IMG/VR virus record: IMGVR_UViG_3300031787_000071
Origin: an uncultured virus (IMG/VR IMGVR_UViG_3300031787_000071)
Lineage: Duplodnaviria > Heunggongvirae > Uroviricota > Caudoviricetes
Direction: 5' to 3' (one strand)
DNA: 64,000 bases
Position 1 is the first letter of the stretch. Each line of letters begins with the position of its first letter. The position numbers were made by a program, and so were the translations under genes. The notes beneath the pieces were generated by a model that was not told where the DNA came from, ran no database searches, and worked only from the letters and a program-made list of their open reading frames with translations. Shown here piece after piece: positions 1-64,000 of this stretch.

Positions 1-660
1 CCTAACTACATAGGTAATTTTGTTAGCACAGGAGTTTTAGAAGGATTATTAAACTTACCAAATACTCTTGTTACTGACATTACAGATTGGGTAAGTTCAA
101 GAACTAGTTATGAAACAACAGGAGTACCTTTTAAGAGAAGTTCGAATCCCTCTATCACAAGATATCTTTCTTTACAGTGTGATACCGCTGAACTTCCAGG
201 AAAAACATTACAAACAGCCGATGTAAAAATTTATGGTCCGACATTTAAAATACCATATCAAAAACAATATAATGATATGAGTTTAAGTTTTATCTGTACA
301 AACGATTTTTATGAAAGAAAACTTTTTGATCTTTGGATCGATGCTATTATGCCATCTGACACCAACAATTTAAGATTTCCCAAAGATGAAGAAACTAGAT
401 ACATGACGGACATTCAAGTTCTTCAGTACGACGACTTTATCAAACAAATTTATTCTGTAAAATTAATCGATGCTTTTCCAATAGGTGTCGCAGCACAACC
501 GTTAGCTTGGAGTGATGACGGTTATCATAGATTAACTGTTCAATTCGCATATCAAAAATATCAAACTATCTATGAAGGTTATACTGATCTGGGTGAAGCA
601 GCTGCTTCTTACTTTGGAGCAAAAAGTACAAAGTTATTTGACAAATTCTTTAAATTTTAA
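1..660 (+). CDS. Baseplate-tail tube initiator, T4 gp54/gp19-like (5'-truncated)
   Basis: Frame is open from base 1, upstream of the ORF-track Met. Tail-tube-family motifs CDTAELPG, KIPY and LIDAFPIGV...LTVQFAY; lies just before gp26. Confidence 0.8.
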   Translation, partial: PNYIGNFVSTGVLEGLLNLPNTLVTDITDWVSSRTSYETTGVPFKRSSNPSITRYLSLQCDTAELPGKTLQTADVKIYGPTFKIPYQKQYNDMSLSFICTNDFYERKLFDLWIDAIMPSDTNNLRFPKDEETRYMTDIQVLQYDDFIKQIYSVKLIDAFPIGVAAQPLAWSDDGYHRLTVQFAYQKYQTIYEGYTDLGEAAASYFGAKSTKLFDKFFKF

Positions 661-671
661 ATGGAGTTACT

Positions 672-1400
672 ATGTTACCTAAAATTGATGTTCCGTTATT
701 TGAAATAAAATTAAGTTCTACTGGTGAGTTTATTAAGTTTAGACCTTTTACAGTAAAAGAAGAAAAATTATTTCTTATGGCTTATGAATCTGATGATGCA
801 AAATATTCTGTAGACACAATTATGCAAGTTTTAAATAATTGTGTAGTAAGTGATATTGATATAAAGGATTTGCCAACATTTGATATTGAACATTTATTTT
901 TAAATATTAGAGCTCGTTCAATTGGCGAAATAGTCAAATTAAAGTACCGTTGTAATAATGATGTTGGTACAGAAGAAGAACCTAAAAAATGTAACAGTTC
1001 TGTTGAAATAGATTTGAATGTTTTGGAAATAGAACCAACTAAAGAAGAAAATCATTCAAATAAAATAGAAATCACAGACAAATTAGGTATCATGATGAAG
1101 TATCCTAAAATGAACTTGATAAAAGATAACACGAATACAGAAGATTTTAATGTTGTTTTAGATTTAATTATAAACTGTATTGATTTTATTTACGATGAAA
1201 ACAATGTATATTATGCGAAAGATTCTACTAAAGAAGAATTAACAGAGTTTTTAGATTCGTTACAATCTAAAGATTTGGAAAAAATTAAAGATTTTTTCGA
1301 CACTATGCCAAAACTTAAAAAGAAAGTAGATTTTGAATGTAATAAATGCGGCTATCACGAAAACATTGAATTAGAAGGTTTACAAAGTTTTTTCGGTTAA
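672..1400 (+). CDS. gp26: T4 gp26-like baseplate hub assembly chaperone
   Basis: MLPKI, FRPFTVKEEK, FDIEHLFLNIRARSIGE, C-terminal CxxC...LEGLQSFF; GGAG RBS. Confidence 0.92.
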   Translation: MLPKIDVPLFEIKLSSTGEFIKFRPFTVKEEKLFLMAYESDDAKYSVDTIMQVLNNCVVSDIDIKDLPTFDIEHLFLNIRARSIGEIVKLKYRCNNDVGTEEEPKKCNSSVEIDLNVLEIEPTKEENHSNKIEITDKLGIMMKYPKMNLIKDNTNTEDFNVVLDLIINCIDFIYDENNVYYAKDSTKEELTEFLDSLQSKDLEKIKDFFDTMPKLKKKVDFECNKCGYHENIELEGLQSFFG

Positions 1401-1588
1401 CATTTGGTCATGACAATTTGCAGAATCACTATCACACCAACTTTGCGTTAATGCAACATCACAAATATAGTTTAACAGAGTTGGAGAATATGATTCCTTG
1501 GGAAAAAGATATCTATGTGAATATGTTAATGAGATATCTAGAAGAAGAATCTGAAAGATTAAAAGCAGCACAAAATCAAAAGAGATAA
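1388..1588 (+). CDS. gp51: T4 gp51-like hub assembly catalyst, in the -1 frame relative to gp26 (first ATG 1451; likely made by frameshift)
   Basis: Own translation: FFRLTFGHDNLQNHYHTNFALMQHHKYSLTELENMIPWEKDIYVNMLMRYLEEESERLKAAQNQKR*. Not in the ORF track. Confidence 0.88.
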   Translation, partial: FFRLTFGHDNLQNHYHTNFALMQHHKYSLTELENMIPWEKDIYVNMLMRYLEEESERLKAAQNQKR

Positions 1589-1591
1589 AAT

Positions 1592-3556
1592 ATGGCAACT
1601 AAAAAACCATCAAGAGGAAGATTAACAGAAATCGTTGCTTCACGAAGAAGTCAGGGTAGCAGCGTTACTGGAGCTTTAGCTAGTGGTATCAAAGAAAGAC
1701 TTAAGGAAAAATTTGATCCTCGGCAATTAATTAATCAAAGAGGATTATTAACTGCTTTATTTCCTGGACTAAAAACATATCAAGCAAAAACTTCCGCATC
1801 AGAAATATCACAATCTTCGATGCAAGTTACGTCTTTTGATGAAATAAAACCTATGTTGGAAACCATTTCATTCAATACAAAAATGACAGCAAAAAATACT
1901 ATGGTTTTACCAGCACTACACCGAGATGTAAATGTAATTCGTCAAAATATAGTAAAATTAGTAAAGTTAAAAGGCGGTGACGCTAGAACAAAAGCCGATA
2001 TGTATTTTGTAAAAGCAAAAGAACGTGAGGACAAATATGAACGGGAACTAAAAAAAGAAAGAAATAAACAAAGTAGAATCCAAAAAATAAAAGAAGATGA
2101 AAAGAAAAAACAAGATGATGGCACTAAAAGTTTTTTTCAAAAATTAATTTCTTCAATAGTGAAAGGATTATCCTCAGTCGTTAGTGCTTTAGCTAGTCTT
2201 GGTAAAGCTATATTAGGAGCATTTAAATTTTTAGCCGGAATTGTAGGCACTATATTTACAACTTTAGGAAAGGCCTTTTTTGGAGCTTTGTCCGGTTTAG
2301 CTGGATTAATGCCAAACCTTAAGAACATACTTAAAACAATCGTAGGATTCATCTCAAGTGATTTAGTTAAAATATTAATTAGATCAATAATAGGTAGACT
2401 TATAGGATTTGTATTAAGTCCAAAAGGATTAATAAGAATAGGAATGGGATTATTAGCATTTTTTGCTGGAGCTTTTGGTCTATCAATACTTCCAGAAGCA
2501 AGACGACAAGCAAATATGTTACAGGATAAAAACATATCCGATAAAGATATGTATCAACAAACAATAAATGAAAAATCTTTGGATTTAAAAAAAGGAGAAT
2601 ATTCTGAATTGCCAACAAGTGGCAGAAAAATGGAAGGAGAAGAATTAGAAAGATCTAAATTAATAGGTTTGACGGCTGATGCAAATGCAAAATATTCTAT
2701 AATCGGAGCTTCAGAAGGAAAATCTGTACAATTAGGAAAAAATGGAGAATTAACTGAGTTACAAAAAAATATATTAAAAGATAGGTTTGCTCCTGGAGTT
2801 TTACAAGAATACTATAGTAAAATGAGAAATATGTATAAAATACACATACCAGGACTTAATGATACTCATCCTTTTTTACTGACAAAAGAACAAGCTGTCG
2901 AATACGGTGATAAACAACGAGAATACTTCTCAGCACTTAGAAAACTAATCTCATTACAAAATTCAGCAAGTCCTGCTAAAACAAAACTCAGAGAAGAATT
3001 TAATATAATAAAAAGTGATTTATTAAGTTTTGCTGCAAATTTTGTTGCAGAACAAATTAATTCAAATAGTGCCGATAAACGTATTTACTTTTCCAACTTG
3101 CGAAGTGTTATGGAAAATTTAGATCCAGGTTTTCTTGACGCTTATACTGAAAGAGCAACTGATGTAATTATGAACAGTGATATAATGAAAGGCATCACAA
3201 GTAACGTAGAAAAAGCGGGTGAAAAATTTGTTAAAGATTTAGATATTCCCGACGTTAGTTCAATTATAAAGAATACTGCTAACACAGCAAGAAACAGTCT
3301 TACAAGTTTATCAGGAAGTTTAGAAACACAAATGAAAGATTTTTATACAACAAACATCATAGATAAAACATTTGATAATAGAAAAAAATCTGTGGTGTTT
3401 AAACAACCAATCGTTATAACTCAAGAATCGGATAAAAAAAGTTTTCCACCTTTTGTAGGAGGACTCGGAGGTGCAGCTTCTGCTTGGAATAATGATTTCA
3501 TAGATAAACACTTTTCTGATATGATGTCCAACCCATTAGGTCCTTTTAAGAATTAA
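1592..3556 (+). CDS. Tape-measure / baseplate hub (gp29-position) protein
   Basis: Follows gp26/gp51; coiled coil then Gly/Ala-rich amphipathic and hydrophobic helices; N-terminus paralogous to the next gene. Confidence 0.6.
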   Translation: MATKKPSRGRLTEIVASRRSQGSSVTGALASGIKERLKEKFDPRQLINQRGLLTALFPGLKTYQAKTSASEISQSSMQVTSFDEIKPMLETISFNTKMTAKNTMVLPALHRDVNVIRQNIVKLVKLKGGDARTKADMYFVKAKEREDKYERELKKERNKQSRIQKIKEDEKKKQDDGTKSFFQKLISSIVKGLSSVVSALASLGKAILGAFKFLAGIVGTIFTTLGKAFFGALSGLAGLMPNLKNILKTIVGFISSDLVKILIRSIIGRLIGFVLSPKGLIRIGMGLLAFFAGAFGLSILPEARRQANMLQDKNISDKDMYQQTINEKSLDLKKGEYSELPTSGRKMEGEELERSKLIGLTADANAKYSIIGASEGKSVQLGKNGELTELQKNILKDRFAPGVLQEYYSKMRNMYKIHIPGLNDTHPFLLTKEQAVEYGDKQREYFSALRKLISLQNSASPAKTKLREEFNIIKSDLLSFAANFVAEQINSNSADKRIYFSNLRSVMENLDPGFLDAYTERATDVIMNSDIMKGITSNVEKAGEKFVKDLDIPDVSSIIKNTANTARNSLTSLSGSLETQMKDFYTTNIIDKTFDNRKKSVVFKQPIVITQESDKKSFPPFVGGLGGAASAWNNDFIDKHFSDMMSNPLGPFKN

Positions 3557-3557
3557 A

Positions 3558-5411
3558 ATGTCTAGATTATCCGAAATAGTATCATATCGAAGAAGTCAGG
3601 GTAGCAGCGTTACTGGAGCTTTGGCCGGAGGTATCAAAGAAAGATTAAAAGAAAAATTTGATCCGCGACAGTTAATTAATCAAAGAGGTTTATTAGCTGC
3701 TTTATTTCCGGGATTAAAAACTTACCAATCGAAAGCAGGATCAAATCCTAGGATATCCGGAAAATCAATAGAAAAATCTTCAGTGGATGTTTCAGATATA
3801 AAACCTATATTTGAAAATATACAATCTGACACCAGAATTACAGCTAAAAATCTAAGTGTTTTACCTTCTATTCACAGAGACTTCAATGTGATTAGACAAA
3901 ATATTGTAAAACTTTTAAAGTTGGAAAAATTTGATGCAGCAACAAAAGCTGATATGTATTTTAAAGCTGCCGCAAAAAGAGAAGAAATGTATGAATCACA
4001 ATTATCAAATTTAAGAAATAACAATTCTCCGGAAAGACAAATCACTAAACCAAATTCAGGATCTTTTAATTTTGGAGTTTTAGTGGATGCAGCATTTTTT
4101 GCAGGTCTTTTAGGTATGGTTACCTTAGCTATTAAAGGTGTATATAATGCGGTTGAAAGAATAAGAAATATAGACTTAAAAGAATCTATTGATGATTTCT
4201 TAAAATCAGTACAAAAATCGATTGATGAAGTAATGTCGATTGATTTTTTTACTGATGCGTCCGATATCGAAAGAGAAATGTCCAGGTTAACATTTGGTAC
4301 TTTAACTGAAGATCAAAAAAAGAAATTTTTGGAAGCTCAAGCAAAAGCTGAAGGATTTGGTGTAAAAGGAACAAAACCAACTGAACTTAATAATCCTGGA
4401 GCAATGCTTTATAATGAAAAAGATGAATCTCAAAAAAAATTGGGAGCTAAACCTTCTGAAAAACATTTCTTAAATGTAAATGGTAAAAAAATTCCTTTTG
4501 CACAATTTCCTACTGTTGAAGCTGGAAAACAAGCTCAGAGAGAAAAATGGGAATCTCCAATGTATAAATCAAAACCTTTAAATGAAGCAGCTAGAATTTG
4601 GAGTGGAACTGTAGGAGTAGACACCAAAGCATCTCAAAATTATTTGAAACTTTTATTTGATTCATTAGGAATAGGAACACCAATAGGCGGTTTCGTAAAA
4701 AAACCAGCTGGTCCTAGAACTATAAAAGATGTAAATGTAGAAGGCTTCAAAATGAAAGAAGTTACTGGTGATTTTGGAATTTATGGTCAAATGTCTAAAG
4801 TTGAAAATGTTGTTCTGCACCATACTGGTGATAATAGATTAACAAGTGCCTTAAATGAATTTGAAAGATTTCAAACAGACAAAGAAGGCAAAAGCAAAGG
4901 TTATAAACACGGCGTTCAATATGTGATTGATAGAGATGGAACTGTTTATAACATAGCTCCAGATAAATCAATCATGTACCACGCTGGAACTAAATCGGGA
5001 GTAACGAATCAAAACTCAATTGGTGTAGAAATAGTTTCTAAAAATAGTGAATCATTTACTGAAGCTCAAACCAAATCAGCAAAAGCTCTTGTTGCTTTTT
5101 TAAGAAAACGTCATGGAGATTTAAATGTAGTTGGACATGGAGAAATTTCTCCAGATAAAATGAAATCTGAAGGTAGAGCTTTGGCTGAAGAAATAAGAAA
5201 AAATCCTCCAGTTTTTAGTCCTCAATCCATGGGTAATATGGGTGAGATGATAGATAATTCTTCTTTTAATGTGGCTTTTGGATCAATGAATGAAGATACT
5301 CCAATAGTTTTCATCAACAATAATACTAATCAACAAAATGTAATAGTGATGGAAAATCAGTCAGAATCTAAAGATTATTTACCAAATTTGTTTCGAAGTA
5401 TTATCGCATAA
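3558..5411 (+). CDS. Virion hub protein with C-terminal N-acetylmuramoyl-L-alanine amidase (Amidase_2) domain
   Basis: VVLHHTG, YVIDRDG, YHAG, NQNSIGVEIV, VGHGEI amidase motifs. Middle NNPG...FAQFPT segment resembles virion lysozyme-like domains. Confidence 0.78.
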   Translation: MSRLSEIVSYRRSQGSSVTGALAGGIKERLKEKFDPRQLINQRGLLAALFPGLKTYQSKAGSNPRISGKSIEKSSVDVSDIKPIFENIQSDTRITAKNLSVLPSIHRDFNVIRQNIVKLLKLEKFDAATKADMYFKAAAKREEMYESQLSNLRNNNSPERQITKPNSGSFNFGVLVDAAFFAGLLGMVTLAIKGVYNAVERIRNIDLKESIDDFLKSVQKSIDEVMSIDFFTDASDIEREMSRLTFGTLTEDQKKKFLEAQAKAEGFGVKGTKPTELNNPGAMLYNEKDESQKKLGAKPSEKHFLNVNGKKIPFAQFPTVEAGKQAQREKWESPMYKSKPLNEAARIWSGTVGVDTKASQNYLKLLFDSLGIGTPIGGFVKKPAGPRTIKDVNVEGFKMKEVTGDFGIYGQMSKVENVVLHHTGDNRLTSALNEFERFQTDKEGKSKGYKHGVQYVIDRDGTVYNIAPDKSIMYHAGTKSGVTNQNSIGVEIVSKNSESFTEAQTKSAKALVAFLRKRHGDLNVVGHGEISPDKMKSEGRALAEEIRKNPPVFSPQSMGNMGEMIDNSSFNVAFGSMNEDTPIVFINNNTNQQNVIVMENQSESKDYLPNLFRSIIA

Positions 5412-5438
5412 AAAACCCACCTTTCGGTGGGTTTTCTT
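5410..5438. terminator. Bidirectional intrinsic terminator between convergent genes
   Basis: AAAAACCCACC-TTTC-GGTGGGTTTT(CTTT). Confidence 0.9.
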
Positions 5439-6329
5439 TTAGTCTTGAGATGCGAGTGATTTAAAATAATCCAAATCATCATCATCAATATTTGATGAAG
5501 TATCGAATGAAGATCCATCAAGATCAGATGAAGTTTTAGGAACAAAATCTTCAGCTTTAGTTCTTGGTGCAACAGCTTCAAAACCTAGAGCTTTATCAAG
5601 ACGAGCTTTCAATTGCTCATACGATTTAAAGTTTTTCTTCTCTGTAAATTCTTTTAGGGAGAATTCTTTCTTCCAAAGTTCTTCAAGTTTATCATCATCA
5701 CCATCAAGAACAGCAGACTTATCTGCAAATTCCGATTTATCATAATTACGATAACCTTCAACATTACGAATCTTCAACTTGAAGTTAGCACCTTCCCATA
5801 GATCAAATGGGTTAACAGGTGTTTCATCAGCAAACTCAGGATTCATTGCTTCAGTAATCTTATCAAAGATTTTCTTACCGAATTTAAACAGTTTAATCTG
5901 TCCTTCGTTTTCTGGATTACTTGGATCCGAGATAACGAGAATATTTGCAATGTATGAGAGTTTACGTTTTTGTTTACGAGCAATATCTTTATTTGCTTCA
6001 ACACCAGAATTCCACAAAGTAGAATTGTGTTCGCAAACAGGACATTTATCGTTCAATGTAGTAAGACAGTTATCAATTAACCATCCACCAGGTCCCTGAA
6101 AACCGTGATGAAAAATTCTTACCCATGGTAGACCTTCATCACCATCTGCTGCAGGTGCTGGCAAGAAACGAATGACTGCCATACCATTACCAGCTTTATC
6201 AACTGATGGTTGCCAAAATCTATTATCGTCCTTTGAATTTGCTTCGCCAGATTGGGTTGTTGATTCAATCGCCTTTGTTAGTTTGTCCAACGAACTGCGA
6301 TTGCGTTTGAGATTTGCAAAACTAGACAT
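5439..6329 (-). CDS. gp32: Single-stranded DNA-binding protein gp32
   Basis: DNRFW, AVIRFLPA, HGFQGPGGW, NCLTT...CPVCE, FGKKIFDKI, NYDKSEF; acidic tail. Confidence 0.97.
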   Translation of the reverse strand: MSSFANLKRNRSSLDKLTKAIESTTQSGEANSKDDNRFWQPSVDKAGNGMAVIRFLPAPAADGDEGLPWVRIFHHGFQGPGGWLIDNCLTTLNDKCPVCEHNSTLWNSGVEANKDIARKQKRKLSYIANILVISDPSNPENEGQIKLFKFGKKIFDKITEAMNPEFADETPVNPFDLWEGANFKLKIRNVEGYRNYDKSEFADKSAVLDGDDDKLEELWKKEFSLKEFTEKKNFKSYEQLKARLDKALGFEAVAPRTKAEDFVPKTSSDLDGSSFDTSSNIDDDDLDYFKSLASQD

Positions 6330-6398
6330 AGTACTTCCTTTCGTATAAACGGTGTATTAACGGTGTATAAAACGACTTATCCACATAAACATAGTATA

Positions 6399-6896
6399 TC
6401 ATTTATTTAGTGAACTTGCAAGCAACTTCTTCAACATTTCCTTAGTTTTAGTAATATCTTTATGAAGTATACCATGACCTCCAGCTTTATTAAAACTTTC
6501 AATCACATCTGGAGTATCATCAATCAAAATCATATCTGGTGTAGCATAATCTTTCTTATGTTTTCTACCAGGAACAATATTTGCTTTGTAGTTAATGCCA
6601 TGGCTACGAAGCCATTTAATCTTCTGAACGGTTACTTCACCATGAAACTTCTCTCCACCAGATGAGGAAAGAATTTCAACTTCAACTGGATATTTTTTAA
6701 TAAAACTCAACAATTCTTTACCACCAGGATACCAATCTAATGTGGCAAAATTTTCACCTTTAACAAACTGTTTCCAATTTGGGTTAAAATTCTTCTTATC
6801 TCTTGTTTCACCTGGTGTTTCATCGAATAAATGAAAATAGCGTTTTTCAAAATCACATAAAACGCCATCCATATCAAGATATATTTTTTTGATCAT
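6399..6896 (-). CDS. HAD-family 5'(3')-deoxyribonucleotidase
   Basis: YLDMDGVLCDF motif I; ILIDD motif; AGGHGILH. Confidence 0.85.
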   Translation of the reverse strand: MIKKIYLDMDGVLCDFEKRYFHLFDETPGETRDKKNFNPNWKQFVKGENFATLDWYPGGKELLSFIKKYPVEVEILSSSGGEKFHGEVTVQKIKWLRSHGINYKANIVPGRKHKKDYATPDMILIDDTPDVIESFNKAGGHGILHKDITKTKEMLKKLLASSLNK

Positions 6897-6898
6897 AA

Positions 6899-7105
6899 TT
6901 ATTTGAGTAAATAGTTTGCTAACCTAAAAACTTCTGTTTCTTCTAAAAAGAAATCATAAGAGGAAGTATTTGTCATCTCACCTTCTTTATTATACTGTTC
7001 ACCAGTAAAACGTAAATGCCTCATACCTCTAGGCGATAAGCAATCTTCCATTTGAAATTTTAATTTCCAGTCATCTCTATTTGTTAGAATTTCTTTAACA
7101 CTCAT
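6899..7105 (-). CDS. Hypothetical protein
   Basis: ORF in a tightly packed operon; GGAG RBS. Confidence 0.65.
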   Translation of the reverse strand: MSVKEILTNRDDWKLKFQMEDCLSPRGMRHLRFTGEQYNKEGEMTNTSSYDFFLEETEVFRLANYLLK

Positions 7106-7313
7106 AATCGTCTCCTTCGAAATATTTTTCTACTTTTGTCATTGCTTCTTCCAAAGTCACGGCAATGACTCTAACATATGCTATACCAGCACTGATGGAC
7201 ATATCAAAAGGAACAGGTCCATTAAAATTAAAACTATCGGGAACAGTATATTGAACCTCAAACTCCCTCAAGTTTTTTATTCGACTCATTATGTTATCAA
7301 ATTCTTTATTCAT
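7095..7313 (-). CDS. Hypothetical protein
   Basis: ORF in a tightly packed operon. Confidence 0.65.
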   Translation of the reverse strand: MNKEFDNIMSRIKNLREFEVQYTVPDSFNFNGPVPFDMSISAGIAYVRVIAVTLEEAMTKVEKYFEGDDYEC

Positions 7314-7318
7314 GGTAT

Positions 7319-8104
7319 TCAGTGAGATTCGCCATCTATAATATTATTATACATGATTTCTTTAACCGTGTCAACTCTTTCTTTGGAGTTTTTAGCTCCT
7401 AATATTACTATGGCATGTTTACGATTGTTTTGTTCTACCATAATTGCTACACAATAACCGGCTGGGTTGGTAAATCCAGTTTTACTCACAATTACATTAT
7501 CAAACTCAAAAAGAACCCTTCTGTTTGTATTATACAGAACGATTTTTCTTACCTTCTTCTTAAACTTAGTTTCTATAAGAGTTTGTTTTCTTATACTTAT
7601 ATTTTTTATTGTTGGATAATTTGATGCCGCAATCACCATATTCACAACTTCATTTGCAGTTGAAATATTACCCATATTAAGTCCTGTTGGATCTTTAAAA
7701 TAAGTAGAATTCATACCCAAATCACAAGTTTTTTTGTTCATGGCCTTTAAGAAAGCATCTCGACCACCAGGATAATCAGACGCTAAAGTTTCAGCAGCTG
7801 CGTTATCACTACGAATTAACATCGCTTCAAATAATTCACCTCTAGTGTATGACTTTGGTGGCAAACTAGACTTTACTTTTCGTACTAGATTTAATTGTTT
7901 ATTCATATCAGTACTGTAATCCAAAGCTACCATGGCGGTCATGAGTTTTGTAACACTAGCTATAGAACGAGTATCACTAATATTTTGATTGAACATGACT
8001 TTATTTTCAGAAACATCAAAGTGAATTATTGATGGTTCCGAACGCTTTGCATAAGAAAAGGTGCAAATAGTCAATGCAATTGTTGTTATTATTATTCTAA
8101 GCAT
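7319..8104 (-). CDS. Peptidase S11 D-alanyl-D-alanine carboxy/endopeptidase (PBP7/PbpG-like)
   Basis: Signal peptide; SIASVTK (SxxK), SDN (SxN), KTG motifs. Confidence 0.92.
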   Translation of the reverse strand: MLRIIITTIALTICTFSYAKRSEPSIIHFDVSENKVMFNQNISDTRSIASVTKLMTAMVALDYSTDMNKQLNLVRKVKSSLPPKSYTRGELFEAMLIRSDNAAAETLASDYPGGRDAFLKAMNKKTCDLGMNSTYFKDPTGLNMGNISTANEVVNMVIAASNYPTIKNISIRKQTLIETKFKKKVRKIVLYNTNRRVLFEFDNVIVSKTGFTNPAGYCVAIMVEQNNRKHAIVILGAKNSKERVDTVKEIMYNNIIDGESH

Positions 8105-8696
8105 TTAATATTTTCCTTAAAATTATTTTGTTTTTTGTTTGGTCTTTGTTCAAAAAATCATTATATTTTAAGACTTTCATTCTATACGATGGCCATATAA
8201 TAGTATCTTCTATTTTTTGTTTCCACATTGGAAAAAAATTTAAAATAGAATTCAGAACACAAAGAGTTTCTATTTCAATCTCTTTTCTCATACATGATGT
8301 AAGTAACTTGGGATGAGAACCCTGCTCGGGCACTAATAACTCATTTGGATTTTGAACATTGGAAAATAGTTTGATACAATCATTCTCGAAAACATATGAG
8401 AACGACTGTATCACCTTTTTTCTTTTCATATGATGCACATCAGCATCTTCGTTCAATAAATCTCCAATCCAGAGTTTTTCATTGTTCACTAAATTTGATA
8501 CAATGAAAGATACCAGATCATCTTTTAGATTAAACTTCTTTGAAAGTTTAGTGAAATGCCATTTATCTTTTCTGTTTTCAAAAGAACTCAAACTAACATT
8601 TGTTTTCCCATTATATTTAAAGTAATCATATGATTCCTGAGTAAAATGTAGTTTGAGTGCGTTGTATATTCCAAAAGCCTCATAACCAGTTATCAT
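8097..8696 (-). CDS. gp59: Helicase loader gp59
   Basis: YNALKLHF...YDYFKYNGK, FENRKDK, ETLCVLN; synteny with gp32/gp33. Confidence 0.93.
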   Translation of the reverse strand: MITGYEAFGIYNALKLHFTQESYDYFKYNGKTNVSLSSFENRKDKWHFTKLSKKFNLKDDLVSFIVSNLVNNEKLWIGDLLNEDADVHHMKRKKVIQSFSYVFENDCIKLFSNVQNPNELLVPEQGSHPKLLTSCMRKEIEIETLCVLNSILNFFPMWKQKIEDTIIWPSYRMKVLKYNDFLNKDQTKNKIILRKILNA

Positions 8697-8926
8697 ATTG
8701 GCAGTCGATTACCTTTCACCTTCAATAAATTATTATTCATAGCTTCACTCTCAATCTTAGCCTTAAGGTTTTGATTGATGAGTGAAGCAGCAACCTCTAT
8801 TTCAAGACCAGTTTGCTTACAGTGCTCAACTATGGCTTCAATGTAGTTGTAATCAGTGTTTGCAACTAATGATTCAATAGTTTTCGCAAATTTAAGCATT
8901 TCGTCTTTTGTCGGCATAAATTTCAT
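8693..8926 (-). CDS. gp33: Late transcription coactivator gp33
   Basis: YIEAIVEHC, LKAKIESEA...NLLK...LPI. Confidence 0.92.
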   Translation of the reverse strand: MKFMPTKDEMLKFAKTIESLVANTDYNYIEAIVEHCKQTGLEIEVAASLINQNLKAKIESEAMNNNLLKVKGNRLPI

Positions 8927-8929
8927 ACC

Positions 8930-9283
8930 TTACAAAGATTTTGCAAGTGGGCATTCTGGTTGATAACAATCATGTCTAGCCATAATATCTATTGCGAAAC
9001 CACAAATATTACATTTATCAGATTGTGACATCAATTTCTTAGCATCTTCATTCCACGATGATAGAGAATCAACTATAAAATTTATACTACTTGGACTATT
9101 CGTGTGTTCGTTTGACAATTCTATATCAGTACCAACTATATCAATTTCACCATCAATATGAAAGGTACTTCCTTTCAAAAAATAACCGAAATTTTCTAGA
9201 ATTTCATCTAACGAATCTGCATAGAATTCTGTAGAATTTTTCCAATTGGAGTATTCATCTTCACATGTAAATGTATATTTCAT
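8930..9283 (-). CDS. Hypothetical protein with C-terminal Cys cluster
   Basis: ORF in operon; CxxC...HxC...C. Confidence 0.65.
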   Translation of the reverse strand: MKYTFTCEDEYSNWKNSTEFYADSLDEILENFGYFLKGSTFHIDGEIDIVGTDIELSNEHTNSPSSINFIVDSLSSWNEDAKKLMSQSDKCNICGFAIDIMARHDCYQPECPLAKSL

Positions 9284-9552
9284 TTTACGACCGTTTCATA
9301 AAGAGTTTCAAATTGTTCATGTACTGCAACTTCCTCATCATAATTTTGTTTATGATATACTTTCACCATCTTAGCGACAAGTTTTTTCGGTAGTTGAAGA
9401 TCCTTTGCAATATTAGTTGTTGCTTCTTTAATATAATCCTTTTCGCCTTCCATGCGTGTCAATGAATTTGAACATTCTTTCAACACAACCAGAAGTTTCT
9501 CGCGGTCAGCAGGATTACTAAGTACATTTACTGATAATTGTTGTACAGCCAT
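9280..9552 (-). CDS. dsbA: T4 DsbA-like double-stranded DNA-binding protein
   Basis: KMVKVYHKQNY...FETLYE; position upstream of gp33. Confidence 0.8.
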   Translation of the reverse strand: MAVQQLSVNVLSNPADREKLLVVLKECSNSLTRMEGEKDYIKEATTNIAKDLQLPKKLVAKMVKVYHKQNYDEEVAVHEQFETLYETVVK

Positions 9553-9569
9553 AATGAAAATCTCCTATT

Positions 9570-9818
9570 TTATTTGTAACGTGTTCCAGATGCAGCATGA
9601 GTAACGCAGATAATATCATCACCTCTCGCATATGAGCAACGAACTGAAAGTGGATCTATTCCTTTGGAGATAGCATTTTCAATATTCGATGCCATCAATT
9701 TGCGTTCGTTCAATCCGTAAATGCAGACAGCAACAATAGCTGAAATAAGTACTACTGTTACAGAAAAAATTACCGCATAACTTTTGTTGTTTGATTCACT
9801 ACTCATTAAGTTCTCCAT
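9570..9818 (-). CDS. Small membrane protein
   Basis: One TM helix; GIDPLSVRC motif. Confidence 0.7.
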   Translation of the reverse strand: MENLMSSESNNKSYAVIFSVTVVLISAIVAVCIYGLNERKLMASNIENAISKGIDPLSVRCSYARGDDIICVTHAASGTRYK

Positions 9819-9821
9819 AGT

Positions 9822-10385
9822 TTAAGCATTCCATTTAGTTTTGTTGTAAAAAATATGTCTACCAATATAAGCTGTTCTTCTCATATTAGGCCATCCAGGT
9901 GAAACATAATCTGCATGGTAGAAAAGAGCACCTTTAGTTGGGTCATTCATCTTATCATGATTCAAATAAAAGTTTAAAGACAAGTCAACAATACTATTAT
10001 ACAACGAATTGTTGCGTGTTGTCAAGCCATTATTCTTCAATATCGCCAGAGGTTTATCTTCACAATACCAAGAAAATTGGCAAACAACATATCTTTCGAA
10101 ATATGTTTTCTGTTTAACTACATCGCAATATGTATTGGGAAAACGTCCACTTTTCATTCTATTCAAAGTGACAAAAGCTACTGCAATTTGACCTTCAGTG
10201 GGTTCGTGTGCAGATTCAAAGTAAATGTTTTGCGCTAAACATTCTACTTGTTTTCTTGCATCCATACTTAAATCACTAAATTTTACATTTAGTTTTGTAG
10301 GTATCGGTATTTGCGAAAAAGCAAATGCAAAGAAACCTAAGAATATAGCAAATAATATACTTGATAATACGGTTAATAAACGCAT
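9822..10385 (-). CDS. SleB-like cell wall hydrolase (Hydrolase_2)
   Basis: CLAQNIYFES, VAFVTLNR, CQFSW, DPTKGALFYHADYV, IGRHIFY; N-terminal signal/TM. Confidence 0.92.
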   Translation of the reverse strand: MRLLTVLSSILFAIFLGFFAFAFSQIPIPTKLNVKFSDLSMDARKQVECLAQNIYFESAHEPTEGQIAVAFVTLNRMKSGRFPNTYCDVVKQKTYFERYVVCQFSWYCEDKPLAILKNNGLTTRNNSLYNSIVDLSLNFYLNHDKMNDPTKGALFYHADYVSPGWPNMRRTAYIGRHIFYNKTKWNA

Positions 10386-10432
10386 ATTTTCTCCTTGTTA
10401 GTTAGAGATGTGCCGAAGCACATCTGGTCCCG

Positions 10433-10705
10433 TCAGGCAGACTTTTTGCTCTGTGTCTTTTCTGCTGTGATGTTAGAAACGAACCCATTCAAAGACTGAG
10501 CTTTGTTTATGATATCGTTTTCTGTGGGATAGTTGGGATATGGTGGATGATCAGGTATTGGTTGTCCGTTTAGTTTAGCGGACTCTACCTTCATATGCCA
10601 CTCATTTGATAGACGCTCTTTGTTAGAATGATATTCTTCTAGCAAAAGTCCTTGCGCCATTTTTAAAAGTTCAAGACGAATCTCAAACGGTGTAAGATTA
10701 CTCAT
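10433..10705 (-). CDS. Conserved phage hypothetical protein
   Basis: PFEIRLELLKMA...YPT..II.KA..LN.FVS; AGGAG RBS; CTAAATA late-type promoter near 10751. Confidence 0.75.
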   Translation of the reverse strand: MSNLTPFEIRLELLKMAQGLLLEEYHSNKERLSNEWHMKVESAKLNGQPIPDHPPYPNYPTENDIINKAQSLNGFVSNITAEKTQSKKSA

Positions 10706-10827
10706 TTACTTCTCCTGTGTGTTGTGTGTATATCGGCGAACCGATATATCTATTTAGTGTTTTTATTGCTTAAAGTGGTGGTTTTTCGGAACAAGTCCGG
10801 GTGATGCCACCAAACCCACTATTTCAA

Positions 10828-10899
10828 TTAACGATTTGCGATATACATCGTGATTTCGAAACCAAAACGCATATCTTGTGCAGTAGGTTTAGTCCACAT
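10828..10899 (-). CDS. pqqA: Pyrroloquinoline quinone precursor peptide PqqA
   Basis: Own translation MWTKPTAQDMRFGFEITMYIANR*. W-x-x-P leader and GFE-x-T-x-Y core (ExxxY); AGGAG RBS. Confidence 0.95.
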   Translation of the reverse strand: MWTKPTAQDMRFGFEITMYIANR

Positions 10900-11010
10900 A
10901 TTTCTCTCCTTTTAATATAGTGACAGTATTAGCTGTCTGTTTATGTATTGAAAAACTCATAAAAAAGTTCTACTGATAATCATTAAAAATCTATGAATAT
11001 GAATTTACTT

Positions 11011-11316
11011 TCACATACCAAAGGTTATAGCGGGAAATTCAGCTTCTCCGAATCGATTCTCAATCAACTCAACTAAAGAATTCATACATTCTTCCTCATC
11101 TTCACCATTTATATTTAAAATTAAAACACTGTTCGAGTAAAGAAAACTACTTGCAGATAATAACATTAATTCAATTATTGATTTGCCATTTGCAGTCTTT
11201 TCTCCATGAGTTACGACTATCTCACTTTTATAGTTTAATGAAGTCTCAACAAATTTTAATGCCGCTCTAGCATGAAGTCCTAATTCATTTATAAGTTTAA
11301 TTTCTTTAGTAATCAT
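11011..11316 (-). CDS. ptsH: HPr/NPr-family PTS phosphocarrier
   Basis: NELGLHARAA (phospho-His), NGKSI (regulatory Ser), GEDE...RFGE. Start moved to MITKE because the longer ORF overlaps the tmRNA. Confidence 0.9.
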   Translation of the reverse strand: MITKEIKLINELGLHARAALKFVETSLNYKSEIVVTHGEKTANGKSIIELMLLSASSFLYSNSVLILNINGEDEEECMNSLVELIENRFGEAEFPAITFGM

Positions 11317-11340
11317 TTTTTTTCTTCTTTTTATAATTGA

Positions 11341-11657
<317 letters not shown>

Positions 11658-11694
11658 CTCACATTATTACATAATATAGATTATTTGTCAAGCT

Positions 11695-12033
11695 TTATCT
11701 ACTATAAGGTTTTAATTGTTGCCCTATAGTAACTACACACAAAATATTTTCTGTATGTTTTTCTACCAAAGTCCAAGTTCCAGTATTTGGATTTACAAAT
11801 AGAATTGTTGGATAAGAATTAATCGATTCTTCTGTACCGTCATTTATTTTTCTATGAGATATCATATGTAACAAAGGTTTCTCACCATATTCATCCAAAG
11901 AAGAATAAATTACTTTATCTTCGGTGCAAATTATCTTAGTTTGTATCAGATCAAATTCTTGTTGTTCAACATTCGTATTATTACCAATTGCCATTACTGG
12001 AAATAGCAGTAACGGTAGAAGAAATTTTTTCAT
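11695..12033 (-). CDS. Hypothetical exported protein
   Basis: Signal peptide MKKFLLPLLLFPVMA; start reassigned. Confidence 0.65.
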   Translation of the reverse strand: MKKFLLPLLLFPVMAIGNNTNVEQQEFDLIQTKIICTEDKVIYSSLDEYGEKPLLHMISHRKINDGTEESINSYPTILFVNPNTGTWTLVEKHTENILCVVTIGQQLKPYSR

Positions 12034-12700
12034 TTGTCCAATACCTTTCGATATAAGATTGGAGTTCTTCCAGGTATTTAGACTTTTCTCTGATGAAAAT
12101 CTGAGGTGTTCCTTCTTCATTTGCAATCGCCACTACTATCTGTTCTACAGGTATACCAGTTCTTTCTTCGAACATCACCGCATAAGCGGTACACTGAACA
12201 AAATAATTCTGAATCCATTCTTCTTTTTTCTCTTTTCTAGAATTTTTATAGTCAATTATTGATACTTTGTCATTCCATAGGGCAACACAATCTGTTCTAC
12301 CTGCCAGTTTTAATACATCACTGTAAAGTGGTAATTCTAGACCAAAAACATCTCCAACATTCTGGTCTATGTGTGGCCTTAATTGCATGAAGAAGTCTTT
12401 TATATCAGGCATCATCATGCGAATTTTAAAATCTGTTAATTCATTCAGTAAATACTTCTCACACATTTCGTGTAATTTTGTACCCCTATCGGAAGATTTT
12501 TTAGTTATTCTATTGGCTTCTTTTTCGCCGACTCTTTGACGCCATTCGTCCAAATGTTTTTTATCGGTAGAATGGGATAGAATAGTGGTAATTGAAGGGT
12601 AGAGATTTCCTCCCGGTGTCTTATACACTCTACCCTTCTCTGTAGTTGTGGATTCTAATTCATAATCTAATCCATCTATTTTCACATGATTAAAATTCAT
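11981..12700 (-). CDS. PD-(D/E)XK exonuclease (RecB/Cas4-like, T4-like phage type)
   Basis: YPSITTIL, RGTKLH, AGRTD, IIDYKNS, YFVQCTAYA. Confidence 0.9.
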   Translation of the reverse strand: MNFNHVKIDGLDYELESTTTEKGRVYKTPGGNLYPSITTILSHSTDKKHLDEWRQRVGEKEANRITKKSSDRGTKLHEMCEKYLLNELTDFKIRMMMPDIKDFFMQLRPHIDQNVGDVFGLELPLYSDVLKLAGRTDCVALWNDKVSIIDYKNSRKEKKEEWIQNYFVQCTAYAVMFEERTGIPVEQIVVAIANEEGTPQIFIREKSKYLEELQSYIERYWTNEKISSTVTAISSNGNW

Positions 12701-12923
12701 TAAACTTTATGTTAATACAAACTTTCCTATGTTAGTGTTGTTTATTAATTGTATTTCCTGTCTATCGGAAAACCATCTTTCAAGATCATCAAGTAATTCC
12801 CTTCTCCCTAAGTTACCTCTAATATGTTGCCTTAAAATAGGTATTTTAGTGCGAGTGTCCTTTCTTTTTGCCATAGTCTCTCCTTTACAAAAGAAAGTTA
12901 GCATAATATAGAACCTTCTCAAA

Positions 12924-13220
12924 TTATTTGTTTTTCCATTTTTCTACAATCTGATCCGTCTTAACTTGTTTAATTGATCTTCTACCATGTTGTCTACCCA
13001 CTTTACTATTTGGATGAGCTTCTGCGACTTTGGATAAAACTTCTTTCCAAGTATCGTCAGTTTTCGAATGAATATCGCCGACCATACTGGATATACCAAA
13101 TGTGGTCAGCACCTGTCTAATGTGGGAATTTTTTTCGAGGAGTTCTTCTTTGGATGATATACTTAAGAAATCATCAAATTCTTCTCCAGTTTCAGTATTC
13201 AAGAATCTATATGTTGGCAT
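12924..13220 (-). CDS. FmdB-like small protein common in T4-like phages
   Basis: MPTYRF..TETGE; WKEVLSKV.EAHP. Confidence 0.7.
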   Translation of the reverse strand: MPTYRFLNTETGEEFDDFLSISSKEELLEKNSHIRQVLTTFGISSMVGDIHSKTDDTWKEVLSKVAEAHPNSKVGRQHGRRSIKQVKTDQIVEKWKNK

Positions 13221-13767
13221 TATTATCTACTGCATCGATGTACCAAATGGGAGGTTGTCTCTTAGTCCATTTAGCGAAATGATTTTTCTTTTCCAAATAA
13301 TATTTATGATACGATGCTAAAGAATTACCGGCAATCTTACATTCATCAGGCATCGCTGGTGTCGGATCGGTAAAAAAACCAACTTTAATATTTTTTGGAA
13401 TCGCACTTAATACTGTATATAGTCTGGCGCAGGCATGTATTTTTCCATAACGATATGTATATTCATCAAGTAAATGTTTCCACATATTGTACAACCAAAT
13501 ATAGTTTAAATCTGAGGTGCGAGCCCAAACAGCCGATGGATGATTGATGTGTGAAGCTTTCATCAACGTCACTTCACGATCATCATTCAATCGCCATCGT
13601 TTAATCTTACGGTTATTCGCAGTCAAATCATAATATTCTTGTCCGTCTAAAACACGATGCGCCGTTGACATAAGTTGTGCATACTCAATAATCATTTTCA
13701 CCACATGTTTATCGAGGTGCATTTCTGCACATTCTTTAGGGTTTTTGCTGAGATAAAAGATATTCAT
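13207..13767 (-). CDS. Pyrimidine-dimer DNA glycosylase / DenV-like protein
   Basis: MNIFYL, DKHVVKMIIEYAQL, HINHPSAVW, EYTYRYGKIH, PAMPD. Confidence 0.85.
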   Translation of the reverse strand: MNIFYLSKNPKECAEMHLDKHVVKMIIEYAQLMSTAHRVLDGQEYYDLTANNRKIKRWRLNDDREVTLMKASHINHPSAVWARTSDLNYIWLYNMWKHLLDEYTYRYGKIHACARLYTVLSAIPKNIKVGFFTDPTPAMPDECKIAGNSLASYHKYYLEKKNHFAKWTKRQPPIWYIDAVDNNANI

Positions 13768-13990
13768 TTTGTTTTTTTAATTCATAATATTCACGGGTAA
13801 ACGCTTCAAACAATTCGAAACACTTTTCACCTCGCATTTGAATTATATGTTTTAAACCCACCAGTGTATTAGCAATATCATCACTTGAAGGATCTTTTTC
13901 CATTACATTTTCATAGAGCAATTGAATATCTTCATCCATTCCCCACAAACGAATGATAGCTTGTTCTAAATCAAATTGTGTCATTACCAA
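13736..13990 (-). CDS. Hypothetical protein
   Basis: ORF in operon. Confidence 0.6.
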   Translation of the reverse strand: MVMTQFDLEQAIIRLWGMDEDIQLLYENVMEKDPSSDDIANTLVGLKHIIQMRGEKCFELFEAFTREYYELKKQNEYLLSQQKP

Positions 13991-14260
13991 CTCCCGTCAC
14001 TAATGTAAAAGTTTATATGTAAAAATAAAAAAGAAACAATGAAGGTATAATCATCCCAAGGATCTACTTGTTTATAGAACCTTGGAATATAATACCAATG
14101 AAGTGGATTTATGGGTATACTGATGGTAATACCACTATGTGTAAGATATTTTAGAATTTTTAACATCATAATTTTAGTAATGGTGGGGGCACGGCGAGTA
14201 TCTCCCGATAGTCTGTTGTTGTTTAAAAGTAGGCAGTCGTGCCACTTCCCCATAACTTAA

Positions 14261-14812
14261 TTAGTCAACGATACTGTCACGAATTTCATTAACGATATCA
14301 TTTACTTCAGAATCGAACCCATCATTCATAATTTCCTCAACAACAGGAACATCAAACTGAGTTTGAACTGGCGTAGAGTTCAAATCTTTTAGTTTAGTAA
14401 CAGTGGCTCCTCTGAATTTGACTGTTTTAACCTTAGGTGTTTTAGCTTTCACCGCTTTTGCTTTTGCAACAGGTTTAGCTGCGGCTTTTGCACCACCACG
14501 GGTGATTTTTTGTGATTGACCAGGTACAAAATTCGCAGCGGTCACGCCAGCGGATTTCATATACTGTTTCACTTCGCTTACGTTAGTGATTTGGTAAGCA
14601 GTCACTTTACGGCCATCTTTGATAGCCTTAACTACACCATTAGCAAAGGTTTTGATATGCCAAATGTATGTCGAAAGACGATACATATGAATTTCATCAC
14701 CTAGAGTCGATTCGATTTCTTCAATCGTTACAGGCTTACCACTCACCATAACGGTAAGAAGTTTTTCGAAAGGTTTAAGTTTAACAGATTTTACAGTTTT
14801 AGTTTTTGCCAT
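14261..14812 (-). CDS. Lys/Ala-rich putative DNA-binding protein
   Basis: Winged-helix-like N-terminal half plus histone-like KA-rich linker; own promoter at 14847-14875. Confidence 0.6.
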   Translation of the reverse strand: MAKTKTVKSVKLKPFEKLLTVMVSGKPVTIEEIESTLGDEIHMYRLSTYIWHIKTFANGVVKAIKDGRKVTAYQITNVSEVKQYMKSAGVTAANFVPGQSQKITRGGAKAAAKPVAKAKAVKAKTPKVKTVKFRGATVTKLKDLNSTPVQTQFDVPVVEEIMNDGFDSEVNDIVNEIRDSIVD

Positions 14813-14897
14813 AATAAATTACTCCTATTTCATTTAATGAGATTATAGTATACCACAACTTACACTATTTGGCAAGCGATATGTGGATGTTTGCCGA

Positions 14898-15296
14898 TTA
14901 AGAAACATAATCCTCGGAACAGAATTCGGCAAATTCTGACCAGGAACCACTAAAAAGAATATTATTATCTTTACTACATCCGGAATAAACAATAACTTTA
15001 TCCTCAAAAACATGATATTCATATTCTTGCCAAGAATCTTGATTTAGGTCGGTGTGATACAAATAAAATCCACCAACACCATCTTTAAATGCGGCTACCA
15101 TTTGTGCAGCTAAACAACCCATACCATTAAAAAGTTTTCCTTTTGCACCGGAAGGAATTCCATTTACGAGTTTGCCGTCAAATAAAAATTCAGCAAGTTC
15201 TTGTCCGTGACCTGAAGGATAACCATCATATTGACGATACATACAAACTACGGGAGTTTTAACATCATAAACATATGTAAGTGAACGAGTACCCAT
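14898..15296 (-). CDS. Conserved phage hypothetical protein
   Basis: MGTR...YRQYDGYP.GHG...NGMGCLAAQ. Confidence 0.7.
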   Translation of the reverse strand: MGTRSLTYVYDVKTPVVCMYRQYDGYPSGHGQELAEFLFDGKLVNGIPSGAKGKLFNGMGCLAAQMVAAFKDGVGGFYLYHTDLNQDSWQEYEYHVFEDKVIVYSGCSKDNNILFSGSWSEFAEFCSEDYVS

Positions 15297-15681
15297 TAGT
15301 TATATCCTTTTTCATAATTTTCAATATCAAGCATATCAGCTTCGAGAATCGCATCTTGATAATTGTTTGCACCGAGCTGAATCACTTCACCTTCAGAATA
15401 ACAAGCAACATAACATTCTGAAACGGAATCATATTCCACACTAAGTAGAAAATTCATTTTAGTATTCCTCTCCATAATAACCATAATCTTCATCAGTGCC
15501 AAATCCAGCAGATGCCATGGCAGAATCAAAATCGCCGTCCATGGAATCATCAAACTGTTTCATCATTTCTTCATAAATGAGTTCAACATCACCAACGGGA
15601 ACATTATACTTTTCAGCAATTTGTGCCCAAGTCAATTCTCCAAAAGAAAGTTCTTCTTCAATCATAATGACGATATTCATA

Positions 15682-16431
15682 TTAAGCAGCCTTCAACATA
15701 ATTTTAGGATATTTCACAAAGCCAGTCGTATCTTTTTTGGCTTTACCTTTTGCATATAAACCAACCACAACACCTTTTGGGTCAATGAATCGTAGGTCGC
15801 TATCATCTCCGTTATACACAGGACGACCCATATACTCATCAGGCATTGTTTCCGTTTTCTTCAACCCGAATACTACAGCCACATTATAGCCTTGTTCGAT
15901 AGCTTTTACTACGTCAGCATCATTACCATCAGCAGCAGAAAACGTCAAATGGTAATTTTCGATATTTTTTATTTTACGGCCAAGAATCTTGGTGTAATCA
16001 TAAAATTGGACTTCAGGAAAAGCCGCAAAAATATTGCGATATAGTTTACCCGAACGAACTACCTCATATTTTTCCCACGCAAGGTCGCTAGTACCATTCA
16101 AGCGGAATACAGGAATCAAATTAAGTTTAACCGATTGTTTAATGGCTTTTTCGATATCTTTCACTAACCACTCAAAGAATCCGTTACGCTCTTCGAAAAA
16201 GAATTGGGTTTTGCGAATTCGAGCTTGTTGAATAACATTAGTCGTTTCGCCTTTTTTGAACATACCGCCTCGACCAGCCGTATTCAAACAAGCAGCTGTG
16301 CAACCAGCAGTACGTTTTGGACATGTTTCATATCCGCTAATATTTGCAGGTGCCAAATGAAGAATATAGGTATTATAACCTTGTTTCATTCCTTTTAACA
16401 CTTTGGGATTGCCAGTAGAAAGAAGTTTCAT
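15682..16431 (-). CDS. Gp88-like Cys-motif (Fe-S-like) protein
   Basis: CP....GC...CL, RLNGTSD, FYDYTK, NYHLTFS, GDDSDLRF.D. Confidence 0.75.
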   Translation of the reverse strand: MKLLSTGNPKVLKGMKQGYNTYILHLAPANISGYETCPKRTAGCTAACLNTAGRGGMFKKGETTNVIQQARIRKTQFFFEERNGFFEWLVKDIEKAIKQSVKLNLIPVFRLNGTSDLAWEKYEVVRSGKLYRNIFAAFPEVQFYDYTKILGRKIKNIENYHLTFSAADGNDADVVKAIEQGYNVAVVFGLKKTETMPDEYMGRPVYNGDDSDLRFIDPKGVVVGLYAKGKAKKDTTGFVKYPKIMLKAA

Positions 16432-16525
16432 AATTTATATCTCAATCATCAACTCAACAGGATCAATTATACAGGAACCGCAAAGGAAGGCAAGCATTAT
16501 TTTTGTTATCAAAATAGAAATGTTA

Positions 16526-16879
16526 TCATCTTCGCATGGCCGCCTGGTCTTTGGCTTCTTCATCCGTGAACACAGGAACCGCATTGGACTTGTGGAGGGT
16601 GCCAATACCTTTCATCGCTGTACCAGTGTACGTGGTCACCTTATCCTTGCGATTCCAGTTCGCCAGACCGCCTCCAGAATCGACCGATTTTATATCGTAG
16701 GGATTACGACCTTCAGGAATTGTCAATTTTGGAAACTTTGTCGATTTGACAATTTTCTTTTTGACAACTACTGGTTTTGCATGTTTATTAACTATTTTGT
16801 TCCAAGAATCTTGAAGCTCACGCTCTTTCGCGGTGAGCTTCTTCTTTTTCTTGGAAGTTTGATTTGTGTAGATTATCAT
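16526..16879 (-). CDS. Conserved T4-like hypothetical protein
   Basis: YTG..MKGIGTLHKSNAVPVF...A.MRR. Confidence 0.75.
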   Translation of the reverse strand: MIIYTNQTSKKKKKLTAKERELQDSWNKIVNKHAKPVVVKKKIVKSTKFPKLTIPEGRNPYDIKSVDSGGGLANWNRKDKVTTYTGTAMKGIGTLHKSNAVPVFTDEEAKDQAAMRR

Positions 16880-17069
16880 TAACAGACAGGATCTTGCACT
16901 TCAATTTCAGAAATTAATTTATCTTGGAGCGCAAAAGTCAAATAATCCACCAATCGATATGCATTTTCAGAATCAACAACAAGTTCAGCAAGGAGTTTTA
17001 ATTGTGCAGGTGTCATTTTTGCAATATTATCAGCAGCCGCAACAACAACAAAAGTATTCAAATTTCCCA

Positions 17070-17417
17070 TTATACAGCTCCAGTCCAACGAACACGATCA
17101 AAGGTTTTTTCAATTACATTGCCTCGAGCAAAATTTCGAGCAGGAGCATTCCACGAAGCAGCCATCAGAATATCGCCTTTTTTAAATTTAGCGTCATCTT
17201 TCAAGCAAATAAAAGAATGTACAGAACAACCGCCTTTTCGATCCTTAAAAACTTTGATATATTTCGAACCGACACTAAAAGTCAAACCATCACAAAAATC
17301 TTGGTACATTTCTTCCTGAATAACGTCACCAGGTGTTACCATAGTCAAATAGTCAGCTTTGATAGCTTCCAGATACAAGTCTAAATTCGTTATCATTTTC
17401 TTAACCTTATTAATCAC
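17070..17417 (-). CDS. Conserved early hypothetical protein
   Basis: GSKYIKV...SVHSFI...GDILMAASWNAPA. Confidence 0.7.
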   Translation of the reverse strand: MINKVKKMITNLDLYLEAIKADYLTMVTPGDVIQEEMYQDFCDGLTFSVGSKYIKVFKDRKGGCSVHSFICLKDDAKFKKGDILMAASWNAPARNFARGNVIEKTFDRVRWTGAV

Positions 17418-17453
17418 TCAACAGGTACAATTATACAGGAATAGGTAATATTG

Positions 17454-17876
17454 TCAAGCGGTTTGTTGTTGTTTTTCTGCAACAGCCTTAACATGTGAAC
17501 AAGTTCTACGATACCCGAACCCCGTACAGTTGCAATTATAGAAACTTCCTGGAATGTTATAAGAAACGTAATATTCTTTACCTTTTGACAAGACCTTGAA
17601 ATTACGTATATTTGCAGATTTGACAAGTTGCGGTTTTTGCAACTTTTCTTTTTGATAATCTTTTGGTATCAGATTAGATAGTTCTTTATTGACAACTTCG
17701 ATAAACTTTCGATAACGTTTATCAAAATTCCAACCATTTTTCAATTTGACAATATCACCGGTTTCGCCATTTGCAAAAGCGATAACTTTATTTTTTGGAC
17801 TTATCAAATAAGTATGGTTACAAACTTTGTAATCACACTCAGACCAGTCCGTGGTTTCTTTGAGAATTTTAAACAT
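17454..17876 (-). CDS. SWIM zinc-finger protein
   Basis: CNCTGFGYRRTCSH. Confidence 0.75.
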   Translation of the reverse strand: MFKILKETTDWSECDYKVCNHTYLISPKNKVIAFANGETGDIVKLKNGWNFDKRYRKFIEVVNKELSNLIPKDYQKEKLQKPQLVKSANIRNFKVLSKGKEYYVSYNIPGSFYNCNCTGFGYRRTCSHVKAVAEKQQQTA

Positions 17877-18256
17877 GCTTGAATTATCTCACAAATTCAA
17901 GACTTTGGCAATAGGTGTTGTATTTCTACAACATTATCCTTTTAACAACTGTTGTCCAGATTCTCTTTCCGATTCTTCAAATTCGGATAACTTTAATTTG
18001 TTTAATTGATCTTGGAGAATTTTTTTATCGCCTTGATAGTTAGCGATTCTTTCTTCCAATTCTTTTATCTGTTTCTCTAAAATTTCTCTATAAGACATAA
18101 CTATCTTTTTCCTCTTTCATTAAACGATAAAAACTTTTATCATGGTGCCTGTTTTTATCCTGTTTAGCCTTTTCACGATCTTGATTTTTTCTAAATTTAG
18201 TTTTTTCAGTTTTTTGATATTTTTGACCACCGTGAATCATTTCGTTTTTTTCCTCC

Positions 18257-18820
18257 TTAAAAAACATTATCAGCTATGCCAAGTTCTAAAAGTTCCTCTG
18301 TCGTAAACCAAACATCACTTGGTGGAATAAGTTTGGTTTTAATTGTACGAGTATCTAATCCCGTACATTTTTTTAACAGAGATAACATTCTTTGATTTAT
18401 CATATCGTTTTCTTTTGCAGCAGATTTTATATCATGATATTTACCATCAAATCCATTGGAAAATTGATGACACATAACAGATGAGGATTTACTGATATAT
18501 CTCTCACCTTTATGTCCTGATGCAAAAATTAAAAATGCTGACGAACAAACTGATCCTAATCCCACCGTTTTTATTTTTTTCTTAGATTTATTCATAATCT
18601 CAATCAAAGCGAAAGCATCTTCTAAACTTCCACCATTTGAATTGATATAAAGTATCAAGTCATTATTTTCTGGTATTAAGTTTTCGTATATAATCCACTT
18701 AATTGCTTCTAACGTATTGTTCTCATCAATATTGCCGGTTAAAAAATGTACGTGATTCTTTAACAGCGTTGAGTTGATCTCATCTGTTGGAGATAAAAAA
18801 TCAAGAATCTTTTCGGCCAT
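18257..18820 (-). CDS. clpP: ClpP-family protease subunit
   Basis: LYINSNGG, G..CSSA (catalytic Ser), MCHQ, D.WF..EE...LGIAD. Confidence 0.88.
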   Translation of the reverse strand: MAEKILDFLSPTDEINSTLLKNHVHFLTGNIDENNTLEAIKWIIYENLIPENNDLILYINSNGGSLEDAFALIEIMNKSKKKIKTVGLGSVCSSAFLIFASGHKGERYISKSSSVMCHQFSNGFDGKYHDIKSAAKENDMINQRMLSLLKKCTGLDTRTIKTKLIPPSDVWFTTEELLELGIADNVF

Positions 18821-19760
18821 TTTTTTCCCAATTATATGCAGTTTTTACAATAGATGAGATATCATGTTTAGGATCGTAGTTTAATATTTTTTTAGCTAAA
18901 TCAATGTTGGATACTAATTTTGGAGGATCACCAGCGCGCCTCTGGTGATATTGTTTGAATACTTTTTGATTTGTGTGTTTTTCGATTGCATCGATAACTT
19001 CTAATACGGAGTAACCTGTTCCTGTACCTAAATTTAAAACGTGAGACCTTTTCTCTGATAACAAATAATTGGCAGCATCAATATGCACCCTTGCAACATC
19101 AGATACATGCACATAGTCTCGAACGCATGTACCATCTTTTGTTTCATAGTCGGAACCATAAATTTCAAAGTTATTTAGATTTTGTAGAATTTTAGGAATT
19201 AGATGGGTTTCGGGTTCGTGATTCTCACCTATGTCACCATCTTCATCGGCACCAGCTAAATTAAAATAACGAAAAATTATATGATTCATACCCGACTGTT
19301 TTATAGCCAATTCCGATGCATATTTACTTCCTGCATAAGGATTATTCATAGGATTCAACTCATCATTTTCTAACAAAGGTTGATCTTTAGATTGATACAG
19401 TCCTGCTGTCGAAGAATAGATGATATTTTCACACTCATACTTTTCCATCACAAGTAATATTGTACAAGTTCCACCTGTATTTGTGTGGTAGTAATAGTTT
19501 GGTTTATTTACAGATTCACCGACTTCTATTTTACCGGCAAAATGAAATACGATATCAAACTTACCTTTTTTCCAAAAGAGATGGTTTACTTTTTCATAAT
19601 CACATACATCAATTTGTTCGAAATGATTGAAGTAATTATGTTTCGGTTTTTTTATATCAAGTATAGTAATATTCCAGTTTTCTTGTTTCAACATTTTGCA
19701 AACATGAGATCCAAGATAACCTGAACCTCCAGTAACAAGAACTTTTGGTCTGAAAAACAT
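18801..19760 (-). CDS. galE: UDP-glucose 4-epimerase
   Basis: VTGGSGYLGSH, VGESV, YAGSK, RYFNLAGA, DGTCVRDYVHV. Confidence 0.92.
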   Translation of the reverse strand: MFFRPKVLVTGGSGYLGSHVCKMLKQENWNITILDIKKPKHNYFNHFEQIDVCDYEKVNHLFWKKGKFDIVFHFAGKIEVGESVNKPNYYYHTNTGGTCTILLVMEKYECENIIYSSTAGLYQSKDQPLLENDELNPMNNPYAGSKYASELAIKQSGMNHIIFRYFNLAGADEDGDIGENHEPETHLIPKILQNLNNFEIYGSDYETKDGTCVRDYVHVSDVARVHIDAANYLLSEKRSHVLNLGTGTGYSVLEVIDAIEKHTNQKVFKQYHQRRAGDPPKLVSNIDLAKKILNYDPKHDISSIVKTAYNWEKNGRKDS

Positions 19761-19761
19761 A

Positions 19762-20514
19762 TTACGCAACGATTCGAATGCCTGGTCCAATTTCATTAAT
19801 AACTTTATCTCTTTTCAACCAAGGATATTTTTTATTGTGTCTTTCTTCAGTAACTTTATTTCCCTTTTCAAAGAATTCTAAGTTTACTGAATTTTCATTC
19901 CCATCAAGTCTGTAACAAAGTGAGTATTGATTCGAACACTCAAATTTTGGAAAAAGTCTTTTTAAATTTGTGAAGAATTGTCTATCAGCACCCCATTGAC
20001 CGTACCATGCATGTCCTATAGCAACAGCAACATCACGCCTAACAGCAAAACTTGAGGTATCAATATGGAATACTTCATTGTTAAAATAAACAGGCCATTT
20101 TCCAAGCGATTCGCAATTATCCTCACAGAGATATTCTCCTTCTTTGTTGTAAATCTTTCTTAATGAATAAGCCCACTGGTTTCCTTCCTGAAGTACCTTA
20201 ACCAATTCCTCAATGTGATTAGGATCAATCCAATTATCTTCATCGAGGTAACATATAACATCAGCATCGACAAGAAAACTACATGCAGCATATACACGAT
20301 GACCATACCAACCTTTGCCCACATTTTCTTCAAGGCGGATTGTTTTGACCTTTGTAGCATCTTCAAGTTGGTGCCAAATCTTGTTTCCATACTCTTTCTC
20401 ACCATCAATAAAAATATAATGTGTCAAATTTTCATACGTCTGTTCTTCAACTGATTGAATACATTGTGTTAGAGTTTTAGAACCTATCGTTGGTGTTACG
20501 ACTGCTACTTTCAT
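19762..20514 (-). CDS. GT2-family glycosyltransferase
   Basis: VVTPT, SV..QTY, YLDEDN (DxD). Confidence 0.85.
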   Translation of the reverse strand: MKVAVVTPTIGSKTLTQCIQSVEEQTYENLTHYIFIDGEKEYGNKIWHQLEDATKVKTIRLEENVGKGWYGHRVYAACSFLVDADVICYLDEDNWIDPNHIEELVKVLQEGNQWAYSLRKIYNKEGEYLCEDNCESLGKWPVYFNNEVFHIDTSSFAVRRDVAVAIGHAWYGQWGADRQFFTNLKRLFPKFECSNQYSLCYRLDGNENSVNLEFFEKGNKVTEERHNKKYPWLKRDKVINEIGPGIRIVA

Positions 20515-20943
20515 TTAAGCCTCAAAAGGTAAATCTGGATAAACTTCTTTAATAAATTTCTTGGTAAGAAATTTAATTTTTAAATCTTTTCTTAACATTC
20601 TTACATATAGATCAGCTTCATCTTTGTGTAAAGTTTCCAAAAGAATTAAAAGTAATTCGGTTTGTTTTCTTGGTTTTAATCCATTGGCTCGTTTGGGATG
20701 ACCTACAATAAATCTATAAGTTCTTTCCAATTCAGAATCAAGATATGCATTATTCAATCCGGCAGGATCAAAAGATGGTTTATATTCTGGTATCTCAACG
20801 TCAAATACAATACTTGGATTGAAAGCATAATTAAAAAATTCTTTGAACGTTGGATGTTCAAATTTTTTCAACACATCAATTTTTTCTTTTTTGGTTGGAG
20901 CTTTCTCAAACATGTCGAGAATCTCCGAGTAAAGGTATTCCAT
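20515..20943 (-). CDS. Conserved T4-like hypothetical protein
   Basis: LLETLHKDEADL; usually found beside rnh. Confidence 0.7.
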   Translation of the reverse strand: MEYLYSEILDMFEKAPTKKEKIDVLKKFEHPTFKEFFNYAFNPSIVFDVEIPEYKPSFDPAGLNNAYLDSELERTYRFIVGHPKRANGLKPRKQTELLLILLETLHKDEADLYVRMLRKDLKIKFLTKKFIKEVYPDLPFEA

Positions 20944-20951
20944 TTTAATCC

Positions 20952-21800
20952 TTAAAATTCGTCAATCACTTCAATCAGGTTTTTAAGACGATTGGAGATC
21001 ATGTAGTTCATAAATTCATTTTTACTTTTTGGTTTAACACTATCGTATCTATCCAAAATTTTCTCAACAAGACCATCCGGTATCTTAGTCAAATCGATTA
21101 ACATTTCGTTGCGACTATAATTGCGAAGCATTTCTTCATTACAGAATTCTTTTGGTTCTTGATTCAACCAATTTATAATTTTAGCTTCAGTAATGGGTTT
21201 CTGTCTACCACCAGTGGTAAAGACATCATCTTTAGAAAGAATATTTGGAATACCATCGCCTTTATCACCACGTATAACCAACTGTTTAAGTTGAAGAAGT
21301 GGTAGAGGTTCTTTTATAGATTTTTTTAGAATTGGAGAATACTGTTCAACATTTGGATATCTTTGCAATTGAGCAAAGTCTTTATCCGAAGAAAGTATCA
21401 TGACATTTTGTGTTGAAGAATATTTCATCGTCAAAACAGCAATAATATCATCCGCCTCACAAGTATCAACATCAATAACTTTATAAGGCGAATGATCTTT
21501 CAATTCCTGTTTGATTTTACCCAAAACTTCAAAGATAGAAGTCCAATCATGGCCAGAAGCATCTCTAGTTTTTTTCCTAGAAGCTTTATATTCAGGAAAA
21601 ATATCTCGGCGCCAGTAGTTTTTATTATCACAAGCAATAATAACTTCTGGTCCGTATTTCTCCTTGAACTTCTTGACATAGGTACGAATCACATTTAAAA
21701 TCATGTGTCGCACTAAATCTTCTTCAACAGGCTTTTTAGAAGAACCAATTTGTTCCATAAGTGACGAAATTGCCACTTGGTTGTAATCAAAGATAATCAT
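20952..21800 (-). CDS. rnh: T4-type RNase H / 5'-3' exonuclease
   Basis: YWRRD.FPEYKASR, EADDII, SSDKDFAQLQ, GDKGDGIPN. Confidence 0.95.
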   Translation of the reverse strand: MIIFDYNQVAISSLMEQIGSSKKPVEEDLVRHMILNVIRTYVKKFKEKYGPEVIIACDNKNYWRRDIFPEYKASRKKTRDASGHDWTSIFEVLGKIKQELKDHSPYKVIDVDTCEADDIIAVLTMKYSSTQNVMILSSDKDFAQLQRYPNVEQYSPILKKSIKEPLPLLQLKQLVIRGDKGDGIPNILSKDDVFTTGGRQKPITEAKIINWLNQEPKEFCNEEMLRNYSRNEMLIDLTKIPDGLVEKILDRYDSVKPKSKNEFMNYMISNRLKNLIEVIDEF

Positions 21801-21831
21801 TTTGTTTTCAATTAGTTTATGAAGTATTTAG

Positions 21832-22722
21832 TCAAATCTCCACATACTTTAGTTTAAAGTTATCGGCACGTTCTTCGTAACCATCGTATCCTCTCGGATT
21901 ACACAACACTCTTGTAGTACCAATCATGTAATCAAAGTCCTCATGGGTATGCCCATGAGTCCATAATTTGATTTGCCTGCGATCAAGAATAAAGTTGTCT
22001 AGATTAGTACTGTAAGCACCATTCATAATAACTTCATTTCTGTATCTAGGGTGTGTGCTTTGTTTACTTGGTGCATGGTGTCCCACAACCACAAAACGAT
22101 GATTGGGATACAAATTAAGAGCTACATCAAGTCCTTTTAGAAATTCTTTATGATCAGCCACAGTATCGTCAGGCGTAAACTGACCGGGTCTTTGTTTCAT
22201 CTCCCATCCAGTTGGTTTTTCATTTTCAACATCAATTGGTACACGATAACTAACTTGACGATTACTATTATCTACGCCTCTGTAATCGTTCATACAATAA
22301 GCCATTTCTCGCATCGTTCTAGGATCTTCATTGTTCATATCAGTCCACAATGTGCCCCCATAAAAGAAAGTACCATTGATATTGATCCAATCTTTGTCTA
22401 GAAAATAAAAATTTTTCAAATCACCAAAAGTTCCTTTGATGAGTTTATCACTCTCGGCAAAATCACCATGATAGTGTTCGTGATTTCCCATGATATAGAT
22501 TACATGAGGAAATCTTTCAGAACAACGATTGATAAAATCAACATATCTTTCAGCACGTATAGATAATGTTTCCGTCACTTTAACAATCGGCGATCCTGCA
22601 CCTTTCAAATCCTCTGCCACCAAAATATCACCACCGAGAATCAAAACATCGGCGCCTTCATCGTTATGAAGGTCCAAATCTCCGAATTCTAGGTGCAGGT
22701 CACTACACACTGCGATTTTCAT
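21832..22722 (-). CDS. Calcineurin-like metallophosphoesterase
   Basis: SDLHLE, GGDI, GNHE, GHHAP, HGHTH, NPRGY. Confidence 0.9.
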   Translation of the reverse strand: MKIAVCSDLHLEFGDLDLHNDEGADVLILGGDILVAEDLKGAGSPIVKVTETLSIRAERYVDFINRCSERFPHVIYIMGNHEHYHGDFAESDKLIKGTFGDLKNFYFLDKDWININGTFFYGGTLWTDMNNEDPRTMREMAYCMNDYRGVDNSNRQVSYRVPIDVENEKPTGWEMKQRPGQFTPDDTVADHKEFLKGLDVALNLYPNHRFVVVGHHAPSKQSTHPRYRNEVIMNGAYSTNLDNFILDRRQIKLWTHGHTHEDFDYMIGTTRVLCNPRGYDGYEERADNFKLKYVEI

Positions 22723-23798
22723 TTTACTATCCTTAGTAGTATTGTATCTTCGTTTAATCTTCCACTCAAAGGTGCTGCAACCGCTTTAATTCCATCAATT
22801 GCATTTCTCAAATAAACTTTTCCACCTTTAAGTATCTCAGGTAAAGTAACTTCAGGTTTACGCAATTTCTTCTGTATCGATTTATCGTCACTATAATTCT
22901 GAAGTGAGCTTCCTTTAATACTTAGGCCTCCTGCATCACTGGCATGGTAGACACCAAGTTTTCTGGTCTTGGTATTGTATACCCATAGTTGCATAGTTCC
23001 TATTATACTCTTAATATCGATAGAAGTCAAGTTTAATTCTTTAAACTCTTGGCAAATTTTAACTTTTGCCGTAAGTTGTTCTACCGTCTTTACTTTACGT
23101 TTTCTTGGTTTTCTAGATTTTATAGCTTCGCCAGAAATCTTACTTGCATCAACAATTACTTGATCACAAAAAGCAATCAATTTCTTCAAATCAGTTTTTT
23201 TGAAATTTGAATATCCTTCTTTTATTTCTGGATCTGAAGTATTCATTACAGAATCGTATTCATTGCGAATCTTTTTAAACCAATCAATAACATGTTTTGT
23301 GTGTACACCCTTCAAATCCATACCATGCATAACACCATAAGGTGAAACAGATTCATTAAATCTGGAATCTATGAGAATATCAATTAATGCTTCTAATTCA
23401 CCCACACATTCACTAGCCTTTTCTTTTATTCTATCTTGAATGTTTGGTGTATTTGTTTTTACAGGTTTTTCATCAACCGATTTTTGTTTTGAAATTTTAT
23501 TTTTAATATCTTCAATTTCTGAATCAAACCATTCTTGATCCTTTTTGGATAAAATTCCACCGTTCGATATAATTCTACACATAAAACCAAAAGTTGGTGG
23601 TTTTGATTTAGTTATATCAGAAATACTTAACTTGAATTTTTTCTTAAAAAAATCAGATGCATACTTTTGAGAATCTTTTGAATCTTTATTTTGTGCATAC
23701 CATGATAAAGCTTTCGATAAATCGATTTGTGATAATTCTGTAGAAAACTTTGGTTCTGCACCCGCAAATTTTTGATTAGCATCGAGCATTCGTGCCAT
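22719..23798 (-). CDS. Conserved T4-like hypothetical protein
   Basis: LWVYNTKTRKL...KLRKPE...GRLNEDTILLR; own sigma70-type promoter. Confidence 0.75.
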   Translation of the reverse strand: MARMLDANQKFAGAEPKFSTELSQIDLSKALSWYAQNKDSKDSQKYASDFFKKKFKLSISDITKSKPPTFGFMCRIISNGGILSKKDQEWFDSEIEDIKNKISKQKSVDEKPVKTNTPNIQDRIKEKASECVGELEALIDILIDSRFNESVSPYGVMHGMDLKGVHTKHVIDWFKKIRNEYDSVMNTSDPEIKEGYSNFKKTDLKKLIAFCDQVIVDASKISGEAIKSRKPRKRKVKTVEQLTAKVKICQEFKELNLTSIDIKSIIGTMQLWVYNTKTRKLGVYHASDAGGLSIKGSSLQNYSDDKSIQKKLRKPEVTLPEILKGGKVYLRNAIDGIKAVAAPLSGRLNEDTILLRIVK

Positions 23799-23919
23799 TT
23801 TAAATCTCCAATAAAAAAACCCGCCTTAATTTCAGACCTACACTATTATATAGCATTTTAGTCCGAAAGTCAAGCGGGTTATGTTATCGAATTGTTAAGA
23901 CTGTTGTTTTTTTACAACA

Positions 23920-24696
23920 CTAGTTTTCGCAATCTATCCATTTTAAATTGTTGTAATGTTGATAAGGCCAAGTTCCTTTGGGTATTAAACATCGACCTAA
24001 TTCTGGACTATTCTCTATTCTCACTTGAACTATTGCCCAAACTAACCAAATAAAATATAAAATAGCTAAACTGCTCATACTCCAACACATAATTTTATAT
24101 TGCAATCTTTTTTTGCGGCGAGCTTTTATTTTCGACTTTTCAGCATTTCTTCTCATCTCAGCCGCAATAACAATACTTTGTTCTTTGCCAACTTTTCTCA
24201 TCATTTCTTCAACATCAAGATACAAAGGACCTAACTCTGGTGGACTTTGATAGACCATGATTTCACGCAATTCTGCACTCATGTGTTCTAGTTGTTTTTT
24301 AAGTAGTACACGCATTAGAGCTCGTTTACCTAGACTATCTTCGCCGTGATATACTTCAGTTCGACTGCGGCGTTCTTCTTCCTCAAACACAGCTAAACAT
24401 TTATAATAGTTGTCGAAATACACACCTAAGTGTTGTCCTATTTGTGTATAGATATCGGTTGTCTCACCGCCCTTTTTGTTTAATTCAATTATTCGATTTT
24501 TCTCCGTGACGAACTGATTACGTTCAGCCACGGTTGGAGGATGATCTTTAAATTTACTATTGAATTGGTCGTCAAGATCCTTGAGAACATCTTTAATGTC
24601 CCCAGCAGCTCCTTGAATGTCCTTGTAAAGTTTACATCCTTCTTTTACAAGTTTAACAGCACCATTAGCTAATGCAAATAGTGTTAATGGATCCAT
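23920..24696 (-). CDS. Coiled-coil membrane protein
   Basis: MDPLTLFALA N-terminus; C-terminal TM helix. Confidence 0.7.
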   Translation of the reverse strand: MDPLTLFALANGAVKLVKEGCKLYKDIQGAAGDIKDVLKDLDDQFNSKFKDHPPTVAERNQFVTEKNRIIELNKKGGETTDIYTQIGQHLGVYFDNYYKCLAVFEEEERRSRTEVYHGEDSLGKRALMRVLLKKQLEHMSAELREIMVYQSPPELGPLYLDVEEMMRKVGKEQSIVIAAEMRRNAEKSKIKARRKKRLQYKIMCWSMSSLAILYFIWLVWAIVQVRIENSPELGRCLIPKGTWPYQHYNNLKWIDCEN

Positions 24697-24699
24697 CTT

Positions 24700-24915
24700 C
24701 TATCTTCTTCTTTTTCTTTCTATATCATCCTTCAACATATTCTTGAAAAGTTTAACAGTATTTTGCACATTTTTTTCGGCAAATACCTTAACTACTACCA
24801 ACTTTTCATCATAACTATTTGCGTTTTCTAAGAATTCTTTAGGAACTGCAAGTGCTTTCTTTTTTGGCTTAAATTTACTTAAATCGGGCTTTATGTCATC
24901 CGAGTTGTCGGACAT
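24700..24915 (-). CDS. Hypothetical protein
   Basis: Short basic ORF; start taken at MSDNS. Confidence 0.5.
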   Translation of the reverse strand: MSDNSDDIKPDLSKFKPKKKALAVPKEFLENANSYDEKLVVVKVFAEKNVQNTVKLFKNMLKDDIERKRRR

Positions 24916-25077
24916 TTTTATCACCTTTAGTTGTTGTTATAGTAAACAACACAGGCAAAACGAAGAATTATATGAACGGCACAACCTAGGTTGCGGTCAA
25001 GACACTTGATAATATACACCAAGTTTGAGGTGGATCAATACTACTATTTAGTATTAATACTAGTAGTTTGGAGTGTA

Positions 25078-25102
25078 AGTGGGAACTAACATAGTTCCCA
25101 CT
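25078..25102 (-). terminator. Hairpin downstream of ahpD
   Basis: AGTGGGAACTA-ACA-TAGTTCCCACT; U-tract weak. Confidence 0.6.
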
Positions 25103-25105
25103 GGT

Positions 25106-25624
25106 TTAATTAGCTAAAACGCTTGCAACACTTTTCATGACTGCGGCAATACGACCAATATCTCGCAATTGTTCGACCGTATAACCTTCTTTTTTCAAAG
25201 TCTCATAATGTGCTTTTACGCAAAAATGACATTTACCAACAATACTTGCGGCCAAACTGTAAGCCTCAAATCTTGCTTTGGTCGTGCCACCATGACTTGC
25301 GATAGCATTCATGCGTAATTGTGCTGGAAGTCCAGTAAGATTTGGATCATCAGCCATCTCAACATATGGATACCATACATTGTTTTGTGCCATAATTGCA
25401 CCTGCCGTAAGTGCTGCGTCAGCTTCTTTACGGTCAGTTATTTGTAGATGAAGCCATGTCCAAAGTTTAGAGTTACCTGTAGCAAACGCAGCGGCTAATG
25501 CCACTGCTTCTGCTTCTTCAACTGGTAATGTGCTACGTTTAATTACTGCATCAATATTGAGTTTAGTATCCTTAGCATATTCAGGAATACTTACTTCTTT
25601 TAATGTATCTACCCACGATGTCAT
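25106..25624 (-). CDS. ahpD: Alkyl hydroperoxide reductase D
   Basis: IPEYAKD.KLN, MAQNNVWY, LAASIVGKCHFCVKAH. Confidence 0.93.
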   Translation of the reverse strand: MTSWVDTLKEVSIPEYAKDTKLNIDAVIKRSTLPVEEAEAVALAAAFATGNSKLWTWLHLQITDRKEADAALTAGAIMAQNNVWYPYVEMADDPNLTGLPAQLRMNAIASHGGTTKARFEAYSLAASIVGKCHFCVKAHYETLKKEGYTVEQLRDIGRIAAVMKSVASVLAN

Positions 25625-26025
25625 TTCGTTTGGTCTCCTAAAATTTTATATCCTTTATATGTTGGATGTACACCATCAGAACTAATGTTGGTTTCTGGTC
25701 TTGGTATCACCGTATCACCAAATTCAGCTGCAACTAGTTTCACAGATTCAACTTGTTTTGGTTTTAGTTTTTGACTAGGCAACAACCAGAAAACTCTTTC
25801 GGCTTGAGCATTTGTGCGAAGTGAACGAATGTTGCCTTCCGTATTAATTCCCAAATCATTTGCACCAAGACTAATAATTAAAGTTTTAGTAGGTTTTAAT
25901 TTGTGTAAATGTTTTTTATTCCAATCACTAGAATTAATTCCACTTTTCACAATAGCTTGACACTCAGTTCTAATCTGACTTACACCAACAGCAATACTAT
26001 CTCCAACGATTAAACATTCCAACAT
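25621..26025 (-). CDS. Small SGNH/GDSL hydrolase-like protein
   Basis: GDSIA, LGAND, DGVHP. Confidence 0.8.
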   Translation of the reverse strand: MLECLIVGDSIAVGVSQIRTECQAIVKSGINSSDWNKKHLHKLKPTKTLIISLGANDLGINTEGNIRSLRTNAQAERVFWLLPSQKLKPKQVESVKLVAAEFGDTVIPRPETNISSDGVHPTYKGYKILGDQTK

Positions 26026-26039
26026 ATTTTCCTCCAATA

Positions 26040-26576
26040 TTAAAGTGTTTCGCCACCAATTGTGCGGTTACATGCACAGAGTTCTCCAGTTTGAAGAGCA
26101 TCAAGCACACGAAGTGTTTCATCTGGTGAACGACCTACATTGAGGTTGTTAACCGTAACGTGTTGTATAACATTATCAGGGTCGATAATAAAAGTAGCAC
26201 GAAGAGCTGCGCCCGCTGGTTCATAGAAAACTCCCAATTGTTCAATCAATGATACACCCCATTCACGCGAAGTATCAGCAAACTGAATGTGTTTGATTTT
26301 TTTCAAATCTTCATGTGAAGCCTGCCAACCAAGTTTACAGAATTCATTATCGGTAGAACCTGTCAATAGAACTGCATCACGGTCTGCAAAATCTTGGAAC
26401 AACTTATCATATGCCACGATTTCTGTTGGACATACAAACGTGAAATCTTTTGGATAGTAAACAATTACTTTCCACTTACCTTCAAAAGACTTTTCGGTAA
26501 TATCAAAAAATTTGTCACTACCAGGATTAATACCAGTTACTACGAACGGTTCAATTACATCGCCTACTGTTTTCAT
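26040..26576 (-). CDS. ahpC: Peroxiredoxin AhpC
   Basis: YPKDFTFVCPTE, RATFIIDP, GELCACN. Confidence 0.96.
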   Translation of the reverse strand: MKTVGDVIEPFVVTGINPGSDKFFDITEKSFEGKWKVIVYYPKDFTFVCPTEIVAYDKLFQDFADRDAVLLTGSTDNEFCKLGWQASHEDLKKIKHIQFADTSREWGVSLIEQLGVFYEPAGAALRATFIIDPDNVIQHVTVNNLNVGRSPDETLRVLDALQTGELCACNRTIGGETL

Positions 26577-26587
26577 TTATTTCCTCC

Positions 26588-26682
26588 AAAAAAAAAAGAC
26601 TAAGCACTATCTCTAGTACTTAGTCATAGTTTACACTAATTAGTCACAAAAGTCTAATGATATTTTTCTATCGCAACAATAG
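26588..26682 (-). promoter_or_regulatory. OxyR-like site, sigma70 promoter and overlapping terminator upstream of ahpC
   Basis: CTAT-N7-ATAG-N7-TCAT abuts TAGACT-17-TAAACT; hairpin GACTAAGTACTA-GAGA-TAGTGCTTAGTC then U10. Confidence 0.65.
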
Positions 26683-26695
26683 ACCTAGTAAAAGA

Positions 26696-26779
26696 TGGTG
26701 CGGGTAGCCAGATTCGAACTGGCACGCCTTTCAGCGGCGGGTTTTAAGCCCGCTGTGTCTACCATTCCACCATACCCGC
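26696..26779 (-). tRNA. tRNA-Leu(TAA)
   Basis: Cloverleaf, GCGGG-CT TAA AA-CCCGC, long variable arm, encoded CCA. Confidence 0.95.
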
Positions 26780-26780
26780 A

Positions 26781-27239
26781 TTATTTCGTTTTATTTCTAC
26801 CACAATAAGTGTCCGTTTGTGAATGACAATTCGGACAAATAATCATCAAATTATTCAAAGAATGATTATAACTGTTTCCATCAATATGTTCAAGCTGAAA
26901 CGACAATTCTTTACCGTTCCACTCAGTTATATCACACACTTCACATTTTTTTTCTTTATAACCTTCGTTGAATAATCTTTTTCTTAATTTATTTGTTTGA
27001 TACTCTGGATGTTTACCTTCTAAAATATCTTTTAATGATATCTTACCTGCGCCTTCTTTTTTAGGTTTTGATGTACCTAATCCACCTTGATTGGCCTTAA
27101 ACACTCCCAATCTTAAAGCATGAACACGATAAGTACCATATTGAATACCTAATCTTTGTGCTGCTTGCGTTGCTGAATGTGAAGTGTTAGACACTTCAAT
27201 TATTTCTTGATCGGTTGCACTTATTCTTTTCATAGACAC
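26781..27239 (-). CDS. HNH endonuclease
   Basis: CEVC, HIDG..N...NL..ICPNCH; TATAAATA late promoter near 27263-27270. Confidence 0.9.
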   Translation of the reverse strand: MSMKRISATDQEIIEVSNTSHSATQAAQRLGIQYGTYRVHALRLGVFKANQGGLGTSKPKKEGAGKISLKDILEGKHPEYQTNKLRKRLFNEGYKEKKCEVCDITEWNGKELSFQLEHIDGNSYNHSLNNLMIICPNCHSQTDTYCGRNKTK

Positions 27240-27273
27240 TCCTGAAAACTATCTGGAGTGTCTATTTATAAAA

Positions 27274-27744
27274 CTAAGCTGCTCGTAAACTTTTAAATCT
27301 ATCGGCAGCGTATGATGCCGCAAATGCATTTGGTTTGATTAGAGGTATAACATTACAAGTACCACGAATATAACCAATTGCTTCTTGCATCACACAGTTA
27401 CTTCCGTGATGCTCATCAGGATTAATATCCAAATGAACTTCAACATGTCTATTTTCAAGCACATCCGCAAGTTTAATGTATAAGTCAGAAACTTTATACA
27501 CTTCATTCATTAAACGATATCTAGGACGATTTTTCTTTTGATCATAATCTCTTTCTCTTTGTACTTCACCAAAAAGTTTACAACCATTATTTCCGTTTAT
27601 GTGAACTACTACAGCAAGAATGTAATCGGCGTACCAAACACCATCAACCTTAAATCGTTCAGAATCGCAACCAATATAAATTTTGGTTTCTGGTGATTGA
27701 CTATTGATATAATCTTTGATTTCATCCAAATCAAGTTTACGCAC
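27274..27744 (-). CDS. YkuK/DUF458-like RNase H-fold protein
   Basis: IYIGCDS, RLMNEV, EVHLDIN, KPNAFAASYAAD. Confidence 0.82.
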   Translation of the reverse strand: MRKLDLDEIKDYINSQSPETKIYIGCDSERFKVDGVWYADYILAVVVHINGNNGCKLFGEVQRERDYDQKKNRPRYRLMNEVYKVSDLYIKLADVLENRHVEVHLDINPDEHHGSNCVMQEAIGYIRGTCNVIPLIKPNAFAASYAADRFKSLRAA

Positions 27745-27763
27745 GATACATTCTCCTTATTAT

Positions 27764-27855
27764 TGGTGCCTCCGGCGGGAGTCGAACCCACATTGGCCAA
27801 TTATCTGTTGCACACGGGATATAAATCCGCTGTTTTACCATTAAACTACAGAGGC
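27764..27855 (-). tRNA. tRNA-Ile(TAT) with extended variable region
   Basis: GCCTCTG/CGGAGGC-ACCA acceptor; loop TT TAT AT; about 22-nt variable segment; GGTTCGACTCC T-arm. Confidence 0.75.
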
Positions 27856-27858
27856 GTT

Positions 27859-27933
27859 TGGTCCGGCGTGAGGGAATCGAACCCCCATTAAAGCTTTAGA
27901 AGAGCCTTGTCCTATCCGTTGAACGAACGCCAG
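27859..27933 (-). tRNA. tRNA-Arg(TCT)
   Basis: AGGCT-CT TCT AA-AGCTT; CCA. Confidence 0.92.
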
Positions 27934-27937
27934 AAAT

Positions 27938-28011
27938 TGGAGCGGAATACCAGAATCGAACTGGTGTCTAGACCTTGGCAAGGTTTTGTTCTACCATTAA
28001 ACTAATTCCGC
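27938..28011 (-). tRNA. tRNA-Gly(GCC)
   Basis: Loop TT GCC AA; GCGGAAT acceptor; TCCA end. Confidence 0.92.
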
Positions 28012-28017
28012 AAAACT

Positions 28018-28091
28018 TGGAGCGGGATATCAGAATCGAACTGATAACAACAGATTGGAAATCTGTAGTTTTACCATTAAACTAATCCCGC
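28018..28091 (-). tRNA. tRNA-Gly(TCC)
   Basis: ACAGA-TT TCC AA-TCTGT; TCCA end. Confidence 0.94.
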
Positions 28092-28249
28092 TTTGTTTCT
28101 TTTTTATCTTCAAAAGCATCCAATACACAATCTTCAGTACTTAAAATATCCTGATATTCATTCTTAAAAATTTTATCCCAATTATCAGAAAACTTATCTT
28201 GTGGAACCGAAAATGGTCTTGGTCTACTTCCTTTGCCGCCGTCACTCAT
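28082..28249 (-). CDS. Small protein MSDGGKGSRPRP... (55 aa); stop lies inside tRNA-Gly(TCC)
   Basis: Own translation; AAGGA RBS; GGKGS.PRP...NWDKIF motif seen in T4-like phages. Confidence 0.7.
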   Translation of the reverse strand: MSDGGKGSRPRPFSVPQDKFSDNWDKIFKNEYQDILSTEDCVLDAFEDKKETKRD

Positions 28250-28265
28250 TTTACTTCCTTGTTAT

Positions 28266-28340
28266 TGGTGCCCCCACCTGGAATCGAACTAGGAATTGAT
28301 GCTTACAAGGCAACCGTTATGGCCATTTAACTATAGGGGC
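28266..28340 (-). tRNA. tRNA-Thr(TGT)
   Basis: Loop CT TGT AA; CCA. Confidence 0.93.
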
Positions 28341-28359
28341 TATTATACACTACTTATGC

Positions 28360-28434
28360 TGGTAGTAGTGGCAAGATTCGAACTTGCACCTAACACCGTA
28401 TGAAGGTGGCGCACTACCATTATGCTACACTACC
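28360..28434 (-). tRNA. tRNA-Met(CAT), probably elongator
   Basis: Loop TT CAT AC; CCA. Met versus Ile2 identity is uncertain. Confidence 0.85.
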
Positions 28435-28436
28435 AT

Positions 28437-28514
28437 TGGTTGCGGGTGTGGGATTCGAACCACACGATTTCTTGCTTATGAGACAAGCGAGGACGACCTC
28501 TCCTCTAACCCGCA
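28437..28514 (-). tRNA. tRNA-fMet-like (CAT)
   Basis: TGCGGGT...ACCCGCAACCA acceptor like initiator tRNAs; loop CT CAT AA; lacks the three G-C pairs of the anticodon stem. Confidence 0.82.
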
Positions 28515-28561
28515 ATTGAAAAGGTGGGAGATTTTACTCTCCTCGCCTCACACGCGAAACT

Positions 28562-28645
28562 TGGTGGGTAGCCACGGAATCGAACCGCGTATGCCGAAGC
28601 GCCTGATTTACAGTCAGGTGTAGTCACCAATGCTACTCGCTACCC
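28562..28645 (-). tRNA. tRNA-Tyr(GTA)
   Basis: CCTGA-CT GTA AA-TCAGG; long variable arm. Confidence 0.94.
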
Positions 28646-28958
28646 ATATTAGATTTGCAGTTTATACTATTTGCTATGCTCAACGGAGTATCCGGCCGGA
28701 TTTACCGTTTATGTACATAGTTACGCAGGCATGATCAAGCCCATGGCTTACAAACTGCAAATTTAATATTGCTTAGGCCACGTTTTTCCACGGTCGCCCC
28801 CAAGCTGAGTTGTTACCCTGTCCGAACACTAAAAGCACTTTGCTACGTAGTGTCCACGCTGCTATGTTGTCCGAAGGTTCGCTTCACTAAAGGTGCCATA
28901 GCCACCTGGATTTTTTCGTGTACCAAACGCTACTTTTAGGAAAGTAGTAACCGGATTC

Positions 28959-29033
28959 TGGCTGCTCAGGTAGGGATCGAACCTACGACACACGGATTAA
29001 CAGTCCGCTGATCTACCGCTGATCTACTGAGCA
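28959..29033 (-). tRNA. tRNA-Asn(GTT)
   Basis: Loop CT GTT AA; GCCA end. Confidence 0.94.
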
Positions 29034-29040
29034 ATAAAAC

Positions 29041-29532
29041 TTAACGTTCAATAAAATCCATAGCTATTGAATATCTATCAATGTTTTTCCAAGGTGGAAC
29101 GGTATGCAATAAACTTGGATCAAAAAAAACTAAATCATTGTCTTTAACTTTTAACTGCAATAAAGCATTATTAATTTTAAATATTGTTCCATTCTCTGTA
29201 CAATTTTTAAGAAAAAAAACAGAAGTATATTTAAAATGCCTTGAACTTCTAGTCCTAATATGATTGTGAAATTCGAAATTGGAATCTTTCTTGCAAATAT
29301 TAAACCAACACTCAATTAATGTTATTCTTTCTCTCATTTCTGTTTTAGTTATATCATCAACTTTTTTTAAAAATTTTTTAAAAGATTCATTCTCATCATA
29401 CTTTAAATGCATATTAGTATGCGACTGATATAACGGAACATTTACATCAAAATTATTTTCAATTTCAAGGTCAATTAAGGAAACTATATTTTTTACATCC
29501 TCATTGTCTAAAATATTTTCTATTACAAACAT
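29041..29532 (-). CDS. 2OG-Fe(II) oxygenase-like protein
   Basis: WFNI, HNH, FDPSLLHTV, RYSIAMD. Confidence 0.78.
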   Translation of the reverse strand: MFVIENILDNEDVKNIVSLIDLEIENNFDVNVPLYQSHTNMHLKYDENESFKKFLKKVDDITKTEMRERITLIECWFNICKKDSNFEFHNHIRTRSSRHFKYTSVFFLKNCTENGTIFKINNALLQLKVKDNDLVFFDPSLLHTVPPWKNIDRYSIAMDFIER

Positions 29533-29555
29533 AAAAACATTCCTATAACATATTC

Positions 29556-29632
29556 TGGCGACACTTAGGGAACTCGAATCCCTGACCTCCGCCGTGACAG
29601 GGCGGCATTCTAACCAACTGAACTAAAGTGCC
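29556..29632 (-). tRNA. tRNA-Asp(GTC)
   Basis: CCGCC-CT GTC AC-GGCGG; GCCA end. Confidence 0.95.
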
Positions 29633-29832
29633 ATATTATTATGGTGGTTGGACGTTACACCAACTCTCTACTTACCACAAGGACGCCTTTCGGCTTCTCA
29701 TTACAGGTTGTTTCAGAGCACAGCCACTATACGGTGACCAAATCCTAACCTTGCTTCTTCACCATATTGAAACACACTTTACCAAGCTCCCATCCGGTGA
29801 CGGCCTCTAACCGTTCGAAATGTGCTTCAATA

Positions 29833-29907
29833 TGGTACACCGTAGGAGAATCGAACTCCTCTTACTGCCGTGAAAGGGCAATGTCCTAACCGATAGACGA
29901 ACGGTGC
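29833..29907 (-). tRNA. tRNA-Glu(TTC)
   Basis: Loop CT TTC AC; CCA. Confidence 0.94.
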
Positions 29908-30013
29908 ATAAAACTTAAAGCTAACAAGGAACTGACTGTTACATGATGCCGAAGTCATTGCTGCATCAAACCCTTGTTAAACTCTTTTCAGAGACAGATC
30001 GCTCACTTCTGTT

Positions 30014-30193
30014 TTATTTTACAAACCAATTTCCATCTTCAAAATAATATCGAACTCGTTTATTAAGTTTTTGAATCTTCACATCTTTACCAAACGCAGC
30101 ATAACCACGCTGGCGAAATTTAGCATCTTTTATACCAACAGCAGTTTGATTGCCAACTTTATACAAATTTAAACGGCCGAGATATATAATCAT
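30014..30193 (-). CDS. Small basic hypothetical protein (59 aa)
   Basis: Own translation MIIYLGRLNLYKVG...GNWFVK*; GGAG RBS. Confidence 0.65.
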   Translation of the reverse strand: MIIYLGRLNLYKVGNQTAVGIKDAKFRQRGYAAFGKDVKIQKLNKRVRYYFEDGNWFVK

Positions 30194-30234
30194 ATTTTCT
30201 CCAAAAGTTAGTATAAAAATAACTTTGTTATCAA

Positions 30235-30315
30235 CTTGTTAAAGAACTCTCAATCAACAAAGTACATTATACACTAGCCACAGAATTTGTCAAGCGTTGT
30301 TGCCAAAATACAACA
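30235..30315 (-). promoter_or_regulatory. Internal sigma70 promoter of the tRNA array, with upstream palindrome and downstream boxA-like site
   Basis: TTGACA(30293-30288)-16-TATAAT(30271-30266); TGTTG-N8-CAACA at 30298-30315; GTTCTTTAACAA at about 30247-30236. Confidence 0.75.
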
Positions 30316-30334
30316 TTATCAACTTGATAACAAA

Positions 30335-30412
30335 TGGAGGTAAGGGTGGGATTTGAACCCACGGTTTTACAGTTTTGCAGACTGCTGCTTTGGACCACTC
30401 AGCCACCTTACC
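30335..30412 (-). tRNA. tRNA-Cys(GCA)
   Basis: Loop CT GCA AA; TCCA end. Confidence 0.93.
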
Positions 30413-30413
30413 A

Positions 30414-31031
30414 TTAATCTACAGTAGGACCATTTCCATTTTTAAATCCAATAGTCCCACCTTGTTCTTTAATTTTTTTAATTGCATCTTCAAAAAGAAT
30501 CGGACGAAAATCGGTGTGTTCAACACAAGCGCACCAATATCTCGTATCAAGTACTTTTTTCTGTGTAGTAAAAGGTCTTTCATCGTAAGGACCCCATTCC
30601 TGTACATTAATATTTTTCATCACTCTATTGTAATGAAGATGTCCATGGATGTTTGTTCCAAATCGACCAAGACTTTCCTCATGTACAGGAATATGACTAA
30701 GAATCATTCCGTTCATTACATGATAACCACGAACATCACGAAAATGTTTAGTGTAATCTTCGAGTTTAAAAATGTCGTGATTGCCTTTAATCAATACTTT
30801 GTCTCCATTTAATCTTTCAAGGATTTGGAGAGACTTGCGATTAATTACAACATCACCGAGATGGTAAACTTTATCGTTAGGTCGAACTGTTTCGTTCCAA
30901 CGCTTTACCATTTCTTCATCCATTTCTTCTGGATTATCCCATGGTCTAAGTTTCGTACCATCGTCACGCAGGAATCTACATACGCCAGCATGACCAAAAT
31001 GTGTGTCACTTACTAGAAATACTGCTGGCAT
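30414..31031 (-). CDS. Metallophosphoesterase
   Basis: SDTHFGH, HLGD, GNHD, SHIP, HGHLH. Confidence 0.9.
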   Translation of the reverse strand: MPAVFLVSDTHFGHAGVCRFLRDDGTKLRPWDNPEEMDEEMVKRWNETVRPNDKVYHLGDVVINRKSLQILERLNGDKVLIKGNHDIFKLEDYTKHFRDVRGYHVMNGMILSHIPVHEESLGRFGTNIHGHLHYNRVMKNINVQEWGPYDERPFTTQKKVLDTRYWCACVEHTDFRPILFEDAIKKIKEQGGTIGFKNGNGPTVD

Positions 31032-31040
31032 AATGCCTCC

Positions 31041-31289
31041 TTATTTGAATGGAATTTCTTTTGAAGGATTTTCCAAAATATGTTCTACTACAAATACATC
31101 AAACAATTGATCATCTTCTGGATGTTTTATTTCTTCCAAAAAAGTATGATTAAACTTTGTTCGCCAATGTACAAATACTTGTTTATCGGCATTCCATCGC
31201 GCTTCACTTGCATTACGACAACTGCCTGCATAATAAGCGCCATGAATCAAATCTTGTTTTGCAATTTTAGCTTCATATGTTTTATACAT
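31041..31289 (-). CDS. Hypothetical protein
   Basis: Start moved to MYKTY (AAGGA RBS); GSCRNA..ARW motif. Confidence 0.7.
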   Translation of the reverse strand: MYKTYEAKIAKQDLIHGAYYAGSCRNASEARWNADKQVFVHWRTKFNHTFLEEIKHPEDDQLFDVFVVEHILENPSKEIPFK

Positions 31290-31303
31290 TATTTTTCCTT
31301 TAA

Positions 31304-31393
31304 TGGCGGTGAGTATTGGATTCGAACCAATGGAAGATTTAAACCTTCGACGGTTTAGCAAACCGCTGCCTTAAGCCACTCAGCCAACTCACC
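31304..31393 (-). tRNA. tRNA-Ser(GCT)
   Basis: Loop TT GCT AA; long variable arm; GCCA end. Confidence 0.94.
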
Positions 31394-31517
31394 ATTATAT
31401 CACAAAATTTAGCAAACATCAGGCAACTAAACATGAGTACCGCAATTGCAAATCCCATTACAAACCAATAAAAAAATATTTGTAAAATTGTATTGAGTAT
31501 CATGTTTTTCCTTTAAA

Positions 31518-31605
31518 TGGCGGAAGCGGTGAGATTCGAACTCACGGACCTTTTACAGTCGTCGGTTTTCAAGACCGATACCTTAAACCACTCAGACACA
31601 CTTCC
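31518..31605 (-). tRNA. tRNA-Ser(TGA)
   Basis: Loop CT TGA AA; long variable arm; GCCA end. Confidence 0.94.
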
Positions 31606-31612
31606 TTTAACT

Positions 31613-31688
31613 TGGCCGGTCCTGAGAGAATCGAACTCCCACTTGCGGAGTCGTATTCCGCCGTAATCATCCATTTTACTAAAGACCG
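31613..31688 (-). tRNA. tRNA-Arg(ACG)
   Basis: GCGGA-AT ACG AC-TCCGC; GCCA end. Confidence 0.88.
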
Positions 31689-31852
31689 AAAATAAATTTG
31701 TAGCCGGTGTGTACACATTGAGGCATCACCCTCTCCCGACACTCCGTTCACTAAGCACAGCCGTTCACTAATTCCTGATTGATGGTCAGTTTTCGTTAAT
31801 ACTAAGCCGTGTAGTTGTCCATCCCACTAGACTCTGCTCCTACTACAAAACT

Positions 31853-31929
31853 TGGTGCCCCAGAGGAGACTCGAACTCCTAAAATTTGGCTTCTAAGACC
31901 AACACGTATACCAATTCCGTCACCGGGGC
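31853..31929 (-). tRNA. tRNA-Leu(TAG), short variable loop
   Basis: TTGGT-CT TAG AA-GCCAA; no long variable arm. Confidence 0.9.
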
Positions 31930-31934
31930 AAATC

Positions 31935-32008
31935 TGGTCCTTCCGAATGGTAACGATCCACTGTCTCACGATTATCAGTCGTGGGCTCTACCTTTGAGCT
32001 ACGGAAGG
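31935..32008 (-). tRNA. tRNA-Ile(GAT)
   Basis: CACGA-CT GAT AA-TCGTG; CCA. Confidence 0.92.
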
Positions 32009-32011
32009 ATA

Positions 32012-32087
32012 TGGTGCAACCTGTAGGAATCGAACCTACTTCAACGGCTCTTCAGGCCGCCGCTATGACCACATCAGCTAAAGTTGC
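32012..32087 (-). tRNA. tRNA-Phe(GAA)
   Basis: Loop CT GAA GA; CCA. Confidence 0.93.
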
Positions 32088-32096
32088 ATTTGTAAA

Positions 32097-32172
32097 TGGT
32101 GGAGGATAGCAGATTCGAACTGCTGACTCATGCTTGCAAAGCACATGTGTTCCCAATTAGCACCAATCCCCC
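32097..32172 (-). tRNA. tRNA-Ala(TGC)
   Basis: Loop TT TGC AA; G3:U70. Confidence 0.94.
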
Positions 32173-32174
32173 CA

Positions 32175-32339
32175 TTAAACATAAAACTTTGTTTGATTCT
32201 GTTTCTTAAAGTTAATCAAACGATTTCTTTCACACCATGCACAACCGCCATGATGTTCGCAACTTGGTGAAACATATTGCGGATGACCATCTCTAACTTT
32301 CTTTGAAGTTTTTCTTTCTTTACGAAAAGTCCTAGACAT
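32175..32339 (-). CDS. Small basic Cys/His protein (54 aa)
   Basis: Own translation MSRTFRK...SCEHHGGCAWCERNR...; AGGAG RBS. Confidence 0.7.
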   Translation of the reverse strand: MSRTFRKERKTSKKVRDGHPQYVSPSCEHHGGCAWCERNRLINFKKQNQTKFYV

Positions 32340-32354
32340 ATCATTCTCCTAAAT

Positions 32355-32428
32355 TGGTCTCGGTAGAAGGAATCGAACCTCCGCCGCATGGTCCCAAACC
32401 ACGCATGATACCATTTCACCATACCGAG
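32355..32428 (-). tRNA. tRNA-Pro(TGG)
   Basis: Loop TT TGG GA; CCA. Confidence 0.93.
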
Positions 32429-32433
32429 TTATT

Positions 32434-32508
32434 TGGTGCATCGTGATGGATTCGAACCACCGACAACTTGCTTGTAAGGCAAGGACTCTACCACTGAGCT
32501 AACGATGC
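32434..32508 (-). tRNA. tRNA-Val(TAC)
   Basis: CTTGC-CT TAC AA-GCAAG. Confidence 0.94.
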
Positions 32509-32509
32509 A

Positions 32510-32585
32510 TGGGGTAACCTATGAGGATCGAACTCATACTGCCAGGTCCACAATCTGGCGTGCAGACCACTACACTAAGGTCACC
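32510..32585 (-). tRNA. tRNA-His(GTG)
   Basis: Loop TT GTG GA; G-1:C73. Confidence 0.93.
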
Positions 32586-32673
32586 ATTGTACCATATAGA
32601 AACACATTCTTGGATTCTCGTAACAGTAATCCATAGCGCCGGCCGCCATTATGTGTTTGAATGTGTTTTTATA

Positions 32674-32749
32674 TGGTGGGGCCACAGGGATTCGAACCCT
32701 GACCTTACAGATTAAAAGTCTGATGTCTTAACCGTTTGACTATAGCCCC
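32674..32749 (-). tRNA. tRNA-Lys(TTT)
   Basis: Loop CT TTT AA; CCA. Confidence 0.94.
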
Positions 32750-32888
32750 CTCATCTTGTCACTCTTGTCACTATCCATAACAGGACTCCTTTAAAAATTT
32801 TTGTGTATATAAAATAAAAAAACCATTACTAGAACTAAAACTGACATTGCCCCATGATTGTTTCTCCTTATTATAGTTTTCATAATCA

Positions 32889-32962
32889 TGGCCTCGATGC
32901 ACGGACTCGAACCGCGACAAGCAGTTTTGGAGACTGCTGTGCTGCCATTACACCACACCGAG
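32889..32962 (-). tRNA. tRNA-Trp(CCA)
   Basis: GCAGT-CT CCA AA-ACTGC; GCCA end. Confidence 0.93.
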
Positions 32963-33044
32963 ATTCTACCCAAATAGAAGAATACTCTGTCGCCGTTTTT
33001 GCTACGCAGGTAACGACCAAGACCTCAAAGAGTATTCTTTTGTT

Positions 33045-33118
33045 TGGCAGGGGATATAAGAATCGAACTTATAACCTCGGAATCAAAATCCGGTGTGATA
33101 CCATTTCACCAATCCCCA
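33045..33118 (-). tRNA. tRNA-Gln(TTG)
   Basis: Loop TT TTG AT; GCCA end. Confidence 0.93.
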
Positions 33119-33224
33119 ATTGATCCGAATTTTACTCTGCTGTTATCGCCAGCGTTTTTATCCTCGGTTCCGACCTTTTGCCATTTTATTGTACGCCGGC
33201 TCACACTCGTTGCGAATAGCGTAT

Positions 33225-33303
33225 AAAACAAAAAACCCTAAGTCTTTCGATCTTAGGGTTTTTGTAGGTTATCTGGTTACTTCAATAATCTATACAAAAA
33301 CCC
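33225..33303 (-). terminator. Attenuator: intrinsic terminator with competing antiterminator
   Basis: Terminator CCCTAAG-ATCGAAAGA-CTTAGGG-TTTTTTGTTTT; antiterminator GGGTTTTTGTA (33303-33293) pairs with TACAAAAACCC (33266-33256). Confidence 0.85.
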
Positions 33304-33415
33304 CTTGATTGTGATAGCCAATTCCGCTTGTATTACTAAAGCGTACTGAGGCCTGCCAAATCGATGGCATTTCTATATCTAAACAGGGTTTACAATTAAA
33401 AGTGTTTTTTGTCAT
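33290..33415 (-). CDS. Putative attenuator leader peptide (41 aa, all 20 amino acids)
   Basis: MTKNTFNCKPCLDIEMPSIWQASVRFSNTSGIGYHNQGVFV*; last codons overlap the antiterminator strand. Confidence 0.75.
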   Translation of the reverse strand: MTKNTFNCKPCLDIEMPSIWQASVRFSNTSGIGYHNQGVFV

Positions 33416-33423
33416 AGTACATT

Positions 33424-33514
33424 TATTTATATCTTTTTACTGCGAAATTTAATATGTGTGTAGTATATATCAAAAAATATTTTTTGTCAAGCGGTTTGTT
33501 GGGTAAATACAACA
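33424..33514 (-). promoter_or_regulatory. Tandem promoters for the leader and tRNA array
   Basis: TTGACA(33490-33485)-17-TATACT(33467-33462); T4 late TATAAATA (33431-33424); TGTTG-N8-CAACA at 33497-33514. Confidence 0.8.
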
Positions 33515-33548
33515 TTATCATTTTAACAACTAATTATCAAATTGTTAA

Positions 33549-33625
33549 TGGTGGGCCGGGTGAGACTCGAACTCACTGTCCCCCGATTATGAGTCGGACG
33601 CTTATACCAATTAAGCTTCCGGCCC
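33549..33625 (-). tRNA. tRNA-Ile2(CAT), probably lysidine type
   Basis: GGGCCGG acceptor; TCCGA-CT CAT AA-TCGGG, typical of Ile2. Confidence 0.85.
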
Positions 33626-33635
33626 CACTAAACTA

Positions 33636-34466
33636 TTATAGACCAAATTCAATATTCTTAATTGAATCGAATCTAAACGAACGCCAACCTTTTGCTTCTA
33701 CATCAAAAACAGGCAATGCATCTTCTGAAAATTTTCTTTGTGGTTCAGTATTTTTTGGAATCCAGTGTTCGGAAATCACTTCATCTTTTAGTGTACATTT
33801 CATCACTCTTTCTGTACCATCAGATTTAGTAAAAGTAACTTCAACAACACCATCTTTCAAAAGACCTTTGATCCAATCTTTTGCGGTATCTGAAGTAAAG
33901 TCGTCTGGTTCATCATCATCATTACTCCAATCTATTTCTTCATTCCATTCTGCATCATCCAACATGCGATCACGAATACCCCAATATTCAACTATATCCT
34001 CAGGAATATCATCCAGAGATTCTAGGTCAGAATATTCATAATTTTCATCAATACCATCAACGAATTTACCAACGAAAGCCATACCTTCTTCGTGATAATA
34101 AGCTTCTACATCAAATCCTTGATTTTCCATTTCTTCATACAATGCAATTGGAGGTCCCCAAGGCGAATCGAACCAGAATGTAATAGTATCTTCATCACGA
34201 TCCCAATCTTGAGCGTCACAATTCCATTTACAACCCCAATTATCTAACGACCAAGAATACCAATCTTGATATCCATACTTAGCCATCAGTTCTTCGTTGC
34301 GTTTATCGTGGAATGAAACATCACCAACATTTTTCAATTCTTCAGGACAAGGCAGAATGAAGTCGAACCACTCTTTACCATTTTTATCATCCAGAAATTT
34401 TTGAAATTTATCAATAGATTCGATATCACCCTTCACAGTGATAGAGTTGTTGCACCAATTAGGCAT
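33636..34466 (-). CDS. DUF1281/YubB ferredoxin-like domain fused to a C-terminal WYL-like SH3 domain
   Basis: MPNWC.N, WY.W...NWG.KWN, F.SPW.PP; acidic linker; V.FTKSDGTERVMKCTL...VFDVEAKGWRSFRFD. Confidence 0.75.
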   Translation of the reverse strand: MPNWCNNSITVKGDIESIDKFQKFLDDKNGKEWFDFILPCPEELKNVGDVSFHDKRNEELMAKYGYQDWYSWSLDNWGCKWNCDAQDWDRDEDTITFWFDSPWGPPIALYEEMENQGFDVEAYYHEEGMAFVGKFVDGIDENYEYSDLESLDDIPEDIVEYWGIRDRMLDDAEWNEEIDWSNDDDEPDDFTSDTAKDWIKGLLKDGVVEVTFTKSDGTERVMKCTLKDEVISEHWIPKNTEPQRKFSEDALPVFDVEAKGWRSFRFDSIKNIEFGL

Positions 34467-34485
34467 AATATAGTTCCTTATTCAA

Positions 34486-34893
34486 TTAAGATTTAGTTTC
34501 GGCAATACTTCTCAATGCATCTATCATTTTGGATATTGTAACAGGCTTTGCTACTCTAGTGAGGTAATCTTGAAACCATTCTACCGACTTATCAGTTTTA
34601 CGGCAAAAACAACCGTAAATTTCCGAGCCCATTAAAGTTTTACTAACATATGTGATGGGATCAATAAAAATTGCCTCAAAAGCATCGTCAAATTCAGGTT
34701 TTCCAAAATCATTACGTTTAAAAAAGGCAACATGAAACATATCACCCATTTTTGAGTTATCAATAGGATTGCCATCACTCAATTCATTCTTTAATTTGAA
34801 AAAATGAAAGATAAATCCTTCTTCATTTTCATTTTCAGGCGGTAAAAAGTAAAATCCATCATAATCTTCAGGGACAGTGCCTTCAGTACGCAT
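34486..34893 (-). CDS. Hypothetical protein
   Basis: ORF; start moved to MRTEG. Confidence 0.6.
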   Translation of the reverse strand: MRTEGTVPEDYDGFYFLPPENENEEGFIFHFFKLKNELSDGNPIDNSKMGDMFHVAFFKRNDFGKPEFDDAFEAIFIDPITYVSKTLMGSEIYGCFCRKTDKSVEWFQDYLTRVAKPVTISKMIDALRSIAETKS

Positions 34894-35046
34894 AATTTTC
34901 TCGGATTTCCTTTTGTGTTTTATTTTTTTCGACTGAGCGAGCAAAATCCTTCGCTGTTTTTTGTCTCTTTAGCGAATATTTCGGTGTTCTCAAGTCTTTT
35001 GCTACAAAATTTCGAATTTTTATTGAATCTTTAAACATTTTTTCAC

Positions 35047-35385
35047 TCAAAAAATGACTTTGTGCTCATTTTCCTCTAATTTTACTAATTTTTCGATTTT
35101 TCCGCGAACAAGATACGCTGAAAATTCTTCCCATTCTTTATATTGTTTGTCTAAGTGGCGATAAAAACGAATTTCGCCGGTAAAAGTTTCATTTTTTACC
35201 CATTTTTCGTCAAATTTTTCCAAATAGCCTTTGAAAAGCGAATTTTCATCATCAACCCAGCGTGATTGATATTGTTCTTCGTACAAAAAACCATCTTTCA
35301 GTTCATAATTATCGAGCAATTGATTAGGTGTATCTTTGGTTTGATACTCATTACCTTCAAAACGCAAATAATCAAACATTCCCAT
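35047..35385 (-). CDS. Conserved phage hypothetical protein
   Basis: MGMFD...YQTKD...FTGEIRFY. Confidence 0.7.
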   Translation of the reverse strand: MGMFDYLRFEGNEYQTKDTPNQLLDNYELKDGFLYEEQYQSRWVDDENSLFKGYLEKFDEKWVKNETFTGEIRFYRHLDKQYKEWEEFSAYLVRGKIEKLVKLEENEHKVIF

Positions 35386-35391
35386 ATTATT

Positions 35392-38300
35392 TTATTCCGA
35401 TAATGTGAATTTACTTAATACTTCATTAGCTTCTAGATAATCATCGTCCATCTTATGTTCAATCATTTCATATTTAATTAACATGAGCAATGATGTTGCT
35501 GTTATTTGATCACGTTTATTCAATGAACTTACCCAATACTGTAATTGTTCCTTACTATCGATACTCCACATAATCTGAAGCATCTTTTTTTCTTTTTTAG
35601 TTAATCCGTCTAATGAGATAAGAATTTTATCCTCCTGCTCCGTAGCTATGCCACATGATATAATTATAGACCTCATGTTGACCTTCTTCTCCCGTTTCAA
35701 ATACGGAAGCCGGCGTATTGCCTTCCCAATATTTGTTAGGAGATTCCCACCATTTGTAAACTAATTCGGCCGAGCCTAACATAGAAAACAAATGGCGGTT
35801 AATTTGATGAACTATTTCGTTATCGCAAGTCATACTTGTATTTATTATGATTCCAGTTTTTCTGTCACTTCAAAATGTATATCTAAAACAGCACTAATGA
35901 CGATAAAAGGAATCAGCAACACATAAAAGAATAAATTTATTTTAAAAGCTAAAAGAGTAATAAAAAATAAACCAAGCAAATCGAAATTGCTCATTTGTTT
36001 TTTAAATAAAAGTTTTCTAATGTATTTCATCAATTACTCCCTAATTGACCAATTGTGTAAATCATCAAGTAAACACCCACAGTAAGTGGTATAATTGTTG
36101 CTAAGTAATCTTTGTAATCAATTCGAATACCATCTTTCTTTCGAAAGAGTATCATACTGGAATTCATACCAGCAATAAAAATATTTGCTACACCTAAGAT
36201 AAAATTAAAAATTGCTAAACTCATTTAACACTCCTCAATTGACGGCATTGCTCACGCATTTTTTGCGTATAATCTGGACTAATTTCCGCAATACTACAGG
36301 AAATTGCAGCATCATTTTTTGGATAAGTCCAAATGGCTAAAAAGAGTGCGCCAACAATGGCGACACCCATAAGTAAATATTCTCTGTTCATTTTGTTAGT
36401 TCGTAAGGTTTATTCCACTTACCGATATTTACATCAATATACCAACCTACATTAAAGTAATCATATTGGATTTCGGATTTATCCCAGTTTCCATCATTCA
36501 TAGCAGGAATCACTTCAGACAAAAAAGCCTTAGATTTGCCGGTAAAGTGGTCTTTGTACCAGTAGGGGTTTACCTGGATGCCGAACTTTCGAGCATCATC
36601 AGAATTACCATAATCGCTGATAAAATCGATTTTACCAGATTTTATATTTAACGCTAGCGTAGAATGATTACGCACAGCAAGACTGGCTTTTACGCCATAC
36701 TTTTTGCAAATTGCTTTAATCTGAGGTGCCAATTTAGATTTCAATTCTTGAGATACGTAAGCCATGATTAACCCCTTACAGTTTCAATATTTTTATGATT
36801 CAGAATCACACGATCCCGAATTGCATTAAAGACAACAATCGGTGTTGTCAAAACAACATGATGGGAAACTTCACCACCGTATTGCACTCTTGACAATTCG
36901 ACAACACCTGTCACTGGGAATTCACCCATGTACAAACCGCTAACTTCCAGACCTTCTAGATTCCACATAATGCATCCTTATCAACTCAACAGGATTGATT
37001 ATACAGGAACCACGGTGGAAGGCAAGCGTTATTTTAGTTATCAAAAGAACAACGCAGTTATCCAAATTGCAACAAATGTCAATTCGATAATAGCTGCAGA
37101 AACCATAACGATTATCGAATTTGTAATGGTTCCTGTTTTAAGGTCCTCACAAATTTCGATATCATACAGGAAGTCCCAGAATATAAATCTGTTCATTGGT
37201 TGTTGACCTTTTCACGGATATAATCAATTACATCTTTCGATTCTTGCATATCGGAACATTCGACGGCCAACTCAATGACTTCCCAATATTGGTCATAGAG
37301 GTCATTAATCAAATGATCTAAGATTTGTCGTTTTCGATTCATTATTTACCTCTTGTCAAAATATTTTTTATCAATATAATTCATGATCATGTGTTTTTTA
37401 AGTTTCGCATTATTAATTTGCCGAAACTTATCCAAATAATTATCTTGTATTTGATCATACATGAAATCCACAATCCTTTTTTCCAGTTCTTCATTTACTT
37501 TGATTTGATCAATCATATTATAACTGATTGCCAAATTACTTTTATGAAATTCTTTTTTGGTTAGCACATATTTTTCGTAATCTTTTATGATTTTGGATTT
37601 ATTTTTTCGATCACAAATTATTCTATAATTAATGGTCATTTCTTTAAAGGTATTAAAGGAATGGTACTTACATATATTTCTATAATTAGTCAATAGAAAA
37701 TTTAACAATTCTTCTGGAGAATTTGTAGCGTTTCTATAGTCACAGATAATTTTATGTTTTATGTTCATTCCGGCGCTTCCGCGCTATCCAACGAATTTGT
37801 TTTCCAAGAGAGTCCTGCTTTGGACATCCCAGTATTGTTCGACAGCTTTCTTCGCAAAGTCCTGTTCGATAAAGTGTCCGAGGGGTCGTTCATCATCCAT
37901 CTTAAAGGAGAAATCGTAACTCCCGGTATTGACTACGGAACCCCATACTTCTTGCAATGCGATTTTAAATGTGGAGCCAACGATCATACCGTTACTGGTA
38001 TCGTAGTAGTACCACTTGGCGTTTCGCTCTCGCCACTCAAAGGTTTTGGTCATGTATAGAAATTCTCAATCAATTGGGGTTTAAAGGTTTCATTTTTATC
38101 CAGGGGGAATACTTTGGCTTTTGAGACTGCCTCTGGAATTAAATCTTCATATCTATCATCATAACTGGTTCCTTCAAGGATGTCAATGACTTGTTCTTCA
38201 TTTTCAGCCATGACAACCCAAATACCACCGTATTCTGAGGATGGGAACGGTGCCCAATAATCACCAATATATATGTTCATAAGTTTACAATGCTCACAGT

Positions 38301-41297
38301 TTAAGTTTACAATCACTTCTCAATAGGTTTACAATCGTGTTCTTTGGCTTGTTTTTCTTTTAACCAGACTTTATGGCAGAGGGTACAATGGTAAGCCTCA
38401 CCATCTCTGGAGAATGGATAGTTTTTAATGGGGTGTCGGTCTGTAATGGTTCTGATTTTTTCGATCATACTAGTGGTCGTCATCAACACATAATATGATC
38501 ATACAAAACACAATTATCACAATGATGGAAACAAGTAAAACAGTATAACCCATATTTAGCCTCGTTTAAAAGATTGCATCCATTCCAGAACAATATCACG
38601 AGCCTCGTACCGATTCAGATCAAACATTTCTTGTAGGTACGAAGCGGCTCCGAACATATTGATTTGACCTGATTTCCTCAGTTCTTCCAGAAAGTTAAAC
38701 ATTACTTGTTTCTCACTCATCACATACTCACATAAAAAGATAAGCCAGGTAACCTACACCACCCACAAATGCCAAACTCACCAGTAGAGGTATTAACATC
38801 ACCACCAATTGAAACAGACCATAGAGTACCGCACAGACCACCACAATGGTAATACCTTCCGCCAGAAAGTCTCCATCATAATTCTTAGGTATATTGAAAG
38901 ACAATGATTCTTTAGAAGGAACCTCAATGACAGGCTTTACCTCAGTGATAGGTTCAGTAACCACCACCTCATTCTTATCTAAGGTTTCAGCGACTTCCGG
39001 TTCTTGTTTAAGTATGACTGGCATTTACTTTGATTCCTTATAATTTACTAAGACTTGCAGAGACTCCCATTGACCCCAGGTTAAAGAGAATTTCGTATCA
39101 AACTTACCTGATACAGTAACATCAAAACCTTCTCCATTATGCCACTCAGTCAATTCAACAAAATCGTTTTTCTCAGAGAAAGGACAGTAATCCTTCAGGT
39201 CAATATACTTCGCTTTTCTCGTATAGGTACTGATACTCATAGTGCAGGTCCCCAATATTGATACTTCAGTAAATCCGCAGAATCTTCATCATATAACCAA
39301 GACAATGCACACCACACAGAATCCTCCACATTGTACCACTCACGATATGTAGTATAGTACTGCTTGAAGAAATACTGATCACCACGGGCTTCTGCATACC
39401 TCTCTGCACGCTTTAGAAATTCCATAGAATTCATCTCAATCGACTCCTAGACTGTTCCGGATACCGGAAAAAAATTTTAGTGACATTTCTTGGAGGGATT
39501 CGAAAATCATCCAAAGTAACAGAGCTAAGGATCCTTATACGAACTGTAGTCTGCTTCTAGAGGACTCCTTCCCTCTGCCGTTTTTAGCGTTTTCGTTCCA
39601 GCTCCTGAGCGCTACTGTAGTATAGTGGGCTCTGGCTCCATCAGACTGTACCGCTGAGCTATATCAAATACCACGTCCTGCGGTAGACCTGTAAAGTCAG
39701 CTACTTGTGCTATAGTGTAGCCGTCAGCAAGCATCTCAGACAATTCATTCAGGAAGTTTTTCAGCTTTGCCATTCTATCACCTTTGCGGGAAATTGGATT
39801 GTGCCGTCATACTCCAGCTGGTCTCGCTCATAATCGGTGAGGTAGTCATCTTCCACCACCTGGAGATTCACAATTGTCTCCTGAATGTAATCGTCATTCC
39901 GCTCGATTTGCAGGCTGACCTTCTCCAGGATTTCGAACACCTGGTCTTTGTTCACATTCAGGACCACGTACTCGTCACCACCCTTTGCCTTCCAGTAGGA
40001 ATCAGGACCGGTACCGATTGTACCATCTTCACGCCAGGCGTAATTCTCGTAAACTTGTGTGGTAAATAATGCTTTCATTTTAAGCGCTCATTTGAATAAC
40101 AGTAACAGGACTAGGCTTGCGAGCCATTTTCTTTGCAGCAAGACCCACTTTCGGAGCTTTCATCGCCGCAAGTTTAGCTTCCAACTTAGCGATACGCTCT
40201 GCTTTTTTAGCTTCGCGAGCCACAGCTTTTTCAGCTTTCGCAGCAGCCTTGGATTCTTTAGCTGCAACTTTCGCAAGCTTCGCGGACAACTTGTCAGCCT
40301 TCACATTCTCGGCCAGGGTTTTGATCTCATAACGCAGGGTTTTCAGAGCGGTGCGTTTTTCCGCCAGCAATTCTTTCATTGTTTTCATAATATTAACTCC
40401 TAATAATTAATCTAAATCTCACTCAACAGAACCTATTATACAGGTTTAGGCGGAAATGTCAAGCACTTTTCCTGCCCGGACAGCAGCTTCTCGAGCACTT
40501 GAAAAAGCGTAATCATTTGACAAGCTGTTATAACCTGAATAATACGTCCATTCTCCATCTCTTAACACTTCGACAATTACATCATTTGCAACTTCGAAAG
40601 GTGAACCCTCGGTACGGATTCTTACAAATTCACTAATATTTTCAATCATTTAACATTCTCCCAATACCATAAACCTTCATTCCAGTCCCAGTCGTTTCCA
40701 GACCACCTCGGATCGGAGCCATACATCTCCTCCATCATTCCTTCCCATGCAAGGGTGGACTGATCCTCATAGTAATCCTGGGCTAGGTACTGAAGCTCTG
40801 TATTAATATGGTCTATAATCATTATCGTACACCGCAAAGGTGGTCGCCATTGTTTTCGGAATATAGCTCTGATACTTCCTGGAAGGTCTAGGACCACGGA
40901 AGCGGAATCTATAATTGAGTCCTCTCTGTTTCATCAGTTCTCGGACCGTCTCAATTTCAGCCATCGGAATACCTTTGAACAGACTGGTCTCCCATGGAGG
41001 ACTTGCATAATCATTAATATCTATCATTTAGTATTTTCTCAAACTCAACACCGTCATTATATCAAATTACCGGCGGCGTGGCAAGCACTATTTGCGGCGA
41101 TCTTCCAGAGCATCCCAGAGGATATAGGCCATTACAAAAGGTGCAACAATTACAAAAAGGAAAACAATCGGTTCTAATTCAATCATGACAATTAACCCAA
41201 GGTAGTAACAGTAGAACCGGCCAGTACACCCACCAGCACCAAAACCGCAAAAGTAATTACTAAAAATGCAATCATTTGAATCTCCAATTAATCTCAC
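35392..41297 (-). other. Block of roughly 25 short hypothetical early ORFs (e.g. 36388-36765, 37346-37768, 37784-38053, 38728-39024, 39761-40078, 40080-40388)
   Basis: Contiguous or overlapping minus-strand ORFs with RBSs and repeated sigma70-type promoters; no recognisable domains. 40080-40388 is a Lys/Ala-rich coiled coil. Confidence 0.7.
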
Positions 41298-41340
41298 TCA
41301 ACAGGTACCATTATACAGGTAACCTGGGTTTTGGCAAGCA

Positions 41341-41652
41341 TTAAAAGGTATTCAGGGAAGGTTGCAATTCTGATATCAGTTCTCGTTCCCTCTGGTAGGC
41401 TGGCTTACGGCCTCGCACCACTTCCAGTACCTCATAGTCCAGCTCTACTTCCGGGTTCTGGCGTATAAAGTTACAGAGCTCCCAATTTTTAGATTCACAC
41501 TTAGCTCGGGATAGGTGCTTTTGGACACGGACCTTAACAGAGCGTAGAAAAGCACGGCCGGAAGCAACAGTAAGGCCAATATAGCTGTCACCGCTATCCG
41601 GCCAAACAATTTGATATAGTACATAATTTCGGTCATTTCGTTTTTTTCTCAT
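41341..41652 (-). CDS. GIY-YIG-like nuclease
   Basis: YVLY...SYIGLT...R..KH...E..LI...P.LN. Confidence 0.75.
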   Translation of the reverse strand: MRKKRNDRNYVLYQIVWPDSGDSYIGLTVASGRAFLRSVKVRVQKHLSRAKCESKNWELCNFIRQNPEVELDYEVLEVVRGRKPAYQRERELISELQPSLNTF

Positions 41653-42061
41653 CGCGGATTAAAGCCCAGCTCAAATTCCATCATAATCATTTTAGCTATA
41701 TTGATATACTGGCGAGCAATTTCATTGGTACCAGACTGATTAGAAGCAATCAACTCCTGGGCGTCCGACAGATAACTAGCCACTACCATGCCAGGACCAC
41801 TTAGTTTAAAAGTCAGAGAATCCTGTACAGACTCCAGAATATCATCTTTCGGAGACCCGTAGGCCTGGATTTCCCATTCTAAATTTTTCATAGTTTCATT
41901 CCATTTGCAAGGTAAGCAATATAGCCAGGGTTTTTGTTCAGCACCACCACAGGCTCAATACTCGGTGTCACGCCAGTCTTCCTCCATGCCTTCGTAGCAT
42001 AAGCCACAGCGGCTCTCAGCGTCTTGAATTTTCTTTCATTACAGGTATACATCATTATTCC

Positions 42062-42334
42062 TTATTTAAACACTATTAGAGCCAGTAGTATGCTGTTAAA
42101 GAAGAAACCAACAGCGTTACTGATAATATACAGTTTATCACTTCGAGCCAAGGCACGGATCAGGAACAGAAACAATCCACTCCAGACTAACAGAACCATG
42201 CTCAAAGGAGGCAACTTATCACTATATCCCAGAATCACTCCAAGACTAGTAGGAAGGGTTGCAGCGTGAATCAAGACCATACCTAACCAACCGCAGGCCT
42301 CACTTATATCGAATTTGTCTTTTCTCTTAACCAT
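42062..42334 (-). CDS. Three-TM membrane protein (SemiSWEET/PQ-loop-like topology)
   Basis: Three hydrophobic helices; YIISNAVG. Confidence 0.55.
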   Translation of the reverse strand: MVKRKDKFDISEACGWLGMVLIHAATLPTSLGVILGYSDKLPPLSMVLLVWSGLFLFLIRALARSDKLYIISNAVGFFFNSILLALIVFK

Positions 42335-42702
42335 GACTCTATTGTACAGGTTTCGGTAGGAATGGCAAGCATTATTTGGTGTTGTCAGGAATGAAACTTT
42401 ACCCCCCCCCCTCCGTGACGGGCAAAACCTCTCTCAGTATGGTCAATTATACAGGTTTCGGCAAGGATGGCAAGCCCTCAGAATGTTATCAAAAAGATAA
42501 GGAAATCTCGTTGACACTCTGATAAGTTACAGAAATGACATGGATTTTAGACTACCCGTTGCTTCTCGAATAACCTCGCATTTTTCGCTACGTCCAGCTA
42601 GTGCGTTTGCGTAGCGTTCCGTGACACAAAATCCCACTTTATCCCACTAAAGTGCATTATATTGCATGTTCCTATACACTGGATGCACTATACTTCGGTT
42701 CT

Positions 42703-43098
42703 CTATGCGGTCTTATAATACTTGCGTCCTGGACTACTATAGTCCTTATTCATTAGCGTTTTAAAGGTGTGGCAGTTCGCACACAATGTTTGGAGGTTTC
42801 TTTTACGGTTATCTGATGGATTGCCGTTCTTATGGTCTACTTGTAATTGACCCTCTATACGGATCTTATAATTACACTTAAACCCTAATCGGCCGTCTTT
42901 ATTCTCACAATAATCTTTACGGTATTGTTTATATTCCCATCCCCCAATTTCATAGCGTATACCGTGGTGTTTTTGGCATTGTTTACGGAAAAGTGGAGTG
43001 CCGTCTTTACGGTAATTTCCCGTATGCTGTCCAGGGTTATTGCAACCTGGATGGGAGCATTTTGGACGCTTCGATATATCAATAATTTTCTTTTTCAT
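42703..43098 (-). CDS. HNH endonuclease
   Basis: LQVDHKNGNPSDN...NLQTLCANCH. Confidence 0.88.
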   Translation of the reverse strand: MKKKIIDISKRPKCSHPGCNNPGQHTGNYRKDGTPLFRKQCQKHHGIRYEIGGWEYKQYRKDYCENKDGRLGFKCNYKIRIEGQLQVDHKNGNPSDNRKRNLQTLCANCHTFKTLMNKDYSSPGRKYYKTA

Positions 43099-44145
43099 TA
43101 GTATACTCCAAGAGCATATTTAAGTGATTTTTTACCATGGTATCGGATATGGCTTACAAAGGTACTATTATAGTCTTTTGTTGAATAGAGTTTTTTGTTC
43201 TCTTTCAGCAATACTGTACCATCAGCATATACATTAAACACTTCACCTCCACGGCCATGTTCAACTTCAGCATATATACGACCTTTTCGGTCTTTTTGTA
43301 TTGTAGTATAACAGAATCTACGATAAGTACCCATCAATACACCTCACGCTCATATACATCGAATTCCTCTATAGTATTCTCAGCAACTAGTGCTTCACCA
43401 TAGGCAATAGCATCATCATACTTTGCAAATACACGGAGGACGGTATCGCCCTCATATGGTATCGGTTCTACTACAATAAAAACTTTGTTCATTTTATCAC
43501 CCTAAATCATCAGCGGTTGCAAGGTCGCCAGTAGTTCCCCACCCATACCCACCAGCAAGAATAGTCGAGCCGGGAATCAAGGTATCGGAATCAGTACAGG
43601 CGCAAGTCCAGCAAGTAAATCGGTCATAGTACCCGGCAAATACTCGCGGAACAAGTGCGGTAGAACAACAAGGACAAATTGGTGTAGTCATTTTGATAAC
43701 CTCTCTCAGTATGGAGTAATTATCTCATAAAACGGTGGATTTGGCAACCATTGTCTTTTTGACAACAATTGTCTATTTGATACTACATTTCTCGCAAAGG
43801 TGTTGGTGATATTCTAATGCGGTTTCAAGGGTATCGGCTCTACTATGGAGTTCTACGTACCCATTCTCATTATACAGGTGGATCTGGTATTCGGTATCAG
43901 TCTGTACGGTAATCGCTATTTGTGTAGCATTATGAGATACTTTGATTATTTTCATTGGTCTAGTCCAAAGTGCTTATAGATGGTCTTATCTATACGCCTC
44001 TGGTACTGCTCATCGGTGAAGGTCAGTTTGAACAGGTCAGCACATTCCTTTATGATTAACTCAGCAAATTTTTCATGTACCGTGTCCTTGGGCATCACCT
44101 CATAGTGTACACCAGCCTGTGATAATAGTTCTTTTATTCGGTCGT

Positions 44146-44382
44146 TCATTTTCTCTCTTTTGCTCTCACGGGTAAATTGTTCCAGAGTTCTTCCCAGTAA
44201 TCATCGTGGATATCGACATATGAATAATCTGCAACCATACTCAGTTCCATGCCGCAGTGCTTACCTTTGGTGTCAGTGCATCTTACTCCATAGGTTTGCC
44301 ATGCCCAGCCATAGCATTCGGAAGTACCCGTAGCAAAAATCTCCGCTTCACTTTCACATTGCGGACAAGGCAGTAAACTCAT
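44146..44382 (-). CDS. Lar-like zinc-ribbon protein
   Basis: LLPCPQC...V.C.....CG...WN. Confidence 0.55.
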   Translation of the reverse strand: MSLLPCPQCESEAEIFATGTSECYGWAWQTYGVRCTDTKGKHCGMELSMVADYSYVDIHDDYWEELWNNLPVRAKERK

Positions 44383-44976
44383 TCAGTTCCCCAATATTGT
44401 GTACCCTTCCAAACCTCTACACTATTCAACATACTCTTAGCACGATAAATTGCACGCTCTTTGGCGGATTCTTCAGAGCTATAATGCACAGGATATTTCG
44501 TTGTTTGATCATCAAATTTATAACAAGAATCATACCTCCAGATAAACCAGTTCTTATAGTACACCTGATACTCCTTCAAATGAGCATCATACACAACCCT
44601 GGTACTCTTATATAATGCTTTCATAACTTTTCCACATTCTTTAGGTTGCCGTTAATATCAAAGGTAAATCGCACATTCGGTGGATCATCCCAATTCGTGC
44701 GTATAGGATTTTTACCTTTCTTCCAATCATCGAAACTCCACCAAATAGTATCTTGATATACTAAATCACCATTCGGCAGTTCATTTACTACCCAACTTTT
44801 CGGTTCACTCATCATTTAACTCCTTATACATCCACTCATATTCTTCCAGCCTCTTTATCTCTGCGGCTGCCTCGACCAGTAAATCACGGACTTTTTGATG
44901 CTCCATAAGTTCAGGGTTGAATAAACCACCAGACAACAAATATTCCTTGATTCTCTCAGTAACAGGATTTTTCATC

Positions 44977-45531
44977 TCAATTCCTATAGTATAATTCCAC
45001 TCGGCGATTCTCACTCCAAGCTTCCTCATTCGAACCTATAATACGGGGTTTTTCCGACCCATAAGAAAATGCCTCAGCTTGTTTCTCAGAAACTCCATAA
45101 TTCATCAATACAACCTTCACAGCATTAGCCCTTCTCTGACCTAATGCTAAATTGTACTCTGCACCACCCCGTTCATCAGTATGCCCCTCTATAAAAACAA
45201 ACTCATCCGGATTCTTCACCAAAAACTCGGCATGCTGCTTCAGTAAAGGTAAAAATTTGTCCTGTACCGTATACTCATCCAAATCAAAATAAATTAAATA
45301 ATCACGAAAAATACCATTAGGGTCATTCCGTTTCGGTATATCAATTTTTCTCACCTCTATTCGAGCATCAGTGTCTACCTCCACCGTCACACCCGAATTA
45401 TTCTTTTTCGTTCGATTCTCCACTATGGGAGGGGCATCATTATTCTCATTACTACCTTTAGATACATCCTTCAATGACACCGTTGAACAGGCCGTTAAAC
45501 ATAACACTAAGGGAATTATTTGAATTTTCAT
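44977..45531 (-). CDS. pal: Peptidoglycan-associated lipoprotein (Pal/OmpA C-terminal domain)
   Basis: Lipobox LTAC; IYFD.D, IEGHTDERG..EYNLALGQRRA, SYG.EKP, NRRVE. Confidence 0.92.
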   Translation of the reverse strand: MKIQIIPLVLCLTACSTVSLKDVSKGSNENNDAPPIVENRTKKNNSGVTVEVDTDARIEVRKIDIPKRNDPNGIFRDYLIYFDLDEYTVQDKFLPLLKQHAEFLVKNPDEFVFIEGHTDERGGAEYNLALGQRRANAVKVVLMNYGVSEKQAEAFSYGSEKPRIIGSNEEAWSENRRVELYYRN

Positions 45532-45825
45532 TTTGTTCTATACTCGCAAATTATACGGTTTTTCTCTATACAATGATGGGTCGGTTTATCAGATACAGAT
45601 ATCACTCTCAATTGATACGGCGAGGCACAACCTGAAAGTAATAACACTAATATTATATAATTAGTCATTCTGCACCATTACACCTTTACTATAAAGGAAA
45701 AATCGAAACATAGTCTGTACTACCTTCGGATAATTATCGGGACTCGGCAAATCAACCGTTGTCTCTATAAACTCCTGAGCTAAACGATCTTTCTCCTCCA
45801 AGGGCAATTCTCTATAAATAATCAT

Positions 45826-46023
45826 ATGTGGATCCTACTCTTAATCGTACTCTCATCCGAACCACCGCATAAGCATAAAGGTTCAATATTCAACCTCTAT
45901 AAAACAGAGGCAGAATGTACCGCCGACATGCAAAAGGCAATCCAAGCACTCTCACTCAAAGGTACGAAAATCAATGCATCATGTACATTCAAAGATTATC
46001 TAACACCTAACTCTACATTTTAA
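45826..46023 (+). CDS. Small exported two-Cys protein (paralog of 47658-47840)
   Basis: MW-hydrophobic start, PP..KGSI, C...A.C; TATAAATA at 45813-45820. Confidence 0.65.
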   Translation: MWILLLIVLSSEPPHKHKGSIFNLYKTEAECTADMQKAIQALSLKGTKINASCTFKDYLTPNSTF

Positions 46024-46718
46024 TTAAAACTTTTTGGTCAAAGCAATAATAACCATTGACCGTTTTCACCAATATACCGTTCTTAGCGGTACACTCATCA
46101 TCTTTAAAATTGAGTGGCAACATTACAATCCAACTAAGCAGTAGAATGAAACCGACCGTAGTCACAGCGATTACAAATATTTTCATTTTTCAACTCCATG
46201 ATTAAGTAATTGCATGTAGGCTTCAACCTCATCCCAATAAAGGCTGATAACATCATCTCTGGAGATATTATAGAATTGCATAACGAACTCAATTGCCTCG
46301 TTCATCGTATGTGTCCAGTGTAAAGAATGGAACACTTCCTGCCATTCGAACAAATTTTAGATTGGTGGGAAATACGTCAAGACTGCCACGATGACGCTCA
46401 ACACGAACTTCGCCGTTCATTTCAGTGCCATAGAACCAGTTGTCTGTGGCACCGCCCTCAATCTGTTCTCTAAAATAGTTTAATATCATTCTTTAACTCC
46501 TAAATGTTTTACTGATTTTATCAGCACAATAATGACCATCCATTCCTTTATCGCCTAGTTCTTCACATATACCTAAACATTCATTGATAATCAACTCAGC
46601 GAATCTTTCCAACTCACCATCATATTGTGATCCCCAATCAACGATAGCACCTTCAGGTTTCCATGGCTCATCTTCCCATAGTAGGAAACCGGCCTTTTCG
46701 GCCAATTCTTTAATCTTT

Positions 46719-46997
46719 TCATTCATGATCCAAATTACTCCACTTTTTCAACTTCTTGCGTTTCTCTGCTATGTAATGGGTTAATTCTTTTTCATCCAAA
46801 ATTTTTTTCTCTACACACAACTCAATCATACACAATAAATCTCCCACTTCTTTGTGTAGTAGAGTATCATTATGTTCCTCGGTAATTGGATTAAAATTAT
46901 ATAATCCAAATCGGTGAATCTTTGAAATAATCTGCACTACTTCACCACATTCTTCCTGCAATATCACTAACAGTTCATCACAATTTAATCGACTCAT
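46719..46997 (-). CDS. MazG-like NTP pyrophosphohydrolase
   Basis: LQEECGEVVQ..SK..RFG...EVGDL. Confidence 0.75.
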   Translation of the reverse strand: MSRLNCDELLVILQEECGEVVQIISKIHRFGLYNFNPITEEHNDTLLHKEVGDLLCMIELCVEKKILDEKELTHYIAEKRKKLKKWSNLDHE

Positions 46998-48858
46998 GGT
47001 ATATTATAATCTCTATTGTATTGACTTGTAATCGACCAATGAGCATCTGGTCCCTTATACTTTATATCGCTAGGTATTTCATAACCAAATCGTTTAAGAA
47101 TATTTTTCTTATCGGCCTGACTACCGCAGCAAGCAATACATTCTTTTATAATCAAGTCAGATATCATTTCAATCCTCGACTGGCAATCAGCATCAATATA
47201 TTTGTGTATGCCATGCTTTTGCATCAAGTCTTTTATTTGCTCATTCATCTTCTTTTATACCAAAATGTTTTTTGATTAAATCAAATGCTTGACCGCGAGA
47301 TATCATATCACGAAGCTCAGGATGCAAAGCCTTACGACATTCTTCAATTATCATCTCAGTGTATTCTTCCATGAATTTTGTATCACTCATTTTTTCTCCC
47401 ATTTTATACCCATCATTTTATAAAGCATTTTACGATAGAATGGTGGTTCATCTTTTGTTTTGATTACAGTAGTATCTACATCAATCGACAAATTGCTAGC
47501 AACAAAGGTAGTGGTAATATCATTTATATTTCGTATCGCATAATTCGAATATAATTTTACTGCGGAAAGTTTTGGCGCCTCGCAATCTGCATAATCAAGG
47601 TCAAGAGGAATTTGTTCCGTTAATGGCCAGAAAAATTTTATTTCTAATTGCTGCATATTATCTCCTACCATTAGGTACACAATTTGCTGTTACTCTATAC
47701 TTGTCGGATTCCCAGGCCTTTTTTACATAATCTCGTACTTGCTGACATTCTTCAATATTTTGAGTAGGTAAAGTTATTGATCCTTTTGATGGCGGCACAT
47801 TCGGTGAAATGGCGTGTAACATGATAACTAAAGTCCACATTATTTACTCTCAATCAATACTTTTTAAAAATCCCACAACTTCAAGATAAGGCATATCAAC
47901 AACAACTGATTGTCCATCTGTTGTAAAAATCCATGATCGATGCGAATCACCATGTTCTTCAACTCTAACAATTTGATTAGACACAATTGATACCGAACGA
48001 CCGATTGTGGTAGTGGTTAAAACTTTCATAATATTTTCCTCAATTCTTTTATTTAAATAATGTGTTAAAAACAAATGCACCGAACAAGGCACTCAGAAAC
48101 AAATAAAAATAGGCAGAGATTTTTTTGCCTTCATTATAATTCTCACTCGACCATTGCCAAAATAACCAAGCAAAAAAAGTATCAACGAAAAGACTAAGTA
48201 TTCCCATTTTCTTTTGCTTTCTTTATCAAATCAATTAAAGATAATAAATCGTTTACTGGAATTTTCTCAGAGCCAAAATAATCAGAATCAATTAAAGGTT
48301 CTGGTTTTTCCTGAGTTTTCAAGTAAACGATATTATTTGCGTTCATTGCAATGTTTTAGGTGTTAAGTTTCTATCGTTTTGCACTGTAGTTAAAAACGAA
48401 TAAAAATCGGATTCGTTATCGGTTTCTCTGTTTAGTATCATTAGACGGGCTAACACAATACCATTAATTGCATTTGGACCAAAACCTTGTTCGACTAATT
48501 CAAGCAAAAAGTCATCTAATTTTACTGCAGCTTCAATGATCTCGTCATCGAAAATTGTATCTTCCATTATGTTAGACCCTAAACGTAAAAAAACCGAAAA
48601 TTCCTTTTAATTTAAAAGGCACTTCAACTTCAAAAGAGGCATCACTCTCTTGATCTTTTTGTTGGCGAATATAGAATGGTGTATCACAACCAATCTCTTT
48701 CACCTTTTGTAGAATAGATTCTAAATCTTCCTTATCGATTAGAATTTCTTTATTGCCGTTGTCCAAAACATCTCCTTCTATGAATGTGTTTAAAGTATTA
48801 TACTTCATCTAAATTTTTTTATCAAGTGGTTTGTTGTATAGGTAACACAGTTTCATGA

Positions 48859-49581
48859 TTAATTGCCGTCCCACTTATCATACCATCTTCTAAATGCCAT
48901 TTCCATACTTTCATTTATTGCCCAATCGCAACTCCAACCCATCATGCCGCCTTTCCATGTTCCTGCTTTCTTGCCCAATTCGACATTTGATTCACAAGAA
49001 ACAACTCGTTCAACTTTATTGAATAATGGCAACCATGTAAACCACAACCAACGCCATTCTCTTTCTTCACCCGTTAATGTGATTATTGCCTGTTGACGGC
49101 GACCATCTTTTGTATAGTGATCCAATTCTACCGTTCTAGCACATTTTTCTAAAAGGCCTCTTTTTAGATTTTCATCCTTCCAACCATTTAACATTTCATG
49201 CCAATGGTAATGTTCACCAATTTTTTCGCCAGAATAATCCCACAAATTGGTTTGATATACACTACCATCAGGCAATAAAAGGTCATGGCGAACAATTTGC
49301 CAACGCCATGGCATATCAATTGCAGTGTATTTGTCCAATCCTTTGTAGATAAAAAATACACCTTCACTATATGAGAAACCATATTTTGGTCCCATAATTG
49401 AAGTAAAATCTCCAACACCTTTTGTTGGCCACAATCCTATACTTGCAAAGAATTTCCAGAAACCAAATGAAATTTTTAAATATTTGTTTTCATCACCCTC
49501 TGTTGGCCATATCAAATACATGTGCCAAAATTTATAGTCTGACCAAGTAATTTCAAAAAAATTGTTTCTCATGTTATGCAA
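48859..49581 (-). CDS. Trp-rich hypothetical protein
   Basis: 240-aa ORF; G.WKGG motif. Confidence 0.65.
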   Translation of the reverse strand: MHNMRNNFFEITWSDYKFWHMYLIWPTEGDENKYLKISFGFWKFFASIGLWPTKGVGDFTSIMGPKYGFSYSEGVFFIYKGLDKYTAIDMPWRWQIVRHDLLLPDGSVYQTNLWDYSGEKIGEHYHWHEMLNGWKDENLKRGLLEKCARTVELDHYTKDGRRQQAIITLTGEEREWRWLWFTWLPLFNKVERVVSCESNVELGKKAGTWKGGMMGWSCDWAINESMEMAFRRWYDKWDGN

Positions 49582-49807
49582 TCCTTCATCTCACGCCAAT
49601 AGTTTCGCTCTGCCCAATGTATGACACACCAATCTTCAATACATTGTTCGGATGTTAGTTTCTCAATAGGTTGATTATTTTCAATCATACGAACATACCA
49701 GTAAGACCAGTATTGCTCTAAAATATCTTGATCAGATAATGTTTCCCAATGTGTGTATTCTTGACCTGATTCTGTCTCATCGGGATAAACGATAGTCCAA
49801 AATTTCA

Positions 49808-50311
49808 TTACACAAAACCTTCTTCATTTTGTTCGGCTTGTTGTGGATCATGCGATGAAACACGCCACTCATAGATTGGCTCATCAGGCACAATATAAGG
49901 AAATTTTACTGGTACACGACTTTCGAAAGCGGTGTAATGTGATTTATATACATTTCCATCATCATCTTTATACCATTCCCAAAATACTTTACCATCGATA
50001 TCATATGCTTCACCGTCTTTACCATCTTTGAATACAGAACCACATCTTTTGTTTTGATAGTGTGGTTTTCCACTGATTTCAGCAACATCAGTCCATTCAT
50101 CATCTTCACCTGTTAATGGTGATAGTGGTTTAAAACGAAGTAATTTTTCTAAACACTGTAATGCATAACTCGCAGAGAATCCAGAATGTCCTTCTTCTGA
50201 AAATTCATGTATCATGTGTAGCAAATGTCTACGCATTGCTCCATTCATGTCATCATCATCGGTCATACCAATACGGTCTAATTCACTTTCTGCATATTGT
50301 ACTAAACTCAT
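49808..50311 (-). CDS. Conserved phage hypothetical protein
   Basis: GHSGFSA...PLSPLTGEDDEW...QNKRC..VFK. Confidence 0.75.
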   Translation of the reverse strand: MSLVQYAESELDRIGMTDDDDMNGAMRRHLLHMIHEFSEEGHSGFSASYALQCLEKLLRFKPLSPLTGEDDEWTDVAEISGKPHYQNKRCGSVFKDGKDGEAYDIDGKVFWEWYKDDDGNVYKSHYTAFESRVPVKFPYIVPDEPIYEWRVSSHDPQQAEQNEEGFV

Positions 50312-50739
50312 TGTAACTCCCTCATATAAATTTCATGAATTAAATTGCTGACAAATTTTGGATCCAACTCTGTAGAATTATTATCTTCAAATGGTATGAT
50401 ATCAACTAAATCAGCATTGACATCATACCAAGCCCAAATGCAAACTTCTTCTTTTGGTCGATGAATCAAAGCCCAAGGCGTTTGTTCATGTGGTGGAAAT
50501 TCCTCATTCAATGAATTTTTGTGAATGAATACAGCAAACGACAATGTGTTTGTATCATTATTTTCCAAATCATTTTCTTCATCATACCCATAGCCATCGA
50601 AAATGATTTTTACACCAAAAGGTGCCTCACCCGAATCATTGCCTGCTGTAAGCACACCCTCGTCCATTGTTGCAATGAAATCACGAATCCATTCTTCAAC
50701 GATTTTACTATAATCTCTTTCATCATCAAAATAAATCAT
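50308..50739 (-). CDS. Acidic hypothetical protein
   Basis: ORF with AGGAG RBS. Confidence 0.65.
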   Translation of the reverse strand: MIYFDDERDYSKIVEEWIRDFIATMDEGVLTAGNDSGEAPFGVKIIFDGYGYDEENDLENNDTNTLSFAVFIHKNSLNEEFPPHEQTPWALIHRPKEEVCIWAWYDVNADLVDIIPFEDNNSTELDPKFVSNLIHEIYMRELQ

Positions 50740-50753
50740 AATATACTCCTGTG

Positions 50754-51521
50754 TTAGTTATTCAAATCTTCTACTTTCAACTTTGCGATAATGTAATCTT
50801 TTACTAAACTACTTCTCACAATATCTTCAACTGTAAATTCAACTCTTGTAAATGCTGCCATATGGTATGCAATGTCAAAGAATTTCAAAATACCAGAAAC
50901 ATCATTTTTCTTTTTGTTCAAATCAGTTTGACGATAATCACCACACCAAATAATTTTTGAACGATATCCAACTCGGGTCATAACGGTATCAATTTCCTCG
51001 AATGATAAATTCTGACATTCATCAACGATAATGATTGCGTCATCGAAGGACATTCCCCGGATAAATGAGGTGGAAATAAATTCAATATGCCCCTGTTCTT
51101 CTAATCTATCCCATGCATCTCTGCGTCCGAATAATGTTTCACAAATTTGTCTATATGGTTGCTGATAGATTTCCATCTTCTCATGTACATCACCCGGTAA
51201 ATGGCCAATTTCTCTAGACTGTACAGCCGAACGAACAACAATGATTTTCTGAAAAGGATTATTTCTATCTAAAACTTCTTCTAAGGCTTTATATAATGCA
51301 CAAAATGTTTTTCCTGTTCCTGCTACACCATGCAGTGCTATAAAATAATCTTGCCTTTTATATGCATCAAAAAATATTTTTTGATTTTCTGTCAATGGGT
51401 CAAATGTTTTTAAATCATCTATTTTAATTCTCAAATTATGTGTTCCTGTTTTTATTTTTGAGTTTTTTGTTGAATGTTCACTTTCAACAATTTGCAGGTC
51501 TACAGAAGATTTTCTTGCCAT
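50754..51521 (-). CDS. phoH: PhoH-family ATPase
   Basis: GVAGTGKT, IGHLPG, RGMSF, IIVDECQN, GD..QTDL, DIVRS. Confidence 0.95.
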   Translation of the reverse strand: MARKSSVDLQIVESEHSTKNSKIKTGTHNLRIKIDDLKTFDPLTENQKIFFDAYKRQDYFIALHGVAGTGKTFCALYKALEEVLDRNNPFQKIIVVRSAVQSREIGHLPGDVHEKMEIYQQPYRQICETLFGRRDAWDRLEEQGHIEFISTSFIRGMSFDDAIIIVDECQNLSFEEIDTVMTRVGYRSKIIWCGDYRQTDLNKKKNDVSGILKFFDIAYHMAAFTRVEFTVEDIVRSSLVKDYIIAKLKVEDLNN

Positions 51522-52057
51522 TAATTCTCCCTTTTGTTATATTATTGATTCTTTTCTTAGTTTACCAATTACACTTGCATTAGCTGTGACAACTCTGGCA
51601 CGATAAATTCGACTCATTTGATTCGTATCTTCTTGTGCAGTAAATTCGATATGATTCGAATTCATTAATCCGTCTATCAATTTTCGAACTAATTTTTCTT
51701 TGAGTAATTTCTCATATTCATCTCCATCTAATCCTCTGTATGAAAGAGATTCGATATGATTGACATTTAATTGAACCGAAATGGTCGATAGAGAATTCAA
51801 CAATTCATCATTTAGTATCATGATGATTCATCTTTCTTTCATAACGTTCAGAATCAATTCTTTTCCATTCCTGTTCTCTTTCCAAGATTTCTTCGTCCCA
51901 TTTCATTTGACTTAAAACTACTTTATAAATGGCTTGTATAACAATGCCAAGTAAAACGATACCAAAGATGGGTAGAATCCAATTTGTTGGAATGTTTATC
52001 ATAACAAATGCTAAAAATGTTGTTAGCATAAAGAAAGACAGTATGATAAGAGCTGTC

Positions 52058-52798
52058 TTAATTGCTGCTTTCTTGTGTATTTTCATTTTTTGTAAAAGTA
52101 AAAATAGTAGTTAATTGATTTAAATGTGTGATTTTAACATGAAAAGCCTCGATGCTCTTTTTAAATTCTTCTGTGAATGTTTCGACGCAAAAATTTCCAT
52201 TTAGTTTTTTAATTTCTACGAAGAAATCATACCCAAAAGTTTTGTAATGGTCGTTTTCTCCATGTATAAGAATTCTTTCTTCATCACTAGTTAAAAACTC
52301 GCCTCCTTCTATTGTTTTTGTTGATAAAAAATCTTTTGCAAGAGGAACATGAAATATCATACGTCCCTTAGGTTTAAGTATTCTAACAAGTTCAGTTAAA
52401 TGATCGACATATTTTCCCGGAATATGTTCTAAAACACTAGAATGTATGATAAGGTCGAAGTAATTGTCGGAAAATATTCTAATATCGTCCGGTAGTTTTA
52501 ATCTAAGGAAAGGTATGGGTAAGTTTTCATTATAGTTTTCGTAGTATTTTGATTTATAGTCAGATAAGTAATATCCTGATCCAATTATTGAAAATAAATT
52601 ATTTACTATTCCTGGATCAGGAGAAATATGTAAAACTCTTATATTTTCGAATGTGGTTTTTTTGTTTAAATATCCATACTTTTCTAATGTGGAATAAAGC
52701 AATCTATGCCTAGACTCACTTCCACAATTTTCACACATTTTTTGTTGAAATTTTTTCTCACCACAAATATTACATGACGATTCATTCTTTATACTCAC
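52058..52798 (-). CDS. Class I SAM-dependent methyltransferase-like protein with N-terminal Zn knuckle
   Basis: CxxC..CxxC.S..RHR; FDLIIHSSVLEHI; RILKPKG. Confidence 0.8.
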   Translation of the reverse strand: MSIKNESSCNICGEKKFQQKMCENCGSESRHRLLYSTLEKYGYLNKKTTFENIRVLHISPDPGIVNNLFSIIGSGYYLSDYKSKYYENYNENLPIPFLRLKLPDDIRIFSDNYFDLIIHSSVLEHIPGKYVDHLTELVRILKPKGRMIFHVPLAKDFLSTKTIEGGEFLTSDEERILIHGENDHYKTFGYDFFVEIKKLNGNFCVETFTEEFKKSIEAFHVKITHLNQLTTIFTFTKNENTQESSN

Positions 52799-53038
52799 TA
52801 TTTACCCTTTCGCCGTCAATGCAAATTTCACCTTTAAAAACATAAACATTTGAATCAACTCGTATTTGTTCAAATACTTGATTGTTTACACATTTATAGG
52901 GGTCTTTGTAATTCATAAAATAATAGTATGCACCGTAACCAATGCCTGCTAGTACAAGCAGTATAGGAATTATTTTGATATATTTTGATAACTCTGGCAA
53001 AGCCGAGAGTATTTGTGGTAGAAATTTAAGTAAATCTT

Positions 53039-53446
53039 TCATTGGTAGTTTGCTACAAAAGATTCATAAAGGTTTAAACCGTAGAGCTCTGCCTCGATTT
53101 CCCAAGGTTTGTTTTCGTATACAATATTTTTAGAAACTTTTTTGCCTCGCCATCTTGTCATCGGTTCATTTAAATATCCCAACGAATATTGTTTTACGTG
53201 AACCATTTCATGCGCCAAGGTTTTTAGTTTATCATCTATACTCAAACAACGGTTTACTTCAATGATAAAAGAATCTGGTTTACCTTTAAGGTTATAATTA
53301 TCTATATAGACTAGACCAAAAACATCTAGATTTTTGTACCGAATTGTAAGTTCTAATTGAGCGATTCTCGCAGGCGTAAACAGCAACTCGGCAAAATGAT
53401 CAATTGCCAAGAGGTGTTTTTTCGGTACTTTTCCATTGATAATCAT
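53039..53446 (-). CDS. Zincin metallopeptidase-like protein
   Basis: LAHEMVHVKQ...PWEIEA. Confidence 0.8.
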   Translation of the reverse strand: MIINGKVPKKHLLAIDHFAELLFTPARIAQLELTIRYKNLDVFGLVYIDNYNLKGKPDSFIIEVNRCLSIDDKLKTLAHEMVHVKQYSLGYLNEPMTRWRGKKVSKNIVYENKPWEIEAELYGLNLYESFVANYQ

Positions 53447-53482
53447 ACGTCATTGTAACACGGAAAAATGTGTTTGTCAAGC

Positions 53483-53797
53483 TCACCACTTTTCTGCCCG
53501 AGACCACGATGAATCATAATCTAGATTATAATCGGTTACATCAGGAATGTCAACAGCAAAATCATCTACCGAAATTTCTCTCCAATCTTCACCTTTATTC
53601 ATTGCCGTAACCATGCGGCGAGATTTTTCTTGGGTAGCAATACCTTCTGGTGTTTGGTGATATTCGATGAGTTTTTTGCGGCGAACTTTTTTATCTTCTT
53701 CAGTATGCTCACGAACATTGCCGCAAGACCTTGAGCAAAAGGGACCACGTTTCGTATGAGTAGTGCCGCAGCGAGGACAATCTTTTTCTTTTGCCAT
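53483..53797 (-). CDS. Zinc-finger hypothetical protein
   Basis: CPRC...FCSRSC. Confidence 0.65.
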   Translation of the reverse strand: MAKEKDCPRCGTTHTKRGPFCSRSCGNVREHTEEDKKVRRKKLIEYHQTPEGIATQEKSRRMVTAMNKGEDWREISVDDFAVDIPDVTDYNLDYDSSWSRAEKW

Positions 53798-54518
53798 AAA
53801 AATACCCAGACTAAGCTGGGTTTTCGTTACCTTGTAATAATATACTAGGATCTTTTTCACAAAGGAAGTTTATATACTTGACGGCATCATTTTCGTTTTC
53901 AAAGTACCGAATGATGGTTTGACAAGTGTAAGCAGAAATAAAAATGAGTAGTACACTTTCATCTTTAGAGATGGAGAATTTAATGTACCACCCATTTCGT
54001 TCTACTGGTGACCAAAATTTTAAATCACTTTTTACTTGATTGAACTTTACCTGGTTCAAAGTCAATGGCTTCTTTTGCATAGTTTCCTAATCCTACTACA
54101 AATTTTTCAGACTCTTTGGTATATGTAGTAAAAAAGGAATATGTAGCATGGTCAAAAGCTTTATTGTATGACTTGAAACCTTCAACTTTAAGGTCAATGA
54201 AGGCCTTCATAAAATCTTTTTGACGCTCTGCAACTTCATTGAAAGTCGGTACTGGTGGGAATGTATAAAACATTTTAGTTTCTCCTGTAATTTGAATAAT
54301 ATTGGATCCAATGTTCTACGTCAGCCGTAGATTTTGGATTTTTAGACTCAATAAATACTTCTATCTCCGATTTATGATCCGGTGTTAGAAAATCGATTAA
54401 TTTTTGTAAGCAACTCATAAAAACTCCTGTACAAGTATATATCCAATCCTATGTTGCAAGAGCACATTTTTTACGGTAATTAGTTTGACTAAATAGTGTA
54501 TAAATTCAAGAGGTACCC

Positions 54519-54716
54519 ATGCCAAACACAAAAGTAAAATCGCATAATCTTGCAAACACCGCAGTCACAGCAGGTTCTTATGGCGGGGATGGAAATGCAG
54601 CGGCTATTACTGTCGATGCACAAGGTCGAATCACAGCAGCATCAAATGTTGCGGTAAGTGGCGGCGGTAGTGCAGAATCTTCAATACCAACAATGTTAAT
54701 GTTATCGGGAATGTAA
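54519..54716 (+). CDS. Small virion/fibre-associated protein
   Basis: VTAGSYG...ITVDAQGRITAA fibre repeat motif; CTAAATA late promoter near 54489. Confidence 0.7.
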   Translation: MPNTKVKSHNLANTAVTAGSYGGDGNAAAITVDAQGRITAASNVAVSGGGSAESSIPTMLMLSGM

Positions 54717-54717
54717 A

Positions 54718-55050
54718 ATGCCACAAACCTTCAAAGTACTAGGACAATCAAATCCAACAGCATTTACAAATACAACTTTGTATACTGTACCAGCAGCGAC
54801 TCAAGCGGTTATATCAACAATTACAATTGCAAATGCCAATACTTCCGCAAATGCAAATTATAGTATTGCGGTACGCCCAGCCGGAGAAGCTATTGCTGCA
54901 AAACACTATATTACAAACAACAATGTGGTTCAATCGGTGGATAGTATCGCATTGACTTTGGGATTGACTTTGGGAAATACTGATGTGGTTACTGTTTATA
55001 CTTCATCATCTAATGTTTCATTTGGTATTTTTGGATCAGAGATAACGTAA
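54718..55050 (+). CDS. Beta-rich virion protein
   Basis: KVLGQ..P...LYTVP...FGSEI. Confidence 0.7.
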   Translation: MPQTFKVLGQSNPTAFTNTTLYTVPAATQAVISTITIANANTSANANYSIAVRPAGEAIAAKHYITNNNVVQSVDSIALTLGLTLGNTDVVTVYTSSSNVSFGIFGSEIT

Positions 55051-55051
55051 T

Positions 55052-55987
55052 ATGGCGATCAAGTCATTTGTAGAACAAAATATTAGATCACAAAGATTTA
55101 ATAGAAGAGACACCTCGAATCCTTCGCGCAACGTAACTACTCCCACGGTCGAGTATTTGGTAGTTGCGGGTGGCGGTGGTGGTGGATACGGATCATCCTC
55201 TGGAGGTGGTGGAGCTGGAGGACTTTTAACAGCAACTAATTTTTCTATAACCAAAGGTTCTTCTTTAACTGTTACTGTTGGCGCGGGTGGTAATGGAGGC
55301 ACCACGGCCAGTGGATCTAAAGGTTCTAACTCAGTTTTTAGTAGCGTCACTGCTATAGGAGGAGGTTTTGGATCTTATAATGGTGCTAGTGGTGGTACCG
55401 GTGGATCAGGCGGCGGCGGTGGATTGAGTACGTTTACTGGCGGAGGCGCAGGTGGCACCGTGCAAAGTTCCGGCCAAGGAAATGCCGGCGGTGCAGCAAC
55501 TGGTGATGGTTCTACTAGATTTTCATCCGGTGGAGGTGGAGGAGCAGGAGGTAACGGACAAACATGGACAACAGGTGTAACTGTCGCCTCTGATGGAGGA
55601 TTAGCACTTCAATCATCAATATCTGGAACTTTAACATATTATGCCGGCGGCGGTGGCTCAGGACAAGACACTCGAGCAACAGCTCTGACTAGGGCTGGAT
55701 ACGGAGGAGGAACTACTACAACTTCTCAAAAAGGAGGAGCGGGTGATGGAGGTACTAATGGAAGCGCAGGGCAAAGTGGATCTACAAACACCGGCGGTGG
55801 CGGCGCCAGCGGTTCTTATAGTCCTGGAGGCACTGGAAATGGAGGCGCAGGAGGTTCCGGAATTGTAATTATAAGATATACTTCAAATTTTCTGGATGCT
55901 GCTTCGACCACAGGATCTCCAACACTAACAATTTCTGGTGGATTTAAAATTTATACTTTCACAGGTTCAGGTTCAATTACTTTCTAA
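55052..55987 (+). CDS. Glycine-rich virion/fibre protein
   Basis: VEYLVVAGGG...GGSGIVIIRY...YTFTGSG. Confidence 0.8.
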   Translation: MAIKSFVEQNIRSQRFNRRDTSNPSRNVTTPTVEYLVVAGGGGGGYGSSSGGGGAGGLLTATNFSITKGSSLTVTVGAGGNGGTTASGSKGSNSVFSSVTAIGGGFGSYNGASGGTGGSGGGGGLSTFTGGGAGGTVQSSGQGNAGGAATGDGSTRFSSGGGGGAGGNGQTWTTGVTVASDGGLALQSSISGTLTYYAGGGGSGQDTRATALTRAGYGGGTTTTSQKGGAGDGGTNGSAGQSGSTNTGGGGASGSYSPGGTGNGGAGGSGIVIIRYTSNFLDAASTTGSPTLTISGGFKIYTFTGSGSITF

Positions 55988-56012
55988 TCACGAAAAATAA
56001 AAAGAAAAAGAT

Positions 56013-59000
56013 ATGCCATTAACACAACTAACAGGCGGATTAATTGAACCAGGATCAATTCAACAGTCCGATTTAAGTACAGAAGTAGCAGCAAACATAT
56101 CTTCTGCTTTTGCTGCGGCTAACTCCGCAGCATCTTACGCCAATCAGGCATTTTCTGCGGCGAATACAGCATCATCGGGTAGCATAGATAGTTACGCTAG
56201 AGATACAGCGAATAGTGCCGCTTTTTATGCTAATAGTGCATTTAACGAAGCGAATTCGGCCTTCAATAAAGCCAATACTTCTGTTATAGCAGGTAGTTAT
56301 GCAAACTCAGCATACAGTCAGGCCAACAATGCAACTACAAATGCTGGAGTGGCAGACACTAAAGCTGTAAATGCGGGATCATATGCTAACTCTGCGTATA
56401 GTCAAGCTAATACCGCCACAACAAATGCATCTACAGCTGATGGTAAAGCAGTAACAGCTGGTAACTATGCGAATACAGCATACAGTCAAGCAAACACCGC
56501 AACTATTAATGCTGCAACAGCCGATAGTAAAGCAGTAAGTGCTGGAGAATATGCTAATACTGCCTTTGGTCAAGCCAATACGGCCGTAACCAATGCTGCT
56601 ACAGCTGATGATAAAGCTGTAAGTACTGCATCATATTCTAATTCAGCATTTGGTGCCGCTAATAGTGGTTCATCTTATGCCAATTCAGCATATACTCAAG
56701 CTAATACAGCAACAACAAATTCAACTACAGCTGATCAAAAGGCCACAAGTGCTGGAGAATACGCTAACTCAGCCTATGGTCAATCTAATACCGCAATCAC
56801 TAATGCATCTACCGCTGATGGTAAGGCTGTAACAGCTGGCATTTATGCCAACGCTGCCTTCAGTGAGGCCAACACTGTTGATTCTAAAGCAGTAACAGCT
56901 GGTAACTATGCCAACTCGGCATTTGGTGTTGCGAACACTGCAACTACAAATGCTGCGACTGCCGACAGCAAAGCAGTATCATCCGGAGTTTATGCTAACA
57001 GTGCTTATGGTGCTGCTAACACAGTAGATTCTAAAATTATTGATGTTGGTGGTTATGCTAACTCAGCATACACTCAAGCAAATACCGCAGATAGTAAAGC
57101 AGTAACATCTGGTAACTATGCTAACTCAGCATATACTCAAGCAAATACATCTGACAGTAAAGCGGTAAGTGCTGGTAGTTATGCTAACTCAGCTTACACA
57201 CAAGCAAATACAGCAACTACAAATGCAGCAACTGCCGACAGTAAAGCTGTAAGTGCAGGATCATATGCTAATTCGTCCTTTAGTGTGGCTAATACAGCAA
57301 CTACAAATGCTGCTACAGCTGATGGTAAAGCTGTTGATGCAGGACAATATGCTAACTCTGCTTATACTCAAGCAAACACTGCAACTACAAATGCTGCTAC
57401 AGCTGATGGTAAAGCAGTAACAGCTGGCAGTTATGCTAATGCAGCGTTTGGTATTGCCAACACAGCAGATGTCAATTCTATTTCTGCTGGTAACTATGCT
57501 AATGCTGCTTTTGCTGTGGCCAATAGTGGTATTACCGATTCTTGGGCTAGAGATACTGCAAACGCTGCATCTAGTTATGCCAATTCAGGATTTTATACTG
57601 CTAATAGTTCTGGTCTTTATGCTAATGCAGCATTTGCGGCCGCAAATACAGGAGTGCCAGATACTTTAGCTAGAGATACTGCTAATGCGGCATCAAGTTA
57701 TGCCAATTCTTCTTTTAATACAGCGAATACTGCTGACAGTAAAGCAGTGAGTGCTGGTAGTTATGCTAACTCAGCTTTTGGTGCAGCAAACACAACAGCA
57801 ATTTACGCAAACGCTGCATTTGCTGATGCCAACACCAAATTTAGTTCATCGGGCGGCACAATCTCTGGTAACGTTACTATCCTCTATGATCTTAGTGTCT
57901 TAGGAAATGTTAGTTTTACAGGAAATGTTACTTCTGTAACTGTCACTGGTAATAGTGGTCAATTTTTTGGTGAAGCGAACGGGCATAACGCATTATATGC
58001 TGGTATTCCTGTTGGATATGACTATCAGCCACATACAGTATTTCAAGCATCAACAAATGAGGATAATTACTCTCAAATAAACATTCAAAACATTAATCCT
58101 GGAAATAACGCATCATCTGATTATGTTGCTACGGCCGATAACGGTACTGAAAATGATACTTATATTGACATGGGTATTGCTAGTAGTCTGCATGCCGATC
58201 CTGAATTTACGTTAGTTGGTCCAAATGATGGTTACTTGTATGTGTCTGGCAATACAGTCACGGGCGGTGGTGGCCTTGTAATTGGTACACTTTTAGAAAA
58301 TGATGTCATATTTACTGCTGGTGGCATGAATGAAGAAAATGAACAAATGCGTATCATTGGTTCAAGCAATACGATTAACATTCGTTCTAATGTAGATTCA
58401 AGTATCGCAAAGAGTGTTTTATTGGGACCAATTGCAAACCTTCATATTACAGGTGGTTCAAATGATGATTATATTAGAACCGATGGTTCAGGTAATCTGA
58501 CATTTGCAAATTTAACTTCCGCAAATGTAATTAAAGTTTTATATGATACAGCTAACACTACTAGTCAAACAGCTGTAAGTTCTAGTTCATATGCAAATGG
58601 CGCTTTTGCTGCAGCTAATACAGCAGACCAAAAAGCTGTAACGGCTGGAACATACGCCAATGCGGCATTTGCAGCCGCTAATACAGGCGCCAGTAGTTCA
58701 GACCAATATGCTAGAGACACTGCTAATGCTGCATCTAGTTATGCCAATTCATCTTATAGTCAAGCAAACACAGCCACAACTAATGCTGCTACAGCTGATG
58801 GTAAAGCTGTAACAGCTGGATCATATGCTAATGCTGCCTTTGCTTTAGCTAATACCTCAGATAGTAAAGCAGTAACAGCAGGTAACTATGCTAATTCAGC
58901 TTATGGTCAAGCTAATACAGCAACTACCAATGCTACTACTGCTGACTCTAAAGCTTTAACGGCAGGTGATTACGCTAACTCATCCTATACTCAAGCTAAT

Positions 59001-60248
59001 ACTGCTACAACAAATGCATCTACAGCTGATGGTAAAGCTGTAACAGCTGGTAACTATGCTAATAGTGCTTATGGTCAAGCTAATACTGCTACGACTAATG
59101 CTGCAACTGCTGATGGTAAAGCTGTAACAGCAGGATCTTATGCTAATGGAGCTTATACTCAAGCTAATACCGCAACTACTAATGCTGCTACAGCTGATGG
59201 TAAAGCAGTAACAGCTGGTAACTATGCTAATAGTGCTTTTGCTGCTGCGAATACTGCTACAACAAATGCATCTACAGCTGATTCTAAAGCTGTTGATGCT
59301 GGTAACTATGCTAACTCTGCATTTAGTGTTGCTAATACGTCAGACAGTAAAGCAGTAACATCTGGATCATATGCTAATTCAGCTTACACGCAAGCAAATA
59401 CAGCAACTACCGATGCTGCTACTGCTGACAGTAAAGCAGTAACAGCTGGTAACTATGCTAATTCAGCTTATACTCAAGCTAATACAGCAACTACCAATGC
59501 TACTACTGCTGATCAAAAGGCCACAAGTGCTGGATCATATGCTAATTCAGCTTATGGTCAAGCTAATACTGCTACAACAAATGCATCTACCGCTGATGGT
59601 AAGGCTGTAACAGCTGGTAACTATGCTAACTCGGCATTTGGTTCAGCTAATACTGCCGACAGTAAAGCAGTAACATCTGGATCATATGCTAATTCGGCAT
59701 TTGGTGTAGCAAATACCGCAGATAGTAAAGCTGTAACAGCTGGATCATATGCTAATTCATCATTCACTACCGCTAACACTGTAACATCAGCGAGTTTGTA
59801 TGCTAATGGTGCTTTTGCTTCTGCAAACACTCGACTAGCTACAGCTGGTGGTACAATTTCTGGTGATTTAACAGTAACAGGATTCACCACTTTACAAGAA
59901 GTAACAGAAGTTTTAAGTACATTAACTGGTGCTACAGGAACAGTAACTCATAACTTAACTGATGGTTCTGTTTTTTATCACACAAGTGCTGCAGCAAACT
60001 TTACTGCGAATTTTACAAATGTACCAACCACAACAAGTCGATCTATTACAGTTACGATTGTTATAGTACAAGGTGCAACAGGATATATACCAAATGCCGT
60101 ACAAATAGATGGCGCAGCACAAACAATTAATTGGGCTGGCGGTGCAGCACCCACACCAACAGCAAACAAAACTGAATTTTATTCATTTAATTTATTAAGA
60201 ATAGGATCTGCATGGTCTGTATTTGGTTCTGAGATTACATTTGGTTAA
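56013..60248 (+). CDS. Long tail fibre/adhesin with Ala/Asn/Thr heptad repeats
   Basis: Dozens of YANSAY.QANTATTNA.TAD.KAV.AG repeats; central and C-terminal non-repeat domains. Confidence 0.85.
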   Translation: MPLTQLTGGLIEPGSIQQSDLSTEVAANISSAFAAANSAASYANQAFSAANTASSGSIDSYARDTANSAAFYANSAFNEANSAFNKANTSVIAGSYANSAYSQANNATTNAGVADTKAVNAGSYANSAYSQANTATTNASTADGKAVTAGNYANTAYSQANTATINAATADSKAVSAGEYANTAFGQANTAVTNAATADDKAVSTASYSNSAFGAANSGSSYANSAYTQANTATTNSTTADQKATSAGEYANSAYGQSNTAITNASTADGKAVTAGIYANAAFSEANTVDSKAVTAGNYANSAFGVANTATTNAATADSKAVSSGVYANSAYGAANTVDSKIIDVGGYANSAYTQANTADSKAVTSGNYANSAYTQANTSDSKAVSAGSYANSAYTQANTATTNAATADSKAVSAGSYANSSFSVANTATTNAATADGKAVDAGQYANSAYTQANTATTNAATADGKAVTAGSYANAAFGIANTADVNSISAGNYANAAFAVANSGITDSWARDTANAASSYANSGFYTANSSGLYANAAFAAANTGVPDTLARDTANAASSYANSSFNTANTADSKAVSAGSYANSAFGAANTTAIYANAAFADANTKFSSSGGTISGNVTILYDLSVLGNVSFTGNVTSVTVTGNSGQFFGEANGHNALYAGIPVGYDYQPHTVFQASTNEDNYSQINIQNINPGNNASSDYVATADNGTENDTYIDMGIASSLHADPEFTLVGPNDGYLYVSGNTVTGGGGLVIGTLLENDVIFTAGGMNEENEQMRIIGSSNTINIRSNVDSSIAKSVLLGPIANLHITGGSNDDYIRTDGSGNLTFANLTSANVIKVLYDTANTTSQTAVSSSSYANGAFAAANTADQKAVTAGTYANAAFAAANTGASSSDQYARDTANAASSYANSSYSQANTATTNAATADGKAVTAGSYANAAFALANTSDSKAVTAGNYANSAYGQANTATTNATTADSKALTAGDYANSSYTQANTATTNASTADGKAVTAGNYANSAYGQANTATTNAATADGKAVTAGSYANGAYTQANTATTNAATADGKAVTAGNYANSAFAAANTATTNASTADSKAVDAGNYANSAFSVANTSDSKAVTSGSYANSAYTQANTATTDAATADSKAVTAGNYANSAYTQANTATTNATTADQKATSAGSYANSAYGQANTATTNASTADGKAVTAGNYANSAFGSANTADSKAVTSGSYANSAFGVANTADSKAVTAGSYANSSFTTANTVTSASLYANGAFASANTRLATAGGTISGDLTVTGFTTLQEVTEVLSTLTGATGTVTHNLTDGSVFYHTSAAANFTANFTNVPTTTSRSITVTIVIVQGATGYIPNAVQIDGAAQTINWAGGAAPTPTANKTEFYSFNLLRIGSAWSVFGSEITFG

Positions 60249-60250
60249 AT

Positions 60251-60811
60251 ATGCCTAGATTATCTTCGATAAACACATTCGTTTTAAATTCTGTAATTGG
60301 TTCGGTAGCAACTGATCCAGAGCAAGCTAATTATCAAGGTGCCACTATGGTCTTTGTTTTACAAGGATCCGCACCAACAGGATGGGTTAAAGACACTTCA
60401 GATACCGATTATACTTTACGATGTGTTACAGGATCAGTATCAAGTGGAGGATCATCAGGATTTTCTTCCGTTATGTCATCTAAATCTTTAACAGGTAGTC
60501 TATCGGTAACTGGAACTGTAGGAGGAACATCACTTACATCTAGTATGATACCCTCCCACAACCACGGACCTTATCCTGCTGCAGCAACTGTTGCTGCCAG
60601 CACAACTTCTCCTGTAATACCAGGACCATCAATAGCCAGAACAGTATCTAACAATTTTACACCTGGTGTGGTAAATCCAGGTGGTGTTAATCCTGGAGTT
60701 ACAGCAACTGCTCATGATCATCCGTTAAATCCAGCAACAAGTCCTGTAACCTTCACCACAGTAAATTTAGCTATTAAATATGTGGATTCAATTTTAGCAA
60801 CAAGGACTTAA
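60251..60811 (+). CDS. Tail collar-like fibre protein 1
   Basis: APTGW, PSHNH, HDH, YVD.I. Confidence 0.75.
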   Translation: MPRLSSINTFVLNSVIGSVATDPEQANYQGATMVFVLQGSAPTGWVKDTSDTDYTLRCVTGSVSSGGSSGFSSVMSSKSLTGSLSVTGTVGGTSLTSSMIPSHNHGPYPAAATVAASTTSPVIPGPSIARTVSNNFTPGVVNPGGVNPGVTATAHDHPLNPATSPVTFTTVNLAIKYVDSILATRT

Positions 60812-60812
60812 T

Positions 60813-61310
60813 ATGGCATTAGTTATAGAATCAGGATCAAGAACAATAATGAAAATGACCACTCCACCAACGGGATGGACAAAAGATACTACATATGATA
60901 ATTATGCACTAAGAGTAACTACCGGTTCTGTTATTAATAGAACTACAGGAGAGTCTTTTTCTACAGTTTTTAAAAATTATAATAGCATTGGTGTACCGGC
61001 ACCTGGACTTTCTTATTCTGCTGTAAACGCCACTGTGATAGACGATGCGGCAATGACAACGCATAATCACACTACCATAACACACCCATCCGCATTGTTA
61101 ACTAGACGAGGTGGTGCAGGTAATACGAACGTAGCTCGTACCCCAGCGGGAGCACCAGTTACTTTTAGTAATAACCCTGGTGGTGGAGGATCACATACTC
61201 ATCCAATTGGAACTGTAGCCGTTACTGGTTCAATTAATCAGAGTGGAGTTAATTCAGAAATAAATTTGAATATAAAATATGTTGACACTATTATAGCGGT
61301 TAGGAGTTAA
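60813..61310 (+). CDS. Tail collar-like fibre protein 2
   Basis: PPTGWTK, HNH, HTH, YVD.I. Confidence 0.75.
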   Translation: MALVIESGSRTIMKMTTPPTGWTKDTTYDNYALRVTTGSVINRTTGESFSTVFKNYNSIGVPAPGLSYSAVNATVIDDAAMTTHNHTTITHPSALLTRRGGAGNTNVARTPAGAPVTFSNNPGGGGSHTHPIGTVAVTGSINQSGVNSEINLNIKYVDTIIAVRS

Positions 61311-61312
61311 TC

Positions 61313-61816
61313 GTGGCTATTTTTGATTCTGGAACAACAACAATTTTTCATCAAACATCCGCACCCACTGGTTGGACGAAAGAAACTGTGAATTATAATA
61401 ATCACGCACTTCGAGTAGTAAATGGATCGTCTTTGAGTTCTGGAGGTACTGTCGATTTCACAACAGGTTTTAATACTACATCATATATTTTTTCATCGGT
61501 TGCTGTTCCTTATACAGTAGGTAACCATACCTTAACTGGAGCTCAGTTACCATATCACCTTCATGCTGTTGCGCCATCAACAAATAGATTTGCTATTGGA
61601 ACTGCTACCACACCCACAAATGCTACATCTCCAATAACTCCTGCTGTACCCGTTATGACTACTGCCGTACCGGCCGGTGGGCCGATAGGCGCATCAGTAG
61701 GTAGTTCAGGAGCGCACAATCACTCAATTACAATTACCGCTAGTGGTAATGTTTTTGGTCCAAATTCTACAATAGGTGTAAATTATATTGATGTTATTAT
61801 TGCTTCTTTAAACTAA
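61313..61816 (+). CDS. Tail collar-like fibre protein 3
   Basis: APTGWTK, HLH, HNH, YIDVI; GTG start. Confidence 0.75.
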   Translation: MAIFDSGTTTIFHQTSAPTGWTKETVNYNNHALRVVNGSSLSSGGTVDFTTGFNTTSYIFSSVAVPYTVGNHTLTGAQLPYHLHAVAPSTNRFAIGTATTPTNATSPITPAVPVMTTAVPAGGPIGASVGSSGAHNHSITITASGNVFGPNSTIGVNYIDVIIASLN

Positions 61817-61861
61817 TTCATATATAATAGTATATTCGTTTTTAACCGAAAGGCAATTTTT

Positions 61862-62221
61862 ATGATTCAAACACATAAATTAGTAGTAATTCCTGTTGAT
61901 GGTATTGTCGTTACAGACCAAGAAGGTTTATCAGAGTTAGACTTATCTCAATGTGGAATACCAGATAATATACATGCATTACAATGGAATAATCCCATTT
62001 GGCCAGATAAACAAAATTCCCATCTAAATGGATTGCAATATGGCCAAGGATCTGGTTGGTTAGAATTTAGATCGACCGATCCTAATGAAAATATAACTGA
62101 ATTACCACAATGGGCTATCAACTGTTATGATGTATGGTTGCAAGCATATAATATAAAACAAGCTGCACTAGCGGCATCAGATGCTGCTGATGAAGCCGCA
62201 GCTGCAGCAGAAAACAATTAA
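61862..62221 (+). CDS. Putative tail fibre assembly protein
   Basis: IHALQW...GWLEF...NE.I..LP.W; position after the fibre genes. Confidence 0.6.
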   Translation: MIQTHKLVVIPVDGIVVTDQEGLSELDLSQCGIPDNIHALQWNNPIWPDKQNSHLNGLQYGQGSGWLEFRSTDPNENITELPQWAINCYDVWLQAYNIKQAALAASDAADEAAAAAENN

Positions 62222-62240
62222 ATTAAAAAGTGATTATATT

Positions 62241-63401
62241 ATGAATAAATCATTAACTGAAAATAATTATATCTATATTCCCAACTTCATTAGTGAAGCC
62301 GCTGCAAAAGTCATGGCTTCCAACTTCAAAAGTCACTGTAAACAAAATGAGGTTCAAGGAGACAATCAAGCTCCAAATTCTTCAGCGGAATATAATTTCA
62401 TAGACTTTTTAGAAATGCTATGTGATAAAGTACCAACGGTGAGCACAATTATAGGTGAAACCGTTTTACCAACATATAGTTATGCTAGAGTGTATAAAGA
62501 TGGTAGTGTTTTGGAAAGACATAGGGATAGAGATGCTTGCGAAATAAGTTTAACTGTACATTTAGATGGTGATGAAGATTGGCCAATTTATATTGAAACT
62601 CCTGATGGTAATGAAGTTGAATTGATTCTAAAACCAGGTGATGCAATGCTTTATTTGGGATGTGTTGCTGATCATTGGAGAAATCAATTTTTAGGTAAAG
62701 AATATGTTCAGGTATTTTTACATTATGTAAGAAGTAGAGGTGATAAAGCTTATACTTATTTTGATAAGAAAAAAGATTCTCCAATCAAAAAAGAAGAAAG
62801 TGTGAAACAAGAAAAAACAACACCAGTTAAAATAAACTCCAAAAATAAAATATCAGATTTCATTCAAATTTATGAAGATATTATTCCCTACTCACTATGT
62901 GATGAAATTATAAATGAGTATAAGAATGATGATAATTGGTGTCTTGCTGGAGTAGGATACGAGGAAATGAATTTAAATGCTAGAAATGTAAATACAATTC
63001 CTATTTCACACGAAAATACAATTTTAAAAAATCCCGAAATAAGAAAACTTTTAGATGATAGACTTTATAAAGTTGCAAATGAGGTCATTAGAAAATATAA
63101 TGATATTTTCCCACTAAGTCAAATAGAAGAAGATTCTGGATATGATTTATTAAAGTATGAGGTAGGGCAATTTTACCGGCAACATACAGATTCATACAAA
63201 AAACATCCTAGAGCAGTGTCTTGTTCTTTCGCACTAAATGATGATTTTGGAGGTGGAGAATTTGCTTTCTTTGATAGAGAGTTGATTTATAATTTAAAGA
63301 AAGGATCAGTAATCATGTTCCCTTCAAATTTTATGTATCCACACGAAATCATGCCTGTAATCAAAGGCACTAGATATTCTATTATTACTTGGTTTGTTTA
63401 A
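62241..63401 (+). CDS. Tandem two-domain 2OG-Fe(II) oxygenase
   Basis: Domain 1 HRDR..CEIS...HWR; domain 2 HTD...GGEF...HE..PV..GTRYSIITW. Confidence 0.88.
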   Translation: MNKSLTENNYIYIPNFISEAAAKVMASNFKSHCKQNEVQGDNQAPNSSAEYNFIDFLEMLCDKVPTVSTIIGETVLPTYSYARVYKDGSVLERHRDRDACEISLTVHLDGDEDWPIYIETPDGNEVELILKPGDAMLYLGCVADHWRNQFLGKEYVQVFLHYVRSRGDKAYTYFDKKKDSPIKKEESVKQEKTTPVKINSKNKISDFIQIYEDIIPYSLCDEIINEYKNDDNWCLAGVGYEEMNLNARNVNTIPISHENTILKNPEIRKLLDDRLYKVANEVIRKYNDIFPLSQIEEDSGYDLLKYEVGQFYRQHTDSYKKHPRAVSCSFALNDDFGGGEFAFFDRELIYNLKKGSVIMFPSNFMYPHEIMPVIKGTRYSIITWFV

Positions 63402-63414
63402 AGGAGATTATATT

Positions 63415-63717
63415 ATGCAATTAAAACCAGGAACATTTTGTCCTATAATGAAAGAAGAATGTGTACAGTTTAAATGTGCATGGTTTACTAAAGTTGAAGG
63501 TTATGATATCAATACAGGTAAGCAAGTTGAAGAATGGAATTGTGCTATGACTTTTATTCCTATGTTACTGATTGAAAATTCAGGAATGTCTCGTCAAACT
63601 GGTGCAGCTGTTGAAAGTTTTAGGAATGAGATGGTGAAATCTAATGAAGAAACTCAGAAGATATTCTCCAATATGTTGTCAATGAATCCTGAAAACAATA
63701 CAAAATTACTTAAGTAA
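63415..63717 (+). CDS. Conserved Cys-rich hypothetical protein
   Basis: CP....C....CAW...CA...AAVESFRNEMV. Confidence 0.75.
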   Translation: MQLKPGTFCPIMKEECVQFKCAWFTKVEGYDINTGKQVEEWNCAMTFIPMLLIENSGMSRQTGAAVESFRNEMVKSNEETQKIFSNMLSMNPENNTKLLK

Positions 63718-64000
63718 ATGTTTTTTTGTAATCTTACAAGAAACCCATTGATTGTAGTAAGATTCATTCAATAGTGCGTGGCGAGAGAATATCTCCCACG
63801 TTTCGTAATAAGACAATTCTGATTTAGTTTTACAGAGGTGAAGTATCTCTCTTACGTATTGATCTTCACCATTTTTTTTAACTTCTTCTTGTAGTAATAA
63901 ATTAGAACCCCAGTATGTCATCCAATCAGACGATACTCGGGTTTTCTTTTTCTTACCTTTAACTTGTGTAGTCTTAGATTTGGTGAAGAATTTTTTACCA
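63706..64000 (-). CDS. GIY-YIG-like conserved T4-like protein (5'-truncated)
   Basis: Open to the window end: GKKFF...SDW.TYWGS...REILHLC...YYN.W. Confidence 0.7.
   Translation of the reverse strand, partial: GKKFFTKSKTTQVKGKKKKTRVSSDWMTYWGSNLLLQEEVKKNGEDQYVREILHLCKTKSELSYYETWEIFSRHALLNESYYNQWVSCKITKKHLLK

Follow-up and report, generated by a model that had tools for sequence, protein, structure and literature searches.

Organisation of the leader locus

The window analysed here (the whole stretch of 64,000 nucleotides from the uncultured Caudoviricetes virus IMGVR_UViG_3300031787_000071) carries on its minus strand a compact element, which consists of a sigma-70-type promoter, a short leader ORF, an antiterminator pairing and an intrinsic terminator, in this order, and is followed by 26 tRNA genes. 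In the ARAGORN annotation the tRNA array (26696..33118, minus strand) covers all 20 amino acids, in line with the original prediction, which was made from the DNA letters of the window. The first gene of the array, tRNA-Gln(UUG), lies 172 nt past the leader stop codon, and one tRNA-Met gene is found by ARAGORN upstream of the element. Within the array there are also ORFs and one or more additional promoters, among them that at 30293..30266, which had been noted near 30290 as serving the distal part. The ORF behind this promoter is 59 aa long and has GGAG as its ribosome-binding site, and inspection by eye revealed no leader-like terminator pair there. Because of these internal promoters and ORFs, any gating by the element is sure to reach only the first block of the array.

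The leader ORF (33290..33415, minus strand) is 41 codons long and ends in a TAG stop codon. Its product, MTKNTFNCKPCLDIEMPSIWQASVRFSNTSGIGYHNQGVFV*, contains all 20 amino acids, each one to four times, and is spelled with 31 different sense codons, exactly as had been counted before; runs or clusters of any one regulatory codon are absent from the ORF. The coverage stands out against other 41-codon windows of the genome, a comparison proposed in the original prediction: 42 of the 23,314 stop-free 41-codon windows (0.18%) in the six frames of the window reach 20 amino acids. The product has no family match in Pfam. The GC-rich codons of the leader had been called unexpected, but its synonymous usage is ordinary (a mean synonymous fraction of 0.46 versus 0.47 ± 0.05 in the 59 long ORFs of the window), so that an unusual or rare codon usage is rejected. 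These codons are there because of the RNA helices described below, not because of codon choice.

The promoter is composed of a −35 hexamer TTGACA (33485..33490, minus strand) and a −10 hexamer TATACT (33462..33467, minus strand), which are separated by the predicted 17-nt spacer and together match the consensus at 11 of 12 positions. The −35 hexamer lies within a repeated promoter module, the 10-mer GCTTGACAAA, which recurs exactly at positions 11693, 30295 and 53482 of the window. A second promoter, of the T4-late type, had been read in TATAAATA (33424..33431, minus strand). This function is unsupported and the assignment is rejected, as the motif has three matches in the window versus 7.9 expected and lacks conservation: the closest relative (L004) has TACTAAATA in its place.

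A family of complete leaders in freshwater phages

Relatives of the leader were reached through a neighbouring 276-aa gene, which gave access to syntenic loci, and then by motif and profile searches; the profile search, run with a narrower alignment, covered metagenome and viral contigs. The leader family belongs to freshwater phages. Its homologues come from 58 metagenomic or viral loci, which represent 40 distinct DNA versions (three more were added later), and the peptide sample comprises 68 distinct full-length sequences. One sequence (G001) is the same phage with 100% identity and is uninformative as a relative. Among GenBank phages the leader has no relatives in either DNA or peptide searches, in which only tRNA-like pieces matched. 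A DNA-pattern scan of bacterial genome contigs produced at least 120 matches; 80 of them contain no family member and represent GC-rich chance matches.

A tRNA gene follows the leader on the same strand in 39 of the 40 distinct DNA versions, and the locus of the remaining version ends before a downstream tRNA could be judged. The distance from the stop codon to the tRNA is 84–177 nt in 38 versions and 576 nt in one. In one syntenic relative (L007), the array is present and the leader is missing. The promoter belongs to the conserved part of the locus: TTGAC followed by A or T is found in 38 of the 40 relatives, and L004 also keeps the whole −35 module. The spacing between the end of the −10 hexamer and the ATG is 6 nt in 14 versions and 9 nt in 24 (38/40), and it amounts to 46 nt in the window and L004. 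With so short a spacing, the RNA 5′ end would coincide with the AUG or lie no more than about 3 nt from it, and the leader mRNA is predicted to be leaderless in these 38 versions, i.e. in most members of the family. The 5′ UTRs of the window and L004 leaders carry no Shine-Dalgarno motif, which is present in only 28 of the 59 long ORFs of the window.

All 20 amino acids are found within 39–48 codons in every one of the 40 DNA versions and in the three later ones. At the peptide level, 64 of the 68 distinct sequences are complete; the other four, which come from protein databases, miss one amino acid each (Val in P0005 and P0032, Phe in P0019 and Arg in P0039). A complete set arises in 0.8–3.9% of random draws when these follow the composition of the family itself, and in 4.5% with a uniform composition (41 residues); alignment-column shuffles leave on average 18.9 of the 68 peptides (28%) complete, and at most 30 in any of 2000 shuffles. 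The set is also retained when residues change their positions. A sole-copy residue is changed on 28 edges of the minimum-spanning tree (48 residues), and the child has kept 20 of 20 amino acids on 25 of these edges; the joint probability of such retention is about 1e-22. For example, the change E15V between the window and P0044 is offset by G31E. The complete amino-acid set in the leader is therefore under selection. It is confined to one frame: in all 40 versions both of the remaining sense frames are interrupted by stop codons, and neither ever attains 20 amino acids. When close pairs are compared, the differences at codon positions 1, 2 and 3 number 60/74/116.

RNA helices within and behind the ORF

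Two structured regions are found inside the ORF. The P1 hairpin (GCCA..TGGC; 33355..33368, minus strand) ends at an invariant Trp codon and is a candidate RNA polymerase pause hairpin. It is 95.9% paired in the family, with both-side changes in two of its five pairs. The candidate pause would lie about 13 nt beyond P1, and the invariant G64, C73 and G74 agree with the G-10/Y-1/G+1 pause consensus. The adjacent P3/P2 domain (33316..33354, minus strand) is made up of GGCC:GGCU enclosing CGCUU/AAGCG; P2 is 96.8% paired, with both-side changes in two of four pairs, and P3 is nearly invariant. The invariance of TGGCAGGCC is explained by the P3/P2 pairing. The conserved peptide motifs WQA (within WQA.YR) and GFIG (within NGFIG) map onto helices P1 to P3, and since motifs and helices coincide, sequence conservation alone is no proof of coding.

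This coincidence bears on a simple reading of the locus, in which the ORF would be the gene of a small functional phage protein and would have a promoter and a terminator to itself. Transcription of the tRNA genes would then come from leak-through or from other promoters, and the complementarity of the ORF end would be incidental. Such a protein would agree with the conservation of the ORF and of the motifs WQA.YR and NGFIG, with the third-position excess of differences and with a terminator coming next. However, it has no Pfam counterpart, its motifs are those that map onto P1 to P3, and a folded protein of 40 residues would have no reason to retain the complete set of 20 while residues change position. 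Moreover, the ORF covaries at its 3′ end with the terminator flank, as shown below, and is strictly linked to tRNA genes. We regard this reading as very unlikely.

The opposite reading, in which the tRNA precursor begins with a structured non-coding 5′ leader that serves in processing or stability or as a small RNA, and the open frame is incidental, draws on the good support for P1, P2 and P3 and on the lack of a Shine-Dalgarno motif in the window copy. It could also draw on RNA-library contigs from three studies, which span the termination point and extend from the middle of the ORF almost to the 5′ end of tRNA-Gln; their depth is 2.6–4, so that they might represent carried-over DNA. RNA-library cover is missing at 33344..33543, which carries no evidential weight. 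A non-coding leader nevertheless does not account for one frame that is open in 40/40 versions next to two that are closed in 40/40, for the presence of all 20 amino acids in that frame only, or for the constant distance (6 or 9 nt) between the −10 hexamer and the ATG. Nor does the RNA match an Rfam family: the four matches obtained score well under the gathering threshold, and a leader or T-box family is not among them. This reading appears extremely improbable, and the frame-specific signal indirectly suggests that the ORF is translated.

The last four sense codons of the ORF form segment 2, the 5′ strand of the antiterminator (GGGGTTTTTGTA, 33293..33304, minus strand), and are directly followed by the TAG codon (33292..33290). 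Segment 3, the 3′ strand of the antiterminator (TACAAAAACCCT, 33255..33266, minus strand), overlaps the first 4 nt of the terminator 5′ arm. The complementarity of the ORF end to a segment overlapping the terminator had been recognised from the letters, where it was described as a perfect 11-nt match; the duplex GGGGTTTTTGTA:TACAAAAACCCT has 12 pairs, one of which is G-U. The intrinsic terminator (33230..33258, minus strand) is as originally described and consists of the hairpin CCCTAAGATCGAAAGACTTAGGG (33258..33236; CCCTAAG-ATCGAAAGA-CTTAGGG) and a T6 tract.

Both helices covary across the family. The terminator is present in 39 of the 40 versions; in these 39 sequences 96.3% of the cells are paired, compensatory changes occur in five of ten pairs, and cells changed on both sides number 31 versus 6.6 in shuffles. 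The antiterminator duplex has predicted energies from −13.9 to −21.0 kcal/mol and shows both-side changes in six of its 12 pairs, despite misaligned rows. There are also three-way changes, in which antiterminator and terminator change together (e.g. GAGG/CCTC/GAGG and TCTTGTG/CACAAGA). The best ORF partner of segment 3 is located 0–18 nt from the ORF end in 40/40 versions, and in folding of the nascent RNA the terminator 5′ arm pairs with the ORF 3′ end in 40/40. Cross-pairing of segment 2 with segment 3 of other sequences gave no discrimination and is uninformative because the same core is common to many clades. Conserved ORF length, coverage of the 20 amino acids and a covarying terminator and antiterminator in homologous loci had been named in the original prediction as the test of its core idea, and all of them are found in this family.

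A 1:2 anti-antiterminator of the trp type, which is suggested by the minimum-energy fold of the window, is not conserved and does no better than shuffles. For segment 2, the strongest pairing available upstream has a mean energy of −9.7 kcal/mol versus −17.2 kcal/mol for the antiterminator, with z of about 0.3 and none of the 40 versions below −2. Since there is no conserved 1:2 pairing, the default state of the untranslated RNA should be read-through. The trp/his-type geometry proposed for this locus thus holds for the terminator, the antiterminator and the placement of the stop codon, but not for the anti-antiterminator, and the element is not fully trp/his-like.

In 29 versions, the stop codon falls inside segment 2 or adjoins it; in the other 11, which are of the long type, the antiterminator hairpin is extended and the stop codon is in its apical part. 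This placement matters for the polarity of the switch. Passage of the ribosome could, in principle, open the antiterminator region for read-through, or the helices could direct cleavage by an RNase. Such an opposite polarity or different output would be compatible with the near-equal energies of the two states and with the existence of terminator-bridging contigs. However, the stop codon is in or beside the 5′ strand of the antiterminator and not that of the terminator, so that a terminating ribosome can only remove the antiterminator, and the hairpin with its U-tract is a canonical intrinsic terminator. There is little chance that this alternative is correct, and the placement of the stop codon points to a switch in which translation to the end of the leader would turn transcription off. 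In the full-length RNA, the terminator and antiterminator states differ by a mean of just 2.7 kcal/mol, with the terminator slightly favoured in 32 of 40 versions, and the antiterminator overlaps the terminator 5′ arm by only 4–10 nt. The small overlap and the slightly more stable terminator imply that strand displacement could blunt the switch.

A probable attenuator at the head of a tRNA array

The element is likely to be a ribosome-mediated (leader-peptide) transcription attenuator that stands at the head of a phage tRNA array and uses an ‘alphabet’ leader to gauge overall decoding capacity. In the proposed mechanism, a strong sigma-70-type promoter would give rise to a short RNA, which in most members would begin at the AUG or about 3 nt from it at most, and a ribosome would read about 40 codons that jointly demand every amino acid. 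The last of these codons would double as the 5′ strand of the antiterminator, the partner of which overlaps the 5′ arm of the intrinsic terminator. A ribosome that is at the stop codon while the polymerase is still making the terminator would cover this strand, the terminator would fold, and the tRNA genes would stay off. If the ribosome is held earlier because any one charged tRNA is short, or if it has never loaded, the antiterminator would form first and the polymerase would enter the array. Such a mechanism would amount to negative feedback on decoding capacity, in which tRNAs are made if decoding is poor and stopped if it is good. The RNA-library contigs that extend across the terminator would be in keeping with this mechanism, subject to the possibility of carried-over DNA. 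On balance, we also favour a fuller version of this model, in which the leaderless ‘alphabet’ leader monitors how practically every amino acid is decoded and the default-on antiterminator sets transcription of the tRNA array. The element would then be a viral feedback sensor, which turns spare tRNAs on if those of the host run short, lack their amino acids or are cleaved by anticodon nucleases, and turns them off once translation proceeds without hindrance. Its physiological trigger may be starvation, host shut-off or tRNA-cleaving defences.

The leaders trpL, hisL, leuL and pheL are leader-peptide transcription attenuators of enterobacterial amino-acid operons. The phage element shares with them a promoter, a short ORF, antiterminator and terminator helices that exclude each other, a stop codon at which a terminating ribosome would remove the antiterminator, and candidate pause hairpins in the ORF. 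Unlike these leaders, it has no runs of regulatory codons and no conserved 1:2 pairing, and absence of translation is expected to result in read-through rather than super-attenuation. Furthermore, the genes under its control would be tRNA genes and not biosynthetic enzymes, it is viral, it is predicted to be mostly leaderless, and it has no leader match in Rfam. Attenuators can be multivalent: the ilvGMEDA leader responds to Ile, Leu and Val, and the thr leader to Thr and Ile. These too are single leaders that address several amino acids through mixed codons, but they address two or three related amino acids with clustered codons, whereas the phage leader keeps the full 20 under selection. T-box riboswitches act without a ribosome, through direct binding of a single uncharged tRNA. 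Like a T-box, the phage element would exert antitermination in answer to tRNA charging and would control genes of the translation apparatus, but it has no T-box match in Rfam and its ORF is under selection.

We found no published account of an all-amino-acid leader that gates phage tRNA genes. To our knowledge, the control of phage tRNA genes and the reason why large phages carry near-complete tRNA sets are largely unknown. A leader that spells all 20 amino acids would be a new use of ribosome-mediated attenuation, a general decoding gauge instead of a single-nutrient sensor, and it would place tRNA genes themselves under translational feedback. Through it, the connection of phage tRNA arrays with the depletion of host tRNAs, and with tRNases directed against phages, becomes directly testable, and as a compact natural part of about 190 nt it could be used to report global translation capacity. 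A complete set kept through positional turnover is also an unusual evolutionary signal, by which further such leaders could be found.

The amino acids that a ribosome could report on are limited by the position of the stall. With the stall-sensitive zone defined by a 13-nt footprint rule, the part of the leader in which a stalled ribosome would leave the antiterminator free contains 20 amino acids in one of the 40 versions, 19 in 26, 18 in seven, 17 in three and 15 in three, the last three having an over-extended predicted duplex. A ribosome stalled in the last 6–10 codons (short-type leaders) or 11–14 codons (long-type) would itself mask the antiterminator strand, and in 31 of the 40 versions Val is confined to this masked zone. 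Tyr34 and His35 of the window are at its border. The original statement that a stall at any earlier codon frees the antiterminator is therefore too broad.

The same attenuator hardware might instead gauge general translation capacity or coupling (availability of ribosomes or of the initiator, or elongation speed) and not each aminoacyl-tRNA, with the full set serving as a representative test message. The position of Val, mostly outside the stall-sensitive zone, would fit, as would the predicted leaderless starts, which tie loading to 70S ribosomes and initiator tRNA, and the lack of an anti-antiterminator, due to which failed initiation would also lead to read-through. This is an unlikely explanation: a pure gauge of speed or loading needs neither the retention of every amino acid nor the regain of lost singletons, which is seen on 25 of the 28 edges.

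Layout and relatives of the leader element

The leader element lies on the minus strand, which carries, in 5' to 3' order, the gene for a 276-aa protein (34466..33636), a tRNA-Met gene (33625..33549), a promoter matching 11 of 12 consensus positions (TTGACA-17 nt-TATACT, 33490..33462), the 41-codon leader ORF (33415..33290) and a terminator hairpin, CCCTAAG-ATCGAAAGA-CTTAGGG, with a T6 tract (33258..33230). The first of 26 downstream tRNA genes, tRNA-Gln(UUG), starts 111 nt beyond the hairpin and its T6, on the same strand, and the array serves all 20 amino acids. The ORF itself contains all 20 amino acids in 31 different sense codons, and its final codons, GGGGTTTTTGTA, are complementary to TACAAAAACCCT, which continues into the 5' arm of the terminator. 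Only 42 of 23,314 stop-free 41-codon stretches of the window DNA (0.18%) reach such coverage. The original prediction of a 20-amino-acid ORF combined with terminator pairing and a tRNA array is confirmed.

No relative of the leader was found among GenBank phages; the record closest to the window, G001, derives from the same phage. With the 276-aa protein as a query, 17 IMG/VR loci were retrieved. A tRNA array lies a short way downstream in the nine closest, one of which has no leader, and each of the leader-bearing loci among them carries an ORF of 40–42 codons between a TTGAC[AT]-17-TA[TC]AAT promoter and a terminator. Of 18 loci from a DNA motif scan, 15 were true. Profile matches among 1.84 billion protein representatives numbered 27, including 21 short peptides, a further protein search gave 33 matches, and a metagenome scan 32 loci. 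In total, the ORF is present in 58 loci that represent 40 distinct DNA versions, to which three further versions were added later. Loci without the ORF are L007, L014–L020 (more distant relatives of the 276-aa protein), three chance motif matches and two promoter-repeat loci. In L007 (4990..5560), which is related to the L009 clade and syntenic with it, a tRNA array is present but the leader and the initial tRNAs are missing, and tRNA-Cys directly follows a 149-aa ORF.

Reading frame and the complete amino-acid set

Sequence comparison suggests that the leader frame is translated. Both remaining sense frames contain stops in all 40 versions and never encode 20 amino acids, and the antisense frames contain stops in 109 of 120 cases. 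Across 38 close pairs, differences at codon positions 1, 2 and 3 number 60, 74 and 116, and 76 of the 209 codons that changed did so synonymously. The peptide matches no Pfam family and the leader RNA no Rfam family.

Both the ORF length and the coverage noted in the window hold in its homologues: all 20 amino acids occur in 40 of 40 versions, within 39–48 codons of which 29–37 are different, and the three later versions fall in the same ranges. When the loci were pooled with protein libraries (six N-truncated gene calls removed and four N-extended ones cut to the homologous Met), 64 of 68 distinct full-length peptides were complete. The remaining four lack one amino acid each (Val in P0005 and P0032, Phe in P0019, Arg in P0039). 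Random peptides of the family's own composition are complete in 0.8%, 1.4% and 3.9% of cases at 39, 41 and 47 residues, respectively, and those of uniform composition in 4.5% at 41 residues. Shuffling residues within alignment columns gives on average 18.9 complete peptides of 68, with a maximum of 30 in 2000 shuffles, so conserved columns do not explain the coverage. The positions of His, Cys, Pro, Asp and Lys differ between clades. On a minimum spanning tree, 28 edges change a single-copy residue of the parent (48 residues in all), and the child is complete on 25 of them; the joint probability of this is ~1e-22 if changed positions are kept and new residues are drawn randomly. In the step from the window to peptide P0044, for example, E15V removes the sole Glu and G31E restores one. 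The complete set is under selection: the leader sequences share kinship, for which these tests correct only in part, but the effect is clear in both direction and size.

RNA structure and proposed attenuation

RNAalifold predicts three elements within the ORF of 39 leaders, in addition to the terminator: a hairpin ending at an invariant Trp codon (P1), an AGGCC/GGCUU helix (P3) and, inside the latter, a covarying hairpin (P2). Two DNA strings that do not vary, TGGCAGGCC and GGCTTTATTGG, are explained by the P1 and P3 helices. The GC-rich codons of the leader also fall within predicted helices; its codon usage, originally thought unusual, is ordinary (mean synonymous fraction 0.46 versus 0.47 ± 0.05 for 59 long ORFs), with a GC3 of 0.32 versus 0.24.

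The terminator and antiterminator covary in homologues, as the original prediction had anticipated. The terminator is 96.3% paired, with both-side changes in 5 of 10 pairs; cells with such changes number 31 versus 6.6 in shuffles (none of 500 as high), and pairing falls to 7–66% when partner columns are slid. P1, P2, P3 and the antiterminator are jointly 87.4% paired versus 31–48% when slid, with 10 both-side pairs versus 4.9 in shuffles (0 of 500). Taken by itself, the antiterminator reaches 77% pairing, with both-side changes in 6 of 12 pairs, a figure in which the long-type leaders count as broken because MAFFT shifts their rows by one column. Read directly from the sequences, its 5' strand at the ORF end (segment 2), its 3' strand with the terminator 5' arm (segment 3 + 5' arm) and the 3' arm covary as a trio: GGGGTTTTTGTA, TACAAAAACCCTAAG and CTTAGGG in the window; the same segment 2, CCTCAAG and CTTGAGG in the closest relative, L004; GGGTTTGTG, CACAAACCCTAG and CTAGGG in most clades; GAGGTTTGTG, CACAAACCTCAGA and TCTGAGG in the L009 clade; and GGGTCTTGTG, CACAAGACCCGAG and (T)TCGGG in the long type. 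The latter comprises 11 leaders of 46–48 codons (L046, L052, L054, L055, L056, L059, L060, L061, L063, L069 and L070), in which a second helix flanks the stop codon (e.g. CGGGAT..ATCCCG). With this helix, the antiterminator reaches −22 to −33 kcal/mol, and the stop comes to lie in the apical portion of the lengthened hairpin.

In all 40 versions, the best 24-nt partner of segment 3 in the ORF lies 0–18 nt from the ORF end, and in nascent RNA folded up to the terminator loop the 5' arm pairs with the ORF 3' end. The antiterminator overlaps the 5' arm by only 4–10 nt. At full length, the mean energy difference between the terminator and antiterminator states is 2.7 kcal/mol, and the terminator is the lower of the two in 32 of 40 versions. 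A search of the 40 versions for an upstream partner of segment 2 found none conserved (best mean −9.7 kcal/mol, z ~0.3, 0 of 40 below −2). As an anti-antiterminator is absent, the antiterminator is expected to fold once segment 3 is made, and the untranslated or stalled state would therefore read through.

Strong comparative evidence supports the core of the original prediction, a ribosome-coupled attenuator before the tRNA array, and the predicted function would be ribosome-mediated attenuation of a new form. Full-text literature searches, with subscription journals largely outside their coverage, returned no article in which a leader peptide controls tRNA genes and none joining a tRNA array with a leader peptide. 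A ribosome at the stop codon would cover segment 2, or occupy the apex of the long-type hairpin; the 5' arm, freed from segment 2, would then be available to the 3' arm, and their pairing would end transcription. The leader would thereby gauge whether a ribosome decodes one of everything fast enough to match RNA polymerase, and fast decoding would switch the array off. This would be negative feedback, because the tRNAs of the array speed up the very decoding that is tested. P1 lies ~13 nt upstream of C73-G74, which is invariant and has G64 at position −10; this arrangement would fit the consensus of hairpin-stabilised RNA polymerase pauses. This candidate pause would hold the polymerase until the ribosome arrives. 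In nature, the trigger could be starvation for amino acids, shut-off of the host or defences that cleave tRNAs.

If the ribosome footprint is taken to extend 13 nt downstream from the first base of the A site, the stall-sensitive zone contains 20 amino acids in one version, 19 in 26, 18 in seven, 17 in three and 15 in three, the last being versions with an over-extended predicted duplex. The residue most often missing is Val (31 of 40 versions); because its coding sequence lies in segment 2 (GUUUGUG), it is probably unsensed. Tyr34 and His35 of the window leader are at the border of the zone.

Promoters, tRNA array and RNA-library contigs

The −10 hexamer ends 6 nt from the ATG in 14 versions and 9 nt in 24, a spacing that suggests that the mRNA is leaderless or almost so. 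The exceptions are the window and L004, where the distance is 46 nt and no Shine-Dalgarno motif is present. The phage encodes a gp32-like protein and therefore belongs to the wider T4-like group. The proposed T4-late promoter, TATAAATA, was rejected, being neither enriched (3 matches in the window versus 7.9 expected) nor conserved. The promoter module GCTTGACAAA is repeated on the minus strand at 33492 (the leader), 11693, 30295 and 53482, and the 33492 and 30295 copies share an upstream part, AATGTTGTATTT..CAACAA..CGCTTGACAAA. Directly behind the module with the promoter at 11693..11684 is a minus-strand tmRNA gene (11301..11685; tag peptide ANDETFALAA).

A same-strand tRNA follows the leader stop by 84–177 nt in 38 of 40 versions and by 576 nt in one; in the remaining locus only 124 nt follow the stop. 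The array opens with tRNA-Gln(UUG) in 36 versions and with tRNA-Ser(UGA) in three. The window array includes ORFs and another promoter at 30293, so only the first tRNA block is surely under leader control. Inside or beside the array, all on the minus strand, are genes for an AhpC/TSA peroxiredoxin (26040..26576), a 152-aa ORF with a CPNCH motif (26781..27239), an RNase H-like protein (27274..27744) and a metallophosphatase-like protein (30414..31031; match below the Pfam cut-off).

Fourteen RNA runs hold small shares of the window. Contigs from three RNA libraries of three studies span the termination point (X1, 33141–33291; X3, 33121–33343; X4, 33125–33335), running from mid-ORF through the terminator to 3, 7 or 23 nt short of the tRNA-Gln 5' end; two begin close to the Arg codon where P2 has its foot. 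Read-through RNA processed by RNase P would give such a pattern; however, the depth is only 2.6–4, true ends are not visible from contigs, and DNA carry-over is possible. The low-depth contigs over 33121..33343 may represent a stable processed leader fragment.

The array of L004 contains a tRNA with the anticodon CUA (6021..6095), labelled 'tRNA-Pyl' by ARAGORN, which may be an amber suppressor. The leader stop codon is TAG in the window, L004, L012 and L009, so amber suppression would send ribosomes into the antiterminator and terminator.
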